Assembly (NCBI GenBank): GCA_963812375.1 | Contig: CAWEUW010000006.1 | Coordinates: 30,837-94,836 of the forward strand | Source of the DNA: an uncultured Acidimicrobiia bacterium | GTDB taxonomy: Bacteria; Actinomycetota; Acidimicrobiia; Spongiisociales; UBA5794 | Reading direction: 5' to 3' | Length of the DNA: 64,000 bases | Shown here: one piece after another, positions 1-64,000 of the stretch | Layout of the letters: every line of letters starts with the position of its first letter | How positions within the stretch are numbered: the stretch's first letter is position 1 | Notes under the pieces: model-generated | Database searches by the model: none | What the model saw: the letters and a program-made list of their open reading frames with translations, nothing else | Told to the model about the DNA's origin: nothing | Program-made: the position numbers and the translations under genes

Positions 1-72
1 GATGTCTCCGCCGAGCTGTTGATCCCCCCCGACACGGCCGAGGAAGATCCCCGATCCGGGTCCGGCGACTGA
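1..72 (+). CDS. 3' end of an upstream ORF (product unknown, truncated by window edge)
   Basis: Frame 1 reads DVSAELLIPPDTAEEDPRSGSGD then TGA at 70-72. It lies directly upstream of the tad operon and has no recognisable motif. Confidence 0.3.
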   Translation, partial: DVSAELLIPPDTAEEDPRSGSGD

Positions 73-131
73 GATGGCCGTCGACCCGACTCGAGCCGGC
101 AGTCTGCGTTGGTTCGTCTCAGCGGGCGTGG

Positions 132-1329
132 GTGACCGAGCTGATCAACCACGTCAGCGACCACGGGGGGATGCGGGTGGTGGGGACGGCCCTCTCCCAG
201 GACGACGCCTTCCGCCGCAACTTCGACGCACTGCTCGTCGACGACGTCTCCAGCGTGATGTCGCCGCGGTTCGTGTCGAGGATGCGCAACACCGGCCGGC
301 TGGTGATCGCCATCTACGACGTGGAACGGGGCGACGAGGCGCGCGAGCGTGTCCTCGGCTTCGGCGTCGATGCCGCGGTGCCGTCGACGGTCGGTGCCGA
401 GGAGCTGGTGCGGGTGGTGGTCGACACCGTGCGGCTCCACGCCATCGATGCCGAGCTCGCCCATCTCTCATCGGGTGGGCCGTTGCCGGGGCGTCTGCGT
501 CAGCGCTCTCTGCCAAGAGCTCCGGCCGCGCCGACGGGGTGCATCGTCGTGGTCCTGGGCAACGACGGTGTCACCGAGGTCGCCGTCGGGCTCGCCGATG
601 CCATGGTCGGCCGCCAGCTTTCGACCGTCCTCATCGATCTCGACACCGTGGAGCCGTCGATCGCCCAACGCCTCGGCTTGCCGCTCACCCCGAACGTGTT
701 CACCGCCACGGAGCATCTCCGGTTGCGTGCCTCGCTCGAAGGCGCCTTCGACGTGTCTGCGCACGGCTTCGCCACGATCGCCGGTATCCCCAATCCCCGG
801 GAGTGGGCGGCGTTGGGCGAGACCGAGGCGGCCGATCTCGTCGGCGAGCTGGCCGGGGGGTTCGCCATGGTGCTGGTCAAGATCAGTCGTGGCCTCGAGG
901 ACCTCTCCGGCTTCGCCGGCACGGTCGGCCGCCATGACGTCGGCCGCCGCCTGGTGGCGATGGCCGATCGGGTGGTCGCTGTATCCAGCGCCAGTCCGGT
1001 GGGCGCCGCCAGGCAGGTGACCTTGGCGGGCGATGTCCGAGCGCTCACCAGCGTCCCGATCCATGTCGTCGTCAACCAGGCACCGTCGAGCCGCTTCGTC
1101 CAGGGGGAACTGGCGACCGAGCTCGAGCGCTCACTCTCTCCGGCGTCGCTGACCTTCCTGCCCACCGACAGCCGGGTCCGCAAGGCTTCGTGGCAGGGCG
1201 AGATGGTTCGTCGAGGAGGTTTCGCCCGGCGGCTCCGTTCCCTCGCCGGATCCGTGTCCACGGCGGCGCCGGGTCCATCGGACCGACACCGAAGCCGAGG
1301 TCGTCTCCGTCGTCGAGGGCAGCCCTTGA
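132..1329 (+). CDS. TadZ/CpaE-like (Ssd-like) MinD/ParA-fold pilus assembly protein with receiver-like N-domain
   Basis: GTG 132. Receiver-like N-terminus, then a MinD-like core (VVVLGNDGVTEVAVGLA, LIDLD, IHVVVNQAP) with a degenerate P-loop. The ORF has no stop before tadA. A shift near 1285 gives ...TDTEAEVVSVVEGSP-TGA at 1327-1329, overlapping TTG 1326 (TTGA). Confidence 0.65.
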
Positions 1330-2603
1330 GCGTCTACGAGGACCTGCGCCGCCGTGTCGCCGAGGCGATCGAGGAGCGGAAGCTCGATGCCGCCAGAGAC
1401 ACGGATACGGTCCGCCAGGTGGCCGCCACCGCCGTGGCCGACTACCAGCGAGCCGCTCACGCCGGTGACGCCACCCCGCTGAGCGATCCGGAGGGAATGG
1501 TGGAGCGGCTGTGGCGGGCGATCGCCGGGTTCGGGCCGATCACCGAGCTTCTCGACTCGCCCGACGTCGAGGAGATCTTCATCGAGGGCGACCGGGTCTC
1601 CTTCATCCGGTCCGACGGCGGCCTGGAGGCGCTGATGGCGCCGACCTCGGCGGCGGAGAACCGTCAGCTGGTCGACCGGCTGCTGTGCCGGGACGAATCG
1701 GAGGCTCGACGCATCGTCGGCGATCCAGCAGGCGAGAGTGCTCGACGGGCCGGGCGCGGCTCACCGCCGTCATCCCGCCGGTCTCCGACCGGCTGTCGGT
1801 GACGATGCGCAAGTACACGGTGGCCGACGAGACATTGGGATCCCTCGTCGAGCGGAGCTCACTCCCGGACGAGGCGGCCGCCTTCCTGTGGGCGCTGGCC
1901 CAGGTCGCAGGATCGGTGCTGTTCTCGGGCCCGACCGGTGCCGGCAAGACAACGGCGATGAGCGCCTTCCTGCGGGCCGGTGCCCGACGACATGTGCATC
2001 CGCATGTGCGAGGAGGTGCGTGAGCTTCACATACCGCTGTCGCTCCACTCGTCGTTCTACGAGGCGTCGACGGTGGCGATGGACGGCGGCCGCCGCTACT
2101 CACTGCGTGACCTCATCAAGGTCTGCCTGGCGCAACGGGTCGACCTGCTCTGCGTCGGCGAAGTCCGTGGCGAAGAGGCGTACGAGCTGACCCGTGCCGT
2201 CAATGCCGGGTGCGGCTTCACCTGCACCATCCACGCCAACTCCGCCCGCGAGGCGCTCTCGGCGCTGGTGGAGAACTCACTCAAGGCCGGGGAGAACATC
2301 CCGGAGTCGGTCGCCCGGCGTAGCTTCGCCAGGGGCATCGATGTCGTCGTCCATCTCGACCGCCGCCTCGGGTCGGGCGGCGTCGGCCCCAACCGGCAGG
2401 TGGCCGAGATCCTGTCGGTGGCGCCCAGCCTGGCGGACGACTTCACCACCGAGCCGATCTTCACCCGCCAGCATCGGTCCGCCCCGTTGGCGTGGACCGG
2501 CACCCTGCCGCAACCCGAGCTGATGCGCCGGATGGACGAGATCCTCCCGGACGGTGTCACCACCAAGGGCGTGCTCGCCGGTGAGTGGAGGCCACACCTG
2601 TGA
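1326..2603 (+). CDS. tadA: TadA/CpaF type II/IV secretion ATPase
   Basis: T2SSE family: Walker A FSGPTGAGKTT, Walker B region LLCVGEVRGEEA, His box TIHANS. The reading frame passes 0 to 2 to 0, with breaks near 1700-1760 and 1960-2000. Confidence 0.9.
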
Positions 2604-3500
2604 GGGTCATGGCTGCGTTGCTCGGGGCCGCCGCCGTGTACTTGACGGTGGCGCTGACGCTCGGGGTGGCGCCGAACGTCGCCGTTCGGTCGGCGTCGCG
2701 CCCTCAGGTGTCGAAGCGACAACTCTGGCTGATCCAGGCTGGCTCCGACCTCACGCCACGCCAGTTCCGGCTGGGGTCGATCGCCGGTGCGCTGGTCACC
2801 TTCGCCCTGCTCTGGCTGCTCACCCAGAGCGTGATCATCGCCCTGGTGCCCGCCGTCGCCGCCGGCTTTCTGCCATCTGCCTGGTACGGCAAACGCCGTC
2901 AGGACCGGATCGCCGAGATCCAGGCGGCTTGGCCGGACGGCATCCGCGACCTGCTCGCCCATGTCACCTCGGGGGCGACGCTCGGCAAGGCGGTCGAGGC
3001 CCTGGCCACGGAGGGCCCGCTTGCCGTTGCGCGACGCCTTCGACCGGTTCCCGCTCCAAGCGCGGATGTTCGGCGTGGTCCCGGCGCTCGAGATCGTCAA
3101 GGAGGAGCTGGCCGATCCCACATCGGACAAGGTGATCGAAGTGATGGTCCTCGCCCACGAGCTCGGCGGTGACCTGGTGCCGGAGGTGTTGCGCGACCTC
3201 ATCGACACCATCACCGGCGACCTCCGCACCCTCGCCGAGATCCGCACCGCAGGGTTCGAGCAGAAGATCGAGAGCCTCCTCGTCGTGGTGGTCCCCTGGA
3301 TGGTGTTGGTCTTCCTCGCCACCGGCCCGCCCGACTACCGCGCCTTCTACCAGAGCTCGACCGGTCAGCTCGTCGTCCTGATCGGGGCGTTGTGGACCGG
3401 CTTCGGGGTGCTCGTGCTGAGGTTCGTCTCCCGGGCCCGCGTCGAGCCACGGGTGCTCGGTGGTGGCGCGGTCGCATCCGACGGCCGGGTGAGCCGCTGA
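2600..3500 (+). CDS. tadB: TadB-like T2SSF inner-membrane pilus platform protein
   Basis: GTG 2600 overlaps the tadA stop (GTGA). The N-half is in ORF 2585..3172. The C-half (FDRFPLQARMFGVVPALEIVKEEL...VPWMVLVFLA) is in ORF 2961..3500. Break near 3020. Confidence 0.8.
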
Positions 3501-4450
3501 TGGAGCGACTGGCGCTGTTCGGGGCGGTGAGTGCCGGGGTGTCGGTCACGGCGATGAGCTGGGTGATGCTCAAGCCGTACCGGCGACTGGCCCCTCGGCT
3601 CCGTCCCTATGCAGCCGTCGCCAGGACCCGGCTGGCCCGCTCCTACGACGTGGGAGGCCAGGCCGGCGCCGCAACCGGCCGATCGACCCTGGTCGACCTG
3701 TTCGGGCCGATCGTCGACGCGACTCGTTGCTTGGCTCTCGGCACTGGTGGGAGCCACCGACGACCGCCGGTTGGCGCTGCGCCTGCGCCACGCCGGGCTC
3801 TACCCCGGCCTCGACGCCCAGGATCGGATCCGCGAGTTCCGCGTCCGCTCTCTCGGGCGGGCGGCCCTTCTGGCGGCGTGCTTCGGTGGCTCGGGCTGAT
3901 GTTCGGCGGCACCCGGATGATGGTCCTCCTGGGGTTGTGCGGATTGGTGCTCGGCGTCGCCCAGGCGCGTAGCCGGGTCACCGCCGCCATCGCCGCCCGG
4001 CGGGAACGGATGCGCGTGGAGCTGTACACCCTCAACCAGCTCATCGCCCTGCGCACCAGGGTCGGAGGGGGTGTCGTCGACGCCATCCGCCACGTGGTCG
4101 ACCGGGCCAACGGGGTGTTCGTCGACGAACTGGCCGAGGTGCTCCGGCTCCACGCCTCGGGGCTCCCGATGACCGACGCGCTGCGCCGGGCGGCCGAGCT
4201 CACCGCCGAGCCCGAGGCGGCCCGCACCTACAACGTGCTGGCGACCGCGCAGGATCGCGGCGCCGATCTGGGCGATGCCCTGCTCGGGCTGTCGGTCGAC
4301 CTGCGGGCACAACGCCGTGACGACCTGCAACGCCAGGCAGCCAGCAGGCGGCTCTGGCTGGTGATTCCCATCGTGCTCATCCTGGCGCCGGTGCTCCTCC
4401 TCTTCATCGGTGCGCCGGTGCCGACCTTGATCTTCGGGACGGGCGGATGA
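3500..4450 (+). CDS. tadC: TadC-like T2SSF inner-membrane pilus platform protein
   Basis: ATG 3500 overlaps the tadB stop. The central segment LALRLRHAGLYPGLDAQDRIREFR lies in the ORF 3609..3899 frame and its flanks in the ORF 3392..4450 frame, giving two compensating shifts. C-terminal TM LWLVIPIVLILAPVLLLFIGAPV. Confidence 0.8.
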   Translation: MERLALFGAVSAGVSVTAMSWVMLKPYRRLAPRLRPYAAVARTRLARSYDVGGQAGAATGRSTLVDLFGPIVDATRCLALGTGGSHRRPPVGAAPAPRRALPRPRRPGSDPRVPRPLSRAGGPSGGVLRWLGLMFGGTRMMVLLGLCGLVLGVAQARSRVTAAIAARRERMRVELYTLNQLIALRTRVGGGVVDAIRHVVDRANGVFVDELAEVLRLHASGLPMTDALRRAAELTAEPEAARTYNVLATAQDRGADLGDALLGLSVDLRAQRRDDLQRQAASRRLWLVIPIVLILAPVLLLFIGAPVPTLIFGTGG

Positions 4451-4515
4451 GCCCGGCCCACCTCGATGGAATGCAGCAAGCCTGCCCTGCGGGGCCGAAA
4501 CGAAAGGAAACCGAA

Positions 4516-4698
4516 ATGGCCACATGGTTGGCACTGCTCCTGACCCCGGTCGAGCCGGAGCGGGGCGAGGTCAACACCGCCTCGATCCTGGCGTGGACGA
4601 TGCTGGCGGTGGTCGCCATCCTGGCGATCAACGTCATGTTCGACGACCTGGTCAGCTCCGTGTTCGCCGACGTGAAGGCGAGGATCCTGGGCTCGTAG
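4516..4698 (+). CDS. flp: Flp-family (DUF4244-like) pilin candidate
   Basis: ATG 4516 follows a GAAAGGAAAC Shine-Dalgarno. The 60-aa product MATWLALLLTPVEPERGEVNTASILAWTMLAVVAILAI has a short leader and one hydrophobic helix. It sits right after tadC, as in actinobacterial tad loci. Confidence 0.6.
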   Translation: MATWLALLLTPVEPERGEVNTASILAWTMLAVVAILAINVMFDDLVSSVFADVKARILGS

Positions 4699-4784
4699 CG
4701 GCTGGGGCCCTGAGGGCGGTTCGCTGGTGATGGCTGAGGGGTCGCTCGAGCGACTGCGAGCGCGGCGAGATCGGCATCGGAATC

Positions 4785-5138
4785 ATGTTGGCGGTGGTGG
4801 CGACCTTCGTCGTGGCGGTGGCGATCGTCCATCTCTTCATGTTCCTCTACGGCCAGGCGGTGGTGCGATCCGCTCTCGACGAGGCGGTGCGGACCGGCTC
4901 GAGGGTCGATGGCGGCCCGGCACTGTGCCTGCAAACCGCAACCGAGGTGCGGGACGACCTGCTGGGCGGACAGCTCGGCGACGGCGTCACCTTCCGATGC
5001 GTGGCCCGGCAGGGCCCGGCCGGTCCCCGGCTGGTCGCCTCGGCGGTGGCCAGGTTCCGCAGCCCCATGCCCGGCGTGCCAACGCTGACCCTGAACCTCT
5101 CGGCGACGGCGATCCAGGAGGTCCCGGCATCGCCATGA
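4785..5138 (+). CDS. TadE-like pseudopilin/pilus assembly protein
   Basis: In-frame codons upstream of ATG 4785 read SDCERGEIGIGIMLAVVATFVVAV, a TadE-type N-terminus, but contain no ATG or GTG. The true start is probably upstream, either CTG 4734 or a frame break from GTG/ATG 4727/4730. Confidence 0.6.
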   Translation: MLAVVATFVVAVAIVHLFMFLYGQAVVRSALDEAVRTGSRVDGGPALCLQTATEVRDDLLGGQLGDGVTFRCVARQGPAGPRLVASAVARFRSPMPGVPTLTLNLSATAIQEVPASP

Positions 5139-5578
5139 GCCTGGAGCATGTCAAGGGGGTCGTCCGGAGCGAACGGGGAGAAGCGTCGGCGCTCGAGATG
5201 ATGCTCGTCATCGGATTCCTGCTCCTGCCCACTCTCGTTGGCCTCGCCCAGATCCCGCGCTGGATCGACGCCCGATCGACCGGGGAGCTGGCAGCCCAGG
5301 AGGCGGCGAGGCAGGTGGCTCTGTCCACGGACCTCGAGGTGGGGGTGGCCGCCGCCGACGCCGTCGCCCGGCAGATCGTGGTCAACCACGGTTGGGATGA
5401 AGAGGCGTACCGCGGCGTGCGGGTCACGGGCTCGGTGGCTTCCGGTGGCTCGGTGACCGCATCGGTGACCATGCGAGTGCCGGCGATCGTGGTGCCGCTG
5501 GTCGGCAACGTCGGGGGCGGCTTCTGGCGTACCTGGTCGCACACCGAGGTCGTCGACAGCTACCGGGAGGACGGGTGA
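5135..5578 (+). CDS. TadE-like pilus assembly protein
   Basis: ATG 5135 overlaps the previous stop (ATGA). The N-terminus SERGEASALEMMLVIGFLLLP matches the TadE family signature. Confidence 0.65.
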   Translation: MSLEHVKGVVRSERGEASALEMMLVIGFLLLPTLVGLAQIPRWIDARSTGELAAQEAARQVALSTDLEVGVAAADAVARQIVVNHGWDEEAYRGVRVTGSVASGGSVTASVTMRVPAIVVPLVGNVGGGFWRTWSHTEVVDSYREDG

Positions 5579-5988
5579 GCGGAGAACGGGGTTCGGTGAC
5601 GATCTGGGGGATCGGGCTGGTTGCGTTGTTGTTCGCCTTCGCCGGGCTGGCCGTCGACACCTGGAGGGTGTTCACCGAGCGTCAGGCGCTCGCCGGTCTG
5701 GCGGACTCCGCCGCCATCGCCGGCGCCAACGGTATCGACGAGGACGAGTTCCGCGCTTCGGGCGCGGTGGCGCTGGATCGTCCCGAAGCCCGCTCGCTGG
5801 CCGCCGGGTACCTGGCGTCCCGCATCGGCACCGCCGAGGCGGTCATCGGATTCCGTGATACCGGCATCGAGGTCACCCTCACCGACACCGTCGATCTGAC
5901 GCTGCTCACCTTCTTCCTCGGTGGGGAGCCTGTCGACCTTCGCGTGACGGCGTACGCCAACCCGGCGCAACGCGTCGCCGCTCCGTAG
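5575..5988 (+). CDS. TadG-like (Tad_N) pilus assembly protein
   Basis: GTG 5575 overlaps the previous stop (GTGA). The N-terminus GERGSVTIWGIGLVALLFAFAGLAVD is typical of TadG/Tad_N proteins. Confidence 0.65.
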   Translation: MSGERGSVTIWGIGLVALLFAFAGLAVDTWRVFTERQALAGLADSAAIAGANGIDEDEFRASGAVALDRPEARSLAAGYLASRIGTAEAVIGFRDTGIEVTLTDTVDLTLLTFFLGGEPVDLRVTAYANPAQRVAAP

Positions 5989-6019
5989 TCCGGTTGAGCA
6001 GGGCCACCGGGCCTTTCGC

Positions 6020-6881
6020 TCAGCCCGAGGCCGGCTCGACCTCCGGCAGCTCGATCACCTCGCCGGGGAAGATCAGGTCGGGGTCGCCGGATCTGATGCG
6101 CCCCCGGTTGGCGTCGACCAGCCGCACCCAGTAGCGGGCGTGCTCGCCCTCGTCGGGAGTCTGCCCGCGCACCTCGGTGAGCCTCTTGCCGGCGATGGCC
6201 CACAGATGATCGCCGGCCACCACGGTGTACGACGTTGCGCCGATCGCCTGCGGTGACGGAGGCGGTGTCGACCGGGGCCACGGTGCCGCCCTCGGTGAGG
6301 AGGAACGGCGGGATCGGCATGGGCCGGGTGTCGGTCGTCGCATCCTCCTCGGCAGTCGTCTTTGCTTCGTCGACGGCGGCTGGGAGCTCGCCTCCGCCAG
6401 GGGCGATGATGAGAAAGGGCGGCAGCGGGTGGTCGGGCTCGTCCGCCGCCCACGCCGCCACCGAGGACGGGGGCGTCGCTCCAGCGCGATGGCCGTCACC
6501 GGGGCGAGAGCCGGGGTGACGGCAAGGGTCACCGCCGCCACCCGCGTTGCCGTCGCCAGGGCGAGGCGCCGCACCGCCGGGAGAGCGAACCGGGAGGCCG
6601 CCTCCGTCATCCGGGCACGGCCACTGAGCATCGCCAGGCCGGTGACCGTGGTGCTCAGCCAGTACCCAGACCGCCGCCAGCCGTACCGCCACCGCTGCGA
6701 GGGCGATCATCGCCTCTTCCGGTGGAGTGGCTTCGAGCCAGTTCCACAGGTCGCCCCAGGTGACGCCCGGGGGAGCCAGCCGTTCCACCATGGCGATCGC
6801 GACCGCCGGGCCGGCGGTGCACAGCAGCCAGACCGACGCTTCTCCGACCCGTCCCTGCCGGGTTCGTGTTGTCGTTGTCAT
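6020..6881 (-). CDS. Membrane-anchored LysM peptidoglycan-binding protein
   Basis: The C-terminus YTVVAGDHLWAIAG...DPDLIFPGEVIELP is a LysM motif. The N-terminus MTTTTRTRQG plus hydrophobic segments lies in the ORF 5682..6953 frame (ATG at 6879-6881). The Pro-rich middle switches frame at least three times. Confidence 0.65.
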
Positions 6882-6999
6882 GACCCGCAAAATATCACCA
6901 AGCAACGACAAGAACCATAGCGACGCTTCAACGATACGGACCGGTTCGGTCAACTCCGGACCACCGGCGCCGGATGGGTCGGCTGACTAGCTTGCGTGG

Positions 7000-8748
7000 A
7001 TGCGAGGGGGTGACCTCCTTCCGGGGCTGGATCGGCTGGCCCACTACGAGCGTCCCTGGTTGCGAGGCGATCTCGTCGCCGGGGTCACCGTGGCCGCCTA
7101 CCTCATCCCGCAGGTAATGGCGTACGCCGAGGTCGCCGGGTTGCCGGCGGTCACCGGGCTGTGGGCCGCCCTGGGCGCGATGACGGTGTACGCCTTCATC
7201 GGGTCGTCCCGGCAGCTCTCGGTGGGCCCGGAGTCGACGACGGCGCTGCTGACGGCGACCGCCATCGGGCCGCTGGCCGCCGGCGACCCCTCCCGTTACG
7301 CCACGCTCGCCGCCGCCCTCGGCCTGGTGGTGGCGGCATTGTGCCTGGTGGCGTGGATCGCCCGCCTCGGGTTCCTCGCCGACCTCCTGTCCAAGCCGGT
7401 CCTGGTCGGGTACCTGGCCGGGGTGGCGGTGATCATGATCGCCGGCCAGCTCGACTCCTTCGCCGGGATCGAGCTGGAGGGCGAGACCCCGCCAGAGACG
7501 ATCCTCTCGTTCGTCACCAACATCACCGAGGCCCATTGGGCGACGTTCCTCCTTGCCACCGGGGTGCTCGTCTTCCTGTTCGTGGGGAGCGCCCTCTTCC
7601 CCAAGGCTCCGATCCCGTTGGTCGCCATGGTCCTGGCCACGGTGGTGGTGGGCGTGTTCGGCCTCGCCGACGAAGGGATCAGCCTGGTCGGGTCGATCCC
7701 GTCGGGTCTGCCCACCGTCCGCTGGCCGGCCGCCGACCTGTCCGACTTCACCGCCCTGCTGCTACCCGCGGTCGGGGTGACCGTGGTCGCCTACACCGAC
7801 AACACGCTGGAGGGCCGGGGGTTCGCCGCCCGGGGCGGGTACCGCATCGACGCCAACCAGGAGCTCTTCGCCCTCGCAGGCGCCAACGCCGCCGCCGGGC
7901 TGGTGCAGGGGTTCCCGGTGAGCAGCTCGGGGAGCCGCACGGTGATCGGTGACTCCCTGGGCTCCCGCAGCCAGCTGTTCTCGCTGGTGGCGGTCGGCGT
8001 GATCGCGGTGACGTTGCTCTTCCTCGGCCCGGCGCTCGAGCAGTTCCCGGAGGCAGCGCTGGCGGCGGTGGTGATCTGGGCGGCGGTGAAGCTGGTGGAC
8101 GTCGCCGAGCTGCGGCGCATCGCCCGCTTCCGCCACAGCGAGCTGATCCTCGCCCTGTCCACCACCGTGGCGGTGCTGGTCGTCGACATCCTGTACGGCG
8201 TGCTGGTGGCCGTCGGGCTGTCGATCCTCGACCTGCTGCGCCGGGTGGCGAGACCCCACGACGGGGTGCTCGGGTACGTCCCCGGGGTCGCCGGGATGCA
8301 CGACATCGACGACCACCCCGCCGCTCGCCAGATGCCGGGGCTGGTGGTGTACCGGTACGACGCCCCGCTGTTCTTCGCCAACGCCGAGGACTTCAAGGGC
8401 CGGGCGCTCGCCTCACTCGACTCGGCCGAAGGGCCCGTCGAGTGGTTCCTGCTCAACTTCGAGGCCAACGTGCAGATCGACCTGACCTCGATCGACGCCC
8501 TCGGCGAGATCCGGGCCGAGCTGGAGGAAAGGGGGATCAAGCTCGCCCTGGCCCGGGTCAAGCACGAGATGTACGAGGAGCTGGAGCGGGCCGGCCTGGT
8601 CGAGGCGATCGGCGCCGACCGCATCTTCGACACGCTGCCGATGGCGGTCGTCGCCTACGTCGAGGCCTACACCGCCAAGCACGGCGAGCCGCCGCACGGT
8701 GTCGTGCCACCGGAGCCGCCGGCGCAGCCGGTGATCGATCCCCCATGA
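7000..8748 (+). CDS. SulP-family anion (sulfate/bicarbonate) transporter with C-terminal STAS domain
   Basis: Intact 582-aa ORF. SulP region AYAEVAGLPAVTGLWAA and GSSRQLSVGPES, many TM segments, and STAS-like VVYRYDAPLFFANAE. Confidence 0.9.
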   Translation: MRGGDLLPGLDRLAHYERPWLRGDLVAGVTVAAYLIPQVMAYAEVAGLPAVTGLWAALGAMTVYAFIGSSRQLSVGPESTTALLTATAIGPLAAGDPSRYATLAAALGLVVAALCLVAWIARLGFLADLLSKPVLVGYLAGVAVIMIAGQLDSFAGIELEGETPPETILSFVTNITEAHWATFLLATGVLVFLFVGSALFPKAPIPLVAMVLATVVVGVFGLADEGISLVGSIPSGLPTVRWPAADLSDFTALLLPAVGVTVVAYTDNTLEGRGFAARGGYRIDANQELFALAGANAAAGLVQGFPVSSSGSRTVIGDSLGSRSQLFSLVAVGVIAVTLLFLGPALEQFPEAALAAVVIWAAVKLVDVAELRRIARFRHSELILALSTTVAVLVVDILYGVLVAVGLSILDLLRRVARPHDGVLGYVPGVAGMHDIDDHPAARQMPGLVVYRYDAPLFFANAEDFKGRALASLDSAEGPVEWFLLNFEANVQIDLTSIDALGEIRAELEERGIKLALARVKHEMYEELERAGLVEAIGADRIFDTLPMAVVAYVEAYTAKHGEPPHGVVPPEPPAQPVIDPP

Positions 8749-8781
8749 GCCGGCCCCGGCGGTCCTACCCGGTCGATGCAC

Positions 8782-9709
8782 TCATCTGAGGACCTCCACC
8801 GTGTCGCCGTCCTGCACGACGTGGTCACGGCCGACCCGCTGGCCGTCGAAGCGGGCCGACGGGCCCCAGATGCGGGCACCTGTTGCGGTGGCACCGAGCT
8901 CGTGATGGACCCGGTCGGCCACGTCGGCGACCGTGGCGCCGGCGTGCATCGGCTGGGGGCGCGGGTCGACCTCGCCGTCGTGGTGGAGCCACACCCTGAT
9001 CAGCCCGGTGAGCCCCCAGATGGCCAGGCGCAACTCGTCGAGCGAGGCGTCGTCGAGGATCGACACCGCCACCACCTCGAGGTCGACCGATCGTCGGAGC
9101 GCATCGATGCGGTCGGGGTCGACCTCGTCGGCCTTGGTCAAGGCCAGCACCGCAGGAAGGTCGATCCCGGCGGCGATCGACCTCGGCGCGTACCACCGCC
9201 AGCGAATCGAGCGGTGCGGTGGCCTCGTGGCAGTAGACGACGGCGTCGGCGTTGCGCAGCACCCCGAGCAGAGCACGTCCCCCGCCGCGGTCGTCGTTGG
9301 CGCCCTCGATCAGACCGGGGATCTCCACCAACTGGACCAGCACCCCGCCGATCCTGGTGAGCGCCGGCACCGGGCGCACCGTGGTGAAGGCGTAGTCACC
9401 GGTCTTGATCTGGATCTCGGACAACGCCTGAAGGAGCGACGACTTGCCGGCGTTGGGCGGCCCCACCAGCGCCACCTGGGCGGCTCCCTCGCGGCGCACC
9501 GAGATCGAGTCGCGGTGGACCACCTTCGCCCGGACCTGCGACGCCTCGATCTGCTCGTTGACCCACTTGCGGATGTCGGCGTACGGGCCGTTGCGGTAGT
9601 CGGGCAGCTCGCCGAGGATCGTCCGCAGCTCACGGACCCGCTCCGTGCCCTCCTTGCCCACCAGCCGGCGCTTGATCACCTGCATCTGGATGCGGTGTGG
9701 CATCGGCAT
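8782..9709 (-). CDS. Obg/Drg-type GTP-binding protein with C-terminal TGS domain
   Basis: G1 GPPNAGKSSLL, G3 VEIPGL, TGS-like tail GATVADVADRVHHELG...VQDGDTVEVLR. GGAAGGAG Shine-Dalgarno upstream of ATG 9709. The two halves are in different frames, with a break near 9200. Confidence 0.8.
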
Positions 9710-9983
9710 GACCTGTTCTCCTTCCTCGCTGTGTGATGCGGGGAGGAGCGCACCGCCACGGCCCGCTCAAGTCATCTCGGGGCCGTCGGAGTGCGTCCTG
9801 TCCCGCCGCTTCCCTGGACGCCTGGTCGGAAGCGGCGGATCAGCCGGTCTTGGTGCTCACCATCGCCCACCAGATGGTGGCGACGGCGCGATGCGGTTCG
9901 CTCATGGCCTGCGAAGCGTAGCCGCCAGCGTCGCCGGCGGTCGGCGCCTCTAGGCTGGCGGCGCCGCGGCTTGGAGGGACTTC

Positions 9984-11183
9984 CTGTACCTGACGACACC
10001 GTTCCACCCCCGGGTGGAAGCGGCCAACACCACCGGGCTGTGGAGCCACTGGGCGGGGTACCTGGTCGCCGAGAAGTACCAGATGTCGGAGAAGTTCGAG
10101 TACTTCGCCGTCCGCAATGCCGTCGGCATGTTCGACACCTCGCCGCTGTACAAGTACCTGGTCAGCGGCCCGGACGCCGAGCGGTTCCTCGCCGGGGTCC
10201 TCGCCCGCGACATCCGCAGGTGCCGGCCCGGGCAGGCGCAGTACACGGTGTGGTGCGACGACCGCGGCTTCGTGGTCGAGGACGGGGTGGTGCTCCGGCT
10301 CGCCCCCGACGAGTTCATGATCAGCGCCGCCCGCCCCAACCTGGCCCACCTGCGCTCGCTGATCGGGTACGAGGCGGTGGAGATCGACGACGTCTCCGAC
10401 CAGTGGGGCACGTTGGCGGTGCAGGGCCCGGCGGCGCGCACCGTGCTCGCCCCGCTGGCGCCGGAGGTGGCCGGCCTCGCCTTCTTCGACCTCACCCCCA
10501 CCAAGCTGGCCGACATCCCGGTCACCGTCTCCCGCACCGGCTACACCGGCGGGCTCGGGTACGAGGTCTGGGTGCCGGCCGACCAGGCGGTCGCCGTGTG
10601 GGACGCCGTCGCCGAGGCGGGATCGGGGCACGGGTTGATGCCGTTCGGGCAGATCGCCCTGCTCATGGCGCGGATCGAGGCCGGGCTGCTGCTCATCGAC
10701 GTCGACTTCGAGTCGAGCCGGTTCGCCTTCAACGACGAGCACCGCTCGACCCCGCTCGAGCTGGGCTTCGGGTGGATGTTCCGCGACCTCGACACCGACG
10801 ACCGCCACTTCATCGGGCGGCCCGCCATCGCGCGGGAGCGCGCCGAAGGGACGTCACGCTGGAAGATGGTCGGGCTGGTGGTCGACTGGCACGAGTACGA
10901 CACGCTGTACAACGAGGCGCGGCTCATCCCGCCCAAGGACCACATCCCGGTCACCGAGGAGTTCATGCTCTACGACGCCGACGACGCCCGGGTCGGGTAC
11001 GCCACCAGCTTCATGTACTCCCCGATGCTGCAGCGCCACATCGCCCTGGCCCGGCTCCGCCCCGACATGGCCGCCACCGGCACCAGGGTCGACCTGGAGG
11101 TCAAGATCAACCACCGCTACCAGCGGGTCGGGGCCTACGCCGCCCGGCTGCCGCTGTACAAGCCCGACCACAAGACCGCCTGA
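9984..11183 (+). CDS. Aminomethyltransferase (GcvT/DmdA-type, folate-binding) family protein
   Basis: FAVRNAVGMFDTSPLYKYLVSGPDAERFL and TGYTGGLGYEVW. The ORF track starts at GTG 10014, but in-frame LYLTTPFHPR precedes it. CTG 9984 has a GGAGGG Shine-Dalgarno 5 nt upstream. The start is uncertain. Confidence 0.75.
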   Translation: MYLTTPFHPRVEAANTTGLWSHWAGYLVAEKYQMSEKFEYFAVRNAVGMFDTSPLYKYLVSGPDAERFLAGVLARDIRRCRPGQAQYTVWCDDRGFVVEDGVVLRLAPDEFMISAARPNLAHLRSLIGYEAVEIDDVSDQWGTLAVQGPAARTVLAPLAPEVAGLAFFDLTPTKLADIPVTVSRTGYTGGLGYEVWVPADQAVAVWDAVAEAGSGHGLMPFGQIALLMARIEAGLLLIDVDFESSRFAFNDEHRSTPLELGFGWMFRDLDTDDRHFIGRPAIARERAEGTSRWKMVGLVVDWHEYDTLYNEARLIPPKDHIPVTEEFMLYDADDARVGYATSFMYSPMLQRHIALARLRPDMAATGTRVDLEVKINHRYQRVGAYAARLPLYKPDHKTA

Positions 11184-11190
11184 GGATCCC

Positions 11191-12789
11191 ATGCCAACGT
11201 CACGCAGCTACGACGCCATCGTCATCGGGGCCGGCCACAACGGCCTGATCAACGGCGCCTACCTGGCCAAGGCCGGGCTTCGCACCCTGATCGTGGAGCG
11301 GCGTCACCTGGTGGGCGGGGCCGCCATCACCGAGGAGCTGTACCCCGGCTTCCAGTTCACCACCTTCTCCTACGCGCTGTCGCTGCTCCGCCCCGACATC
11401 ATCCACGAGCTGGAGCTGACCCGGTTCGGGTTCATGCCGCTGCTGATGCCGTCGGGGTTCGCTCCCGGCTACGACGGCGACCACCTGCTGATGGGCACCG
11501 ATCGCTTCGAGAACCTGCACGCCATCGCCCGCCGCTCTGCAGCCGACGCCGACGCCTACGAGCAGTACGAGCACGACGTGACCCAGGTGGCGCAGGCGAT
11601 CAAGCCGCTGGTCGACCGGATCCCGCCGGACATCTTCTCCAAGGACCCGGACGAGTTGATGCGGATGGCGGAGCTGGCCGGCCACCTCCGCTCGTTGGAA
11701 CCGCGGGTGCTCCACAACGCGGTACGGCTGCTCACCGGGTCGGCGGCCGACTTCCTCGACGACTACTTCGAGGACGAGCTGCTCAAGGGCTACCTGGCGT
11801 CGTCCTCGATCATCGGCTCCAAGGTGGGGCCCCGGTCCCAGGGCTCCGGGCTGGTGCTGCTCTACCACAAGCTGGGCGAGCACGACGGGTCCTTCGGGGC
11901 GTGGGCCTTCCACAAGGGAGGCAACGGCGGGTTCACCCAGGTGCTGGCCCGGGCCGCCGAGGGATTCGGCGCCGAGATCCTGCTCAACGCACCGGTGGAT
12001 GCGGTCACCACCGCCAACGGGCGGGCCACCGGCGTCGCCCTCGAAGACGGCACCGAGCTGCAGGCCGGCACCGTGGTCAGCTCGCTCGACCCTCGCCACA
12101 CGTTCATGCGACTGGTCGACCCGCGGGAGCTGCCCGCCGACCTGGTGGAGAACATCCGGCGGTTCAAGTTCCAGGGGACCTCGGCCAAGGTCAACTTCGC
12201 CCTCGACGGATTGCCCCGGTTCCCCGGCCTGCCCGAAGACGGCGCCCACTTCCGCGGCTTCACCAACATCGGCCCGTCGATCGACTACCTGGAGCGGGCC
12301 TTCGACGAGGCCAAGTACGGCTGGTACTCGTCGCAGCCCTACATCGACGCCTCGATCCAGTCGACCATCGATCCCGACATGGCGCCTCCGGGCAAGCACG
12401 TCATGTCGTGCTTCGTCCAGTACGCCCCCTACCACCTGAAGGGTGGTGGGGACTGGGACGTCGAGCGGGACGGTTTCGGCGACACGGTGCAGGCGACGTT
12501 GGAGTCGTTCTTCCCCGGGTTCGGTGACCTGGTCCTCCACCGCGAGGTGGTCACGCCGCTCGACATCGAGCGGGTGGTCGGGCTGTCGGAGGGCAACATC
12601 TTCGCCGGGGAGTTCCTCGCCCCCCAGATGTTCTTCTTCCGCCCGGCGCCGGGATGGAACCAGTACCGCACCCCGATAGACGGCTACTACCAGTGCGGTT
12701 CCGGCACCCACCCCGGCGGCTGCGTGATGGGGGCCCCGGGCCGGCTGGCCAGCCAGCAGATCCTCGGCGACCTCGCGGCCAAGGCCTGA
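11191..12789 (+). CDS. FAD/NAD(P)-binding oxidoreductase, phytoene desaturase (CrtI)-like family
   Basis: Intact 532-aa ORF with Rossmann motif YDAIVIGAGHNGLINGAYLAKAGLRTLIVERR. A 7-nt gap to the upstream gene suggests an operon. Confidence 0.8.
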   Translation: MPTSRSYDAIVIGAGHNGLINGAYLAKAGLRTLIVERRHLVGGAAITEELYPGFQFTTFSYALSLLRPDIIHELELTRFGFMPLLMPSGFAPGYDGDHLLMGTDRFENLHAIARRSAADADAYEQYEHDVTQVAQAIKPLVDRIPPDIFSKDPDELMRMAELAGHLRSLEPRVLHNAVRLLTGSAADFLDDYFEDELLKGYLASSSIIGSKVGPRSQGSGLVLLYHKLGEHDGSFGAWAFHKGGNGGFTQVLARAAEGFGAEILLNAPVDAVTTANGRATGVALEDGTELQAGTVVSSLDPRHTFMRLVDPRELPADLVENIRRFKFQGTSAKVNFALDGLPRFPGLPEDGAHFRGFTNIGPSIDYLERAFDEAKYGWYSSQPYIDASIQSTIDPDMAPPGKHVMSCFVQYAPYHLKGGGDWDVERDGFGDTVQATLESFFPGFGDLVLHREVVTPLDIERVVGLSEGNIFAGEFLAPQMFFFRPAPGWNQYRTPIDGYYQCGSGTHPGGCVMGAPGRLASQQILGDLAAKA

Positions 12790-12791
12790 GC

Positions 12792-13056
12792 GTGCCCGAG
12801 GGTCTGCTCCCGCGGGTCCTCGTCGTCCTCGGCTTCGTCGCCCAGCTCGGGGTCGGTTTCGTGGTGATGGTGAGCGGGCTGATCATGCCGCTGTGGGCCA
12901 TCCTCGCCCTCGGCGCCGTCTGGGCCGTCGGACTGGCGGTGATGATCCGCAACCGCATCGTCCCCGCTGACCGTGATCGCCGTTCCCGTCCTCACGCTCG
13001 GCCTGTGGGCCCTGACCGGTTGGGCAGGCGAGCGCTACCTCGACTGGACCGCGTAG
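12792..13056 (+). CDS. Small hydrophobic membrane protein (hypothetical)
   Basis: GTG 12792 lies just after the upstream stop. Two or three hydrophobic helices (LVVLGFVAQLGVGFVVMVSGLIMPLWAILALGAVWAVGLAVMI). A shift near 12965 yields LTVIAVPVLTLGLWALTGWAGERYLDWTA-TAG at 13054-13056. Confidence 0.4.
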
Positions 13057-13098
13057 CGCCTCGCGAGCTCGAGAGGGCTGGCCGGGCTCCGGATGAAT

Positions 13099-13114
13099 GT
13101 GCTACAAGTAGCAC
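13099..13114. promoter_or_regulatory. Perfect inverted repeat GTGCTAC-AA-GTAGCAC, candidate vapB operator
   Basis: The 7-bp arms are perfectly complementary. The repeat ends 1 nt before the vapB ATG (13116) in a locally AT-richer patch. Confidence 0.5.
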
Positions 13115-13115
13115 T

Positions 13116-13391
13116 ATGACGTCAGTCGGTATCCGTGAGCTGAGGCAGAAGGCGAGTGAGTACCTTCGCCGGGTCGCCGCCGGGGAGACCATCGAGGTGA
13201 CCGATCGCGGCCGGCCGGTCGCGCTGCTCACTCCGATTCCCGAGGCGCCACCACTCGAGCAGCTGCGGTCGGCCGGCGACCTCGACGAGGCGACCGGGAC
13301 GGTCGACGACCTGCCCGAACCGCTCGAGCTCGACGCGGGGATCGAGACGCCGTCCGATGTGCTCGCCCGACTGCGCGCCGATGAGCGGTGA
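13116..13391 (+). CDS. vapB: Phd/YefM-type type II antitoxin
   Basis: The 91-aa product MTSVGIRELRQKASEYLRRVAAGETIEVTDRGRPVALLTP is a canonical Phd/YefM N-terminus. Its stop overlaps the toxin start by 11 nt. Confidence 0.85.
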   Translation: MTSVGIRELRQKASEYLRRVAAGETIEVTDRGRPVALLTPIPEAPPLEQLRSAGDLDEATGTVDDLPEPLELDAGIETPSDVLARLRADER

Positions 13392-13781
13392 CCGGGTCAC
13401 CTACCTCGACTCGTCGGCGATCGTCAAGCTGGTGGTACGCGAGTCGGAGTCGGCCTCCCTTCGACGCTTCCTACGACGCCGAGTGCTGGTGTCGAGCGCT
13501 CTCGCCAAGGCGGAGGTCGCCCGGGCGATGATCCATGTCGGCGAAGATCGGCCTGCGCCGCGCCGAGCAGGTCCTCGCAGAGGTGGAACTGGTCCGGATC
13601 AACGATCGTGTGCTCGTCCGAGCGGGCCGGCTCGAACCCAACACGCTTCGCACCCTGGATGCCATCCACCTCGCCACGGCCGCCATGTTCGAGGAGATCG
13701 CTCGCCTGCCTGGTGTCGTACGACTCACGGATGGCCGCCGCAGCCGAGGCGATGGGGTGGAGTGTCCGGCACCCAGCCTGA
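13381..13781 (+). CDS. vapC: PIN-domain ribonuclease toxin (VapC)
   Basis: ATG 13381. YLDSSAIVKLV supplies the first PIN acidic residue, followed by LRTLDAIHLATA and VVSYDSRMAAAAEAMGWSV. Three frames are used, with breaks near 13530 and 13715. TGA at 13779-13781. Confidence 0.75.
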
Positions 13782-13884
13782 CCCGCACCCGGTTGAACCA
13801 GAACCGCTCCTCGGCGCAGCCGAACCAGGCCCGTTGGCCGCCTGCCGTCGTGACGTATCCTTGGAACCGGCCCCATTGGGACTC

Positions 13885-15076
13885 CTAGCCGCCGACGTCC
13901 TCGAAACGGTTGCTCTCCGGGACGACCGGTGACATCCCCGCCGCGGTAGGCGGCGGCGACCATCGAGTGGAACTGGTGCAGCGTGCTCTCCCACGGGCTC
14001 AGCGGCCCGGGGGCGAAGCCGCGGTTGCCGGCGCCCTTCTGGACGTGCTCGCAGGCGTTCCAGTCCTCCCGGTTGGTGATGTCCCAGAAGTCGACGGCGT
14101 AGGCGGGGTCGAACCCGTCCAACTCGAGCGACTCGGGGGCGAACAGCCAGTCGCACTCAACGAAGCTGCGCCCGGGGCCGAGCGGGACGATGCGGTGGGT
14201 CATCACGTAGTCGGGGTGGGCGCTGATGAGCAGGTTCGGCCACAGCCCGACATACACCACCTTGCGCGCCTGGTCGGCGTCGAGCCGCCGAAAGTTCCTT
14301 CCCTCCGATGCGCCGGTGAGCGACATGGTGACCGCATGGTCCTTGAGCTCCATCTCCCCGCCGCACCACAGGCCGCCGGGCTCGATGTCCCGCCCCGAGT
14401 CGGGCGGGCTGACCTGGCAGAGCTCGGGGTGGATGGTGTTGCAGTGGTAGCACTCGTGGTAATTCTCCACGATCAACTTCCAGTTGGCGGCCACCTCGTA
14501 TGCATGGCGCGCCACCATCGACAGGCGGCCCGGCTCGTAGGGGGCGAACAGCTCGGCAAGTCCGCCGTAGGTCTGCCCCAGCGGAGGCGCCTCCCCGGAC
14601 AGGTCGAGGAAGAGCCAGCCCATGAGGTCGCCCACGGCCACGGCGGAGAGCGGCCAGATCGCCGGGTCGAAGTCGACAGCCTGGGTGAGCGTGGGCGCCG
14701 ACCGCAGCGACCCGTCGAGTCGGTAGGACCACGAGTGGTAGGGGCACCGGACCAGCCGGGCGTCGATGGCCTCGCCGGGCTCGACCAGGGTGTGGCCCCG
14801 GTGGCGGCACACGTTGGAGAACCCGCGTACTGCGCCGTCGGCGTCCCTGGTGAGCAGTATCGACTCGGCGCCGTGGTCGACGCCTCGCACCTGGCCGGGG
14901 GCGAGCAGGTCGTCGGTGCGGCCCAGGCAGATCCAGGTCCGGTCGAAGATCTCGGAGCGCTCCCATTCGAAAACCTCGGCCGACGTGAACGCCGCCGCCG
15001 GCAGCGTCCGGCTGCTCCCGAACGGGCGCGCCAGTTCGGCGACATGCTGCTGGTCGATCGGTGCCGGTCGGCCCAC
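13885..15076 (-). CDS. Rieske [2Fe-2S] non-heme iron oxygenase, alpha subunit-like
   Basis: Rieske motif CRHRGHTL...CPYHSWSY and catalytic region ENYHECYHCNTIHPE. The raw ORF runs on antisense into vapC. A shift near 13940 gives ...MSPVVPESNRFEDVGG-TAG ending at 13885. Confidence 0.8.
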
Positions 15077-15183
15077 TCACCCACCTCCGAGGAAGGTCTC
15101 CTGGCGGGTCGAGCGTAGCGGCTCGGCTCCGACCTCCGGCACCGGGACCGGAGCCGCCGGCGGCACCCGGTACCCTTGCCGGC

Positions 15184-16107
15184 ATGGTCGCCACCCGGTC
15201 ATCGGAGACCACCGACACCGTGGTCCGGCGTCTCGCCACCGGGGTGCTGGTCTTCACCGTGCTGGTCATCCTGGGCGGGTCGGTGGTGCGGGCCACCGAG
15301 TCGGGCGCGGGCTGCGGGGACCAGTGGCCCCGTTGCGAGGGCCACATCATCCCCTGGTCGGCGGAGGGCGCCACCACGATCGAGTTCGCCCACCGGGCGT
15401 CGACCGCCATCCTCGGGATCCTGCTCGTCGCCCTCGTCGTCACCGTGGTCCGACGCACCGAGCGCGGGGCGCCGATCCGCCGTGCCCTCGCCTGGGCGGG
15501 GGCCTTCTTCGTCGCCGAGGTCGCCATCGGGGCGCTGCTGGTGCTCTTCGGCTGGGTCGACCAGGACGCCTCGATCGGGCGGGTGGTGGCCATGACCGTC
15601 CACCTGGCCAATACCTTCCTGCTGCTGGCCGCGCTCACCTTGGTGGTGTGGTTGGCGCGTGGGGGTGCCCCGCCGCGGGTCGACCTGGGGCGGACCGCCG
15701 ACCGGCTGCTCCTGGCCGGTGCCGTCGTCCTCCTCGTGGTCGCCGCTTCCGGCGCCCTCAACGCGCTGGCCGACACGCTGTTCCCTGCCGATGAGTCGTC
15801 AGGCTCCGGCCACTTCCTCGCCGACCTCCGGGTGCTGCACCCGATGATCGCCATCGTCGGAGGTGTGGCGGTGGTGCTCCTGTCCCGGGCCAGGGCGCTC
15901 GCCGGCGCCGCCGCCGAGCCGTGGCGACGCGCCATCGCGGTCATCGTGGCGATCCAGTTCGCCATGGGTGTCGTCAACATCGCCCTGCTGACGCCGGTGG
16001 AGACCCAGGTGCTGCACCTGCTCCTGGCCGATACGCTGTGGATCGTGTGGATCGTGTTCGGAGCCTCGGTGATCGCCGCCGAGCAGCTCGAGGCCCAGAA
16101 GTCATGA
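15184..16107 (+). CDS. ctaA: Heme A synthase (COX15/CtaA)
   Basis: Polytopic membrane protein with GCGDQWPRCEG and conserved His residues (FAHRAS, VHLAN, VLHPM, HLLLAD). ATG 15184 lies inside ORF 15061..16107. Confidence 0.85.
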   Translation: MVATRSSETTDTVVRRLATGVLVFTVLVILGGSVVRATESGAGCGDQWPRCEGHIIPWSAEGATTIEFAHRASTAILGILLVALVVTVVRRTERGAPIRRALAWAGAFFVAEVAIGALLVLFGWVDQDASIGRVVAMTVHLANTFLLLAALTLVVWLARGGAPPRVDLGRTADRLLLAGAVVLLVVAASGALNALADTLFPADESSGSGHFLADLRVLHPMIAIVGGVAVVLLSRARALAGAAAEPWRRAIAVIVAIQFAMGVVNIALLTPVETQVLHLLLADTLWIVWIVFGASVIAAEQLEAQKS

Positions 16108-16175
16108 GTGTGAGGGTTCGCCGGAGGCGGAGACTCGGCGGTTGGGGCTGGGGACCCCGAGAGCCATGAGTGAAG
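16108..16175 (+). repeat. Short copy of the dispersed 5'-leader repeat also found at 59405-59606
   Basis: GAGGGTTCGCCGGAGGCGGAGACTCGGCGGTTGGGGCTGGGGACCCCGAGAGCCATGAGTGAAG aligns at about 80% to the reverse complement of the 91-bp unit at 59425-59515, minus an internal deletion of about 25 nt. It fills the ctaA-ctaB spacer. Confidence 0.55.
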
Positions 16176-17068
16176 CCAGGATCACCGATCCTCGTGCCGT
16201 GGTCACCGCCGGTGACCGCGTCCGCGCCTACGTCGAGCTGACCAAGCCCCGCATCATCGAACTCCTCCTCATCACCACGGTGCCGGCGATGATCGTCGCC
16301 GCCGAGGGCTGGCCCGGGCTCGGGCTGATCGTGGCCACCCTGGTGGGCGGGACGCTGTCGGCCGCCGGGGCCAACACCCTCAACCAGGTGCTCGACCGTG
16401 ACATCGACCGGGTGATGAGGCGCACCGCCTCCCGGCCGTTGCCCACCGATCGGGTGACGCCGGGTCACGCCATGGTCTTCGGCGTGGCGTTGGGCATCGC
16501 CGGGTTCGCCTGGCTGTGGGCGACCACCAACCTGCTCGCCGCCCTCCTGTCCACCGCCGGGCTGGCGTTCTACGTGCTGGTCTACACCATGTGGCTGAAG
16601 CGGACCACCACCCAGAACATCGTGATCGGGGGAGCCGCCGGCGCCGTGCCCCCTCTCGTGGGCTGGGCGGCGGTGACCGGTTCGCTGGCCCTCCCCGCCT
16701 GGTTCATGTTCGCCATCGTCTTCTACTGGACCCCGCCGCACTTCTGGGCGCTGTCGCTCCGCTACCGCGACGACTACGCCGCCGCAGGGGTCCCGATGAT
16801 GCCGGTCGTGGTCGGCGTCGAACGAACCCTCGACCACATCGTCCGCTACAGCATGCTGGTCGCCGGAGTCTCCCTGCTCCCGTACACGGTGGGTGTCGTC
16901 GGGCTCTTCTATCTGTCGGTGGCGGTGGTGCTCGGGATTGCCCTGGTGGTCGCCGCGCTCCGCCTGCGCCGGCTGCCGTCCGAGGCCATGAGGTTCTTCG
17001 GCTGGACCAACCTCTACCTCGCCGGGATCTTCCTGGCGATGGCGGTCGATGTCCTCGTCTGGGCGTGA
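16166..17068 (+). CDS. ctaB: Protoheme IX farnesyltransferase (heme O synthase)
   Basis: UbiA family: NQVLDRDIDRVMRRTASRPLP and YWTPPHFWALS. ATG 16166, with alternative TTG 16142. Confidence 0.9.
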   Translation: MSEARITDPRAVVTAGDRVRAYVELTKPRIIELLLITTVPAMIVAAEGWPGLGLIVATLVGGTLSAAGANTLNQVLDRDIDRVMRRTASRPLPTDRVTPGHAMVFGVALGIAGFAWLWATTNLLAALLSTAGLAFYVLVYTMWLKRTTTQNIVIGGAAGAVPPLVGWAAVTGSLALPAWFMFAIVFYWTPPHFWALSLRYRDDYAAAGVPMMPVVVGVERTLDHIVRYSMLVAGVSLLPYTVGVVGLFYLSVAVVLGIALVVAALRLRRLPSEAMRFFGWTNLYLAGIFLAMAVDVLVWA

Positions 17069-18123
17069 CCGGGGGGTGACACCGGAGGACACCGCTCCGA
17101 TCAGGCCAGAGGAGCGATTCGACGAGCGGTCCCTCGCCGCACACCTGCGCCGCCACCTCCCGGAGCTCGTGGGCGAGGGTGAGGTCACCTTCGACCAGTT
17201 CCCCGGCGGAGCCGCCAACCTCACCTACCGGGCGGTGGCGGGGGACGTCGAGCTGGTGATCCGCCGGGCGCCGCTCGGGCCCGTGGCCGCCGCCGGCCAC
17301 GACATGGCCCGGGAGTACCGGGTGCTGTCCCGGTTGTGGAGCGCCTACCCGCTGGCTCCCCGCGCCTTCCACTACTGCGACGACCCGGACGTCATCGGCA
17401 AGCCCTTCGTGGTGATGGAGCGCCGCCGCGGGTGGGTCATCCGCGACCGGTGGCCACCCGGGTACGACGACCGGGCATCGCAGCGGCGACTGGCGGTGAA
17501 CCTGGTGGCCGCGCTGGCCGACCTGCACCGGGTCGATCCCGGAGCCGTGGGACTGGGCGAGCTGGGCCGACCCGACGGCTTCGTCACCCGTCAGATCGAA
17601 GGGTGGGCGGGGCGGTGGGAGGCGGCCGCCACCCGGTCGGTGGCCGACATGCACCGTCGCAGCCGAGCTCCTGCGGGCGACTGCTCCCGCGCCGCAGGCC
17701 GTCGCCGTGCTCCACAACGACTTCAAGCTGGACAACACCATGGTCGGCGACGGGGGCGACCTGGTGGCGGTGCTCGACTGGGACATGGCGACCCTGGGTG
17801 ATCCCCTCGTGGACCTGGGCACCCTGCTCGCCTACTGGGTCGACCCCGAAGGGCCCACGTACCCGATCTTCGGGGAGCGGGCGGTGACGCTGGCCCCGGT
17901 GCTGCCGCGTTCGGACGTGATCGCCGCCTACGGGGACGCCACCGGGTTCGACCTGTCGACGGTCAGGTTCTACGAGGGCCTGGCGCTGTACCGGATCGCG
18001 GTGATCATCGAGCAGATCTACAGCCGGTACGTGTCCGGGCAGACCAGCGACCCCCGGTTCGCCCGGTTCGAGCCCATCGCCCCGATCCTCGCCGCCGCCG
18101 CGGTCGACAGGTTGCGGTACTGA
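17049..18123 (+). CDS. Aminoglycoside/choline-kinase-like phosphotransferase (APH family)
   Basis: Catalytic loop LHNDFKLDN and DWDMATLGDP. The N-half is in ORF 17049..17801 and the C-half in ORF 17707..18123, with a break near 17650-17700. GTG 17076 is a possible start. Confidence 0.75.
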
Positions 18124-18129
18124 TCCGGC

Positions 18130-18590
18130 CTACTCAACGACCAGCTCGAAGAGCGGCACGCCGGCGTTCTCCAGCTCGACCTCGAAGACCCCGGGGACGT
18201 CGGCGACGAACGTGATCCGCCCGGGCACGTCGGGCTCGAGCTCGGCGAAGAGGTCGTAGCTGTGCACGTGCACCTCGTCGGCGAAGGTGGAGGTGACGGT
18301 GATGGTGACCTCCTCGCCCAGCGGCACGTCATACCGGTCCTCGGCGTCGATCCCGTCATCGGTGACGACCACGTCGATGGAGACACCGGACGCGGTGGCG
18401 GTGGTGGGCGGAACGGCAGACGTGGTGGTGGAGGTGGTGGCCGGAGCCGCGGTAGCCGGGACGGTCGACGTCGGTGCCGCGGAGGTGGTGGTGGCCCGGG
18501 TCGTGGTCGTGGCGTCGTCGCCGTCACCGCCGCACGCCGACATGGCGAGACGCCAGTACCGCAGACAACGAGGACCCTCCGGGCGACCAT
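18130..18590 (-). CDS. Putative secreted lipoprotein with Thr/Ala-rich linker and beta-rich C-domain
   Basis: ORF 18130..18543 starts MSACGGDGDD. Upstream, ATG 18590 gives MVARRVLVVCGTGV in another frame, so a signal peptide plus lipobox Cys is likely once a break near 18545 is stitched. Confidence 0.45.
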
Positions 18591-18638
18591 GGCCGGCGAT
18601 CCTAGGGCGGCGTCGTGTCTACCCGATCGACCAGCATG

Positions 18639-18667
18639 TTGACACGCTTGCTGAGTGTGTGTAATCA
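18639..18667 (+). promoter_or_regulatory. Sigma-70-type promoter candidate driving a leaderless mRNA
   Basis: TTGACA (18639-18644), a 17-nt spacer, TAATCA (18662-18667), preceded by TGTG. The ATG at 18675 lies 7 nt downstream of the -10 element. Confidence 0.45.
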
Positions 18668-18674
18668 TGTAAAC

Positions 18675-19211
18675 ATGACAGGTGTCGAAGAGATCGCAGA
18701 GTGGTTCCGGTCGCACCGTGGGGACTGGGTGGTCGACGAGGTGACCGCCGACGCCGACGAGGTCCTGGTGGTGCTCGACATCGGGGAGCCGGAGCTCGTC
18801 GGAGAGGTCAGTGACGACGAGCGGATGGCCGCCCGCAAGGCGAGGATGGCCGCCTTCCGGGAGGACACCCGGGGAAGGCGCATGGAGATCGCCGCCGCCG
18901 CCGAGACGCGGTTCGGCCGCAAGGTCTCCTGGGGTGTCCGCTCCGGGGAGTCGCGCCGTCTGTACACGCACATGGCGATACCGGCGATGACCCGGCTGCG
19001 CGTCTCCGAGCGCCGAGTGCTCGACACGCTGGTCGAGTCGGGGGTCGCCCGCAGCCGCAGCCACGCCCTGGCTTGGTGTGTGCGAATGGTCGGCGACCAT
19101 CTGGAGGAGTGGCTGGCCGAGCTCCGTGAGGCGCTGGTCCACGTCGACGAGGTGCGGCGGCGCGGGCCCTCGCCGGGTCATGCCCCGGGTCCGGCAGGCG
19201 ACAGCTCCTGA
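18675..19211 (+). CDS. Hypothetical protein with ribbon-helix-helix-like C-terminal region
   Basis: ATG 18675 inside ORF 18615..19211. The acidic N-domain is followed by MTRLRVSERRVLDTLVESGVARSRSHALAWCV, a beta strand plus two helices resembling a CopG/Arc-type fold. Confidence 0.45.
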   Translation: MTGVEEIAEWFRSHRGDWVVDEVTADADEVLVVLDIGEPELVGEVSDDERMAARKARMAAFREDTRGRRMEIAAAAETRFGRKVSWGVRSGESRRLYTHMAIPAMTRLRVSERRVLDTLVESGVARSRSHALAWCVRMVGDHLEEWLAELREALVHVDEVRRRGPSPGHAPGPAGDSS

Positions 19212-19218
19212 CGCCCGG

Positions 19219-19849
19219 CTAAGGCGCCAGGAACACGGCCGCCGCCTCGATGACCTGCGACGCCCGATCGGTGATCTCCGCGGGATCCGGCTCATCGGTG
19301 AGCCACGCCCCGATCCCGACACCGACGCCGCCGGCGCCCAGCACATCGGCGACGTCGGCGACGGTGACCCCTCCGAAGGCCATGTAGCGGACGTCGGGGA
19401 GCGGTCCCATCAGCGTCTTGAGGTGGGCGATCCCACCGGTGACGTATGGGTAGACCTTGACCGCGGTGGCGCCTGCCCGCCACACGCCGGTAGATCTCCG
19501 TGGCGGTGTGGGCGCCGGGGATCACCGGGACCCCGGCGGCGACGCACCAGCTGACCACGTCGACCGACGCCACCGGGGTGACGATCAGCTGGGCACCCGC
19601 CCCCACCGCCGCCTCGGCGTCCTCGACCTCGAGGACCGTGCCCGCCCCGATCAGCATCCCTTCGGTGGGCGGGTCGGTGACCAGGTCCTTGATCGCCTCG
19701 AGCGCCCCCGGGGTGTTGAGGGTGACCTCGGTGGCCCGGATCCCGCCCTCCGCCACTGCCTCCACCACCTGCCGCACGCCGAGAGGGGGCTTGCGCACAA
19801 CCGCAACGACGCCGGTGGCGGCGATCGCCTCGGGTAGCTCGAGTCGCAT
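19219..19849 (-). CDS. eda: KDPG/KHG aldolase (2-dehydro-3-deoxyphosphogluconate aldolase family)
   Basis: VVAVVR, IRATEVTLNTPGALEAI, GAGTVL, VKVYP, FGGV. The N-half is in ORF 19292..19849 and the C-half in ORF 19219..19485, with a break near 19480. Confidence 0.8.
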
Positions 19850-19866
19850 CGGGCCATGATGCCACG

Positions 19867-19986
19867 CAACTTTGAGCGGTTGACATCGGATAGCGATGCA
19901 GAGTGCTCAAAGTTCCCGGCCAACGGGTAGGTGCCCACAACTTTGAGCGGTTGACATCGGATAGCGCTGCAAACTGCTCAAAGTTC
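19867..19986. repeat. Two tandem 49-bp elements, each a 10-bp-arm inverted repeat around a 27-nt loop
   Basis: Copy 1 spans 19867-19915 and copy 2 spans 19938-19986, a 71-bp period. Arms AACTTTGAGC/GCTCAAAGTT are perfect in both copies. The only three differences are in the loops. Each loop carries TTGACA (19880, 19951). Confidence 0.85.
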
Positions 19987-20143
19987 GTTGGGCAGATGCC
20001 CCGAGTCGACCCTTGCCGCTCGGTGACGGTGCGGGTAGATTCGACGGTGATGGGCAACTCGCGCGTGGCGTTCGTATCGCTTTACCTGGGCTCCGGCTCG
20101 GGCCGCGGTGCGCTGAACCCACTCGCAGACAAGCACCCACACA

Positions 20144-20177
20144 GCCCGAGACCGGACCGGTTTCGGGCTTTCGTGTT
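20144..20177 (+). terminator. Intrinsic-terminator-like hairpin in the DAHP synthase leader (attenuator candidate)
   Basis: GCCCGAGACCGG-A-CCGGTTTCGGGC pairs over 10-12 bp (20144-20168) and is followed by TTTCGTGTT. It lies 28 nt upstream of ATG 20205. Confidence 0.5.
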
Positions 20178-20204
20178 CCCGGGGCCGGTCACCCAGGAGA
20201 GACC

Positions 20205-21287
20205 ATGACCGAGCCCTCGGAACCCATCCCGCTGAAGAGCCACCGACGTCCCGACGACCTGTCGACGTCCCTCGTCGACGTCGGCGACGTTCGCTTCGGG
20301 GACGGCTCCTACCCGGTGATCGCCGGCCCGGTGGCGGTGGAGGGCGAGGACCAGATCGTGTCGGTCGCCCTCGGTGTCGCCGAAGCCGGCGCCTCGATGC
20401 TTCGTGCCTCCACCAACCGCCTGGGCAACGGGTTCCGAGGTCTCGGTGATGAGGGGCTGTGGCTGTTGGAGCGGGCCGGGCACGCCGCCGGGATCCCCAC
20501 ACTCACCGAGGTGGTCGACTCCAAGGACCTGGACGTCGCCGCCGGCCACGTCGACATGCTCGAGATCGGCCCCGACAACATGCAGCACTTCTCGCTGCTC
20601 CGCGACGTGGGCAAGGTCGGCAAGCCGGTCATGCTCCACCGAGGCCCCGCCGCCACCATCGACGAGTGGCTGATGGCGGCCGAGTACGTGCTCAGCGAGG
20701 GCAACGACGCGGTCGTCCTGTGCGAGCGGGGGAGCCGGGGCTTCGATCCCCGCACCTCCGACACGCTGGACATCGGCGCCATCCCGGTGGTGCAGCGACT
20801 CTCCCACCTCCCGGTGGTGATCGACCCGGCGCCGGTGCGCGACGGGGCCGACCTCATCGCCCCGCTGGCCCTGGCGGGGAGGTCGGTAGGCGCCGACGGG
20901 CTCGTCGTATTGGTGCATCCCGACCCGGAGCGAGCGGAGGCGGGCAACGGGTCGCAGCTCGACCTCGCCGCCTTCGGGACGCTGATGGACCGGCTCGGCA
21001 TCCCCTCGCTGCGGGACGAGATCGACCGCATCGACCGCGAGCTGGTTCGCCTGGTGGCCCGCCGCCTCCACAGCTCGATCGAGATCGCCCGCATCAAGGC
21101 GACGAAGGGGCTTCCGCTGCGGTCTCCCGATCGGGAGAGCGAGTTGGTGGCGGAGGTCGCCGCCGACGCCGAGCGAATGGGGGTCGATCCGGACTTCGCC
21201 GCCGAGCTGATGACGCTCGTGCTCGACCACAGCCGCCACGCACAGCGAGCCGCGGTGGAGGGCGACCCGGCCGGGCCGATCCAGTGA
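20205..21287 (+). CDS. Type I-beta DAHP synthase fused to a C-terminal AroQ chorismate mutase domain
   Basis: AGGAGA Shine-Dalgarno upstream of ATG 20205. The KDO8PS-like DAHPS core (VIAGPVAVEGE, LEIGPDNMQ, VVIDPAP, VLVHPDPERA) is followed by the CM helices LRDEIDRIDRELVRLVARRLHSSIEIARIKATKGLPLRSPDRESEL. Confidence 0.85.
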   Translation: MTEPSEPIPLKSHRRPDDLSTSLVDVGDVRFGDGSYPVIAGPVAVEGEDQIVSVALGVAEAGASMLRASTNRLGNGFRGLGDEGLWLLERAGHAAGIPTLTEVVDSKDLDVAAGHVDMLEIGPDNMQHFSLLRDVGKVGKPVMLHRGPAATIDEWLMAAEYVLSEGNDAVVLCERGSRGFDPRTSDTLDIGAIPVVQRLSHLPVVIDPAPVRDGADLIAPLALAGRSVGADGLVVLVHPDPERAEAGNGSQLDLAAFGTLMDRLGIPSLRDEIDRIDRELVRLVARRLHSSIEIARIKATKGLPLRSPDRESELVAEVAADAERMGVDPDFAAELMTLVLDHSRHAQRAAVEGDPAGPIQ

Positions 21288-21909
21288 GCATCGACCAGCC
21301 GCTGACCGTCGGGGAGGACGGGGTCCCCCGTTGTTGGTGGGGAGTGTCGACGCCGGACTACCTCGCCTACCACGACACCGAGTGGGGTTTCCCGGTCGAC
21401 GACGACCACCGGATGTTCGAGAAGCTGTGCCTGGAGGGGTTCCAGTCGGGGCTCAGCTGGCTCACCATCCTCCGCAAGCGCGACGACTTCCGCCGGGTCT
21501 TCCACGGCTTCGACCCCGAGCAGGTCGCGGTGATGGGCGAGGACGACGTGCGCCGGCTGCTCGAGGACCCGACGATCGTCCGTCACCGCGGCAAGATCGA
21601 GGCGACGATCTGAACGCCAGGGCGTCGCTCGACGTGATCGACGAGTGGGGCACGCTTGGCGCCTTCTGCTGGTCGTTCGAGCCGGAGGAGACGCTGCCGT
21701 TGCTCGAGCCGACCACGCCCGAGTCGGTGGCGATGGCCAAGGAGTTGAAGCGGCGCGGCTTCCGCTTCGTCGGTCCCACCACGGTCTATGCCTTCATGGA
21801 AGCGATGGGCATTGTCAACGACCACGTCGTCGGATGCGCCACCCGCGACGAGGTGGCCGAGGCCCGTCGCCGGTTCGCCCGACCGCAGCCACCGGCCACT
21901 GCTCCCTGA
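21284..21909 (+). CDS. tag: DNA-3-methyladenine glycosylase I
   Basis: GTG 21284 overlaps the upstream stop (GTGA). YHDTEWGFPV, FEKLCLEGFQSGLSW, TVYAFMEAMGIVNDH. Break near 21600. Confidence 0.85.
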
Positions 21910-21998
21910 ACCGTCGCCGGTACCGGCACGCACGGCCCACGATGGGGCTGGGGCCCCATCTGTGGGAGGAGGCGAGCGCAGCTCGCCGGGGATTTCAG

Positions 21999-23515
21999 TC
22001 AATTCCACGGTGGCGGGTTGTGGACCCAGCGGCCGCCGACCATGGTGGCCGTCACCTCGACGGCGGGAGCTCGTCGGCCGGCACGGAGACGGGGTCGGCG
22101 CTCAGCACCACCAGGTCGGCCAGGTAGCCGGGGAGCAGCCTGCCGCGGCGGTGCTCGTCCCCGGCCAGCCAGGCCGGGCCGACCGTCGAGGCGGCCAGCG
22201 CCTGCTCCACGGTCAACGCCTGCTCGGGCCTCCACGGCGGCAGGTCGTCGAGGGTGCGGCACACCGCCGCCACGATCCCGGCGAGTGGGTCGAGCTCCTC
22301 GACCGGGGCGTCCGACCCGTTGGCCAGCACCACTCCCGCTTCGGCCAGCGAGCGGTAGGCATAGGCGCCGGTGAGGTCCGCCCAGTGCCGGTCGACCAGG
22401 TGCCGGTCGGACGGGGCATGGCGAAACTGCACGGAGGCGGCCACCCCGAGCGCGGCGAAGCGGGCGACGTCGACGGGGTCGACGCACTGGGCGTGCTCGA
22501 TCCGTTGCCGCATCCCCGCCGCCTGCCAGAGGTCGGTGGTGGCGGCGAGGCCGTCGAGGGCGGTGCGGTTGGCGGCGTCCCCGATGGCATGGATGGCGAG
22601 CGGCCAGCCGGCCGAGGTGGCCCGACGGATGGTCTCGACGAGCTCTGCGAAGCCGGTCATGGCGACGCCGGAGCCGTCGAGCATCGCCGCGGTGCCGGAA
22701 CTGAGCGACCCGTCCATGAACATCTTGATGTACCCCAGCCGGAGCCACTCGTCCCCCACGCCGGACCGGATGCCCAGCGCCTCAAGCATGTCGAGCCGCT
22801 CGACGGGAAGCGACTGCCATACCCGGATCGCCAGGTCCCCTCGCTCGTGCAGTCGTTGCCACATCCGGGCGGCCCCGATCCAGCCGTCCTTGTCGTGGAC
22901 CGCGGTGACCCCACGCGGGTGGGCGATGGCGATGCCATCGGCCATGGCGTCCACGTACTCGTCCTCGGTGATGACGATGTGGCGCCGGAACGCCCACGCC
23001 GCATGCTCGCCGAGGTACCCGGTCGGCCCGCCATCGTCGCCTCGCGGCACCACCCCGCCGGAGGCGGCGAGATCCTCCGGCTCGGCCGCCGCCAGCGCCG
23101 CCGTGTTGAGCCAGAGCGAGTGGTCGTCACGCGACCACAACGCGGTGCGGAGATCCCCGGTCACCGCGTCGAGGTCGTGGCGGCTGGGCGGCGATGGGTC
23201 GTCCCAGTCGCCGTGCCGCCATCCGTAGCCGACCAGCCACCGGCCCGGCGTGGCACGCTCCGCCGCCACCCGCACCCGCTCCACCGCCTCCTGGCGTGAC
23301 CGGCAGCCCTCGAGCCGGACCTGCCGCTGGGCGACCGCCCAAGTGGGGAAGTGCACGTGCGAGTCGGTGAAGCCGGGCACCACGCACCGGCCGCCCAGGT
23401 CCATCCGGGCGCCTCCGTCGTCGTCGGCGACCACCCGATCCCCGGACACCGCCAGGCGGGACGCCACGGGGTGGGCTGGGTCCATCGTCCGGACAACGCC
23501 GTTGTCGAGCAGCAT
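21999..23515 (-). CDS. Metal-dependent amidohydrolase (Amidohydro_3 family)
   Basis: PGFTDSHVHF, AIHAIGD, NGSDAPV. ATG at 23513-23515 (MLLDNGVV). The C-terminal EVTATMVGGRWVH lies in the ORF 21999..22748 frame, with a break near 22070. Confidence 0.8.
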
Positions 23516-23591
23516 CCGGCGACGGTAGCGGCTTCGCCGGCCCCTGCCCCGGGTCCTTGCTTTTCGCGACCCGTCCGGGCACGCTGAGATC

Positions 23592-24965
23592 TTGCGGCGG
23601 GACGACCGGGACAGCAATCAACCGACGGGCAGCGAGCCGTCTGGCGACGACCGGACCTACGTACTCGACACCTGCGTCCTGCTGGCCGATCCCCACGCCG
23701 TCCTCCGCTTCGCCGAACATCCCGTGGTGCTGCCTCTGGTGGTCGTCGAGGAGCTCGACCGCCACAAGGCGAGGTCGGACGAGGTCGGTGCCAACGCCCG
23801 CGGCGCCATCCGGCTCCTCGAGGAACTCGGCGCCTCCGGGCCGGGTGGGTTGGGGACGCCGCGGCCGCTGGACGGCGGTGGCTCGCTGCGCATCGAGCTC
23901 AACGGGATCCGGTCGAGCCGGCTTCCCGAGGTCCTCGACCCTGGGACGTCGGACCATCGCATCCTCTCGACATGCCTCAACCTGGTCGACGAAGGCAGGC
24001 CTGCCGTCCTGGTCACCCGGGACGCCGCCCTCCGCATCAAGGGCGCCCAGCTCGGGGTGCCGGTCGAGGACTACCGCGCCGACACCGTCCGGGTCGACGA
24101 GGCGTACACCGGCGTGACCGAGGTCGATGTCGACCACGACACCATCGACCGGTTGTTCTCCGAGGGAAAGGTCGAGCTGGACCGCGCCGGGCTGATGGTC
24201 CACCAGTACGTGGTGCTGCGCGCCTCGGAATCCCATTCGGCCCTCGGCCGGGTGGCCGATCCCGACGCGCCGGCCGGCGGCGCCACGGTCACCAAGGTGG
24301 GGACGCACCGGCACGCCTTCGGCGTCGAGGCGAAGAACGTGCGCCAGGCCTTCGCCCTCGACCTGCTGCTGGACCCGGCCATCCCGGCGGTGTCGATCAT
24401 GGGCACCGCCGGCACCGGGAAGACCTTCCTCGCCCTGGCCGCCGCCCTGGAACAGGTGCTGGAGCAGGAGCGCTACCGCCGCGTTTCGGTGTACCGGCCG
24501 CTGGTGGCGGTGGGGCGCCAGGAGGTCGGCTTCCTCCCCGGTGACCTCGGCGAGAAGCTGGCGCCGTGGATGGCGGCGGTGTACGACAACCTGTACGCCA
24601 TGTTCTCCGGCGCAGACTCGCTCTCCGCCAAGCGCGCCGTCGACGAGCTGCTCGACCGCGACGTGCTGGAGATGGCGGCGGTGACCTACCTCCGGGGCCG
24701 GTCGATCACCGACGAGGTGGTGATCGTCGACGAGGCGCAGAACCTGGAGCTGCCGACCCTCAAGGTGATCCTCACCAGGATGGCGGCCGACTCCAAGCTG
24801 ATCCTCTGCGGCGACCTGACCCAGGTCGACAACCCGTACGTGTCGCCGTTCGGCGGCCTGGCCGCCCTCATCGAGAAGCTCAAGGGGAGCCCTCTCTTCG
24901 GCCACGTCACCCTCGACCGCACCGTCCGCGGCCCCCTCGCCGAGTTCGCCGCCGCGGTTCTCTGA
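23592..24965 (+). CDS. PhoH2: PIN-domain RNase fused to PhoH-like ATPase
   Basis: Intact ORF starting at TTG. PIN domain YVLDTCVLL, VVVEELD, DHRIL. PhoH domain with Walker A GTAGTGKTFLA and Walker B VIVDEAQN. Confidence 0.88.
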   Translation: MRRDDRDSNQPTGSEPSGDDRTYVLDTCVLLADPHAVLRFAEHPVVLPLVVVEELDRHKARSDEVGANARGAIRLLEELGASGPGGLGTPRPLDGGGSLRIELNGIRSSRLPEVLDPGTSDHRILSTCLNLVDEGRPAVLVTRDAALRIKGAQLGVPVEDYRADTVRVDEAYTGVTEVDVDHDTIDRLFSEGKVELDRAGLMVHQYVVLRASESHSALGRVADPDAPAGGATVTKVGTHRHAFGVEAKNVRQAFALDLLLDPAIPAVSIMGTAGTGKTFLALAAALEQVLEQERYRRVSVYRPLVAVGRQEVGFLPGDLGEKLAPWMAAVYDNLYAMFSGADSLSAKRAVDELLDRDVLEMAAVTYLRGRSITDEVVIVDEAQNLELPTLKVILTRMAADSKLILCGDLTQVDNPYVSPFGGLAALIEKLKGSPLFGHVTLDRTVRGPLAEFAAAVL

Positions 24966-24993
24966 GAAGCCCACCCCGTTAGGGTTCGGGGCC

Positions 24994-26764
24994 ATGACGT
25001 CGACGGGAGCGACTCCGCCGACCTTGCGCCTGCTGGTGGTGGATCCTCGGGCCTTCGCCTCGTTCGACCAGGAGACCCTGCATCGGGTGGCGGACCGTAT
25101 CGGCGGGCAGCGGCCGCGCCTGGTGCTCGCCGGCGTCGGCGCCAGGCCCGAGCCGGAGCTGCCCGATCCCGACTACCTGATCGCCGACGGAGGGGAGCGC
25201 ATCACCAGGCTCGCCACCGGCGAGGCTGCTGCCGGGTGGCCCCTCGCACGAGGCCGGGGCCGGGCCAGGCGAGGAAGACGAGCAGGCAGCGGTCGCCTGG
25301 CTGGCCGAGTCGCTGATGATCCCACCCTTCGGCGTGGTGACGGTGGCTCCCTCCGACCGGTTCGACACGACCCGGTCCGACGGCTGGTCGGTCGTACTGG
25401 TCGGCGACGGGGAGCCGGCCGAAGGCGCCGTTCTCGTTCCGCCCGGCCAGGGATCCCGGCTCATCGACGCCCTCGACACCGCCCTCGGGGTGGCGCCCTC
25501 GCCGGTGGCCGGCGATCTCGCCGACGAGGCATTCGAACATGCCCGGCTCTCGCTGCTGCGGAACGTCACCCCGTTGGGTTTCACCGCGGCGTCGCTGTCG
25601 GACAACGTGCTGATGGACCACGACGCCAACTACGCCGCCGTCTGGGCCCGCGACGGGATCATGAGCGGGCTGTGGGCGATGGCGCTGGACGACCCCGGTC
25701 TCGACGCCACCTTCCGGCGCACCCTCGAGGTGCTCGGCGCCCACCAGACCCCGGCGGGCCAGATCCCCGCCTACGTCCGGATCCACGGCGAGGTGCCCGA
25801 CTACTCCGGCATCGGCGGCATCGCCAGCATCGACTCGGTGCTGTGGTGGGTGATCGGGGTGGCCCGTTACTCGCTGCTGCGGGGCGACCGGGCTTTCGCC
25901 GAGGCGATGTATCCCGGGGTGGAGCGGGCGATGAGCTGGCTGGCCGCCCACGACTCCAACAACGACGGGCTCCTCGAGATCCCCGAGTCGTCCGACTGGA
26001 TGGACCTCTTCCCCCGCAGCTACAACGTCCTCTACGACGAAGTGCTGTGGTACCGGGCCTGCCGCGACGGCGCCTCGCTGTCCGCTGCCCTCTCCGGCGA
26101 CCCCGGTCCGTGGGGACTGCTGGCCGACGGGGTGCGGCGCAGAATCGTCGACGTCTTCTGGCCAACCGGGGGCCAGCTGATGGAGCTGGCCGGATCGACC
26201 AGCGGTCGGTTCTCCACCGGCGAGGCCCGCTACCTGCTCGCCCAGGTGACCCCTTTCGGGTACTCGTGGCGGTGCGACGTGCTGGCCAACCTGCTCGCCG
26301 GGTTGTCGGGACTGCTCGACGACGTCAAGCAGCAGCGGCTGTTCCAGTTCCTGTGGGGGGTGGGGATCAACCAGCCGTCGCCGGTCGCCTGCATCTACCC
26401 GCCGATCCACTCAGGTGCGGACGACTGGAAGGACTACTTCATCGTCAACTTCCTCAACCTGCCCGACCACTACCACAACGGCGGTGCGTGGCCATTCATC
26501 GGCGCCCTGTGGGTGCGGTTCCTCCACGCCATCGGCCGAGAGGAGCTGGCCCACCGTGAGCTGCTCTCGCTGGCCGAGGCCTGCCGCCACGGTCTCGGCG
26601 GCGACTGGGAGTTCAACGAGTGGCTCCACGGGAGGACCGGGAGGCCGATGGGCAAGGCTCATCAGGCGTGGAGCGCCGCCGGCTACCTCCACACCTATCT
26701 CATCCTGCGTCGCGGAGCCACCCCGACCGACGTGGGAGTGCTCGACCCGGCCGCGCTCGGCTAG
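24994..26764 (+). CDS. GH100-like (alkaline/neutral invertase-type, six-hairpin) glycosidase with an N-terminal extension of about 110 aa
   Basis: NYAAVWARDG, SIDSVLWWVIG, ESSDWMDLF, DHYHNGGAWPF. The N-terminal extension is in the ORF 24994 frame and the catalytic part in ORF 25316..26764, with a break between 25230 and 25320. Confidence 0.7.
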
Positions 26765-28042
26765 GCGTCGCCCTCCGGGGCAGACCGGCCCTTGATCGGG
26801 GAGCTGGCGGCGGGAGTGCTCGTCGCGGATCCGTTCCACGACGGAGGCGGTCCGCTTGGCGATGCCCCGCCACCCGAACTCGGCCCTGGCGGTGCGCGAT
26901 CCTTCGACCGAGAGCTGCTGGCGCAGCCGTTCGTAGCGGAGCGGCAGGCTGAGCACCGAGGCGAACTCGACCGACCGGCTCGGATCGGCCCAGAGGGCGT
27001 CGCGCCCGAACTGGATGTGGTCCTGCAGCCCGCCATGGACCGTGACCACCGTCGGCGTGCCGCACGCCATCGCCTCCACCGCGGTCATCCCGAACGGCTC
27101 GTAGCGCGAGGGCAGGGCGAACACCGGCGCCGCCCGGTAGTGGCTCGCCATGTCGTCGTCGGGGACATAGCCCCGCCACTCGACCGCATCGGCCATCCCC
27201 AGGTCGGCGGCGATCTTGGACCAGCGGCTCACCAACCGGCGGTCCCGGGCGCCGTCGGCACCCACCGCCAGCTGCAACCTGACGTCGGGTACCAGGCGGC
27301 GGAGCTCGGGCAGGCAACGGATGAGGAGGTCGTATCCCTTGTTGGCCGCCGCCCGACCGACGGCATAGACGTCGTCGGGCCCGAAGCCGAGCCGGGCCCG
27401 GAGCCGGCGGACCTCGGCCATGGGGACCGGCGTGTAGACCGACTCGTCGATGCCCGGAGGGATCATCGACACCCGGGCGCGGGGCACCTCGTAGTCGTCG
27501 ACCAGCAACTCGACCTGCTGCTGGGTGGTGGCGATCAGGTGGTCACACAACCGGTAGACGAGGAACTCCTTGCGGGTCCGTTCCTCGAAGCGGTAGATGG
27601 AGAGGTCGTCGCCCGACTTGGCCATGTCGTCCCGCTTCCACGACCCGAGCGAGTGCGGCGTGTGGATGTGGGGCAACCGCAGCTCCTCGGCGATCCGCTG
27701 TCCGGCCCAACCGGCGTCCCAGTAGTGGGTGAGCACGGCGTCGTAACGGCGGCGTTCGACCCGGGGATCGGCGAGGAACCTGCCGACGAACTCGCCGAGG
27801 TGGTCGTGCATGTCCTCCTTCCGGACGAAGTCCCTCCCGCCGAACGGGATCCGCCACACCGAGACCAGGTCCGTCATCCGATCGGTGGCCGGTTGGCGCT
27901 CGAACCGTCTGGTCACGATGTCGACCCGGTACCCGAGGCCGGCGAGATGGCGGCTCAGCTCCAGCACGAACACCACCTGGCCGCCGGTGTCGGGCTTCCC
28001 CATCTCGGCCTCGGCGCCCACGTAGCCGTGGAGCGACATCAT
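26761..28042 (-). CDS. Sucrose-phosphate-synthase-like GT4 glycosyltransferase
   Basis: HGYVGAEAEMGKPDTGGQVVFVLELSRHLA and EPFGMTAVEAMACGTP. The raw ORF runs antisense into the invertase gene. A shift near 26790 gives ...PEGDA-TAG ending at 26761. Confidence 0.8.
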
Positions 28043-28066
28043 CAGGAGGTTCCCCCTGACGACCGG

Positions 28067-28804
28067 TCATGAGCCGTCACCGGGGAGCGCCCCGATCGCC
28101 CGCAGCCCTTCGAGGATCCCTCCGGCGTGCGCCGTCTCCGCCTGGTATGCGCCGTTGCGGCCGAGCGCCCGGCGGAGCGCAGGAGTGGCGTTGCCGACGG
28201 AGATCGCATGCGGGGCGGACATCAGCAGCGAGATGTCGTTGGACCCGTCGCCGGCGGCAACGGTCCGCCCACGATCGACACCGAGATGCGTCGCCAGATA
28301 CCCCAACGGCGCCTCCTTCCCGGCGCCGGCGGGGATCACGTCGAAGAAGTCGGCGTCGCCGTAGAAGCAGCGGGCGGCGAGCCCGGTGGCGGCGACCCTG
28401 CGCTCCGCCTCCGACCGGCCGGCCGGTGGTATCGCGAAGCTCGCCTTGTAGGGTGTCTGCAGCTCAGGGGGATGAAGCGGCCAGCCGAGGGCGGCCATCA
28501 CGAGGTCCACCGGCGCCCGGTCCCATCCGGCGAAGCGCTCCTGCCACTCTGGACGCGGCTCACCCCCGATCACCACCTCGGTGCCCAGCGCCCCGACCAC
28601 GGCGTCCGGGGCGACCTCCACCGGCAGCCCGGCCAGCGTTGTGGCGACCGAGGCGATCGGCCGGCTCGAGTCGAGCACGAGCCGCACCGAGCCGGCATCC
28701 CGGAGCGCCGCCAGCAGCGCTGCCAGCGCCTCGTCGTCACCGGTGAGGGTGTCGTCCACGTCGGCGACCAGCATCCACGGTGTTCGGTACGAGTCCGTGA
28801 TCAC
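28067..28804 (-). CDS. HAD-IIB sucrose-phosphate-phosphatase-like hydrolase
   Basis: Intact 245-aa ORF. HAD motif I LVADVDDTLTG and motif IV AAGDGSNDISLL. A 24-nt gap separates it from the downstream SPS-like gene. Confidence 0.8.
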   Translation of the reverse strand: MITDSYRTPWMLVADVDDTLTGDDEALAALLAALRDAGSVRLVLDSSRPIASVATTLAGLPVEVAPDAVVGALGTEVVIGGEPRPEWQERFAGWDRAPVDLVMAALGWPLHPPELQTPYKASFAIPPAGRSEAERRVAATGLAARCFYGDADFFDVIPAGAGKEAPLGYLATHLGVDRGRTVAAGDGSNDISLLMSAPHAISVGNATPALRRALGRNGAYQAETAHAGGILEGLRAIGALPGDGS

Positions 28805-28871
28805 CTCTCCCCCGATGGCACCCTACGGTACCCGGGGGCTACCGATCCCGAACCCTCCGGCTCTCGGACCG

Positions 28872-29309
28872 ATGGGTAACGTGTCGCTCGTGGCGAGCGT
28901 CTTCACCATGATCATCGACGGCGACCTACCCGGGCGCTTCGTGTGGAAGGACGACCGCTGCGTCGCCTTCCTGTCGATCAACCCGCTCGCCGACGGGCAC
29001 GTGCTGGTGGTGCCCCGCGAGGAGGTCGACCACTGGACCGACGCCGATCCCGACCTGCTGGCCCACCTGATGGTCGTCGCCCAGGTGATCGGTCAAGCCC
29101 TGCACGAGGAGTTCGGGCGGGCCCGGGTGGCGCTCAGCATCGTCGGGCTGGAGGTGCCCCACCTCCACATCCACGTGGTCCCCATCGACCGAATGGCCGA
29201 CGTCGACTTCGCCAACGCCGACCCGTCGCCCGACCCGGCCCGCCTCGACGACGTGGCCGAACGGGTCCGCGCGGCGCTGCGGAGGATGGGACGCGGCGAG
29301 GTCGCCTGA
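28872..29309 (+). CDS. HIT-family nucleotide hydrolase/transferase
   Basis: Histidine triad HLHIHVVP and DGHVLVVPR. ATG 28872 lies inside ORF 28581..29309. Confidence 0.85.
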   Translation: MGNVSLVASVFTMIIDGDLPGRFVWKDDRCVAFLSINPLADGHVLVVPREEVDHWTDADPDLLAHLMVVAQVIGQALHEEFGRARVALSIVGLEVPHLHIHVVPIDRMADVDFANADPSPDPARLDDVAERVRAALRRMGRGEVA

Positions 29310-29419
29310 CCGCTCGGGCCCGGTCCGGCGCTACGTTGGGCACGTGACGGGTGCGCAGGGCCACCAGGCCCGCCGGGTGGAACGACGAGCCCGCCTCCGG
29401 TCGCGGGTTGGCCGGCAAG

Positions 29420-30692
29420 ATGCGCGATTCGTCGCTGACCGTCGCCGCTCGGGTCACGGCCTCGTTCGGCTCGCGGCGGCGAGGGTTTCGCCCGGTTGGC
29501 GAGGTCGCACGTCGGATCGTTCGCCGGGGACGCCCTGGTGGGGGTCGCCCTCGCCGGCACGCTCTTCTTCACCCCGCCGTCCACCGAGGCGCGCCAGAAC
29601 CTGGCGCTCTACCTGCTGTTGACGCTGGCCCCGTTCGTCGTGCTCGGTCCATTCCTCGGGAGGCTGTACGAGCGTTTCCCCGGCGCCTACCGGAGCGGCC
29701 TGGTGCTCAGCTCGGCGCTGCGCGCCGGAGCCGCCCTGGTGATGATCCCGGCCCTCGACACCGTGATGCTGTTCCCGCTCGCCTTCGTCATGCTCGTCCT
29801 GTCCCGGTTCCACGGGATCAGCCGCTCCAGCGTGCTGCCCACGGTCCTCGAGCGCCCCCACGAGCTGATCTCGGCCAACGCCGCCATCGCCCGGCTCGGC
29901 GTGTACGGGGCGGCGGTCGCCGGGTTGGTCGGCCTGGCGGCCGTTTGGATCGGCGGACAGGGCCTGGTGCTGGTCGTGGCGGCGCTGGCTTTCACCGTGT
30001 CGGCCATCGCCGCCGGGCGGTTGCCGCCCATCGAGGTCGAGCCACTGGCGCGGGTCCGCCCGGGCCAGCGCACCGGGCTCGCCCGACCGATCCGGCTCAC
30101 CCGCTTCGCCACCGCCGCGGTCCGGCTGCTCAACGGATATCTCGTGGTCCTGGTCGCCTTCGCCCTGCGGGACAGCGACGCGGCGGCGCTCGACTTCGGG
30201 TTCCTGGTGGCGGCTGCCGGGTTCGGCTACGTGGTCGCCGCCATGCTGGTCCCGTTGCTCGACGGCCGGATCGCCGAGGAGCCGATGGTGATCGCGGCGT
30301 TGGCGGTGGAGGCGCTGGCCGCCTTCATCGCCGCCCAGGCATTCGGGTTGCCGGCGGCCGCCGCCCTGGCCGCCGCCGCCGGGATCGCCTGGGGGACCGC
30401 CAAGTTCGGCTTCGACGGGCTGTTGCAGGCGGCGGCTCCCATCGCCATCCGCGGCCGCGCCTTCACCAACAGCGAGACCATGTTCCAGATCGCCTGGGTG
30501 ATCGGCGCCCTGATCCCGATCGTCCCCGGCGTGCCCACCGCGCTCGGCCTGTCGATCGCCGGGTCCGCCGCCCTGGTGATCCAGGTGGTGTTCGTCGCCT
30601 CGCTCTTCCCGGTCGACACCGACCGCGGAGGCGGAGGGACCGCCACCGTCCCCGAGCCACCCGACCAGCCCGGCATCCTCGACGTGCTCTGA
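29420..30692 (+). CDS. MFS-type transporter
   Basis: About 12 hydrophobic segments. ATG 29420 (MRDSSLTVAARV) is in the ORF 29351 frame and joins ORF 29496..30692 after a break near 29490. Confidence 0.65.
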
Positions 30693-30835
30693 AGCCGCTC
30701 ACCGGCAGCGAGCTCGTCGCCGTGGAGCGGGGCCACTCCGGACGGTCTCCATGTCTCGGGGGCGCAAAGCCGGTTCATCCAGCATCTGCCTGACCGATTC
30801 GAGTAGGGTCGGGGACTGCCACCGAGGGAGGGCGA

Positions 30836-32794
30836 ATGAGGTTGTCACTGCGGGCGCTGGTCGTGGCCATGGCTCTGCTTCTCGTCGTGCCGGTCGGCAC
30901 CGCCGGTGCCGAGCAGGGAGGATCGCCACCGGACCGGGAGACGACCCTGGAGTGGCAACGGGCCGGCTTGCAGCAGGTCCCCAAGGCGACCCCGTCGGCG
31001 GCCGCCCTCGCCGACCCGGCGGCGGCCACGGGAGTGAACCCCTACCTCGCCCTGGTCACCGATCCCGCTGCGGTCGACTGGGCGTACTGGCGAGCGGTGG
31101 CCGAGGCCCAGGGTGAGCTGCGCGCCGCCGCCCAGCCTCGTTCCGCCAACCAGATCGGGTACGAGGAGCTCGAGCCCGACGACGTCCACGGCCAGAACGA
31201 CAGCCTGGCCACCGCCGAGCTCGTCAGAGGGTTCGCCACGTCGGCGAGGGCCAGGCCGAACCTGCTGGTGTCGGGCAACGTGGCCGCCTCCACAATCGTC
31301 CCGACGTCGATCTCCTCGGTCGAGGACGACGGATCGATCCCGCTGGCCAACTTGACCGGCTTGGGCGGGGCCCCGGGGGCGATCACCGTGACCGCCGAGG
31401 TGGGTGACGGACCGCACGGCAGCGCCGGCTCGGGCAGCGGCGACTTCGACGTCTACGCCATTGTCGGTGCGACCGCCGGCCAGCTCGTCGTCGCCGACAT
31501 CGACACCGGCGGCTCCGGTCTGGACTCGATGGTCTCGCTGTTCGACGCAACGGGAACGCTCATCGCCTTCAACGACGACGAGAGCTTCCCCGACAACCTG
31601 GACAGCAAGGTGGTCTTCAACCTCCCCGCCGCCGGCGACTACTACGTGATGGTTGCCGGGTTCTCCAACTTCCCTGGCGACCCGTTCGACTCGGGGAGCG
31701 GCAGCGGTGCCGGCAGCGAGGGGACGTACACCCTGAACCTCGGCCTCGATGCCATCGACGTCGACGTGTACGGCTTCGCCCTTCGCCCCGGGGACATCCT
31801 GGGAGCCACCGTCAATGGTGCGGGGACGCTACTCGGCATGTTCGAGCCCGACGGCGAGCAGGTGATGGGCTCGGTTCAGGATGCCTCGTTCATCTACCCG
31901 CCGGAGTCGCCGCTTCCCGGCGGTGGCAACGCCACGCTCGACCACGTCGCCGACACCACCGGCATCCACTACCTGGCGGTGGCGGGCGACGTCGGTGGCT
32001 ATCAGGTCCGGGCCGCCCTGCGGCGCCCGGAGCGGGAGCAGGAGCCGGGCCAGGCCCAGACGCTGTTCGTCGACTTCGACGGGGCGGAGATCGACACCAG
32101 CATCTTCGGCGGGCCCGGGGTCGTCGAGCTGTCGCCGCTGGCCCGGTTCCTCCGACGTTGGGGGCTCACCCGCGCCGACGAGGGGGCGCTGATCGACGCC
32201 ACGATGGCCACGGTGGAGGAGAACCTCCGCGCCGACCTGGCCGCCTCGGGTGGGAATCCGCTCTTCGCGGTCACCATCCTGAACAGCGCCGACCACCCCG
32301 ATCCCTTCGGTACCGACAACGTGAGCCGCCTGATCGTCGGCGGGACCATCGCCGAATCCGGGATCCCCACCATCGGCATCGCCCAGTCGATCGATCCGGG
32401 CAACTTCGGCCACGAGGAGTCGGCGCTGATCCTGCTCGACATCCTGTCCGACCCGGCAGGCGAGTTCGGTGACCCGTCGGCGAACACCTACATCACCGCC
32501 CAGTCCGACGTCGTCGCGTTCGTCGGTCAGGTCCTCGGCAACATCGTCGCCCACGAGGCCGGCCACTACCTGGGGAGCTGGCACGTCGACCAGTTCAACG
32601 ACGCCGCCAACCTGATGGACCAGGGGGGCAACTTCCCGCTGTTGTACGCGGTGGGGCCCGACGGGGTCGGCGGGACCGCCGACGACACCGACGTCGACTA
32701 CGGGGAAGACACGCTGAACCCGAACGAGGGCTTCGTCGGGACCGAGGACACCCTCACGCGCACCGCGTTCGGCCTGAGCCGGGGACGGCGGTAG
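30836..32794 (+). CDS. Secreted zinc metalloprotease with two PPC-like beta modules
   Basis: GAGGGAGGG Shine-Dalgarno. Signal peptide MRLSLRALVVAMALLLVVPVGTAGA. PPC-like blocks DFDVYAI..GDYYVMVAG..YTLNL and DVDVYGF..HYLAVAG. HExxH motif VAHEAGHYLGSWH. Confidence 0.7.
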   Translation: MRLSLRALVVAMALLLVVPVGTAGAEQGGSPPDRETTLEWQRAGLQQVPKATPSAAALADPAAATGVNPYLALVTDPAAVDWAYWRAVAEAQGELRAAAQPRSANQIGYEELEPDDVHGQNDSLATAELVRGFATSARARPNLLVSGNVAASTIVPTSISSVEDDGSIPLANLTGLGGAPGAITVTAEVGDGPHGSAGSGSGDFDVYAIVGATAGQLVVADIDTGGSGLDSMVSLFDATGTLIAFNDDESFPDNLDSKVVFNLPAAGDYYVMVAGFSNFPGDPFDSGSGSGAGSEGTYTLNLGLDAIDVDVYGFALRPGDILGATVNGAGTLLGMFEPDGEQVMGSVQDASFIYPPESPLPGGGNATLDHVADTTGIHYLAVAGDVGGYQVRAALRRPEREQEPGQAQTLFVDFDGAEIDTSIFGGPGVVELSPLARFLRRWGLTRADEGALIDATMATVEENLRADLAASGGNPLFAVTILNSADHPDPFGTDNVSRLIVGGTIAESGIPTIGIAQSIDPGNFGHEESALILLDILSDPAGEFGDPSANTYITAQSDVVAFVGQVLGNIVAHEAGHYLGSWHVDQFNDAANLMDQGGNFPLLYAVGPDGVGGTADDTDVDYGEDTLNPNEGFVGTEDTLTRTAFGLSRGRR

Positions 32795-32903
32795 CCGGCG
32801 GCCTGACGCCCCGTCATCACTGGCGCCAGCTCATCTGCCACCCGTACCGGGCGGTGGATGAGCCCGCGCCACCGGTGGCGGCGTCTGCAGTCGTCGCGTC
32901 GCC

Positions 32904-34239
32904 TCAGGTGGCCTGGTAGTCGACGAAACGGTCGGCGTCGAGCTTGGGCAGCTTCACCCGGAGCCGGGTCCCGGCGGCGACGTGGTCCTCGCCGACGACG
33001 TCGCCCATCTCGTGCAGCCTCGCCACCACGTCGCCCCGGTCGTAGGGGACGACCAGGTCGACCAGGGTCGTCGCCCCCTCCAGCATTGCCGCCACCGCGT
33101 CGAGCAGGCGCTCGATCCCGTCCCCTGATGCCGCGGACACGGCAACGGCGCCGGGGTGGAGTGCCATCAGGCGCTCCACCATCACCGGGTCGGCCACGTC
33201 CGTCTTGTTCACCACGAGGAGCTCGTCGACGGTCCCGGCTCCGATCTGGCGGAGCACCACGTGCACCGCGTCGATCTGGCCGTCGGGGTCGGGACTGGAG
33301 GCGTCGACGACATGGACGAGGAGCGCCGACTGCGCCACCTCCTCCAAGGTCGACCGGAATGCCTCGACCAGCTGGTGGGGGAGGCGGCGGACGAACCCCA
33401 CCGTGTCGCCGACCAGCACGGGTTTGCCGCCGGGCAGCGCCATCCGCCGCACCGTCGAGTCGAGGGTGGCGAACAACCGGTCCTCGACCAGCACACCGGC
33501 CTCGGTGAGCCGGTTGAAGAGCGTCGACTTGCCGGCGTTGGTGTACCCGACCAGCGACACCACGGGGATCTCGGACCGGCGGCGCGCCTTGGCGTTGGTG
33601 GCCCGGGCCTGTCGGATGGTGGCCAGCTCACCCTCGAGCTTGGAGACTCGTTCCAGGATGCGGCGGCGATCCGTCTCCAGCTTGGTCTCACCCGGGCCGC
33701 GGGTGTTGATGCCGGCACCGAGGCGGCTCATCTCCAAGCCTCGCCCGCGGAGCCGGGGGAGCCGGTACCGGTGCTGGGCCAGCTCCACCTGGATCCGACC
33801 CTCGTGGCTGGTGGCGTGCTGGGCGAAGATGTCGAGGATGAGCGCCACCCGGTCGACCACGTCGACATGGAACGACTGCTGCAGGTTGCGTTGCTGGGCG
33901 GGGCTCAGCTCGTTGTCGAACACCACCACGTCGACGTCCAGGGCGGCGACCTCGGCGGCGATCTCGGACGCCTTCCCCGAGCCGATCAGCCGGGCCGGGT
34001 CGGCGTGGTCGCGGCGCACCAGCACGCTCTGAACCGGGTCCGATCCGGCGGTGTCGGTGAGCAGGGCCAGCTCGACCAGGCTGTGCTCGGCCTCGACTGC
34101 GGTCGGCGTCGCCCAGCACCACCCCGACCAGATAGGCGCGTTGGCGGACCACCTGCAGGTCGGTGACGGTGGCGGTGAGGCGCCGGCGGCTCCGTCCTGC
34201 TCGGGCGCGGTCTGTGCGGTCTGCTGGCGGCACGGTCAT
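32904..34239 (-). CDS. hflX: GTPase HflX
   Basis: HflX N-domain VVFDNELSPAQQRNL, G1 GYTNAGKSTL, G3 DTVGF, G4 NKTD. The N-terminus MTVPPADRTD...VRQRAYLVGVV is in the ORF 33688..34239 frame, with breaks near 34030-34100. Confidence 0.88.
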
Positions 34240-34301
34240 CCCTCACATCCAAGCAGGGCATCTTCGGCGAGATCCCACGTGGCGCGAACGAGACGACGAG
34301 G

Positions 34302-34769
34302 TTGGTACCGTTGGGTAGCCGACGAGAAGGAGCGCCCTTGCCGGCGACCGTGGCCCAGATCCTCGCCGTCAAGGGGCGGGACGTGTGGTCGATCCCCGCC
34401 GACACCACCGTCTACAAGGCGCTCCAGGTGATGGCCGAGCACGGCGTCGGCGCACTGTTGGTCATGGACGGCGAGCGCCTCGTCGGGATCGTCTCGGAGC
34501 GGGATTACGCCCGCAAGGTCATCCTGCTCGACCGGGTCTCCAGGCGGACGGCGGTGTCCGAGATCATGACCGGCGACCCGCAGACCGTGACGCCGAGCAA
34601 CTCGGTGACCGAGTGCATGACGCTGATGACCGAGCTGCGCGTCCGCCACCTGCCCGTCATCGAGGACGACCGGGTGGTCGGTCTCGTCTCCATAGGGGAC
34701 GTGGTCAAGCACGTGATCTCCGAGCAGGAGTCGTTGATCGCCCAACTCGAGCAGTACATCACCGGTTAG
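34302..34769 (+). CDS. CBS-pair domain protein
   Basis: Two CBS motifs: VGALLVMDGERLVGIVSERD and VRHLPVIEDDRVVGLVSIGD. The start may be internal, for example the GTG giving VAQILAVKG. Confidence 0.8.
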   Translation: MVPLGSRREGAPLPATVAQILAVKGRDVWSIPADTTVYKALQVMAEHGVGALLVMDGERLVGIVSERDYARKVILLDRVSRRTAVSEIMTGDPQTVTPSNSVTECMTLMTELRVRHLPVIEDDRVVGLVSIGDVVKHVISEQESLIAQLEQYITG

Positions 34770-34780
34770 GACCGGACGGC

Positions 34781-35089
34781 TCAGGCCCCCCGATTGGCGA
34801 CAACGGCGGCGTCGTAGGGCTCGATCATGATGCACTCGCCCGGGCACTCGGTGGCGGCCTCGACCACGTCGTCGATCAGCTTGTCGGGCACCCGGGCAAC
34901 GCCGCGCGATCCGTCGGGGGCGGCCTTGCCGTCGAACACGATGGCGGAGCCGAAGTGCGAGGCCTCTTCCTTGACCACCCACAGCCCGTCGTCGCGACCG
35001 AGGAACACGTCCGGGCAGATCTCCTCGCAGATGCCGTCGCCGGTGCACAGATCCTGGTCGATCCACACCATCAGCTTGGTCTCGGCCAT
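34781..35089 (-). CDS. Small [3Fe-4S]/[4Fe-4S] ferredoxin
   Basis: MAETKLMVWIDQDLCTGDGICEEICP ... CPGECI, a single-cluster actinobacterial-type ferredoxin pattern. ATG at 35087-35089. Confidence 0.8.
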   Translation of the reverse strand: MAETKLMVWIDQDLCTGDGICEEICPDVFLGRDDGLWVVKEEASHFGSAIVFDGKAAPDGSRGVARVPDKLIDDVVEAATECPGECIMIEPYDAAVVANRGA

Positions 35090-35229
35090 CGCCGTCCTCT
35101 CGTGTCGCACCAGTAACTTACCCGCTACCGGCGGTTCGACCGACCGGCGTCGCCGATCGCCCGGCATCGCCCGGCCTCGGAAAAGGCTCGTAGGTGGGAT
35201 ATCCTTGGGCACCCCTTCCCGGAGTTCCC

Positions 35230-35995
35230 TTGAGCCAACTCGGCGAGAAGATCAAGCGGCGGAGGCTGGCGCTCGGCCAGTCTCGGGGCCAGCTCGCCTC
35301 GACCCTGGGCACCACGGCCACCGTCGTCGCCTCCCTCGAGCGTGGCGAGCGCGTTCCCGACGGGGAGACCGTCGCCCTGCTCGCCAAGGCGTTCGGGGTG
35401 GAGCCGCAGGAGCTCACCGGCGAGGGGCCCTCCGCACCGATCGACGCAAGCGCCGTGGTGGGGTCCCGGCAAAGGCCGTCGCCCCACTCGCCGCCGTGGC
35501 TGGTACCGGGGGCGCGGTCGACGGGAAGGCGCCCGCCGCCGAGCCGTCGCCGTCCCACCGCCGCCCGTCCCGGAAACCAGGAGCGTGTTCGACGAGATGG
35601 ACCGGATTCCGGTGGTCGCCGCGGCGGCGGCGACCCGTCCGGCGAAGCGCCCCGCCGACATGCCCGGTCCACCGCCTGCCGAGCTGGTCGACGCCCCCAC
35701 CGAGGCGGTCCCGGTGGTCGGACAGGCGCCGGTGATGGTGGTGACCGCCCCTGCTCCCGCCGCCGCAGAGCCGGCAACGGGGCTCTACGGGTCGTACCGG
35801 CGGTTTCTCGCCGTTCTCTTCGACCGGGACAGGCCCTACTTGTCGTGGATCCGAGCTGCCCTCACCGTCATCGTCCTGCTCATCGGCCTGCGGGTGCTGG
35901 CCTGGGCGGTCCCCGCCTTCTTCGATGCCCTCGGCGACATCCTCTCCACCATCGAGTCGACCAACCCGACGGCGACGACCATTCCCGGCGCCTGA
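35230..35995 (+). CDS. XRE-family HTH protein with Pro/Ala-rich linker and C-terminal membrane anchor
   Basis: TTG 35230 with GGAG 5 nt upstream. HTH LSQLGEKIKRRRLALGQSRGQLASTLGTTATVVASLERGERVP. C-terminal TM ALTVIVLLIGLRVLAWAVPAFF lies in the ORF 35342..35995 frame. At least two breaks. Confidence 0.6.
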
Positions 35996-35999
35996 CGCC

Positions 36000-36902
36000 G
36001 TGACCGCGTCCCGGCTCATCCTCGCAGTGGCCCTGGCGCTGGCGATCGCCTCGTGTGGCGGAGCGAGGGCGACGCCGCCGACCCAGGCACGACCGGGGCG
36101 GCGGCGACGACCATGGCGGCGGTGTCGGAGACCCTTCCTTCCGACGTCGTCGCCATCCGGGCCTCCTCCGACATCGGTCTGGGAACGGAGCGGCTGCTGG
36201 TGGGGCTCGGTGACTGCCTCGGGGCGGCGGCTCGGCTCCCCCGACCAGGCGGTGTCGATCACCGTGCATCCCGAGGGCGAGCCCGACCGGGCCGTCACCG
36301 AGGACGGCACCTGGCTGTGGATCGTCGAGGGGTCCACCGGCCTGTACCGCGCCGAGTTCGACTTCGACCAGCCAGGCATCTGGACGGCGACGGTGACTCC
36401 CGAGGGAAGTGAGCCGCTCGCTCCCATCCCGTTCGAGGTCCAGGAGGACCCGTACGCCCCGGCACTGGGCGAGGCTGCACCCGCTCCCGTCACCCCGACC
36501 CTCGAAGACTCCACCATCGACGAGCTGAGCAGCGACGACGATCCCGACCCGGCGTTCTACCAGCTGTCGCTCGACGAGGCGATCGGCAACGGGAACACCA
36601 CCGTGGTGGTCTTCAGCACCCCGGCGTTCTGCACTTCGGCGGCGTGCGGGCCGTTGCTCGACATCGTCAAGGACGTGGCGCCGGGCCATCCCGACGTCCA
36701 GTTCGTCCATGTCGAGGTGTTCACCGGGCTGACCGAACCCGACTTCGCCCCCGACGCCGCCCACCTCGCCCCGGCGGTCGGCCCGGAGTGGTACAACCTC
36801 CCCTCGGAGCCGTGGGTCTTCGTCGTCGACGGGGACGGGAAGGTCGCCGCGCGATACGAGGGAGTGCTCGATCGCGCCGAGCTCGAGGCCGCCCTCGGAT
36901 GA
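36000..36902 (+). CDS. Thioredoxin-fold lipoprotein (Sco/TlpA-like) upstream of ctaC
   Basis: GTG 36000. Lipoprotein signal LILAVALALAIASCGG. C-terminal region TTVVVFSTPAFCTSAACGP...WVFVVDGDGKV. Frames switch near 36060 and 36230. Confidence 0.55.
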   Translation: MTASRLILAVALALAIASCGGARATPPTQARPGRRRRPWRRCRRPFLPTSSPSGPPPTSVWERSGCWWGSVTASGRRLGSPDQAVSITVHPEGEPDRAVTEDGTWLWIVEGSTGLYRAEFDFDQPGIWTATVTPEGSEPLAPIPFEVQEDPYAPALGEAAPAPVTPTLEDSTIDELSSDDDPDPAFYQLSLDEAIGNGNTTVVVFSTPAFCTSAACGPLLDIVKDVAPGHPDVQFVHVEVFTGLTEPDFAPDAAHLAPAVGPEWYNLPSEPWVFVVDGDGKVAARYEGVLDRAELEAALG

Positions 36903-36941
36903 TTTCCGCCGACCGGGCCTAGATCGGTACGATTCGCCGCC

Positions 36942-38146
36942 ATGCCACCCGAGCGGCGCGATTCATCCTCCGACCGATCGGGGGCGACCGCTTCCGGCCG
37001 GCCCGCCGCTTCGGTCGCCCGGCTCTGCTGGTCATCGCCGTCGTCTCGACGGCGGCCTGCTCCGGCTCAGGGCCGCAGTCGGCGCTGACCCCGGAAGGCC
37101 CGTTCGCCCGCCAGATCGACGACCTGTGGGACCTGGTGTTCTCGCTGGCGGTGGTCGTCTTCGTGCTGGTGATGGCGGTGTTCGTGGTCAGCATCGTCCG
37201 GTTCCGCGAGCGGAAGGAGGACGACCGCGAGCCACGACAGGTCCACGGCAACACCCCGCTCGAGATCGGGTGGACGATCCTTCCCGCCGTGATCCTCGCC
37301 GTGCTGGCGGTGCCGACGGTCCGGGGCATCTTCGAGGTCCGGGCCGAAGCCGAAGGTCCCGACGTCATCCAGGTCCAGGTGACCGGCCACCAGTGGTGGT
37401 GGGAGTTCGAGTACCCGGACCTGGTGTCGACCGACGGGCACAGCCTGGTGACCGCCAACGAGCTGCACATCCCCGCCGGGGTGCCGGTACAGCTCACCAT
37501 GACCTCGCGTGATGTGATCCACTCCTTCTGGGTCCCGCCGCTCAACGGCAAGCGGGACGTGGTCCCCGGGCTCGTCACCGAGCTGGGGCTCGAGGCCGAC
37601 CCCGGCGTCGCCGAGCAGGACTTCGGGTTCGGGGCAGGAGTCATCCCCGGGCAGTGCGCCGAGTTCTGCGGCCTGTCCCACGCCGACATGCGACTGCGGG
37701 TGTTCGTCCAGACCCCGGCGGACTTCGAGGCGTGGGCGGCCGGGCAGCTCGAGCCGGCCGAGGTGCCCGCCGAGGGAGCCGCCGCCGCCGGTTTCGAGAC
37801 CTTCGCCGCCGTCTGCACCGCCTGCCACCAGGCGACGGTCGCCGAGGACGGAGGCGGCGTCTCGGTCCTCGGCGACGAGCAGACCATCGAGGTCGACGGG
37901 ACCACCTTCTCGGCGCAGTACGGCCCCGACCTCACCCACTTCGGGAGCCGTTCCACCCTGGCCGCCGCCGTCCTCACCAACACCGCCGAGCACCTCGCCG
38001 AGTGGATCGACGACCCGTCCGCGGTGAAGCCGATGATGCCGCAACGCAACGACCTGGAGACCGGGCGGATCCTGGGGATGCCCAGCTACGGTCTCGACAG
38101 CGCACAGATCGACGAGCTGGTCGCACTGCTGGAGGGTTGGGGATGA
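36942..38146 (+). CDS. ctaC: Cytochrome c oxidase subunit II with fused cytochrome c domain (caa3-type)
   Basis: Signal/lipobox ALLVIAVVSTAACSG, CuA site HSFWVP...CAEFCGLSHADM, heme c motif CTACH. ATG 36942, then a break near 36960 into the ORF 37136..38146 frame. Confidence 0.88.
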
Positions 38147-40027
38147 CCGCGGTCGCACAGAAGCAGCCGGTGGCCCACGAAGGCCCCACCGGGGCCTGGA
38201 GTTGGATCACCACCGTCGACCACAAGCGGATCGGGCTGCTCTACGCCGTCTCCGCCTTCGCCTTCTTCATCGTCGGCGGCATCGAGGCACTCCTGGTGCG
38301 CACCCAGCTGGCCGAGGCGAATGGAACCATCCTCAGCGCCGAGGCCTACAACCAGCTCTTCACCATGCACGGGCTGACCATGGTGTTCCTGGTGGTGATG
38401 CCCATCGCCTCGGCGTTCACCAACTACTTCCTGCCGATCATGATCGGCGCCCGCGACGTCGCCTTCCCCCGGCTCAACGCCTTCAGCTACTGGCTGTTCC
38501 TGCTGTCCGGGATCATGATCTACTCGTCCTTCCTGGTCGGCGGCGCCCCCGACGGCGCATGGGTGGGGTACGCCCCGCTCTCGGAGCAGCTGACCGAGGT
38601 GGTGCGGATGGACTTCTGGGCGGTGGGGCTCCAGCTGCTCGGGGTGGCCTCCATCGCCTCGTCGGTGAACTTCATCGCCACCGCCTTCACCATGCGGGCG
38701 CCGGGGATGACCATGCTGCGGATGCCGGTGTTCGCCTGGATGTCGCTGGTGGTCGCCTTCCTGCTGCTGTTCTCGCTCCCCTCCATCGGCATCGGGCTGT
38801 TCCAGCTCTTCCTCGACCGCAACTTCGGGGCGACCTTCTACGAGGCGGCGGCCGGCGCCGACCCCCTGTTGTGGCAACACCTGTTCTGGATCTTCGGGCA
38901 CCCCGAGGTGTACGTGCTGGTCCTGCCGGCGATGGGCATCGTCTCCGAGATCCTGCCGGTGTTCAGCCGCAAGCCGCTGTTCGGTTACGAGTTCGTGGTG
39001 TTCTCCGGCGCCGCCATCGGGTTCATCGGGTTCGGGGTCTGGTCCCACCACATGTTCACCAGCGGGATGGGGCCGGTCGCCGAGGCGGGCTTCGCCGTGT
39101 CCACCATGATCATCGCCATACCCACCGGGGTGAAGATCTTCAACTGGATCGGCACCACCTGGGGAGGGCGGCTCCGCATGTCGACCCCCATGCTGTTCTC
39201 GCTCGGGTTCATCGCCATGTTCGTCATCGGCGGGCTCTCCGGGGTCACCCACGCCATCGTGCCCTCGGACTACCAGCAGCACGACACCTACTACGTCGTG
39301 GCCCACTTCCACTACGTGCTGTTCGGCGGCGCCATCTTCGGGTACGTCGCCGGGGTCTACTACTGGTTCCCCAAGTGGACCGGGCGGATGCTGGACGAGC
39401 GGCTGGGCAAGATCCACTTCTGGCTGATGCTGATCGGGTTCAACCTGACCTTCGGCCCGATGCACATCCTCGGGCTCAACGGGATGCCCCGGCGCACCTA
39501 CCGATACCCGGCGGGCCTCGGCTTCGAGTTCTGGAACGCCATGTGCGACCATCGGGTCGTACATCATCGCCTTCTCCATACTCATCTTCATCTACAACCT
39601 GGTGAAGGCCCGCAAGAGCGGGGCGATCGCCGGCAACGACCCGTGGGACGGGCGCACGCTGGAGTGGTCGATCCCGTCGCCGCCGCCGGAGCACAACTTC
39701 GACGAGGTCCCGCTGGTCCGGTCGCTCGACCACTTCTGGCACACCAAGTACACCGAAGACGAGGAAGGCCACGCCGTCCTGGTGCCGGCGGTCACCGGCG
39801 CCGACTCCTCGCTCGATGCCGACGAGGAGGAGGACGGCCACGAGGCGATCCACATGCCGTCGCCGTCCTACTACCCGGCGCTGGCCGCGGTCGGCCTGGT
39901 CACCCTCGGCTACGGGCTGATCTACCTCAACTGGGGCTGGATCGCCGTCGGCGCCGGCTTCGTGGTCGCCCTGTGGGGCTTCTTCGGTTGGTCGCTGGAG
40001 CCGGTGACCAAGGGCGGGGCGCACTGA
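38143..40027 (+). CDS. ctaD: Cytochrome c oxidase subunit I with C-terminal two-helix extension
   Basis: ATG 38143 overlaps the ctaC stop (ATGA). WIFGHPEVYVLVLP, SHHMF, VAHFHYV. A break near 39550 leads into a tail in ORF 39602..40027. Confidence 0.92.
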
Positions 40028-40632
40028 TGTCCACCCACACCCTGGTCGAATCGGTACCCGACGACCACGAGGAAGCCCACGACACCTACCGGGTTCGCAA
40101 GACGGCGATGTGGGCGTTCCTCGGGTCGGAGTGCATCTTCTTCGGCTCGATGATCGCCACCTTCCTCCTCTACCGGAACACGACCCGGGACGGTCCGGGC
40201 GTCGACCTGTTCAACATCCCGTTCACCTCGGCGTCGTCGTTCATCCTGCTGATGAGCTCGCTCACCATGGTGCTGGCGCATCACGCCTGGGAGCGCCGGG
40301 ACACCCGCCAGGCCCGCATCTGGCTGTCGGCGACCGCGATGCTCGGCGCCACCTTCCTGGCCGGGCAGATCTTCGAGTTCACCGAGTTCGTCCACGAGGG
40401 CCTCACGTTGAGCACCAGCCCGTTCGGGTCGTCGTTCTTCATGCTCACCGGGTTCCACGGCGTCCACGTCGCCCTCGGGGTGGTGATGCTCACCGCCATG
40501 GTCATCTTCGGCGCCGGCGGCCGGCTGCATCACGACCGGGGCCTCGACGTCGAGCTGGTGGGGCTCTACTGGCACTTCGTCGACATCGTGTGGATCGTCA
40601 TCTTCACCGTCGTCTACCTGCTGCAGGTGTGA
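40027..40632 (+). CDS. ctaE: Cytochrome c oxidase subunit III
   Basis: ATG 40027 overlaps the ctaD stop. FFMLTGFHGVHVALGV and YWHFVDIVWIVIF. Confidence 0.9.
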   Translation: MSTHTLVESVPDDHEEAHDTYRVRKTAMWAFLGSECIFFGSMIATFLLYRNTTRDGPGVDLFNIPFTSASSFILLMSSLTMVLAHHAWERRDTRQARIWLSATAMLGATFLAGQIFEFTEFVHEGLTLSTSPFGSSFFMLTGFHGVHVALGVVMLTAMVIFGAGGRLHHDRGLDVELVGLYWHFVDIVWIVIFTVVYLLQV

Positions 40633-40634
40633 CC

Positions 40635-40919
40635 ATGGCCGAGCACGTCGAGCCCACCCCCCGCCTGTACTGGATGATCGCCCTGATCCTGGCGGTGCTC
40701 ACCGCCGCCGAGGTGTCGATCGCCTATGTCGACATCCTCTCGGGCAACGTGCTGGTGTGGCTGCTGATCGCGCTGGGCGCCGCCAAGTTCGTCATCGTCG
40801 CCGGCTTCTTCATGCACCTGAAGTTCGACAAGCCGCTGTACCGCAGCCTCTTCATGGTGGGGGCGATCGGGGTGATCCTGCTGTTCGGCGTGGTCCTGCT
40901 CACCTTCCACGCCCTCTGA
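40635..40919 (+). CDS. ctaF: Cytochrome c oxidase subunit IV (prokaryotic caa3 type)
   Basis: The 94-aa product has three TM segments, with AAKFVIVAGFFMHLKFD typical of the COX4_pro family. Confidence 0.8.
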   Translation: MAEHVEPTPRLYWMIALILAVLTAAEVSIAYVDILSGNVLVWLLIALGAAKFVIVAGFFMHLKFDKPLYRSLFMVGAIGVILLFGVVLLTFHAL

Positions 40920-41761
40920 TGGGTATGGCGGTCACCGCCGGCGCGACCTTCGCCGAGGTGGCGCCGTTCCACGTGCATTGGGACGTCATCGGGCTGATCG
41001 TCGGCGCCGCCATCGCCTACGAGTACGGCATCCGGCGGCTCGCCCCGGTGCTCGCCCCCCGCGGTGAGCCGGCGGTGACCCGGGCGCAGCGCATCCGCTT
41101 CCACACCGGGATCATCTCGCTGCTCCTGGTGTCCGGCTGGCCGGTCCACGACATCGGCGAGAACAGCCTCTACATGATCCACATGGTGCAGCACCTGGTG
41201 GTGTCGCTGGTGGCGGCGCCACTCATCCTGTGGGGCGTCCCCTGGTGGCTGCTCCGCTGGGTGGTCCGCCCGGTGATGCCGGTGCTCCGCATCGTCACCA
41301 AGCCGTGGGTGGCGCTCCTGCTGTTCAACGCCCTCTTCGGGCTGCTCCACGTGCCGTCGGTCGTCGAGCTGATGATCACCAACGTCTTCGCCCACTTCCT
41401 CGCCCACGCCGCCCTCTTCTGGACGTCGATATTCATGTGGTGGCCGGTCATCGGCCCCATCCCCGACCTGCCCAAGCTCGAGCCCTTCCAGGCGATGGGG
41501 TACCTGTTCCTGCAGTCGCTGGTTCCCACCATCCCCTCTGCGTTCCTCATCCTCGGGGAGCGACCGCTGTTCCCGATCTACGAGACCTTGCCCCGGCTGT
41601 GGGGGATCTCGGCGCACTACGACCAGATGTTCGCCGGGCTGGTGATGAAGTTCGGCGGCGGGCTGGTGCTGTGGGGTGTGATCGCCGGGATCTTCTTCAG
41701 TTGGTGGGCGGACGAGCAGCGGTACGAACGGACCGCCGCCGTCCCCAAGACCCCGGTCTGA
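40919..41761 (+). CDS. ctaG: Bacillus-type cytochrome c oxidase assembly factor CtaG (Caa3_CtaG)
   Basis: ATG 40919 overlaps the ctaF stop. Polytopic protein with MIHMVQHLVVSLVAAPLILWG and WWPVIGP. Confidence 0.8.
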   Translation: MGMAVTAGATFAEVAPFHVHWDVIGLIVGAAIAYEYGIRRLAPVLAPRGEPAVTRAQRIRFHTGIISLLLVSGWPVHDIGENSLYMIHMVQHLVVSLVAAPLILWGVPWWLLRWVVRPVMPVLRIVTKPWVALLLFNALFGLLHVPSVVELMITNVFAHFLAHAALFWTSIFMWWPVIGPIPDLPKLEPFQAMGYLFLQSLVPTIPSAFLILGERPLFPIYETLPRLWGISAHYDQMFAGLVMKFGGGLVLWGVIAGIFFSWWADEQRYERTAAVPKTPV

Positions 41762-41763
41762 CC

Positions 41764-42078
41764 GTGCGAGCCGGGCGGGTGGCGGTCGTCGTCGCCGGCC
41801 TGTGGCTGGTGGCTGCATCCTGCTCCGGCACCGAGACCGAGGAGGCCACCGGGGTCGTCGTCGACGTCACCGGCGACATCGTCACGGTGGATCGGTTCGC
41901 CATCCAGACCGCCGCCGGCGACCTGCTGGAGCTGGAGGTCGCCCCTGGGGTGGTGTTCGCCGACGGGGCCCCGATCGGGCACCTCTCGGAGCATCTCCAG
42001 ACCGGGGCGCCCGTGGTGGTCCGCTACGAGGTGCTCGACGACGGCAGCAGGGTGGTCCAGGCGATCGACGACGCCTGA
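41764..42078 (+). CDS. Small lipoprotein (hypothetical) at the end of the cta operon
   Basis: GTG 41764 lies 3 nt after the ctaG stop. Signal VAVVVAGLWLVAASCSG, then a beta-rich domain of about 85 aa. Confidence 0.5.
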   Translation: MRAGRVAVVVAGLWLVAASCSGTETEEATGVVVDVTGDIVTVDRFAIQTAAGDLLELEVAPGVVFADGAPIGHLSEHLQTGAPVVVRYEVLDDGSRVVQAIDDA

Positions 42079-42100
42079 CGCCCGGCGACCCGCGTCAGGC
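42073..42100. terminator. Bidirectional hairpin between convergent genes
   Basis: GCCTGACGC (42073-42081) pairs with GCGTCAGGC (42092-42100) across a 10-nt loop. The hairpin spans both convergent stop codons. No clear U-tract. Confidence 0.45.
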
Positions 42101-42833
42101 CGGCTCTTCGGAGCGGCTCTCCCAGGGCCGGTAGGCGAGGAGGGTGGCCCCGCCCAGCACGACGGCGCCGGCGACGGAGAACACGATGATGGCGGCGGTC
42201 CCCTCGAGGGCGAGGAGCAACTCGGCCAAGAGCGACGGCGAACCCGGCTACGAGGACGAGCGCCATGATCGAAGTGCCGATCGCCCGGCTCGCCTCGCGG
42301 ATCAGCGCCGCCGGGCTGGCCGGCCAGGCCTCGCCGCCGAGCCCGAGGACCTCGGGCCGGGCGAGCCGGTCGACGACGCCGGCGGTGACCGCTCCCGCCA
42401 CCGCCCCACCGATGAGCCCGCCGACGATCATGGCGGTCAGCGGGATGGTCACGATGCCGTCCACGCTCTCGCCGAACAGCAGGATCGTGGCCCGGATGAC
42501 CGCATACCCGAACAGGGCGAACACCGCGGCGGCGGCCGGGACGAGCCAGCGGAGCGGGAAACGGGGGGCGTCGGGCTCCGACTCCCGCCCGAAGGCGTAG
42601 ACGGCTGCGGCCACCCCGGCACCGGACACCAGCCCGGCGACGATCACCAGGAGATAGGTCCAGCCGGTGGAGGCGGTGAAGGCGAGATCGGCCGCGGCCG
42701 ACCCTTCCGATACCGGGGTGGCGGTGGCGGTGGGAAGGGCGAAGCGGCCACCGAGCACGGCCATCGCCGCCAGGGCGAGGAGAGCGCCGAGCAGAGCGCC
42801 CCATCCGGCCGTCCTGATCCGGGATGTCCGCAT
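42095..42833 (-). CDS. Polytopic membrane protein (hypothetical)
   Basis: At least five hydrophobic segments. A break near 42225 gives the tail ELLLALEGTAAIIVFSVAGAVVLGGATLLAYRPWESRSEEPA-TGA, with the stop complement at 42095-42097. Confidence 0.5.
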
Positions 42834-42929
42834 CGCCTCAGCGGCCTCTCGTCCGGCAACGGCGGCGAGTGTAACGGCTGGCGCTCAGGCACCCCCTCCG
42901 ATGTCTCACTTGTCCCCTCCCCCCTTGTT

Positions 42930-43089
42930 TCCCCTCCCCCTTTGGGGGAGGGGACCGAGGGCGAGCGTCAGCGAGCGGCACGTCTGGGGAGGGGGTTCTG
43001 GGGAGGGCGGCGGCGGCCAACCCCCTCCTCGTCTGCCGTGCTGGCCTTCGGCCCGTGTCGCAGCCACTCCTCCCCCACGGGGGGAGGAG
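42930..43089. repeat. Cluster of three G/C-tract hairpins upstream of the DUF559 gene
   Basis: TCCCCTCCCCC-TTT-GGGGGAGGGGA (42930-42954). GGGGAGGGGGTT...AACCCCCTCCTC (42986-43030). CTCCTCCCCC-ACG-GGGGGAGGAG (43067-43089). Confidence 0.8.
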
Positions 43090-43147
43090 AAATCGTGTGG
43101 AGGAGAAAGGGGTTGAAACACGTTCGTGTGGCAGGTATTGAGCACGG

Positions 43148-43543
43148 GTGGCCAAGTCCGATCGGGATTGGATCGAGTTGCGGGCTGCCGAACTCCGTCA
43201 GGCCATGCCCGAGGCCGAGGTGATCTTGTGGAGCGAGCTGCGGAGGCGGCAGCTAGGTGGGTACCGGTTCCGTCGCCAGTACGTGGTGGGTCGCGCCATC
43301 CTCGACTTCTATTGTCCGGAGCGTCGCCTGGCGATAGAAGTCGACGGCGCCGAGCACGACGTCGACCAAGACGAGCAACGCGACGTATGGCTCGCCGGAC
43401 AGGGCATCCAGGTAGTGCGATTCGACAACGAGGAGATCTACCGCGAGCTCAACGACGTCCTCGGTGACATCGTCGAACACCTCGAGGCCGGTCCCGGATG
43501 GCGACGATTTCCGGAGGATTCGGCGCCCGGCTCCGAGCAATGA
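43148..43543 (+). CDS. DUF559 (Vsr/restriction-endonuclease-like fold) protein
   Basis: Intact 131-aa ORF with AEVILWSELRRRQLGGYRFRRQYVVGRAILDFYCPERRLAIEVDGAEH. Confidence 0.85.
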   Translation: MAKSDRDWIELRAAELRQAMPEAEVILWSELRRRQLGGYRFRRQYVVGRAILDFYCPERRLAIEVDGAEHDVDQDEQRDVWLAGQGIQVVRFDNEEIYRELNDVLGDIVEHLEAGPGWRRFPEDSAPGSEQ

Positions 43544-43567
43544 TGTCTGACCTGCGGCGCCGGGCAC

Positions 43568-44461
43568 TCAGAAGCGGGTGCAGGCGTCGGGGGAGTAGAT
43601 GCCGCGGACGGCGCCCTCCGCCAAGGGGCCCCACAGGAGGAGGTTGCCGCTCTGACTGCTGCTCACCGTCCAGATCTCGCCGAGCTCCGGGTCGTCGGCC
43701 TGCTCGACGTCGAAACCGTCGTAGACCTCTTCGACGTTGCGGAACGAGTCGCCCAGCTTGATGCCCGACAGCGTTGCCAGCTCGGCCGCCTCGCTGGAGA
43801 ACCCGCCGTACGACAGGTCGAGCCGGTAGCCGCCCAAGAACTCCTGCCCGTCGGGGTCGACGACGACCACCGCGGCGAACGGTCCCCAGGCGACGATCCG
43901 CTCGATGTCACCGTCGCACACCCCGTACTCGCCGGTCGAGGTCCGCGGGCCGGTGTCCGAGCCCGGCTCGCCGAGGCTGGCGATCAGCCGCCCGATGGCC
44001 TCCTCGGCCGGCTGCCCGAGCAGGACCGGGCCGATCCCGTCGGCGGCGAGGGTGAGCTCTTCGATGGGCACCGGGTCGCCCTGGGCGGTGTACGGAGTCC
44101 CGCCGCCGTTCCCCGCCTGTGTGGTGCCACTCGGCTCCCCGGTGGTCGCCGTCCCGTTGTCATCGGGCGGGGTCGTGGTTCCGCCGTCCGGTGCGCCGGT
44201 GCTCCCCTCGGGTGCGACGGTGGTGCCGCCGGCTTCGCCGAGCCCGCCGCTGTCGCTGCTGAAGAGCTGGAAGAGGGCGATGCTGGCCACCACCAGGAGC
44301 AACCCGACCACCATGCCGGTGAGGAGCGGTGACCGTGGGGGAGGGCCTCCGGGCCCCTGCTTGGATGGCGGTCCCGCCGGTGGTCCCCCGCCGGGGGTGG
44401 AATGCCCCTCGTAGGGCTCGATCCCGGCGAAGGGGTCGTTGGGATCGAATCGGTCGCTCAC
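43568..44461 (-). CDS. Membrane-anchored protein, paralog A of a two-member family in this window
   Basis: Intact 297-aa ORF. Pro/Gly-rich cytoplasmic head, TM LLTGMVVGLLLVVASIALF, Thr/Gly-rich linker, and a C-domain of about 150 aa ending LLLWGPLAEGAVRGIYSPDACTRF. Confidence 0.6.
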   Translation of the reverse strand: MSDRFDPNDPFAGIEPYEGHSTPGGGPPAGPPSKQGPGGPPPRSPLLTGMVVGLLLVVASIALFQLFSSDSGGLGEAGGTTVAPEGSTGAPDGGTTTPPDDNGTATTGEPSGTTQAGNGGGTPYTAQGDPVPIEELTLAADGIGPVLLGQPAEEAIGRLIASLGEPGSDTGPRTSTGEYGVCDGDIERIVAWGPFAAVVVVDPDGQEFLGGYRLDLSYGGFSSEAAELATLSGIKLGDSFRNVEEVYDGFDVEQADDPELGEIWTVSSSQSGNLLLWGPLAEGAVRGIYSPDACTRF

Positions 44462-44558
44462 AGGAGCTCCTGGCTGGTCATCCGGGGCGCCACGACCGGC
44501 ATTGTACGGGGGGCCGGGACAAAGCCCGGGTTTGGCGATCGGCCATGCCCGGGGGTTG

Positions 44559-46484
44559 TCAGGAGGTCCGGGTGGGGGCGAGGTCGGGGAAGGCCTCGCT
44601 GAGTACCTGGTCGAAGGGCAGCACGGGCACGAGGACCATCTCCCCTGCCGAGGTGAGCTCGTCGGCGACCGGGATCTCGAGGCGCTCCAACTCGGCGACG
44701 TCGATCCCCCGCATGCTCCACATCAGGCTGAGGGCGTCGCCCATGCCCAAGCCTTCGTCGATGCTGAACGCCCCGGTGAGGCCGGCGACGGTTCGGGTGA
44801 GATCCTCGAACGAGTCGAGCCGGCTCAGCTCCGCGAACACCTGGAGGATCACGTCCTGCTGGCGCTGGTTGCGGGTCAGGTCGTTGACCCCCTCCATCGT
44901 CTGCCAGCGCCCGTCGACGAGCTCCTGGGTCCGCCGGGAGCGGACCCACGCCAGGGCCTGGGCCCCGGTGGCGTTGGTGCAGCCGGCGGGGAGCTGCAAC
45001 TCGGCACGCGAGTCGCGCACCGGGTAGTCGACGCAGATCTCCACGCCGCCCACCTGGTCGACGATCTCCTCGAACCCCTCGAAGTCGAACAGGGCGAAGT
45101 GGTCGATCTCGATGCCGGTGAACTGGCGGATGGCGAGCGCCACCAGGGCCGGTCCCTCGATGCCTTTGTCCGGGCAGCCCTCCAAGGCGCCGTTGATCTT
45201 GTCGAGGCTGTTGGTGCACGGGTTGTTGATGTACAGGTCACGGGGTATCGACACCATGACGGGGTCGCCGCCGTCTGCCGGGATGATGGTGAGGATGATC
45301 ACGTCGGCCAGCTGTCCGGACAGGTCGCTGCCCACGATGAGCAGCGACAGGAAGTCGCCCTCTGCGGTAGGGAGAGCGGCAACGGCATTGGCCGCCGCCT
45401 CGGGGAGCTCGCTGACATCGATGCCGTCGTCGGGCAGCGGCAGGACCTCCGAAGCGGCGGCGATGTCGATGCTGAGCCGGTCGACGTTGCGCCACGAGTT
45501 CCAGATCTGGACCCCGTTGAACAGGGCGTACCCCACCATCACCAGGAGGGCGGTGGCCAGGCCACGCTTCAGGCTGCGCAGGACCGGGTGCTGGTGGGCG
45601 GATGGCGGGGTCGGTGCCGCCTCGTTGACCAGGTAGCCGATCGGGGGGGCGCCGAGGCTGCGGAGCCGGTCGACGGACTGGCTCACCGTGCCCTTGTCCA
45701 TCGCCCGGGGGAGGACCAGCAGGGTCCCGTCGGCGAGCGCCCCGAGGGCGTCGATGGCCGGGCCACCCTCGACCGGGGTGTCGATGAGGACGACGTCGGC
45801 ACTGGTCGCCACGTCCTCGACCGCCGCCGCCACCTCCGAGCGCTGCAGCACCGGGGCGTCGGGGTCAGCCTGCCCCGCCGGGATGAACGGCAAGCGACTG
45901 GTCGAGTCGACCGACCACAGCCGGGAGGCCTCGCCCAGCGTCGCCTGCCCCTTGGCCAGCTCGACGAGCCCGGGCGAGACGCCGGTGTGGCCGAAGTTGC
46001 TGAGCCTGGCGTCGGTGATGTCCCCGTCGATCAGCAGGGTGCGCCGGCCGGCCCGGGTGGCGGCGACGGCGAGGTTGAGGGCGGCGGTGGTGGCCCCCTG
46101 ACCTTCGACCACGCCGGCGATCAGGAGGATCCGCCCCCGGGTCAGTGCCTCCATCCGGCTGGCGGCCCGCTGGTACGCCGCCGCCGCCGACGAGGTCGGC
46201 GTGGTGAGGGTCGGGGCCGGTGAGCCCGGGGTGTCGGGGATGCTCCCCAGGTTGGGGAGGTCGAGCAACTTGCCGACCGGCCGGGTCCCACCTGCGAGGT
46301 ACCAGGCGAACCAGAACAGCGCGGCCACCACCCCGCCCAGCGCGGCGGCGAGGATGGTCCCGGTGGTGGTGGGCCACAGCCGCAGCCCCACCGCGAACGC
46401 TCCCAGTCCCATCGCCACCGACACGAGGTTCGGCCACGCCAAGGCGCGGCGTAGCCGGTTGGGGTATGGATCGGCCTTGTTCAT
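44559..46484 (-). CDS. Fusion of a BY-kinase/MinD-like P-loop domain (degenerate Walker A) with a LytR-CpsA-Psr (LCP) domain
   Basis: Intact 641-aa ORF. Two N-terminal TM segments. P-loop-like GVVEGQGATTAALNLA with no Lys, then LLIDGD and VVLIDTP. A third TM is followed by the LCP core DVIILTIIP..VMVSIPRDLY, IDHFALFDFEGFEEIVDQVGGVEI, ALAWVRSRR. Confidence 0.75.
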   Translation of the reverse strand: MNKADPYPNRLRRALAWPNLVSVAMGLGAFAVGLRLWPTTTGTILAAALGGVVAALFWFAWYLAGGTRPVGKLLDLPNLGSIPDTPGSPAPTLTTPTSSAAAAYQRAASRMEALTRGRILLIAGVVEGQGATTAALNLAVAATRAGRRTLLIDGDITDARLSNFGHTGVSPGLVELAKGQATLGEASRLWSVDSTSRLPFIPAGQADPDAPVLQRSEVAAAVEDVATSADVVLIDTPVEGGPAIDALGALADGTLLVLPRAMDKGTVSQSVDRLRSLGAPPIGYLVNEAAPTPPSAHQHPVLRSLKRGLATALLVMVGYALFNGVQIWNSWRNVDRLSIDIAAASEVLPLPDDGIDVSELPEAAANAVAALPTAEGDFLSLLIVGSDLSGQLADVIILTIIPADGGDPVMVSIPRDLYINNPCTNSLDKINGALEGCPDKGIEGPALVALAIRQFTGIEIDHFALFDFEGFEEIVDQVGGVEICVDYPVRDSRAELQLPAGCTNATGAQALAWVRSRRTQELVDGRWQTMEGVNDLTRNQRQQDVILQVFAELSRLDSFEDLTRTVAGLTGAFSIDEGLGMGDALSLMWSMRGIDVAELERLEIPVADELTSAGEMVLVPVLPFDQVLSEAFPDLAPTRTS

Positions 46485-46600
46485 GGTGTATCGGGCTTCA
46501 TCGGGCTGGGGGCGTCATGGATCACCGGGGGGCGAGGGGCCCGCTCATCATACGGTGGCGTCGGACTTGTTCGGCCTCGTCCGGCAGGTCCGACGCCACC

Positions 46601-48232
46601 TCACCCGGAGGGTGTCGGGCCACCATCGCAGGGGTCGGGCGAGTAGATCCCGAGCACCGACCCGTCCGGCTCGGCTCGAGGAGACGGGCCCCCACAGGAG
46701 GGTGACCCCGTCGGAGCGCACCAGGATGAAGTGGAGGGAGCCGTCGATCTCCTCGTAGGAGATGTCGAACTCCGGATAGACCGACTCGAGGTGCTCGATC
46801 GTGTCGCCCAGCGACAGTTCGGAGAGGGTCGACAGCCCTGCGGTGGGGTGGGCGGCCGGCTCGTTGTCCAGGCGGTACCCGGCGAGGGCCCCGTCCTCGG
46901 GGGTGCCGGTGAACAGGACGGTGAAGGGGCCCCAGGTGGCGGTGAACCCGGGTTCGCCCGGGCACAGGCCGAAACCGCCGTCGTCGACGGTGTTGGCCGA
47001 TTCGGGCTGCCCCAGGGTCGCCACCAGGCGGCCCAGCCCGTCCGGGTCGCCGAACTCGATCGGGCTCACCGCGAAGGCGCCGAGTCGCAGGTCGCTGATG
47101 TCCACCGGGTTGCCCACCTCGGGGAACGGACCGGTGAGCAGGGTGGGATCGACTGTGGTCGTGGTGGGCTCGGGCCTCGTAGTGGTCGGCTCGGGGAGGG
47201 TGGTGCTCGGACCGGCGACAGCCTGCGACGTATTCACGGCTGGTGTCGTGGTGGTGCCGGCCACTTCCGCCGGGTCGTCCCGGGTGATCAGGGTGAGTGC
47301 CCCGAACCAGCCGGCGATCAGTACGGCGACCACGCCGGCGATGAGCAGCCGCTGCCCGGTGCGGCCCCGGCGGGGTGCGGGCGGAGGATCACCGACGCCG
47401 CCGTCGAGGTGGAGCGAGGCGTCGTCGATCGGATGGGCGGGTGGGGTCGGGGAGACCGGCCGCTCGCTCGCCGGCCGGTCGTTGGGGGGCCGGTCGCCGG
47501 GTCGGTCGTTCGGCGGGCCGACGTCGCCGGGGCGTGACGAGGGTCGGGTCGCCGCCGCCGCCGCAGCCGCAGCAGCAGCAGCAGCGACGGCGATGGTTGC
47601 ACTTCCGTGGCATCGGCGTCCACCGTCGCCGGTTCTCCGGGAGTCGCCTGGTCGTCCTCGTCCTCGTGCTCGGCGGGCGGAGGCTCGGCGGGAGCCTCGG
47701 GGACGGTCGACTCGCTGCAGCGCAGCCACGGTGGTGCCGCCACTTCGGCGGCATCTGCGTAGCCATCGCCGGTTCGCCTGGGCCGCCGGGTCGTCCTCGA
47801 CCTCGTCTCGTGCTCGGCAGACGGCTCGGCGGGAGCCTCGGGGACGGTCGCTGCGGTTGCAGCTGCGGCGGCCACCGCCGGCGGTGCCTCCACTTCGGCG
47901 GCATCTGCGTCCACTCGCCGGTTCGCCTTGGCCGGCCGGGGGTCGTCCTCCTGCTCGGCAGGCGAAGGCTCGGCGGGAGCCTCGGGGACGGTCGATGCGG
48001 CGGCAGCCGCCACGGGGACTGCCGCCGCCGCCACGGGGGCATCTGCCGAGTCATCGGTGCCGGTCGGCGTGGGAGGAGCTGGCGCCGGCTCTGGATCCTG
48101 GCCCGACGATGGTCGGGTCGTCGAGGTGACGACATGGCTGTCGATCCAACCCCGCTTGCAGGTCGGGCAGCGGGGCACGTCGAGCGGCCGCGGCGTCCCG
48201 CAGAACACACAGGGCGTGAGGTCGGCCGCCAT
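46601..48232 (-). CDS. Zinc-ribbon / acidic-repeat / poly-Ala / TM protein, paralog B of the 43568 gene
   Basis: ATG 48232 MAADLTPCVFCGTPRPLDVPRCPTCK, three repeats of about 47 aa, an A(12) run, TM LLIAGVVAVLIAGWFGAL. The C-domain aligns to paralog A (WGPF, GYRLD, LGD, LLWGP, GIYSPD.C). Breaks near 47650 and 46650. TGA complement at 46601-46603. Confidence 0.6.
47645..48060 (-). repeat. Three in-frame tandem repeats of 141-144 bp inside the paralog B gene
   Basis: GGCTCGGCGGGAGCCTCGGGGACGGTCG recurs at 47682, 47823 and 47967. CACTTCGGCGGCATCTGCGT recurs at 47741 and 47891. The encoded unit is STVPEAPAEP..AE.ED....DADAAEV. Confidence 0.85.
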
Positions 48233-48554
48233 GGCCGGCAAGCATACGGTGGCCCTGGTCGTAGCCCCGGCTTTCACTTACTCGGTCGGCGGGTGACGCC
48301 GATCGGTTTGTCCCCCATCGATCGTAAGCTCTACGGACTTCCTCCGCACCTCCCAGGATCCTCTTCCGGGGTGCACGGAGGGGCACTTTCTCGAGGAGAC
48401 CGGTGGCTGTGTCGAACCCGCACCAGTTGGGACATCGGGCCCGTCCCGGTGGGCCCCGGCGCGTCGGTGCGTCGAGATCGCCCGGCCGCAGCGATCGATC
48501 GAGGGACACCGGTTCGACATCGACATTCGGGTCGGTCGGTGACCCCGGGCTCCG

Positions 48555-51069
48555 TTGATGGAGGTCGAGACGCCGCCGGTGAGGACTCCCGATCGGCCCG
48601 AGTCGATCTGGTGGCGCCTGCTCACGCTGTGGGGGCTGCTCGGGGTGGGGATGATCCAACCCGTCCTCGACCTCTACGGGTCCAATCCCGAGGTGTTCAT
48701 CGCCGCCAGGGCGGGGACGCTTCGCATCCTGCTGTTCGTCGCCCTGGTCACGTTGGGCCCGGTTCTGCTGTGTGCCGCCATCCTCTTCGTGGCCGGGGGG
48801 ATCGGGCGCCGGGCCGGCGACATCGCCTACCGGGCCCTGCTCGCCGTTACCGGCTTCGTCGCCGCCTCGGCGGTGATGCACCAGGTGATGCCGGGCAGCA
48901 ACGTCACCGTGGTGCTGGCGATCCTCGTCGCCGGCGGGGTCGTCTGGCTGGAGGCACGGGTGGGATGGGCCCGCACCTGGCTCCGCATCCTCGCCCTCGT
49001 CGCCGTGGCCGCCCCGGTGCTGTTCCTCGGGTTCTCGGATGCCTCCGAGCTGGTCTGGCAGCCGGAGGCGGCCGTCGACACCTCGGTTTCGGTCGACGCC
49101 GCCACCCCGGTGGTCATCCTGGTCTTCGACGAGCTGCCGCTGTCGTCGCTGCTCGCCACCGACGGGTCCGTCAACGCCGACCTCTTCCCCAACTTCGCCA
49201 GGCTCGCCGCCGGCTCCCACTGGTTCAAGAACGGCCAGTCCAACTCGATCGCCACCACCAACAGCGTGCCCATCCTCGTCACCGGCAAGCTCGCCGAGGG
49301 GGCCCGGCCGACGTCACGCGACCATCCACTGAGCATCTACACGATGCTCGGCGACAGCTACGCCATGGACGTGCAGGAGACCATCACCAGCGTGTGCCCC
49401 AACTCGGTGTGCGCCGGCGAAGGCGGGGCCAGCGCCGCCTCGGCCGACGACCAGATCGGGGTTCCGGCCCTGCTTGCCGACGCCGCGGTCGTCTGGGGTC
49501 ATCTCACCCAACCACCCTTGGTCACCGGCCGGACTCCCGGCGATCGACGGCCGGTGGGGAGGGTTCGTCGGCGGTGGCGGCGGCGGCGACATCGGCGAAG
49601 GAGCCGGCCTTCCCCTGGCGCCATCAGGGGAACGGCTCCCCTGGGTGGACAAGATGCTCACCACCGCCGACAACCTCGTCGGAGCAGCCCCCAACACCCT
49701 CCACTACCTGCACGTGGTCGCCCCGCACATCCCGTGGCAGGCCAACCCGTCCGGCACCCAGTACGACCGTCCCGAGGATCTCGGCTCCAGCGTCACCGGG
49801 GTCGAGAACGGCTACTGGGTCGAGGACCCGACACGGGCCACCCAGGGATTCCAGCGCCACCTGTTCCAAACCGGGCTGGTGGACCGGCTCCTGGGTCGCA
49901 TCCTCGACTCGCTCGAGCAGAGCGGGATCTGGGACGAAGGGATCGTCGTGGTCACCGCCGACCACGGCGGATCGTTCGTCCCCGGCGAACACCGCCGCTG
50001 GGTGACCCCGAGCAACCTCGACGCCCTGTACCGGGTGCCGCTGTTCATCCGCATCCCCGGTCAGGACGGCGGTGAGGTCCACCTGGAGAGCGCCTACGTC
50101 ATCGATGTCCTCCCCACCGTGGTCGACCTGCTCGACGTCGAGCTCGGGCCGGAGTGGGAGATGGCCGGCCGATCGCTGTTCGACCCGGATCTCCCCACCG
50201 AACGCCCCCATGTGTACGACCACTTCACCGGCCACCGGGAGGCGCTGGGCGGCCCGGTCGACGGCCTCGACGCCGAGATCGCGGACAACTACGAGTTGAT
50301 CGCCGATCAGACGAGCTGGGCCGGGATCGCCGCCGTGGGGCCCTACGCCGACCTCGTCGGGCAGCCGGCCGTCTCCCTCGACCCCCGGTCGGTCGACGGG
50401 GTGGTGGCCGAGTTCGACCAGGCCGAACGGTACGCCGACCTCGACCCGGGCGCCGGCATCGTCCCCACCGTGCTGACCGGTCGGGTGAGCCTCCCTGACA
50501 CCATCGACGCCGGCGATGTCCTGGTCTCGGTCAACGGCACCGTGGCGGGCGCCGGGTACCTGGTGCGGGCCGGGGCCGGCACCGCGGACTTCAGCGCGGT
50601 GGTCCCCGAGGCGGCGTTCCGCCCGGGCGCCAACGAGGTGGTGCTCCTGATCCCCGGCCCGGACGGCGGTTGGGTCGCCGCCGGCGGGGGAACGGTCGCC
50701 CGGCTCGTGCTCCACGACGCCGACGGAGACGAGCTCCCGCTGAGCCCGCCGACCTCGCGGCGCGTGGTCATCGACCGCAGCACGGTGGCCGGTGACCAGC
50801 TCCAGGTGAAGGGATGGTCGGCCGACACGTCGGCGAAGGAGGTGCCCACCGAGATACTGGTGTTCTTCGGCGACGAGCTCGCCTTCACCGGCCCCCCCAA
50901 CCTGGAGCGCAGCGACGTCCCGGAATGGTTCGACAGCGAGGCCCTGGCGATGTCCGGCTTCGACATCTCCATCCCCGTCGCCGACATCCCAGAGGGCACA
51001 GAGCGGGTCACCGTGGTTGCCCGCTTCGGCGACGTCGCCGTCGCCGAGTACGGCACGATCACCGGCTGA
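48555..51069 (+). CDS. Membrane-bound sulfatase/LtaS-like alkaline-phosphatase-superfamily transferase with large C-terminal beta-rich region
   Basis: Five or six N-terminal TM segments. VVILVFDELP, SNSIATTNSVP, VVTADHGGSF. The N-part is in ORF 48555..50075 and the remainder in ORF 49474..51069, with a break near 49500. Confidence 0.7.
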
Positions 51070-51080
51070 CCGGGTGCGGC

Positions 51081-53111
<2,031 letters not shown>

Positions 53112-53225
53112 GGCTCCACCGTACCTGTGCCGGCCGCGTCGGCGGGCGGAAGAGCGCGCCGACGAGGAATGCCCGGGGACCGGGCCTTGTTGTACACCTT
53201 GCCGTCAGAAACCCGAGAAAATGGG

Positions 53226-53254
53226 TTCACAAACGCGGCGACCTGTGTGATATT
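53226..53254 (+). promoter_or_regulatory. Sigma-70-type promoter candidate upstream of the sigma-factor gene
   Basis: TTCACA (53226-53231), a 17-nt spacer, TGT-GATATT (extended -10, 53246-53254). It overlaps the inverted repeat TGTGTG-N8-CACACA (53244-53263) and lies about 280 nt upstream of ATG 53536. Confidence 0.4.
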
Positions 53255-53535
53255 GAACACACATCCGGCCTTGTGACGCGTTTCACGAGCCTCCGCGGGC
53301 CGGATCCGGTTCCTTGGAGGGCATATCCGGGGGTTCGAAACCGGGCGGCACCGTCGGCGATCGTCCGATGGAGGTTCGGGGGCGAGTCCACCGGCGCGCT
53401 GTTTGGATGGATTCGTGGGCTGGACCGGAGGGACAGGACAGGTATGGGGGCGGCCGAGCATGGTTCACGAGACGGCCGCGGCGCGAGCAGGCTGACAACG
53501 GGTGGAGGACTACGGATTGATGAGGATCTCGATCG

Positions 53536-54584
<1,049 letters not shown>

Positions 54585-55017
54585 GCCGGCCGGTCAGCCG
54601 GCCGTCTACCCGGGCCCGGGCCGCCCACCGCCTTCAACTCCTCCTCCCGGCACGCCGGCCGTGGTCGACGCGGTCAATCCGGTAAGGTCGGAGCAGGTCG
54701 TGGAAGGGTTGGAGCATGCAGCTCGCCGGTCTCGTCTCGGGTGCCGCCGATCTGATCGGCGCCGAGGCCACGCTCGTCGAGGCGGCGACGATGATGGTGG
54801 AGCGATCCATCGACGCCTTCGCCGTCGTCGACGGCCGGAACCTGGTGGGGTTGTTCACCGAGCACGACCTCGTCTCGGCGGTGGCCGGTGGGGCCGACCT
54901 CGACTCGGACACCGTGGCCGACTGGATGGCGGAGTCACCCGACACCTTTCCCCCCGACGCCACTGTCGACGAGTCCGTCGCCTGGCTGATGGAGACCGGC
55001 TACCGCCACCTCCCTGT

Positions 55018-57526
<2,509 letters not shown>

Positions 57527-57602
57527 GGCGAGTGTACCGAGCCCCCCTGCCCGATCTCTGAGACCTGAGCTTCTGCTGCCTGCCGCTGCAGTACCAGGAA
57601 CC

Positions 57603-58001
57603 TCAGGCGCGAGGTTCGTCCGCGTCGGCGACGAGGCGGACCTGGTCCAGGGTCGCCGCTGCGGGGTCTACCCCGTCGTCGACCAAGAAGCGGAGATGCT
57701 CGGACGGCACGCCCTCCAAGCCCGGCGTGTCGCGGCGGAACACCTTCAGCGCCACGGGTGGCTGCAGGGCGGCGGCACCGGCGATCCGTCCCGCCCCGGT
57801 CTCCTCGAGCTCCTCGGCGACGAGATCCTCGATGGTGGGTAGCGGCGGATCGGGCGGGAGCGTGGCCAGGATCTGGCGCTGCTTCTTGGTGGGGCGGGGA
57901 CTCCGCGGCGACGAGGCGCCGGGCTCGTCGGACGTCGCCGAACGGCGACCGAGCAACCACCCCAACCCGATTCCGACCAACAGGGCGAGGACGACCTCCA
58001 T
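57603..58001 (-). CDS. Hypothetical single-TM protein
   Basis: Intact 132-aa ORF. N-terminal TM MEVVLALLVGIGLGWLLG, then a Pro-rich linker and an acidic domain. No recognisable motif. Confidence 0.4.
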   Translation of the reverse strand: MEVVLALLVGIGLGWLLGRRSATSDEPGASSPRSPRPTKKQRQILATLPPDPPLPTIEDLVAEELEETGAGRIAGAAALQPPVALKVFRRDTPGLEGVPSEHLRFLVDDGVDPAAATLDQVRLVADADEPRA

Positions 58002-58018
58002 CGCGCTCTCCCCGAAGG

Positions 58019-59368
58019 TCAGCCGTCGGCGGCGTCAGGCGTCGGCCAGGTGATGACCAGGACGGTGACGTCGGAGTCGGTCGGGTTGGAGACCTCGCTG
58101 TCCGGGCCGAGGTCGATCACGGCGCCGGGCGCCAGTCGGGCCCTTTCGGACAGTGCCGTGCCCTCGACCACCACGCCGACGCCACCTTCGAAGCCGGCGG
58201 TGGACCCGGCGCGGAGAGTGTGAGCCGTGACCACCCCGTCCCCGATACGGGCCAGGATCTCGGACGTGCCCCACGGCTGGGCGGAGGTCGGCCCCTGGTC
58301 GGCTTCGATGCGGCGCCGCCGCCGGAGGTGTTCGACCAGCTGCTTGACGTCCTCGGCGCGGTCCTTGGCCGCCACCAGCACCGCATCCGGAGTCGTCACC
58401 GCCACCACGTCGGACAATCCGACCACGGCGAGTAGCCCCCCGTCGGCTCGCAGGTAGCTGCCGTCGACATCCTGGGCCACCACGTCGCCGACGATGACGT
58501 TGCCGCTGGCGTCCTGTATCGCCACGTCCATCAGCGACGCCCATGACCCCACGTCGCTCCATCCGGCGTCGAGCGGGACCACCACCGCCGACCGGGTGCG
58601 CTCCATGACGGCGTAGTCGATCGAGATCGACGGGGAGCGCGAGAACGCATCGCCGTCGAGGGCCAGTGACCCGTCCTCTTCGGTCACTGCCGCCGCCATG
58701 GCCGCCGAGGCCGCGGCGGCGACATCGGGCTCGAAGCGGGCCAGCTCGTCGAGGTAGCGAACGGCGGTGAACATGAACATGCCGCTGTTCCACAGGTGCT
58801 CGCCGTCGGTGACGAACCGTTCGGCGTCGGCGAGTTCCGGCTTCTCGACGAACTCGGCAACCGGGCTCAACCCGGTGGACCCCGGCGCCACCCGGATGTA
58901 GCCGTACCCCGTCGCCGGATGGGTGGGGACGACACCGAACGTGACCAGGGCACCTGTCAGCGCCGCCTCGGCTCCGGCGGCCACCGCCTCGGCGAAGGCG
59001 ACATGGTCGCGGAGCACGTGGTCGGCGGGCATCACGAGCATCACCGAACCCGGGTCGATGGCGAGGGCGGCAACGGCCACCGCGGGCGCGGTGTTGCGGC
59101 CCACCGGTTCGATGATCACCCGCCCGTCGCCATGGCCTGCCGCCTCCATCTCGTGGCGGCACGACGACGCCTGCACCTCGCTGCACACCACAACGGCCGA
59201 CCGATGGCCGGGGATGCCGGCCACCCGGTCGAGTGTGGCGCGCAGCATCGTGTGGTCGTCGACCAGGTTGAGGAGCTGTTTCGGGGTGTCCGTCCGCGAG
59301 GCGGGCCACAATCGGGTTCCCGAGCCACCGGAGAGGATCACCGGGACGATGACGGGGCCGTCGTGCAC
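58019..59368 (-). CDS. manC: Mannose-1-phosphate guanylyltransferase with C-terminal cupin (ManC/CpsB type)
   Basis: VILSGGSGTRLWP, GRNTAPAV, MPADH, EKP, LWNSGMFMF, and a cupin-like tail. The start is set at GTG 59366-59368 (VHDGPVIV). The raw ORF extends upstream through the 91-bp repeats, which I consider non-coding. Confidence 0.8.
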   Translation of the reverse strand: MHDGPVIVPVILSGGSGTRLWPASRTDTPKQLLNLVDDHTMLRATLDRVAGIPGHRSAVVVCSEVQASSCRHEMEAAGHGDGRVIIEPVGRNTAPAVAVAALAIDPGSVMLVMPADHVLRDHVAFAEAVAAGAEAALTGALVTFGVVPTHPATGYGYIRVAPGSTGLSPVAEFVEKPELADAERFVTDGEHLWNSGMFMFTAVRYLDELARFEPDVAAAASAAMAAAVTEEDGSLALDGDAFSRSPSISIDYAVMERTRSAVVVPLDAGWSDVGSWASLMDVAIQDASGNVIVGDVVAQDVDGSYLRADGGLLAVVGLSDVVAVTTPDAVLVAAKDRAEDVKQLVEHLRRRRRIEADQGPTSAQPWGTSEILARIGDGVVTAHTLRAGSTAGFEGGVGVVVEGTALSERARLAPGAVIDLGPDSEVSNPTDSDVTVLVITWPTPDAADG

Positions 59369-59404
59369 CCGGACAATGTAACGGGCCAGGACCGGCCCCC
59401 TAGT

Positions 59405-59606
59405 GGTGGCCTCTGCGCTCTGTTCACATGGCTCTTCGGCTGACGCCTCATCGCTGTGCGATGGGGGACCCCCAACCCCCATCGCCCGAGCCTCCGCCTG
59501 CGGCGTAGCCTCTGTCACATGGCTCTTCGGCTGACGCCTCATCGCGGTGCGATGGGGGACCCCCAACCCCCATCGCCGAGTCTCCGCCTGGCGGCGTAGC
59601 CTCTGT
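59405..59606. repeat. Tandem 91-bp repeat (two full copies plus a partial), each with a 10-bp G/C hairpin
   Basis: Copy 1 spans 59425-59515 and copy 2 spans 59516-59606, differing by two substitutions and two 1-nt indels. Hairpins GCGATGGGGG-N8-CCCCCATCGC lie at 59458-59485 and 59549-59576. A partial unit lies at 59405-59424. Confidence 0.9.
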
Positions 59607-60829
59607 GCTCAACCCTGCTGCCGTCCGCTCCCGCTTCCCCGCCCTGGCCCGGACTCTCGGCGGCGTCCCCGTGGTCTATGCCGACGGTCCCGGCGGCACC
59701 CAGGTGGTGGACACGGCGATCGAGGCCGTCGCCGGGTTCATGGCCGGTGGCGGGTCCAACCTCGGGGGCCCGTTCGTCACTAGCGAGGAGACCCAGGCAG
59801 TGGTCGATTCCGCCCGAGCCGCCGCCGCCGACCTGTTCGGAGCGGAGCGGCCCGACGAGATCGTCTTCGGGCAGAACATGACGTCACTCACGCTCGCCCT
59901 GGGGAGGGCACTGGCCCGCACCTGGCGACCCGGCGACGAGATCATCTGCACCACTCTCGATCACGACGCCAACGTCTCGTCGTGGATGCAGGCGGCCGCC
60001 GAAGCAGATGCCACCGTCCGCCTCGTCGACTTCGACCCTCGAGACGGCCGGCTCGACCCCGAGGCGGTAGCGGCCGCCCTCACCGACCGCACCCGGCTGG
60101 TGGCGGTCACTCACGCCTCCAACGCCATCGGCACCGTGGTCGACGTCGCCTCCGTGGTCGAGGCCGCCCACTCGGTGGGGGCCCTCGCCTTCGTCGATGC
60201 GGTGCACTACGCCCCCCATGGGCTCATCGACGTCGTCACCACCGGTTGCGACTTCCTCGCCGCGTCGGCGTACAAGTTCTTCGGGCCACACACCGGGATC
60301 ATGTACGGGCGGGCAGAGCTGCTGGCCGGGCTCGACGCGGTCGAAGATCAGGCCGGCCCCGAGCGAGGCCCCGGGCAAGTGGGAGAGCGGCACCCAGAGC
60401 TTCGAGAGCCTGGCCGGGGTAGCCGCCGCCGTCGACTACCTCGCCTCATTGGGCGAGGGGGTTGACCGGCGCTCCCGGATCCGCTCCGCCATGGGCCTCA
60501 TCGGCACGCACGAGGCGGGGCTTTCCCGCCGCTTCCTCGACGGGGTCGTTCGGCAGCCGTCGGTGACCGTGCACGGGGTGCCGGACGTCGAGGGCCGCAC
60601 CCCCACCTTCGCCGTCGCGGTGGACGGGAAGCACCCCCGCCGGGTCGCCGAGAGACTCGGCCGGGCCGGGGTGTTCGTGTGGGACGGCCACTACTACGCC
60701 CTCGAGGTGATGCGCCGCCTCGGCGTGCTCGACACCGGCGGCCTGGTGCGGATCGGGTTCGTCCACTACAACACGCTCGAAGAGGTCGACCGGGTGGTCG
60801 ACGCCTTGGACGCGCTTCAGGCCAGATAG
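59605..60829 (+). CDS. Class V aminotransferase / cysteine-desulfurase-like PLP enzyme
   Basis: GTG 59605. VTHASNAIGTV and SAYKFFGPH (PLP-Lys region). The C-half is in ORF 60197..60829 after a break near 60340. Confidence 0.8.
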
Positions 60830-61126
60830 CGGTCGATCAGGTCGAGGATCCCGGGGAAGTCCCCGGCGCGCCGCCTGCGCCTCCTCGACCCAGCGCTCCC
60901 GATCCGGGTGCGCCGGCGGCGAGAACAGGGCCGCCATGAAGAGCGCCTGGATCGACCACAGCGCCATGAAGTCGGCGTCGAACTTCCCGACCGTCTCGTC
61001 GATGTCGGCGGCCGGCAGGGGCTCGTCCGGCGGAATGCCGACGATGGAACCGAGGACGGTGGGCCAGCCAAGGACCTGGCCGTGGTATCGGTCGATCAGC
61101 TCGAGCAGTCTCGGCGGCCCGTTCAC
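60817..61126 (-). CDS. Hypothetical small protein
   Basis: MNGPPRLLELIDRYHGQ... in ORF 60446..61126. A break near 60870 gives ...EEAQAARRAGDFPGILDLIDRYLA-stop (ORF 60817..61071 frame). No family recognised. Confidence 0.35.
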
Positions 61127-61141
61127 GGTCTCCCAGAATGG

Positions 61142-64000
61142 CTACAGACCAGAGTGCGTTGTCGAGCCCGAGGAACTGGCTCCAGCCCTCGCCGACCCCA
61201 GGCCACGGCCGATGGCAAACGCCTCTTCTGCATTGCCGCCCAGCCTCGAGATTGTCGTCAGTAGATTGGCCCGCAATGCGGCGAGCTGGGGATCCGCCTC
61301 GCCTTCGAGCAGGCCGGCCGCCTCGGCGAGCAGTGCCACCGCCTGGGCGGTGTCGCCGCGCACCCAGGCCAGGAAGCCGCGTGGCTCGAGCAGAGCACTG
61401 ACCGTGTTGCCGGGCGGGTCGGCGAGGATGGGCTCGGCCAGCAGATGCTCGATGGCATCGAGGTCGAGCATCCGCTGGTAGATGAACGACAGACCGGAAC
61501 TGACGAAGAGCGCCGAGGCGCGGTTGCCGGCGCGAACGGTGAGGTCGAATGCCTCGAGGGTCGTCTGCAGCGCCGCCTGCGGGTCGAGTGCGGCGAACAG
61601 GTGGGCCAGGTTGTTGCGGCTCCGGTATGCGGAGAACCCGAGGGCGTGGCGGTCGGCCAGGCCCATGGCCCCCTCGAGCAGGATGCGTGCCTCCACCAGT
61701 CCGCCCGGCTCGCCGAGTGCGGTCGCCTTGGTGATCAGGGCGTCGACCAGCACGTCGGTGAGCCCGGACAGCTCGGCGGCGTGTATCGCCCGGTCGGCGG
61801 CGGTGACGACGGACGCGTCGTCCGCCTCCACCAACAGCAGCACCCGGGCGAGCAAGGCGGCGGCGCGGACCAGCTCGGGATCCTCGTCGAGGTCAGGGTG
61901 CTCGGCCAGATGAGGCTCGAGGAGGGCGAGAGCCTCCTGGGGGAGCCACTCGTCGGCGTAGATGGTGGCCAGGATCCGCACCGCCCGGGTGACGGCATGT
62001 CGGTCGGCGCTGCCTCGGGCATGGTCCAGCACGAGGCGGCCGTAACGGACAGACTCGTCGCGGAGTGCCAGCTTGTTCGCCGCCTCCGCCATCCGCTCCC
62101 AGAACGGGACCTTGAGGTCGGGGTGTCGGCCAGCGCCAGCGCCTGGCTGGAGATCGACATCACCTGGCTGTGGGCGCGCAGGTCGGCCGCCCGGTCGGCG
62201 GCGGCGGCCATCGAGCCGAGCGCCTTGGCCCTGATGGCGTCGGCATCGGTGCCGGCCGGCGTGGCGTCGAGCGCCTCGAGGTAGTGGCTGGCCACCACCA
62301 CGGCCAGCTCCGGGTCGGCGAGCTGCTCGTGGAAGGCGGCGACCGCGAGGTGGCGGGCGCGCCGTGTGTCCCGGCTCATCCGGCCCAGGGCGACGTCGCG
62401 GATCATGCTCTGGATGAACCGGTACTGGCCATGCTGGGGCGAGCGCGGGTCGCGCACGGGCTCGATCAACTCGCGACGGATCAGTTGGGCCAGCCGAGCC
62501 GGGTGCAGGTCGCCACCTGCAGCGTCGATGGCTGCCAGCCCGGCCACCGAGAACGTCTGGCCCAGTACGGCGGCGTCCTGGAGGAGTGCCCGCTCGTCCG
62601 GTCCCAGCCGGTCGAGACGAGCCCCGATCACCGCCTGCAGTGAGTCGGGCACCGCCTCATCGGGGAGGTCGCCGACCAGCTGGTATCCGCCACCACTGGG
62701 GACGATGTCTCCGCGGGCGATGAGCATGCGCAGCAACTCGACCCCGTACAACGGCACGCCGGCCGCCTTGTCGACCACGGCGGCGACCGCGTCCTCGGGG
62801 AGACCGGGAGTGGTCCCGTTCACCAACTCGACCATCTCGGGACGGCTCGAGCGGTCCGAGATGGACGGTGATCGTGCCCGGCCGGTCGGCGCCCCAGGCG
62901 GGGCGCTGTTCGGTGAGCTCGGGGCGGGCGACCGCCACCACCAGGATCGGCACGCCCGACCACCACTCGGGCAGCTCGTCGATGAAGTCGAGGAGGGCGG
63001 CGTCCGCCCAATGAGCGTCCTCGAACACCAGCACCGTCGTCCCCTTCGCCGTTACGCCCTCGAAGAAGACACGCACCGCCGCGTCCAGCTCGCTCCGCTC
63101 GCCTTCGGGCGCGGTCCCGACGCCGAGCACGGCCGCCAGCCGGGGCATCGCCCAATCACGATCTCCGGGGTCGGTCAGGTGCTCGTCGAGCGCCGCCTGT
63201 AGCTTGGCCCGCGTCACGTCGTCTGAATCGTCGTCGGCGATCCCGGCTCGGGTGCGGATCATCTCCGCCACCGCCCAGAACGTCACCCCCTCTCGGTAGG
63301 CGAGCGAGCGGCCCTCGTGCCAGAAGACTTCGTCGACCAAGCCATCGATGTACTTCTGGAACTCCCACACCAGCCGGCTCTTCCCCAGTCCCGGTCTCTC
63401 CGATGACGGAGACCATCCGGGCACGGGTGTCGCGCCCGACCGAGCCGAGGAGGTCCTTCAGCAGCCGGAGCTCCTCGCGCCGGCCGACGAACGGCGGCTC
63501 CAGTTGGTCGCTACGACCGACGCCACGCCGTTCCGCCACCACCCGTATCGCCTGGTAGGCGACAACCCGCTGGGCCTTGCCCTTGACCTCGTGCTCGCCG
63601 GCGGGCTCGAATTCGATCGCCTGCTGTGCTGCCTGGTACGTCCCGGCTCCTACCAACACCGTGCCCGGGCTGGCGGCCGTCTGCAGCCGGGCGGCGATGT
63701 TGACGTTGTCGCCGGCCACCATCGCGATCTGCTCGGCCGCCCGGCCCCACCGACGCGTCGCCGGTGTGGATGCCGACGCGGAACGTGAGGTTCGCTCCGG
63801 CGTCGGCGGCGACCTTGGCGACCGTGTCGACCAGCTCCAACCCGGCTCGCACCGCCCGCTCGGCGTCGTCCTCGTTCGCCTGGGTGGCTCCCCACACAGC
63901 CATCACCGCATCCCCGATGAACTTCTCCACGATCCCACCGAACCGGGCGATGACCTCACTGCTTCGTTCGAAGTAGGTGGTCAGGAAGGCGCGCACATCC
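61142..64000 (-). CDS. Class III adenylate/guanylate cyclase domain fused to a STAND (AAA_16) NTPase and TPR-like repeats (5' end outside window)
   Basis: Cyclase core KFIGDAVMAVWG, GIHTGD, GDNVNIAARL. P-loop around GLGKSRLVWEF, Walker B VLVFEDAHWAD, and a long helical-repeat C-terminus. At least four breaks (near 62090, 62830, 63400, 63700). Confidence 0.8.

Follow-up and report, generated by a model that had tools for sequence, protein, structure and literature searches.

The window analyzed here, a 64,000-nt stretch (C6:30837-94836) of a 3.03 Mb metagenome-assembled genome of an uncultured Acidimicrobiia bacterium with 12 contigs and 70% G+C (G000), carries ctaA and ctaB separated by a 58-nt spacer, and the question raised by this locus is what that spacer is and how ctaB comes to be translated downstream of it. 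The initial annotation had viewed it as a truncated copy of a '91-bp manC leader repeat' that supplies the ctaB start codon, and as a sign of a mobile or conserved 5'-leader module.

The spacer between ctaA and ctaB

The spacer sequence is as first quoted, and the junction comprises the following features:

15061..16107, + strand: ctaA (heme A synthase, COX15/CtaA; ORF list, Pfam PF02628, E=3e-28); start uncertain, GTG 15061 or later; stop TGA at 16105-16107
16103..16110, + strand: left copy of the 8-nt direct repeat CATGAGTG (sequence)
16104..16169, + strand: 21-codon bridging ORF, MSVRVRRRRRLGGWGWGPREP and stop (translation)
16111..16164, + strand: repeat-derived insert (nhmmer match, alignment to C8:600666, decoy searches)
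16165..16172, + strand: right copy of CATGAGTG (sequence)
16166..17068, + strand: ctaB (protoheme IX farnesyltransferase, UbiA family; Pfam PF01040, E=5e-66)

The layout is aagt-CATGAGTG-[54 nt]-CATGAGTG-aagcc, and deleting the insert together with one CATGAGTG gives back …AAGTCATGAGTGAAGCC…, the state found in relatives. The left CATGAGTG contains the ctaA stop TGA (16105-07) and an ATG (16104-06) that overlaps this stop as ATGA and opens the bridging ORF, while the right one contains the ctaB start ATG (16166-68), overlapped in the same manner by the bridging-ORF stop TGA (16167-69). The insert consists of a head and first hairpin, GAGGGTTCGCCGGAGGCGG, a GACTCGG linker, the 5' arm and loop of a central hairpin, GCGGTTGGGGCTGGGGACCCC, and a tail remnant, GAGAGC. 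As the N-terminus of ctaB (MSE[A/L]RITDPR) is conserved in relatives, ATG 16166 is its true start; no Shine-Dalgarno-like sequence was seen at a usable distance before it.

A profile HMM built from 40 near-full-length or full-length genomic copies of the repeat and run with nhmmer against the whole ~3 Mb genome matches the spacer at 16112-16158 (C6:46948-46994; E=5e-4, 21.6 bits, model positions 3-50). Decoy searches, run on the genome reversed and on three locally shuffled versions of it, scored at most 9.9 bits, and the spacer is identical at 31/31 positions to a copy at C8:600681-600711 (blastn E=4.5e-11); the similarity is therefore real and stands well clear of a shuffled background. Hence, the spacer is indeed a truncated copy of the 91-bp unit, and it ends in GAGCCATG, as do the two copies near manC. 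The loss is larger than the roughly 25 internal nucleotides first estimated: relative to the closest copy, C8:600666, it lacks 29-30 nt, so that hairpin 3 is gone along with the 3' arm of the central stem, and its period is 62 nt versus 92 in full units. The head hexamer TAGCCT has been lost as well, with GAACCC in its place.

The proposal that the copy supplies the ctaB start codon, by way of one extra A in its tail, does not hold. CCATGA is the usual tail of the repeat family, and the ATG pre-dates the insertion, as a 4-nt overlap of the ctaA stop and the ctaB start (ATGA or GTGA) is seen in 16 of the 17 relatives with a readable junction. G001 and G002, from the same genus, show ggcATGAgc with no spacer, and the insert is present only in G000, G004 (differing from G000 by one substitution), and G003 (whose noisy assembly shows a more decayed version). 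With the overlap this widespread and the insert restricted to three species, we take the overlap to be ancestral and the spacer to be an insertion common to these species, with a ctaB ATG that by this comparison is ancestral rather than newly supplied by the repeat. Since CCATGAG is the usual family tail, the duplicated stretch is one common to target and element and not a newly made start codon; the 8-nt repeat overlaps this tail consensus, so that target-site duplication and microhomology are indistinguishable. The subtype of the cta copy, GGTTGGGG…CCCCAACC, predominates in G001 and G002 and accounts for a minority of copies in G000, which fits an old insertion event. We accordingly read the spacer as a worn, shortened insertion of a mobile repeat at a stop/start overlap, similar in this respect to the mycobacterial interspersed units (MIRUs) considered below.

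Translation across the junction

The account that we consider highly probable is that an old, internally deleted mobile repeat of ~92 nt was inserted at the ctaA/ctaB overlap and that coupling was kept via the bridging ORF. Within it, the sequences themselves show that the spacer belongs to the family and was inserted, that empty sites exist, and that the direct repeat and the ORFs are arranged as described; that the ctaA/mini-ORF/ctaB coupling is used, and that coupling is the reason the insertion was tolerated, we infer from this arrangement. The element entered in sense, precisely at the 4-nt overlap of the ancestral junction, …TCATGAGTGAAG…, using the short stretch CATGAG(TG) common to the target and the element tail; with this stretch now on both flanks, the ctaA stop and the ctaB start both survived. 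The element is open in the frame that ATG 16104 sets, and as the periods of 62 nt (cta copy) and 92 nt (full units) are both of the form 3k+2, the TGA of the downstream ATGA falls in frame with the upstream ATG, a relation that the 30-nt deletion preserved. Ribosomes ending ctaA could then restart on the 21-codon ORF, whose TGA overlaps the ctaB ATG, and translational coupling would be restored from ctaA through the mini-ORF to ctaB, as proposed for MIRUs. The bridging ORF is intact in the sister genome G004 (ending in GPQEP before its stop) despite the substitution inside it. At another locus of G004 (L047), an unrelated gene has a sense insertion of the repeat at its start codon, and the corresponding site is empty in G000 (…CCATGAGT^ATGG…); this insertion duplicates ATGAG and yields a 31-codon ORF whose TGA overlaps the ATG of that gene. 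Such cases are rare, however: of the roughly 70 loci examined, just 2 have the repeat inserted in sense at a start codon.

The best-surviving alternative, which we nevertheless regard as improbable, is that the spacer is the neutral scar of a plain selfish repeat: ctaB would initiate independently, the bridging ORF and the 3k+2 period would be coincidental, and the clustering of the family at gene starts would mark the places where insertions happen or are tolerated. The chance component is substantial for both features, as an open 21-codon frame is not unlikely in 70% G+C DNA and a 3k+2 period has prior odds of ~1 in 3. Moreover, the mini-ORFs are not conserved across the family, in which 1-nt indels are common and an antisense ATG..TAG frame persists in only ~23 of 52 distinct copies; the RNA fold of the cta spacer is no better than that of shuffled sequence (z=-0.27); and the copy is decayed, with its 30-nt deletion and lost head hexamer. 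Against independent initiation, the ancestral junction was itself coupled through its stop/start overlap, and the lack of a usable Shine-Dalgarno-like sequence before ATG 16166 makes some form of coupling the simplest route to ctaB translation. A scar would also have to account for a 30-nt deletion that kept the frame, for the retention of the ORF in G004, and for the independent recurrence of the same ATGA-ATGA geometry at L047.

Fold, distribution, and movement of the repeat family

A BLAST search with one unit recovers nearly complete copies by the dozen, spread over 10 of the 12 contigs of G000, and nhmmer finds 57 matches at 44 loci, all of them intergenic, with arrays of 2-4 units. All five genomes of the genus (G000-G004) carry the repeat, and more divergent forms are found in seven further genomes of the family and order, for a total of 12 out of 61 relatives. 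The unit reads (A/C)GAGGCTACGCC-GTCA-GGCGGAG-ACTCG-GCGATGGGGG-CTGGGGGT-CCCCCATCGC-ACCGCGATGAG in its 5' portion, with ACCGCGATGAG followed by GC(G/C)-GTCA-G(C/G)C-GAAGAGCCATGA in its 3' portion. We term its two ends the head (GAGGCTAC) and the tail (GAGCCATG, within the tail end GAAGAGCCATGA); partial heads similar to that seen at the manC array (below) follow most copies in the genome. Exceptions among the subtypes include a head, GGCTCC, without TA (G001-type) and a tail without ATG (G036-type).

An alignment of 77 non-redundant units from G000, G004, G001, G036, and G041 reveals three hairpins maintained by compensatory changes. A search for such changes had been proposed in the initial annotation, and they are found at five pairs of the central stem (AU to GC in 16 units, GC to UA/UG, CG to UA, GC to CG, and UA to GC), which has at least five fully complementary versions, whereas hairpin 3 switches between GGC…GCC in 41 units and GCC…GGC in 33. 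The fold is therefore conserved, at the level of either DNA or RNA. The central loop, G5-(C/T)T-G5-T-C5 (59450-59475 and 59541-59566 in the window), is conserved even where the stems of the subtypes differ.

Several derived forms are also seen. Mini-units of ~36 nt (GAGGCTACGCCGTCAGGCGAAGAGCCATGA) lie beside full units at C8:272861-272899, C8:107346-107380, C11:216450-216500, C7:308950-309004, and C8:525866-525905; they resemble full units shortened by deletion between a pair of internal direct repeats, GCCGTCAGGCG, and retain both head and tail at the same distance from start codons as full units. At five loci of G001 (L051, L054, L055, L057, and L058), the tail is followed by an extra module, CAACAAC(A/G)GCGCAAGAGCGAGCGCCTATCCGCGCTCGCTC, with a 10-bp hairpin, a sign that the element of that species may be a longer composite. 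The only locus with two partial units facing each other in inverted orientation (+ then -) is C7:622060-622172 of G000.

The copies that gave the repeat its first name lie in the window between manC (- strand) and a class-V aminotransferase gene (+ strand):

59366..59380, - strand: manC start architecture, TACATT (59380-59375), 6-nt spacer, GTG (59368-59366) (sequence, spacing profile)
59400..59424, - strand: partial extra head ACAGAGCGCAGAGGCCAC, just beyond the array tail
59425..59606, - strand: two full tandem units of the main subtype (TRF; nhmmer C6:90264-90349 and 90355-90440)
59597..59602, + strand: head hexamer TAGCCT, on the aminotransferase strand (sequence)

TRF delimits the tandem array of two 91-nt units, 94% alike, at 59418-59606, with its tail, …GAGCCATG, toward manC and its head, GAGGCTAC…, abutting the aminotransferase gene. 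The product of manC is supported by Pfam matches, and its TACATT-N6-GTG has the layout of a native leaderless-type start (see below), 40 nt beyond the repeat. With its own start architecture there, the manC mRNA is probably leaderless and the array probably lies upstream of its promoter, outside any leader, so that the label 'manC leader repeat' is a misnomer for what is a dispersed repeat with 44 loci. The aminotransferase gene (59605-60829) appears to be broken into two frames that overlap, 59605-60465 and 60449-60829; the assembly is 65% complete by marker genes, and frameshift errors or pseudogenes may be frequent in it.

These observations bear on a second alternative, namely that the unit is a conserved cis-regulatory RNA, leader- or riboswitch-like, common to ctaB and manC. 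The hairpins kept by compensatory changes would suit it, as would the better-than-shuffled folding of full units (z = -2.1 and -2.8) and the concentration of G·U wobbles on the strand ending in CCAUG. Yet, its 57 copies lie beside unrelated genes in both orientations, sites filled in one sister genome are empty in another, the element is missing at the cta junction of 16 of the 17 relatives, manC has its own start beyond the array, and the cta copy lacks half of the central hairpin; the distribution has already largely refuted this explanation, which we consider very improbable. In an Rfam scan of the repeat, the best matches were chrB-a (17.9 bits; gathering score 43.9) and DUF805b (14.4; 35.6), the best E being 0.22, and with nothing near threshold we set aside a riboswitch, leader RNA, or ribozyme.

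Three further candidates were considered for parts of the unit and rejected. The tail segment GCGAUGAG-GC GUCA GC-CGAAGAG (59540-59565, and in all full units) resembles the enzyme strand of the hammerhead ribozyme, which reads CUGAUGAG-stem II-CGAAAC. This GAUGAG-hairpin-CGAAG look-alike differs from the hammerhead core at C3, U4, and A15.1, three invariant positions, and has no covariance-model match. An antisense 26-codon ATG…TAG mini-gene, MALRLTPHRGAMGDPQPPSPSLRLTA, survives in only ~23 of 52 distinct copies, again on account of the common 1-nt indels, and is not a conserved peptide. Finally, the central hairpin is not followed by a U-tract on either strand, as an intrinsic terminator would be.

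Comparison of G000 with G004, in which the flanks of the repeat are ~95% identical, shows that of 25 distinct G004 loci, 9 are empty or hold a solo head in G000 (solo heads occur, e.g., at L045) and 6 differ in copy number. In clean filled/empty pairs, the insert is 91-92 nt long and bounded by 3-8 nt matching the element's own tail-head junction; in the four clean pairs, the shared stretches are CAG (L028), GAA (L041), GAGG (L027), and ATGAG(T/C) (L047). The repeat is, on this comparative evidence, mobile, or recently gained and lost, within the genus. The mobile part of the proposed 'mobile or conserved 5'-leader module' thus stands, as does a non-random placement, and the conserved leader role does not.

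As for the mode of movement, the junction repeats of 3-8 nt in the four clean pairs do not constitute a fixed-length target duplication, and of the ends, GAGGCTACGCC… and …GAAGAGCCATG, only ~4 nt (GGCT/AGCC) are inverted; lacking real terminal inverted repeats and with variable junction repeats, the element is not a classical MITE. The Y1/RAYT transposase (PF01797) is absent from all 12 repeat-bearing genomes (G000-G005, G036, G041, G044, G025, G026, and G057), its only match being in G017, a genome without the repeat, which excludes a REP/REPIN-RAYT pair with this cognate enzyme. A replication-strand bias of the IS200/IS605 type was not apparent by eye, as copies of both orientations are interspersed throughout the single-contig chromosome of G004. 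No mobilizing enzyme was identified for the family. The remaining alternative, that local duplication, slippage, or gene conversion from another locus produced the spacer, could appeal to the unequal recombination indicated by varying array copy numbers and solo heads and to the short, variable flanking repeats, but it is hardly credible for a single-copy site whose nearest companion in the window is 43 kb away, with the subtype typical of G001 and G002 that points to an old insertion, and alongside clean filled/empty pairs at many unrelated sites (L028, L041, and L047).

Placement at gene starts and comparison with known repeats

Our gene finder is crude (coding fraction 0.76) and the assembly incomplete, with some frames possibly broken; hence, the strand and frame of the neighbors at each locus were called from local six-frame codon scores, by which single start assignments may be wrong. 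On this basis, the tail-side neighbor reads away from the element in 22 of the 44 loci of G000 and toward it in the other 22. Where it reads away, starts lie 16-90 nt off and the frame of the tail ATG agrees with that of the coding region downstream in ~6 of 22 cases, i.e., at the level of chance, which rules out the tail ATG as a general donor of start codons; the rule of a uniform orientation with this ATG facing the gene, drawn from the copies in the window, fails genome-wide. The head, by contrast, is turned toward the start of an opposite-strand gene at 32 of the 44 loci, with a spacing of 5-9 nt in ~20. The non-random end is thus the head. In G004, 21 of 25 head-side neighbors read away, with the hexamer at 6-8 nt in 9 of the 25. 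There is, accordingly, a strict polarity toward start codons, mostly opposite in sense to the cta copy. The spacers between the hexamer TAG[CT]CT and the start are distributed as 5 nt in one case, 6 in seven, 7 in four, 8 in five to six, and 9 in two to three, with a mode of 6; at five of these loci, the proximal head is that of a 36-nt mini-unit. GTG accounts for ~35% of the head-adjacent starts versus 30% of native ones, a similarity that speaks for real starts and against remnants of tails.

This spacing recalls leaderless promoters. Leaderless mRNAs of Actinobacteria have a TANNNT -10 element 7-12 bp from the transcription start and no -35, and new TANNNT motifs often create new start sites in these bacteria (PMC3898074). 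In a profile of 2,211 crude gene starts of G000 with the repeats masked, TANNNT is enriched 30-40-fold upstream of starts, at 6 nt (4.0%), 7 nt (2.3%), and 8 nt (1.3%), versus ~0.1% elsewhere; it is found 6-8 nt upstream of at least 9% of genes despite the crude start calls, pointing to a large leaderless transcriptome. The favored native hexamer is TAG(C/G)CT after GG, and TAGCCT is the commonest predicted native -10 hexamer (14 of 186 sites), occurring also in contexts free of the element. The head places a TANNNT at the native distance in ~20 of the 44 loci of G000 and 9 of the 25 of G004, a suggestive geometry under which its TAGCCT would be a predicted portable -10 promoter for leaderless genes. 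Some empty alleles have hexamers of their own at the same place: TAACCT-N6-GTG (L027), TACGCT-N8-ATG (L032), and TACTCT-N8-ATG (L047).

The tail-head junction, …GCCATGAGCACAGAGGCTAC, reads on the other strand as GTAGCCTCTGTGCTCATGG, i.e., TAGCCT-N8-ATG. The undisturbed ctaA-ctaB junction of G017 (L011), CGCATGAGCACCGC, has 9 nt, CATGAGCAC, in common with the tail-head junction CCATGAGCACAG of the repeat, by which likeness the element junction closely resembles an ordinary ATGA-coupled gene start. Taken together, we tentatively raise the possibility, which we still hold to be doubtful, that the repeat is a mobile mimic of a leaderless gene start, integrating by short homology in either direction and harmless both ways. 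Head-first, a gene would receive a fresh TAGCCT -10 at the native spacing of 6-8 nt; tail-first, the open frame and the palindromic CATG would provide an ATGA-coupled bridging ORF, as at ctaA-ctaB. Counting against such mimicry are the G001-type head without TA and the G036-type tail without ATG, the many recent insertions 39-77 nt from starts, and the array in the window, whose TAGCCT is only 2 nt from the aminotransferase GTG (59605), atypical relative to the 5-9 nt seen elsewhere.

In its behavior, the family is closest to the MIRUs (Supply et al. 1997), which the summaries drawn on here (PMC12548453, PMC3184786) characterize as G+C-rich actinobacterial units of 40-100 bp with internal inverted repeats, occurring in tens of dispersed and often tandem copies. 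The family described here agrees in unit size, in copy number (57 matches at 44 loci, arrays of 2-4), in G+C-richness, and in its internal inverted repeats. Empty and filled sites with short direct repeats are described for MIRUs (PMC3184786); here, the cta junction is empty in relatives, nine further sites filled in G004 are empty or hold a solo head in G000, and short direct repeats flank the cta insert and those of the four clean pairs. MIRUs are further summarized as inserting at start codons inside operons, with an internal ORF that shares 4 nt with the stop before it and 4 nt with the start after it; such overlaps are seen here at the cta copy and L047 only and are not general in the family. 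The two differ in that most copies here sit head-first a few nucleotides upstream of starts on the other strand and not in sense orientation within operons, that the internal ORFs here are not conserved across copies, and that the 3-8-nt flanks here match the element's own tail-head junction, whereas the summaries report a fixed tetranucleotide repeat for MIRUs. We therefore liken the family to MIRUs by how it behaves, and not as a homologous member.

Other small repeats offer partial parallels. Like REP/REPIN elements, the family consists of numerous short palindromes, G+C-rich and intergenic, whose hairpins are maintained by compensatory change; it differs in having three hairpins and a strong polarity toward gene starts. 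REPs lie mostly downstream of genes. For the head-end TAGCCT, the closest analogues would be promoter-bearing repeats such as the Correia and REP2 repeats of Neisseria and the IR of Borrelia, which are small, structured, dispersed, and often 5' of genes, with promoter-like hexamers, an ATG being present as well in REP2 and the Borrelia IR (PMC3184786). Correia elements, however, possess terminal inverted repeats and duplicate a TA target, and REP2 brings a ribosome-binding site (PMC3184786), whereas the family here has no such site and its geometry fits leaderless starts. Finally, like the BoxC/PIT/TMECO repeats, it is intergenic and dispersed, with three consecutive homopurine/homopyrimidine blocks (Holder et al. 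2015, PMC4666352). The TMECO consensus, CCCTCNCCC-N3-6-GGGNGAGGG-N3-GGGNGAGGG, has 9-nt blocks in the order y-r-r (PMC4666352), as against 5-nt blocks in the order r-r-y inside a 10-bp hairpin here; this consensus does not fit, and we treat the similarity to these triplex-type repeats as a resemblance only.

For annotation, spacers of this kind are not to be taken as gene-specific leaders, and the start of ctaB is fixed at 16166. How MIRU-type repeats move, and how they are tolerated at start codons, is a question standing since 1997, and the present family offers a second example of such behavior from another actinobacterial class, its kinship to MIRUs being judged by behavior alone. Its clean filled/empty sister sites, several subtypes, and polarity toward start codons are substrates for finding the insertion rule and the enzyme involved. 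If the head hexamer works as a -10 element, these repeats would rewire the promoters of leaderless genes genome-wide. If the repeat is indeed a mimic of leaderless gene starts, it would represent a previously undescribed class of mobile DNA specialized on them, and its many filled and empty sites could make the problem of MIRU mobility tractable.

Follow-up and report, generated by a model that had tools for sequence, protein, structure and literature searches.

A gene coding for a BY-kinase-like domain joined to an LCP domain

The window, by which we mean the whole 64,000-nucleotide stretch of DNA from an uncultured Acidimicrobiia bacterium that was analyzed, contains a gene whose single product joins a P-loop domain of the BY-kinase fold to an LCP (LytR-CpsA-Psr) domain (Table 1). 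The ORF had been recognized as intact in a preliminary description, to which we add its strand, not given there; its third-position GC content of 0.94 is at the level typical of the real genes of the window. Every motif quoted in that description was recovered from the translation, namely GQGATT (residues 128–133), LLIDGD (150–155), and VVLIDTP (231–237) in the kinase-like half, and VSIPRDLY (411–418), IDHFALFDFEGF (460–471), GGVEI (479–483), and ALAWVRSRR (510–518) in the LCP half. The exact protein sequence of the window is not on record, and a 99%-identical protein (P0003) was used in its place.

The predicted order along the chain is a TM hairpin, the BY-kinase-fold domain in the cytoplasm, a third TM helix (TM3), and the extracytoplasmic LCP domain. 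The two N-terminal TM helices and the third one proposed earlier are all recovered as helices of an AF2 model of the 641-aa protein (mean pLDDT 84.7); Kyte–Doolittle hydropathy has its peaks at TM2 and TM3, TM1 (18–37) being less hydrophobic. The outside loop of the hairpin is 3–4 residues long, and an N-in topology fits because RLRR precedes TM1 and R68/K72 follow TM2. A cytoplasmic R-S-L-K-R is conserved before TM3 (among 48 aligned family members, R303 in 43, K306 as Lys in 41, and R307 in all), and its position on the inner side of that helix matches the predicted outside placement of the LCP domain. Conservation across the same 48 proteins extends to the linker and to TM3.

Table 1. Coordinates within the window of the fusion gene, its domains, and the associated genes
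Feature	Positions	Strand	Basis
Whole fusion ORF	44559..46484	-	ATG start, 641 aa, zero internal stops
N-terminal TM hairpin, residues 17–65 (predicted)	46290..46436	-	AF2 helices 17–36 and 40–65; hydropathy peak 42–60
Juxtamembrane segment and BY-kinase-fold domain, residues 70–295	45600..46277	-	PDB profile, Foldseek, identity to P0139
Degenerate Walker A GQGATT, residues 128–133	46086..46103	-	Ala replaces the catalytic Lys
TM3, residues 308–330 (predicted)	45495..45563	-	AF2 helix 300–332; hydropathy peak 309–327
LCP domain, residues 378–641	44562..45353	-	PF03816, TIGR00350, Foldseek, conserved residues
Paralog A, upstream partner	46548..48277	-	ORFs 47318..48277 and 46548..47729; apparently frameshifted in the window
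Paralog B, downstream partner, 297 aa	43568..44461	-	Paralogous to A: 37% identity, 1e-28
Polytopic membrane protein, usual end of the cluster	42024..42833	-	Homologs after paralog B

The kinase-like domain is best read as a BY pseudokinase

The N-terminal half had been described as BY-kinase/MinD-like; the first part of that assignment stands and the second does not, as a search of PDB sequences with the family profile recovered the BY-kinases CapA1B1 (9e-27), BceF (3e-26), Wzc (2e-23), and VpsO, all ahead of MinD (3.5e-19). Foldseek searches likewise retrieved BY-kinase structures (4jlv, target-normalized TM-score 0.86, rmsd 2.1; also 6z0p and Wzc 7nhr), and residues 73–287 share 33% identity with a canonical actinobacterial BY-kinase (P0139), the homology extending over the juxtamembrane "activator" segment. 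The BY-kinase model TIGR01007 matches with an E of 3.9e-15, its 55.9 bits missing the cutoff of 108.05, and Pfam CbiA matches residues 122–307 (E=3.6e-5), slightly under its gathering score.

The nucleotide-binding motifs are degenerate in part. At position 131 of the Walker A motif, where canonical relatives with GEGK[ST][ST] or GDGKT have the catalytic lysine, the 48 aligned proteins over which we counted residue conservation have alanine (37), threonine (4), proline (4), serine (2), or glutamine (1). The same motif counted over 84 loci again gave no lysine; the family is thus Lys-less throughout, and none of the orthologs checked carries a normal GKT. Lysine is also missing at both positions of the deviant Walker A of MinD/ParA (KGGxxK[ST]), and MinD models scored below BY-kinase models. 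The P-loop glycines are kept, as are the Walker A Thr/Ser (100% of the 48) and the DxD of Walker A' (D153 in 48/48, D155 in 45/48), while the Arg position of Walker A' is variable. In Walker B, which reads VVLIDTP in the window, D235 is Asp in 40 of the proteins and Asn in the other 8. With these residues kept, the domain may still bind some nucleotide or Mg. At the positions equivalent to EX2RX2R (102/105/108), A, Q, and A predominate, with no Glu at 102, and this loss argues against a canonical octameric ring. Canonical relatives end in YGYGY; here, a Pro/Ala-rich linker leads from the end of the domain directly into TM3, and the seven tyrosines of the whole protein form no cluster, in agreement with the preliminary description. 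The best reading of these motifs is that the domain is probably a BY pseudokinase with partial motif loss: Walker A is without its Lys and Walker A' without its Arg, and neither EX2RX2R nor the Tyr tail remains. A family-specific ASRLW motif, with conserved R188 and W190, lies near the pocket region.

The LCP domain is predicted to be active and extracytoplasmic

The C-terminal half, earlier proposed to be a full LytR-CpsA-Psr domain, is confirmed as such by Pfam LytR_cpsA_psr (PF03816, residues 393–553, E=1.5e-29, 103.5 bits against a cutoff of 24.6), by NCBIfam TIGR00350 (1e-24, 87.5 bits against a cutoff of 62.3), and by its fold, the best Foldseek match being Actinomyces oris LcpA (5v8c, E=3.4e-18, 27% identity, TMt 0.77), with further matches to TagV, TagT, Cps2A, and Staphylococcus aureus LcpA; TMt is 0.81 for the structure 6uf3 and 0.82 for 6uex. 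All 48 family members match the LCP family HMM. D394, R415, D416, and R538 are invariant among them, and R515, R517, D535, and Q542 are each present in 47. We take the equivalents of the pyrophosphate/Mg-binding residues of Cps2A (D234, R267, R362, D371, R374) to be among these conserved Asp and Arg residues. Judging from its residues and fold, the domain would be an active Mg-dependent phosphotransferase. Of its cysteines, 423, 437, and 484 are invariant and 502 is present in 47/48 proteins; four conserved cysteines fit an oxidizing compartment and hence support the predicted extracytoplasmic location. An experimental precedent for this topology of LCP domains comes from MsrR-PhoA fusions (PMC2632651).

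The fusion was seen in one actinobacterial clade only and is conserved within it

We recovered full-length homologs in about 97 protein clusters (39–99% identity) from independent projects and sequencing platforms, and at least 80 of the GTDB species representatives encode both halves in a single ORF of ~640 aa. The carriers are all MAGs, nearly all of them labeled Acidimicrobiia or Actinomycetota. The genome scan used the full-length family alignment and was hence seeded on LCP motifs; the best 80 of its 283 relatives were inspected. The search with the kinase-like domain was followed through its 150 closest representatives; every match above a gap in the scores was placed as in the family, starting near residue 70, and these matches comprised full-length proteins of 643–661 aa, fragments, and short stand-alone forms. 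The fusion was thereby seen in one clade only, rather than being already common; among the long kinase-like relatives scanned, an LCP domain was found in none of nine non-family proteins and not in the one truncated family member. The LCP-only relatives (P0098–P0112) occur in mixed gene contexts, one apparently in the same slot, one beside a sigma-70 gene, and one in a GT2/GT4 cluster.

Comparisons with two roughly 81%-identical orthologs gave omega values of 0.09 and 0.18 for the pseudokinase and 0.20 and 0.15 for the LCP domain; more distant pairs were set aside on account of saturated dS. By this measure, the kinase-like domain is under strong purifying selection, at least comparable to that on the LCP domain.

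In the databases the family goes by the name "LCP family protein". The two domains can be seen there in one protein, LytR_cpsA_psr together with a CbiA match under the gathering score, and CbiA matches 38 of the 48 family members at E<=1e-3; yet the architecture has gone unremarked. LCP reviews and full-text literature searches returned no mention of it, in keeping with the earlier statement that it was not known to have been described.

The fusion gene lies in a conserved membrane-protein cluster

The fusion gene is flanked by genes coding for two paralogous bitopic proteins. Paralog A displays a Zn-ribbon N-terminus, a repeat-rich region, a TM segment, a Thr/Pro stalk, and an extracytoplasmic domain of ~170 aa; its frame in the window is apparently disrupted by a 1-nt insertion relative to the related locus L001. 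Paralog B combines a conserved cytoplasmic tail, a TM segment, and a Thr-rich stalk with a ~170-aa domain as in A. This domain is modeled by AF2 with a pLDDT above 94, and the model of paralog B has no PDB match in Foldseek at E<0.001. The association is nearly universal, with an A/B-type gene ending less than 400 nt upstream of the fusion gene in 73 of 75 loci and paralog B lying downstream of it in 67 of 70. The polytopic gene follows paralog B in L001–L004 and in 39 of the 60 loci with enough flank. Neither the flanking proteins (Pfam and NCBIfam) nor the polytopic one (Pfam) matched a known family. In some lineages the slot of the fusion gene is occupied by a stand-alone soluble pseudokinase, leaving the order A, pseudokinase, B, polytopic protein unchanged. 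These stand-alone forms are more degenerate, with Walker B lost (LVLLSLPQ, LLIIVVPI) and Walker A further scrambled.

The four neighborhoods inspected contained no gene for a phosphatase or a Wzz/PCP domain, and no conserved glycopolymer biosynthesis genes were found beside the cluster. We considered a link to a glycan-synthesis cluster suggested by the Bac_transf and carbamoyltransferase genes ~8 kb off in L001 and rejected it, these genes being absent from the window and from L002–L004. In their place the window has a HerA/DUF87-like gene. A promoter and terminator scan of positions 42000–48500, with DNA of 70% GC, returned nothing usable.

A proposed scaffold for an LCP transferase, and its alternatives

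The reading that we favor, and consider reasonably probable, is that, without any phosphorylation cycle, a BY pseudokinase of the EcpK/HfsB type serves as a scaffold to which an active LCP transferase is tethered. The LCP domain would take a glycopolymer linked to polyprenyl pyrophosphate and transfer it to peptidoglycan or to a different acceptor in the envelope. On the other side of the membrane, the pseudokinase would work by contacting other proteins, not by phosphorylating them, as has been proposed for EcpK/HfsB and for CpsD in its scaffold role, and might thereby hold the ligase within a fixed complex in the membrane; such a coupling of the two halves across the membrane is what we infer from the architecture. 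Its likeliest partners would be A and B, the products of the flanking genes; their conserved tails on the cytoplasmic side could dock onto the pseudokinase in the manner of the CapA and EpsV tails on CapB and EcpK, a proposal made by analogy with those systems. The downstream polytopic protein may join the complex as well. As a result, ligation would occur at a particular site or within a particular assembly.

More tentatively, since we regard this wider claim as possible rather than probable, the fusion might be the hub of a hitherto undescribed envelope-assembly module widespread in Acidimicrobiia, composed of A, the pseudokinase/LCP protein, B, and the polytopic protein, with the pseudokinase as its organizer. 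Here, the dead BY-kinase domain would bind the A and B tails and build a fixed transmembrane platform around the LCP transferase. Such a platform could serve to link a wall polymer at defined sites or to glycosylate the Thr-rich stalks of A and B.

An unlikely alternative, if the best of those left, is that a nucleotide, be it ATP, ADP, or some other, is bound by the Lys-less P-loop but not turned over, and that nucleotide-dependent dimerization or oligomerization, as in MinD, ParA, and BY-kinases, gates or relocates the ligase according to the energy or precursor state. The pocket is degenerate only in part (G128, G130, T/S132, T133, D153/D155, and the Walker B D235 being largely conserved), and the purifying selection covers the whole kinase-like domain, both of which would suit such a switch. 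Against it stand the complete loss of the P-loop lysine in proteins and loci alike and the lack of any conserved basic residue where the signature lysine would lie. Further, the stand-alone pseudokinases are retained even though their Walker B is lost and their Walker A scrambled, which suggests that the conserved function is independent of the pocket.

It is more doubtful still that the LCP domain glycosylates proteins, with the Thr/Pro stalks of A and B as acceptors and the pseudokinase holding enzyme and substrates together. A. oris LcpA, the top structural match, has a role in protein glycosylation, together with GspA, and the near-universal A and B neighbors have long disordered stalks rich in Thr and Pro; however, the peptidoglycan-ligating TagV, TagT, and Cps2A score close behind in Foldseek, and stalks of this kind often serve as spacers in the surface proteins of actinobacteria. 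We give very little credence to an active non-canonical tyrosine kinase that phosphorylates partner proteins, in which, on the model of WNK kinases, a basic residue elsewhere would stand in for the lysine of Walker A: the conserved R188 and W190 are otherwise unexplained, but the Tyr cluster and the Walker A' Arg are missing, the Walker B Asp is replaced by Asn in the eight proteins mentioned above, and no phosphatase gene accompanies the inspected loci. Finally, the concern that a missed stop or an indel in an error-prone long-read MAG joined adjacent BY-kinase-like and LCP genes has a negligible chance of being right, for although apparent 1-nt indel frameshifts affect neighbors (paralog A and a DsbH-like gene) and the 676-aa product of L008, whose C-terminal half diverges sharply, is consistent with a frameshift within its LCP part, the same uninterrupted ORF recurs throughout the species representatives and clusters counted above, down to 39% identity and with a conserved linker and TM3.

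If the favored scaffold reading holds, it bears on the positioning of LCP ligases and on their coordination with polymer synthesis. Existing support for a cooperation of LCP and BY-kinase modules is indirect, consisting of the stimulation of LcpC by CapA1 and the recruitment of capsule enzymes by CpsCD; a natural covalent fusion kept throughout one actinobacterial clade is Rosetta-stone evidence that both modules form one physical unit, and suggests that kinase-like scaffolds position these LCP ligases. Judging by its motifs, the kinase half is catalytically dead, and its strong conservation all the same lends support to the emerging view that BY-kinase domains serve largely as scaffolds. It also offers a compact single-chain object for structural study of an LCP-scaffold complex, and its cluster flags two uncharacterized partner families and a domain unmatched among solved structures in a class whose cell wall is little known. 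Should the fusion prove to be the hub of such a module, it would be the first demonstrated case of an LCP enzyme linked to the cytoplasm through a pseudoenzyme in the same chain.

Comparison with known systems

The same two modules, an LCP ligase and a membrane-anchored BY-kinase, occur in the streptococcal CpsA with CpsC/CpsD and in the S. aureus LcpC with CapA1/CapB1. In these, CapA1 stimulates LcpC, for which the authors suggested an interaction complex (PMC6441080), and CpsCD recruit capsule enzymes, CpsD being mainly a scaffold whose kinase activity is dispensable for growth (PMC13463712). CpsC/CpsD and CapA1/CapB1 also share with the fusion the juxtamembrane segment that contacts the kinase domain. 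However, their modules are separate polypeptides, whereas the window protein is one chain; the CpsD/CapB1 kinase is active, carries a Tyr cluster, and is paired with a cognate phosphatase, whereas the motifs of the fusion appear dead and no phosphatase gene lies nearby; and the extracellular PCP domain of CpsC/CapA is cut down in the fusion to its short hairpin loop.

EcpK of Myxococcus xanthus and HfsB of Caulobacter crescentus are BY pseudokinases proposed to act as scaffolds that bind the cytoplasmic tail of a membrane partner (PMC12004946). Like them, the domain in the fusion has the BY-kinase fold with catalytic motifs and Tyr tail lost, though in part, as the DxD is kept and Walker B mostly so. 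Unlike them, it is not a stand-alone soluble protein paired with a kinase-less PCP-2 in a Gram-negative Wzx/Wzy pathway; it sits between TM segments of a three-TM protein from a monoderm lineage, in covalent linkage with an LCP enzyme, and no Wzz/GNVR domain was found in the fusion protein or its neighbors. Within the family, the EcpK-like layout is seen only in a minority of stand-alone forms (P0127, P0131, P0132).

The PCP-2a BY-kinases, such as Escherichia coli Wzc and P0139, have the same order of TM1, TM2, juxtamembrane segment, and P-loop domain, and the N-terminal hairpin of the fusion resembles their TM1/TM2 pair minus the periplasmic domain. The fusion differs in lacking the Wzz/GNVR periplasmic domain, the Lys, EX2RX2R, and the Tyr tail, and in a C-terminus that runs on into TM3 and the LCP domain. 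Lastly, the canonical LCP ligases (Cps2A, TagT/U/V, LcpA of S. aureus and A. oris, mycobacterial Lcp1) share the fold, the Asp/Arg set, and the extracytoplasmic position after a TM segment; none of them has been described with a cytoplasmic P-loop module of ~300 residues and two extra TM helices, as predicted for the protein reported here.

Domain composition and topology of the fusion protein

The intact 641-aa ORF claimed in the preliminary description was recovered with an ATG start and a third-position GC of 0.94, like other genes of the ~70% GC window; the motifs quoted there were all found at positions fitting a layout of TM hairpin, BY-kinase-fold domain, TM3 and LCP domain. Pfam searches recovered LytR_cpsA_psr (residues 393-553, E=1.5e-29) and, slightly under its gathering score, CbiA (residues 122-307, E=3.6e-5), while NCBIfam returned the LCP domain (1e-24) and the BY-kinase model TIGR01007 (118-288, 3.9e-15, 55.9 bits vs a 108-bit cutoff), which outranked the MinD, BcsQ and ParA models. 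An AF2 model computed from 48 family sequences (mean pLDDT 84.7, pTM 0.63) has long helices at 17-36, 40-65 and 300-332. Together with the charges (RLRR ahead of TM1, R/K past TM2, RSLKR ahead of TM3), hydropathy predicts that the hairpin is N-in, the P-loop domain cytoplasmic and the LCP domain, after TM3, outside, an arrangement that would locate each domain on its family's usual side of the membrane; LCP topology has been demonstrated by experiment for MsrR (PMC2632651). The hairpin is a prediction, as TM1 is of only moderate hydrophobicity.

Given single-base frameshifts in neighboring genes of the same assembly, a fusion produced by an indel or missed stop was a fair worry; it is ruled out by conservation across species, with both halves joined in the same architecture in 84/84 loci. 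A large protein collection holds ~97 full-length homologues (~620-690 aa, 39-99% identity), the named ones being 'LCP family protein' from Acidimicrobiia MAGs. A scan of GTDB species representatives yielded 283 relatives; the 80 best of them are without exception full-length and from MAGs, labeled mostly Acidimicrobiia, Acidimicrobiaceae or Actinomycetota; the few odd taxon labels among these 80 are probably binning errors. The window itself shares 99% identity with OY970227.1 ('uncultured Acidimicrobiia bacterium MFD06229.bin.1.171'). One 98%-identical orthologue (L008) has a 676-aa product with a strongly divergent C-terminal half (dN 0.44), consistent with a frameshift within the LCP region of that assembly.

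Coordinates and diagnostic positions of the features
Feature	Locus	Position	Observation
Fusion gene	window	44559..46484 (-)	641 aa
Paralog A	window	46548..48277 (-)	two overlapping ORFs in different frames
Zn-ribbon ORF of A	window	47318-48277	
TM/stalk/domain ORF of A	window	46548-47729	
Tandem repeat in A	window	47600-48005	141 nt, 2.8 copies, 77% matches; cytoplasmic Ala/Pro/Glu-rich part
Repeat in A	window	47468-47531	27 nt
Paralog B	window	43568..44461 (-)	
Insertion relative to 97%-identical L001	window	42881-43566	~690 nt, between B and polytopic gene
ORF in insertion	window	43148-43543 (+)	131 aa; DUF559 (PF04480) 9.4e-33
Polytopic gene	window	42024..42833 (-)	usually last of cluster
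Small hypothetical genes	window	48827-49336 (-)	between DsbH-like gene and A
Sulfatase/LTA-synthase-like gene	window	49474-51069 (+)	PF00884; LtaS, YejM matches weak
DsbH-type thioredoxin gene	window	51081-53037 (-)	overlapping ORFs, 492 and 358 aa
Synteny break with L001	window	54621 onward	L001 1-1858
HerA/DUF87-like gene	window	54935-57526 (-)	likewise in L002-L004
Fusion orthologue	L008	4001-5924	
Stand-alone pseudokinase	L085	6001-6768	between A and B
Stand-alone pseudokinase	L086	1823-2602	between A and B
Stand-alone pseudokinase	L087	319-1089	between A and B
Walker A Lys	fusion family		absent
Walker A' DxD	fusion family	D153, D155	retained, 48/48 and 45/48; next Arg lost
Walker B Asp	fusion family	D235	Asp 40/48, Asn 8/48
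EX2RX2R positions	fusion family		A, Q, A for the most part
Tyr cluster	fusion family		none; chain continues into TM3

A degenerate BY-kinase domain fused to an apparently active LCP domain

Foldseek searches of PDB with the N-terminal half recovered Wzc (7nhr), BceF (6z0p) and CapA1B1 (4jlv; target-normalised TM-score 0.86, rmsd 2.1). A profile built on 24 family members (residues 70-300) and run against PDB sequences retrieved CapA1B1 (9e-27), BceF (3e-26), Wzc (2e-23) and VpsO; of the originally proposed BY-kinase/MinD-like assignment the BY-kinase type thus stands, whereas MinD falls lower (3.5e-19). The segment after TM2 is also homologous, since the profile alignment begins in the CapA-derived juxtamembrane activator peptide. 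In a representative library of 1.84 billion proteins, the fusion family forms a separate group at at least 195 bits, with canonical PCP-2a kinases (~500-580 aa) at or below 177 bits among the matches listed. The closest canonical relative compared, the actinobacterial P0139, shares 33% identity over residues 73-287.

For comparison, canonical BY-kinases recovered alongside the family (P0113, P0117-P0119, P0139, P0142, P0144) display GEGK[ST][ST] or GDGKT and DGDLRxP, and several carry a Tyr-rich C-terminal tail (e.g., YGYGY). The reported Lys-to-Ala change proved general in that Lys is missing from 84/84 loci, where Walker A reads GxG[A/T/S][S/T]x; its position in the 48-sequence alignment is A37/T4/P4/S2/Q1, and these alignments indicate that the loss is ancestral in the family. 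Equally, the claimed lack of a C-terminal Tyr cluster was confirmed. In spite of its homology to BY-kinases, the N-terminal half lacks their functional hallmarks (Walker A Lys, Walker A' Arg, Tyr cluster, EX2RX2R, a score above the HMM cutoff), and should properly be named a BY pseudokinase domain. This domain is not in decay, and both halves evolve under purifying selection: comparison with two orthologues (~81% identity) gave omega values of 0.09 and 0.18 in the pseudokinase and of 0.20 and 0.15 in the LCP part. The searches also returned a 750-aa PCP-2a-like protein likewise without the Lys (P0120, Walker A GVGSSF) and several 842-925-aa proteins with two tandem BY-kinase domains each (P0137, P0140, P0143).

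The C-terminal half matched Actinomyces oris LcpA (5v8c, E=3.4e-18), TagV, TagT, Cps2A and Staphylococcus aureus LcpA in Foldseek searches of PDB. D394, R415, D416 and R538 are present in 48/48 sequences and R515, R517, D535 and Q542 in 47/48; we take these to correspond to the published catalytic residues of Cps2A. All the LCP membership features that could be tested were present, and by its residues this half looks active. Its cysteines (423, 437 and 484 invariant; 502 in 47/48) fit two extracytoplasmic disulfides.

Gene neighborhood and unfused variants

Four loci of 40-99% identity share the gene order sigma-70 (-), DsbH-type thioredoxin (+), A (+), fusion (+), B (+), polytopic (+), caa3 cytochrome oxidase operon (-); conserved genes for a phosphatase, Wzz/PCP, flippase or polymerase are lacking near the fusion in these four. 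A and B are paralogous (37% identity, 1e-28): in both, a cytoplasmic tail is followed by a single TM, an extended Thr/Pro-rich stalk and a ~170-aa domain that has two conserved Cys; the tail of A has a zinc-ribbon-like CxxCG...CPxCG motif and that of B a conserved ...PPRSPLLTG. In the 80 species, 73/75 loci have an A/B-type gene whose end lies at most 400 nt upstream of the fusion, and 67/70 have one downstream. The β-rich outer domain of B (model m9e5c271f932c, pLDDT >94) matched no PDB structure at E<0.001 in Foldseek and no Pfam or NCBIfam family; on this model, the A/B extracytoplasmic domain may be an unclassified fold.

Paralog A of the window additionally has a 1-nt insertion near its 3′ end that displaces the conserved ...GIYSPDPC terminus; its breaks may be sequencing or assembly indels. 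In L002 and L003 the DsbH-type gene is one uninterrupted ORF (677-695 aa), and in L001 it is split (383 + 271 aa). The sulfatase-like and small hypothetical genes, which lie between the DsbH-like gene and A, occupy the same position in L001 and are absent there in L002-L004. Beyond the synteny break, the place of the HerA/DUF87-like gene is taken in L001 by a carbamoyltransferase and a Bac_transf phosphoglycosyltransferase gene.

Three contigs show the same cluster of DsbH, A, X, B and polytopic genes, with X a 255-259-aa soluble homologue of the pseudokinase domain only; these proteins (P0127, P0131, P0132) have neither TM nor LCP and carry scrambled sequences at Walker A as well as at Walker B. 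Conversely, LCP-only proteins of ~365 aa are 47% identical to the TM3 and LCP half of the fusion; one of their genes seems to be placed upstream of CtaG and flanked by genes of A-like and B-like size, and others lie beside the sigma-70 gene or within a GT2/GT4 cluster. It thus looks like pseudokinase and LCP occur fused or singly at one locus, the classic fusion/fission behavior of functionally linked proteins. In a 405-aa protein (P0130), possibly a chimeric call, a histidine-kinase-like N-terminus is joined to the pseudokinase domain of the family.

Predicted function and comparison with known systems

We propose that the LCP domain would act as a transferase of polyprenyl-PP-linked glycopolymer, with the cytoplasmic BY pseudokinase serving as a scaffold whose candidate partners are the conserved tails of A and B. 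By analogy, three precedents point to such a scaffold: the BY pseudokinases EcpK and HfsB have been proposed to act by binding a membrane partner's cytoplasmic tail (PMC12004946); CpsD kinase activity is dispensable for growth, its main role being described as scaffolding and recruitment (PMC13463712); and CapA1 enhances LcpC-catalysed ligation, the authors suggesting an interaction complex of both (PMC6441080). That the domain still binds nucleotide and works as a switch, given its partly kept pocket (Gly, Thr, DxD, Walker B Asp), is the main alternative but seems to us unlikely, because the stand-alone versions are more degenerate, which argues for a conserved function independent of the pocket.

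The pseudokinase-LCP fusion is a real and conserved protein that the literature searched does not describe: no P-loop-LCP fusion appears there, including a 2025 capsule-attachment review and a 2008 LCP phylogeny. The preliminary claim of novelty holds to that extent, but the architecture is latent in databases, where CbiA matches 38/48 members at E<=1e-3 under the mere name 'LCP family protein'. Independent BY-kinase-LCP fusions were not encountered (LCP domain in 0/9 long non-family relatives scanned). The fusion offers natural evidence for physical coupling of LCP ligases with BY-kinase-type scaffolds, and a way into an uncharacterised envelope gene module widespread in Acidimicrobiia MAGs. 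Both modules being known, it is a new combination of known parts, not a new kind of system; unlike EcpK and HfsB, its pseudokinase domain is membrane-embedded, joined to an enzyme and without PCP-2 pairing.

Follow-up and report, generated by a model that had tools for sequence, protein, structure and literature searches.

Mycobacterial interspersed repetitive units (MIRUs; Supply et al. 1997, as summarised in PMC12548453) are the textbook example of a repeat whose insertions at gene starts imitate the signals that they push aside; how these units move has yet to be explained. In that summary they appear as non-coding intergenic units of ~40–100 bp, dispersed in an actinobacterium and often arranged in short head-to-tail arrays whose copy number varies at orthologous loci (VNTR behaviour). 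They lie at gene starts in the orientation of the downstream gene and enclose a small ORF, the idea being that mimicry of displaced signals makes insertion cost little; no transposase is known for them. The repeat described here shares all of these features. It differs in its host class, Acidimicrobiia, in its three covarying hairpins, and in the level of the mimicry, which here is that of transcription (a -10 box with leaderless spacing). According to the same summary the ORF of a MIRU is coupled to its neighbours at -4 nt by overlapping start/stop codons, whereas the mini-ORF of the present unit stops 5–12 nt before the next start. The family would follow the MIRU strategy one level up, through a -10 box and a leaderless start instead of a stop/start overlap.

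Insertion sequences of the IS900/IS901 type (IS110 family) from Mycobacterium avium are 1.4-kb autonomous elements with a DEDD transposase, found in one orientation between the ribosome-binding site and the start codon. Their orientation-specific insertion in actinobacterial gene-initiation signals, not known to involve inverted repeats or target duplications, recalls that of the unit studied here.

Results and Discussion

The repeat array between manC and the aminotransferase gene

The window (the whole 64,000-nt stretch of DNA that was analysed) comes from an uncultured soil actinobacterium of the Acidimicrobiia, whose 65%-complete genome is designated G000. In the spacer between the divergent manC and class-V aminotransferase genes, Tandem Repeats Finder detected an array at 59418-59606 (period 91, 2.1 copies, 94% matches), so that the near-perfect 91-bp tandem duplication reported in a preliminary description is real. 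As reported there, exactly two substitutions and two 1-nt indels distinguish 59425-59515 from 59516-59606, and each of these segments contains the 10-bp-stem hairpin that had been noticed, a 28-nt GCGATGGGGG-ACCCCCAA-CCCCCATCGC at 59458-59485 and 59549-59576 with zero matches in shuffles of the window. The biologically meaningful phase of the units is 59420-59511 and 59512-59602, namely a linker CTGTNNNC followed by ATGG...GCGTAGCCT. The features are:

59366..59368, minus strand: true GTG start codon of manC, aligned with an ATG in G001; translation VHDGPVIVPVILSGGSGTRLWP; Pfam NTP_transferase and ManC beta-helix
59375..59380, minus strand: TACATT, -10-like box of manC outside the repeat, 6 nt before the GTG in leaderless geometry (compare the genome-wide TANNNT peak below)
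59414..59419, plus strand: TGCGCT, remnant of the native -10 box of the aminotransferase gene; TACGCT in G004 and G003, TAGCCT in G001 (empty-site alignment)
59420..59511, plus strand: repeat unit 1, 92 nt (nhmmer family model); linker CTGTTCAC, core ATGGCTCTTCG-[H1]-TCATCGC, H2, H3, then TAGCCT at 59506-59511
59512..59602, plus strand: repeat unit 2, 91 nt (nhmmer family model); 3' TAGCCT at 59597-59602, 2 nt from the GTG start
59428..59508, plus strand: mini-ORF 1, 26 codons, MALRLTPHRCAMGDPQPPSPEPPPAA and stop; ATG 8 nt 3' of the native -10 remnant
59519..59599, plus strand: mini-ORF 2, 26 codons, MALRLTPHRGAMGDPQPPSPSLRLAA and stop; ATG 7 nt 3' of the unit 1 TAGCCT, TAG 5 nt before the aminotransferase GTG
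59438..59447 (unit 1) and 59529..59538 (unit 2), no strand assigned: hairpin H1, GGC-TGAC-GCC (covariation)
59458..59485 (unit 1) and 59549..59576 (unit 2), no strand assigned: central hairpin H2, 10-bp stem and C-rich loop (covariation and folds)
59488..59512 (unit 1) and 59578..59603 (unit 2), no strand assigned: hairpin H3, GAGTCTCCGCC-TGGC-GGCGTAGCCTC (covariation)
59605..59607, plus strand: GTG start of the class-V aminotransferase gene; ATG in G004 and G003, GTG in G001
16117..16160, minus strand: truncated, internally deleted family copy in the ctaA-ctaB spacer (nhmmer match C6:46953-46996, model positions 36-81); extended match ~16100-16180

A 20-nt partial unit had also been described ahead of the two full ones. 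Part of that segment is the native aminotransferase -10 region, TGCGCT at 59414-59419, which is orthologous to TACGCT of G004 in the empty-site alignment and merely resembles the 3' end of a unit. The GTG at 59605 aligns with the ATG or GTG starts of the orthologs and is indeed the start of the aminotransferase gene; the last unit abuts it and helps form it, again as described. The N-terminal extension of ManC, already suspected to be spurious, is so: manC starts with the GTG at 59368 (ATG in G001) and has its own TACATT box, and the sister spacers measure just 45–48 nt.

The orthologous spacer of three sister species (G004, G003 and G001) carries no repeat, and within its 45–48 nt TACGCT or TAGCCT is followed by 6–7 nt and the start codon, which is the layout of a leaderless promoter. 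In the window both units lie between the native -10 box, now TGCGCT, and the aminotransferase start codon, with ~8 native nt missing. The final TAGCCT stands 2 nt from the GTG, too close to be its leaderless -10 box.

The preliminary description proposed that the hairpins could be transcriptional insulators, RNA-stability elements or protein-binding sites, and saw in the high identity recent duplication or concerted evolution. A cis element of this kind, specific to the locus, serving manC and the aminotransferase gene and made by recent local duplication, would suit the strong hairpins between two divergent genes but is very improbable. It is contradicted by the empty spacer of the three sister species and by the presence of the same unit at 44 loci beside unrelated genes, the -10 box of manC lies outside the repeat, and no Rfam family matched (see below). 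Nor does the high identity imply recent local duplication, given that 95% is ordinary within the family and that the unit most like unit 2 sits on another contig, at C8:107259 (98.8% identity, against 95.3% to its neighbour unit 1). Nothing points to a role of the proposed kinds for these two genes. The repeat is a passenger element found throughout the genome, and neither manC nor the aminotransferase gene has it as a regulator of its own. For annotation, recognising the family guards against spurious N-terminal extensions such as that of ManC, and against "riboswitch/leader" calls made in error.

A dispersed family with variable copy number

The search of the genome for the unit, proposed in the preliminary description, was carried out with an nhmmer family model; G000 proved to contain at least 56 units, spread over 44 loci. 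BLAST gave at least 48 hits in G004, a single-contig assembly. All five genomes of the genus carry the family, which is patchy elsewhere. Arrays at the G000 loci comprise 2–4 units with a period of ~91 nt, all head-to-tail on one strand, and the host genes are unrelated to one another. Copy numbers at orthologous loci in G000 and G004 were 4 vs 1, 2 vs 1 and, at four loci, 1 vs 2; related genomes differ by presence or absence at no fewer than six orthologous loci, and at one site a full unit in one species corresponds to a 28-nt mini-unit in another. Some insertions are away from promoters, for instance at C8:14110, where convergent genes end, and in copies that directly follow a tRNA.

That the array was mis-joined or mis-counted by the assembler is barely conceivable. 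In favour of such an error are the strongly repetitive nature of the family, the 65% completeness of the MAG and a single-base frameshift in one or more nearby genes; against it, many loci carry arrays with this period, as do independent assemblies from four other species, the two window units differ at four positions, and both flanks align cleanly to the sister genomes. If the assembly derives from long reads, sequencing errors may account for differences in the length of C-runs.

All 4227 Rfam families were searched, in E-value mode on the spacer and in gathering mode on nine related loci, and none reached its gathering threshold. The best scores were those of chrB-a (17.9 bits, threshold 43.9) and DUF805b (14.4 bits, threshold 35.6); both rest on one shared 17-mer, and identity with either was rejected. 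The chrB-a RNA (RF03078), an alphaproteobacterial 5'-UTR motif (PMC5737381), has in common with the minus strand of the 5' core a 17-nt stretch (GAGGCGaCAGCCgAAG ... CAUG), beyond which nothing aligns, and it comes from another phylum and gene context. A literature search with the literal core sequence and for Acidimicrobiia repeats found no papers.

Three covarying hairpins

Each unit consists of a 5' core, ATGGCTCTTCG-[3-bp hairpin]-TCATCGC, a 10-bp central hairpin and a 3' hairpin of 7–11 bp. All three covary across genera, and the hairpins are thus real and maintained in evolution: 88.4% of hairpin cells are paired, against 42–49% in slid controls, and 14 of 24 pairs have changed on both sides; 0 of 500 shuffles were as high. 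H1 shows a G-C to C-G flip with 100% pairing in 40 sequences, and is complementary in 136/140 sequences of the cross-phylum scan. Changes on both sides affect five of the ten pairs of H2 and 8/11 of H3. Pair 72-86 of H3 is CG in 14 cases, GC in 8 and CT in 15; the T that creates TAGCCT and TAG is derived and breaks this one base pair, leaving a C.T mismatch in the stem. The two ends of the unit are imperfect inverted repeats of each other (11/14 positions, largely the two small hairpins) and are paired in MFE folds.

A G.U strand test gave 12 G.U vs ~15 A.C. Pairing in the helices is nearly all Watson-Crick and shows no strand bias, and so does not indicate a role specific to RNA; the hairpins may serve propagation.

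Other structural identities were tried and rejected. An intrinsic terminator does not fit, as there are no T runs: on the plus strand H2 is followed by CGAGTCTCC and H3 by CTGT, and on the minus strand H2 is followed by ACCGCGA. The minus strand resembles a hammerhead ribozyme core (GAUGAG-stem-CGAAG), with no partner for stem III and no Rfam match; on inspection, core positions C3, U4 and A15.1 (hammerhead numbering) are not satisfied. An intramolecular triplex (G5-A-C5-AG-C5) is excluded on geometry, from the strand orientation of triplexes, and the covarying GCGAT/ATCGC extension forces the G-run to pair with the second C-run.

Insertion at predicted leaderless promoters

Genome-wide, TANNNT peaks at a distance of 6–9 nt ahead of start codons, with 94, 48, 31 and 27 genes compared with a background of ~2–10, and the commonest hexamer at this distance is TAGCCT, the same as the 3' end of the unit. 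A -10 TANNNT near leaderless starts fits the published leaderless promoters of actinobacteria (PMC3898074). Gene starts on the same strand within 12 nt of the element end were found at 12/35 loci in G000 and 14/29 in G004, compared with 4.4% of random intergenic positions (p = 1.6e-8 and 4e-12, respectively; gene calls from a crude home-made caller). On the other side, a native TANNNT precedes the ATG of the first unit by 5–9 nt at 10 of 37 loci in G000 and 7 of 27 in G004, vs 0.66% expected. TAGCCT itself is 7–8 nt from the ATG of the next unit, and 5–9 nt from gene starts at 26 loci of the two genomes. About half of the loci are away from gene starts.

Besides the window, four further pairs of empty and filled sites (C1:51484, C3:53059, C11:79968 and C8:272774) have the unit directly after a native TANNNT, with the spacing restored by TAGCCT; at C1:51484 the junction is 3 nt past the hexamer. 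Overall, insertion directly after TANNNT applies to 4–5 of ~8 informative pairs, and junctions vary by a few nt. Target-site duplications are inconsistent, with a possible TCAG at C8:14110 and TCG at C1:51484, and none at C3:53059, at C11:79968 or in the window.

These clean empty and filled sites are complemented by a natural control, namely the sister lineages without the -10 mimic. Units of G001 and G024 end in GGAGCCT or GGGGCCT and show association neither with gene starts (0/9 and 0/2) nor with a native TANNNT (0/10 and 0/7).

The 26-codon mini-ORF, like the TAGCCT box, is lineage-specific. Its TAG precedes the next start by 5–12 nt and does not overlap it. The mini-ORF is intact in ~60% of full units and frameshifted in the remaining ~40%, and neither its stop nor its frame is conserved in units of G001, G024 and G005; on both grounds a protein-coding mini-gene was rejected as a conserved feature. 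Compensating indels keep the 26-codon frame in several units, among them those in unit 1 of the window (two, of 1 nt each), at C2:31892, C11:168779 and C11:216505, and at L066 of G004.

Proposed mode of insertion and expression

The units are copies of a dispersed, non-coding, ~91-nt repeat, probably a MIRU-like element that is non-autonomous, mobile or otherwise self-propagating, and preserves leaderless promoters. In the lineage of G000, G003 and G004 the element lands at leaderless genes, right behind the 3' end of their -10 hexamer (TANNNT). Its ATG, then 5–9 nt after the native -10 box, opens the 26-codon mini-ORF, and its 3'-terminal TAGCCT forms a second mimic 6–8 nt before the ATG of the next unit or the host start codon. 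As both mimics are carried by the element, the -10-N6-8-start geometry is restored and insertion would be tolerated. Arrays may grow by re-insertion behind an existing TAGCCT end, and also when units are duplicated or deleted locally.

The two units of the window were inserted between the native -10 box of the aminotransferase gene and its start codon. Given that the last TAGCCT is just 2 nt from the GTG, the aminotransferase is predicted to be read from a transcript starting at the ATG of unit 2, the ribosome ending mini-ORF 2 at 5 nt before the GTG and re-initiating on the aminotransferase. manC would be a bystander that has kept its own promoter. Should the TAGCCT end be an active promoter, the units would be natural portable promoters for leaderless genes and a source of variation in 5' ends and expression between closely related soil Acidimicrobiia.

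Such portability might also be selected by the host, the units being regulatory cassettes in which a leaderless promoter and an upstream mini-ORF deliver ribosomes to, or gate, the downstream gene, and arrays tune expression. The TAGCCT and ATG geometry equals that of leaderless promoters, the derived T is fixed in most units despite the broken stem pair, several units preserve the frame by the compensating indels listed above, and ribosome delivery mediated by an uORF is an accepted mechanism (PMC12548453). Host selection seems unlikely all the same, considering the proportion of broken mini-ORFs, the missing common frame and stop in G001, G024 and G005, the unrelated host genes, and the fact that the same genes differ in presence and copy number of the unit from one sister species to another, some sites being empty with the native promoter intact.

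Search for a mobilising enzyme

Y1/RAYT transposases (PF01797) gave 0 matches in the seven carrier genomes searched (G000-G005 and G024), single-contig G004 included, while the same search was positive in 6 of 14 control genomes. The IS110 transposase (PF01548) is absent from G000, G003, G004 and G024, which sets the unit apart from the IS900/IS901-type elements, and the IS110 loci examined did not contain the 26-nt core. ISL3 (PF01610), searched for on account of the GGCTCTTC end of the unit, occurs among carriers only in G002 and G024, in copies without GGCTCTTC ends. RAYT/IS200-605, ISL3 and IS110 were accordingly rejected as mobilisers, none being associated with the repeat in the carrier genomes searched.

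The unit resembles MITEs in its small size, lack of autonomy and multiple copies, and in insertions that are polymorphic between species; its imperfect inverted-repeat ends (GGCT-CTT-CGCC-TGAC-GGC vs GGCT-A-CGCC-GTCA-GGC) may be comparable to theirs. Unlike MITEs, it lacks target-site duplications that are consistent or fixed in length and a parent insertion sequence with matching ends among ISL3 and IS110; tandem arrays, too, are unusual for MITEs. With REP/REPIN elements and their RAYTs it shares short, GC-rich hairpin repeats in intergenic regions, tens of copies and stems kept by compensatory changes, but it prefers the 5' side of genes (the promoter/start junction) to gene 3' ends. IS200/IS605 elements and the derived PATEs are alike in subterminal hairpins and perhaps in insertion 3' of a short specific sequence without target duplication; any cleavage sites and guide sequences would be putative here. 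On a reading of this kind the unit would be REP/REPIN-like or derived from IS200/IS605, and an HUH (Y1) transposase would move it in single-stranded form and insert it 3' of a short target such as TANNNT. The Watson-Crick covariation without strand bias fits DNA hairpins, and an element whose 3' end equals its target would explain head-to-tail arrays. With the defining Y1 transposase absent from all seven carriers, and head-to-tail arrays in place of the inverted doublets of REPINs, this origin is nonetheless improbable.

Non-uniform insertion boundaries fit illegitimate recombination as well as transposition. Copies might also spread without a transposase, through template switching or through recombination, illegitimate or microhomology-mediated, that involves similar -10/start junctions (TANNNT ... 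ATG), with tandem slippage afterwards. This agrees with the failure to find a mobilising enzyme, with left-flank hexamers that resemble the unit's own 3' end, with junctions differing by a few nt (and the ~8 native nt lost in the window), and with a mini-unit arising by deletion between 11-nt direct repeats CGCCTGACGGC. However, homologies of 6 nt are very short for repeated events between loci, some insertions are off promoters, the strict conservation of three hairpins is left unexplained, and the patchy multi-copy spread in distant families and Myxococcota resembles the horizontal spread of a mobile entity. On balance such a route is held to be unlikely, and a mobile or otherwise self-propagating repeat is preferred, the mechanism of its mobility being conjectural.

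The 26-nt core beyond the genus

Tandem repeats of Myxococcota also contain the 26-nt 5' core. Its occurrence in Acidimicrobiia, other Actinomycetota and Myxococcota goes with periods of 34–38, 78, 85 or 91 nt, depending on the partner modules. Matches in Longimicrobiales, Microbacterium and Nitrospira lie in coding-like sequence; these and a match in Paraburkholderia were set aside as coding or chance, three having a non-complementary H1.

It is possible, if doubtful, that the core ATGGCTCTTCG-[GCC-NNNN-GGC]-TCATCGC marks an undescribed cross-phylum superfamily of modular non-autonomous repeats, moved by machinery that targets the melted -10/start region. In this genus the element would have acquired a -10 box of its own together with a leaderless mini-ORF, becoming a natural portable leaderless promoter that rewires gene 5' ends without killing genes. 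The core held in common with the Myxococcota repeats offers a concrete handle for finding the mobilising machinery. One contig of a Mycobacterium sp. contains the 26-nt core once.

The repeat array between manC and the aminotransferase gene

Tandem Repeats Finder delimited a single array in this part of the window, at 59418-59606 (period 91, 2.1 copies, 94% matches). The preliminary description of 91-bp tandem units with hairpins was correct: its two units are separated by two substitutions and two 1-nt indels, and both contain the 28-nt hairpin GCGATGGGGG-ACCCCCAA-CCCCCATCGC (59458-59485 and 59549-59576), for which shuffles of the window gave zero matches. A more natural phase of the units is 59420-59511 and 59512-59602, with the linker CTGTNNNC followed by ATGG...GCGTAGCCT. 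The spacer measures 226 nt in the window versus 45-48 nt in three other genomes of the genus (G004, G003 and G001). Empty and filled sites align as follows.

Empty site, G004: ...CCC-TACGCT-CCCGCCA-ATG-CTC...
Empty site, G001: ...GG-TAGCCT-CCGGCG-GTG-CTC...
Filled site, window: ...TGCGCT-(CTGTTCAC ATGG...TAGCCT)(CTGTCAC ATGG...TAGCCT)-CT-GTG-CTC...

From this alignment it follows that the native -10-like hexamer and the start codon of the aminotransferase gene exactly bracket the two units; the window spacer lacks about 8 native bases. On the minus strand, manC starts at GTG 59368 (ATG in the same place in G001), and TACATT plus 6 nt precede this codon (59366-59380) in a leaderless geometry, so that manC has a promoter-like box to itself, beyond the repeat. 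The N-terminal extension of ManC through the repeats had been considered spurious, and this start and box bear that out. Ancestrally, the leaderless promoters of the two genes stood back to back with about 30 bp between them.

A dispersed repeat family

The repeat had been presented as a feature of this one spacer; a genome search for the unit (BLAST and an iterated nhmmer profile) recovered 56 units, spread over 44 loci, from the assembly to which the window belongs (G000, an incomplete MAG of 3.03 Mb in 12 contigs, denoted C, 65% complete), with head-to-tail arrays of 2-4 units at nine loci. A further copy in the window is truncated and internally deleted, its end again a few nt before an ATG.

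16117-16160 (extended 16100-16180), minus strand, ctaA-ctaB spacer: CATGGCTCT followed by CGGGGTCCCCAGCCCCAACCGCCGAGTCTCCGCCTCCGGCGAACCCTCACACTC-ATG

The family was found in all five genomes of the genus; the consensus in G003 and G004 is nearly identical to that of G000, the version in G001 and G002 is about 85% identical, and more diverged versions occur in two other genera of the same bacterial family (G005 and G024). An extra conserved hairpin, GAGCGAGCGC-GGATAG-GCGCTCGCTC, plus TTGCGCYGTTGTTG, stands ahead of many units at L088, L091, L092, L095 and L096 (G001), L035 (G002) and L105 (G024). The family is modular, and longer in these three genomes.

The high identity of the two window units had been read as recent duplication. 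Unit 2 is 98.8% identical to the unit at C8:107259 and only 95.3% to unit 1, while pairwise identity in the family averages 90.6% (95th percentile 96.5%), so the near-perfect duplication is ordinary family similarity; to judge from these identities, the two units may have arrived separately. Private variants common to the units within some arrays point to local duplication, and C8:439354 matches C8:439516 at 100% identity. Orthologous loci of G000 and G004 differ in copy number: 4 units versus 1 at C8:439354, 2 versus 1 at C10:27974, and 1 versus 2 at C9:596548, C11:9493, C2:31892 and C8:107259. At C8:158178 a full unit in G000 corresponds to a 28-nt mini-unit, CATGGCTCTTCGCCTGACGGCGTAGCCT, in G004, which would remain after a deletion from one 11-nt direct repeat CGCCTGACGGC to the other.

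The unit at C7:103938 (C7:103890-104070; L114, L115) is flanked by direct copies of another, 23-nt hairpin repeat, TTGTCAGYCNCCGCTGACCGCCTGC, which also forms a tandem where G003 and G004 have the empty site. Near-identical flanks and downstream genes (e.g. VKQLLVMR...) were seen for C2:31892 and C3:39051 and for C2:20631 and C3:55016, suggesting a duplicated segment or redundant MAG contigs.

Insertion between the -10 box and the start codon

Among 2207 G000 genes predicted by a crude home-made codon-usage caller, TANNNT ends 6, 7, 8 and 9 nt before the start codon in 94, 48, 31 and 27 genes, versus about 2-10 at other spacings, and the commonest hexamer 6-9 nt before starts is TAGCCT. Published work gives TANNNT near starts as the hallmark of actinobacterial promoters and leaderless mRNAs: in M. 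tuberculosis the motif has its centre 7-12 bp ahead of 73% of TSSs, leaderless genes make up a quarter of the total, and new TSSs arise from newly created TANNNT motifs (PMC3898074). Four more empty/filled pairs repeat the arrangement of the window.

C1:51484: empty (G004) TAGGGT-CGCGTC-GTG; filled (G000) TAGGGT-CGCTAC-ATGG..unit..TAGCCT-CGATTC-GTG
C3:53059: empty (G004) TAGCAT-CGACCCC-ATG; filled (G000) TAGCAT-(CTGTTC ATGG..TAGCCT)-CGACCC-ATG
C11:79968: empty (G004) TAGCGT-CGCGGG-ATG; filled (G000) TACCGT-(CTGTCTCC ATGG..GTCGCCT)-CAGCGC-ATG
C8:272774: empty (G003) TAGCCT-CGCCATC-GTG; filled (G000) unit + mini-unit + TAGCCT-CTGCCAG-ATG

The left hexamer is variable and matches the empty site, and is therefore native; the right one is nearly always TAGCCT, and is thus brought by the element. 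A well-scoring same-strand ORF starts within 12 nt downstream of the element's 3' end at 12 of 35 loci in G000 (p = 1.6e-8) and 14 of 29 in G004 (p = 4e-12), against 4.4% of random intergenic positions, and at none in G001 (0/9) or G024 (0/2). A native TANNNT lies 5-9 nt ahead of the first unit's ATG at 10/37 loci in G000 (p ~5e-14) and 7/27 in G004 (p ~4e-10; random intergenic background 0.66%), and again at none in G001 (0/10) or G024 (0/7). The offset from element to gene start is usually 6-8 nt, and within arrays the next ATG follows TAGCCT by 7-8 nt. Non-promoter copies exist, one at a convergent gene end (C8:14110) and one array after a tRNA gene.

Units end in GGAGCCT in G001 and GGGGCCT in G024, with neither TANNNT nor TAG. 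These two genomes serve as a natural control, with no examined locus at a gene start or behind a TANNNT. In the hairpin alignment, the T of TAGCCT stands opposite C as a mismatch at a pair that is C-G or G-C in other lineages (pair 72-86: CG 14, GC 8, CT 15), and is therefore derived. It sacrifices one base pair and yields both the -10 consensus and a stop codon, which is the best evidence that the sub-family of G000, G003 and G004 was adapted to, or filtered for, promoter-compatible insertion.

This stop closes a mini-ORF of 26 codons, ATG...TAG (MALRLTPHRGAMGDPQPPSPSLRLTA), in the units of G000, G003 and G004. About 60% of full units have it intact and the others have it frameshifted, some frameshifts sitting in C-runs where they may be sequencing errors; neither stop nor frame is conserved among the units of G001, G024 and G005. 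On these two grounds a conserved protein was ruled out. The ATG occupies the position of a leaderless start, ATGG being kept in most lineages, and translation as a by-product is plausible from this placement.

In the window, the native -10 box of the aminotransferase gene is without the key A (TGCGCT), and the TAGCCT of unit 2 is only 2 nt from its GTG. The most likely predicted route of expression would be a transcript beginning at the unit 2 ATG, 7 nt past the TAGCCT of unit 1, with putative re-initiation at the aminotransferase GTG, 5 nt beyond the mini-ORF stop. The class-V aminotransferase gene (59605-60829) is split into two frames by one extra C (60335-60355, near 60345): GCGGTCGAAG versus GCGGT-GAAG in G004, where the ortholog is one uninterrupted ORF of 407 aa. 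The insertion is either an assembly error or gene decay (a pseudogene) downstream of the repeat insertion. Elsewhere in the window, a 141-144-bp tandem repeat (47600-48007; 2.8 copies, 77-83% matches) next to short GC-rich microsatellites (47550-47585) probably represents coding repeats.

Among known concepts MIRU comes closest: this mobile repeat inserts at start codons with minimal impact, its internal ORF being coupled to the gene it targets (PMC12548453). The present family acts alike, one step upstream: it inserts behind the -10 box of leaderless genes and re-supplies a correctly spaced one. Since it lacks overlapping stop and start codons, and was compared with MIRU by description, it is filed as a variant of the MIRU kind and not as a member.

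Hairpins and mobilisation

Three hairpins, H1 (3 bp), H2 (10 bp) and H3 (up to 11 bp), were evaluated in 40 aligned units from six genomes. Bases were paired in 88.4% of cells versus 42-49% with partners slid by 1-3 columns, and both-sided changes occurred at 14 of 24 pairs (85 cells); none of 500 shuffles equalled these values.

H2: GCGATGGGGG/CCCCCATCGC to GCGGTTGGGG/CCCCAACCGC (G001), GTCGGCcGGGG/CCCCaGCCGAC (G024) and GTTGCcTGGG/CCCAtGCAAC (G005)
H3: CTCCGCC/GGCGTAG to ATGCGCC/GGCGCAT (G002), TGCGCC/GGCGCA (G005), CCCCGCC/GGCGGGG (G024) and GGTTCCGGC/GCCGTAACC (one G004 locus)

The helices are nearly all Watson-Crick (832 cells, with 12 G.U and 24 A.C, 9 of the latter from a misaligned bulge) and show no strand preference, in keeping with DNA-level hairpins or a two-strand constraint. 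Single units have stable folds on both strands, as RNA (-41.9 and -43.0 kcal/mol; z = -2.8 and -2.1) and as DNA (z = -2.5 and -3.0), and the unit ends are imperfect inverted repeats paired with each other in the MFE fold. An Rfam scan, proposed in the preliminary description, matched no family to the repeat or its core.

Searches of the carrier genomes with PF01797, PF01610 and PF01548 did not find a mobilising enzyme. PF01797 (Y1/RAYT) was present in none of the seven carriers searched; PF01610 (ISL3), chosen because the unit end reads GGCTCTTC, occurred only in G002 and G024, in copies without GGCTCTTC-like ends; and PF01548 (IS110) was absent from G000, G003, G004 and G024 and elsewhere did not adjoin the core.

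The core in other lineages

The literal sequence of the core, the conserved 5' part of the unit including H1, was absent from the searchable literature. A 25-nt core pattern matched only 12 of the 401 Acidimicrobiia genomes sampled, in 12 of the 178 genera, and the reversed pattern, used as a control, none of the 401. Distant families carry the core in multiple copies (G000 39, G375 28, G024 21, G340 20), with 8 copies in G249 (34-nt tandem) and 3 in G006 (91-nt period). In G249, from a distant Acidimicrobiia family, at least eight core-only copies form the 34-nt-period tandem (C5:1041776-1042075), so the core is repeatable without H2 and H3.

A 26-nt form was found in more than 116 stretches of species-representative genomes, mostly Acidimicrobiia. 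Other carriers include Polyangiaceae, Myxococcota and "Deltaproteobacteria" MAGs, in which the core is combined with different partner modules in 38-, 78- and 85-nt arrays, one "Acidobacteria" MAG (possibly mis-binned) that has the full three-hairpin layout, and one Mycobacterium isolate carrying a single core. H1 was complementary in 136 of 140 core matches, under a pattern that permitted non-complementary middle bases, and three of the four exceptions had previously been judged chance or coding matches.

Core arrays start 5-9 nt past a tRNA 3' end, in the tRNA orientation, in one Acidimicrobiia and one Myxococcota genome (G000 C7:422970-423147; L160 ~5090-5235, Polyangiaceae). A single 26-nt core, minus strand, precedes a PII/GlnB-like gene (product starting MKQITAVIKP) by about 30 nt in each of two Microthrixaceae MAGs (L168 5648-5673 and L190 7965-7990), and is conserved between these species.
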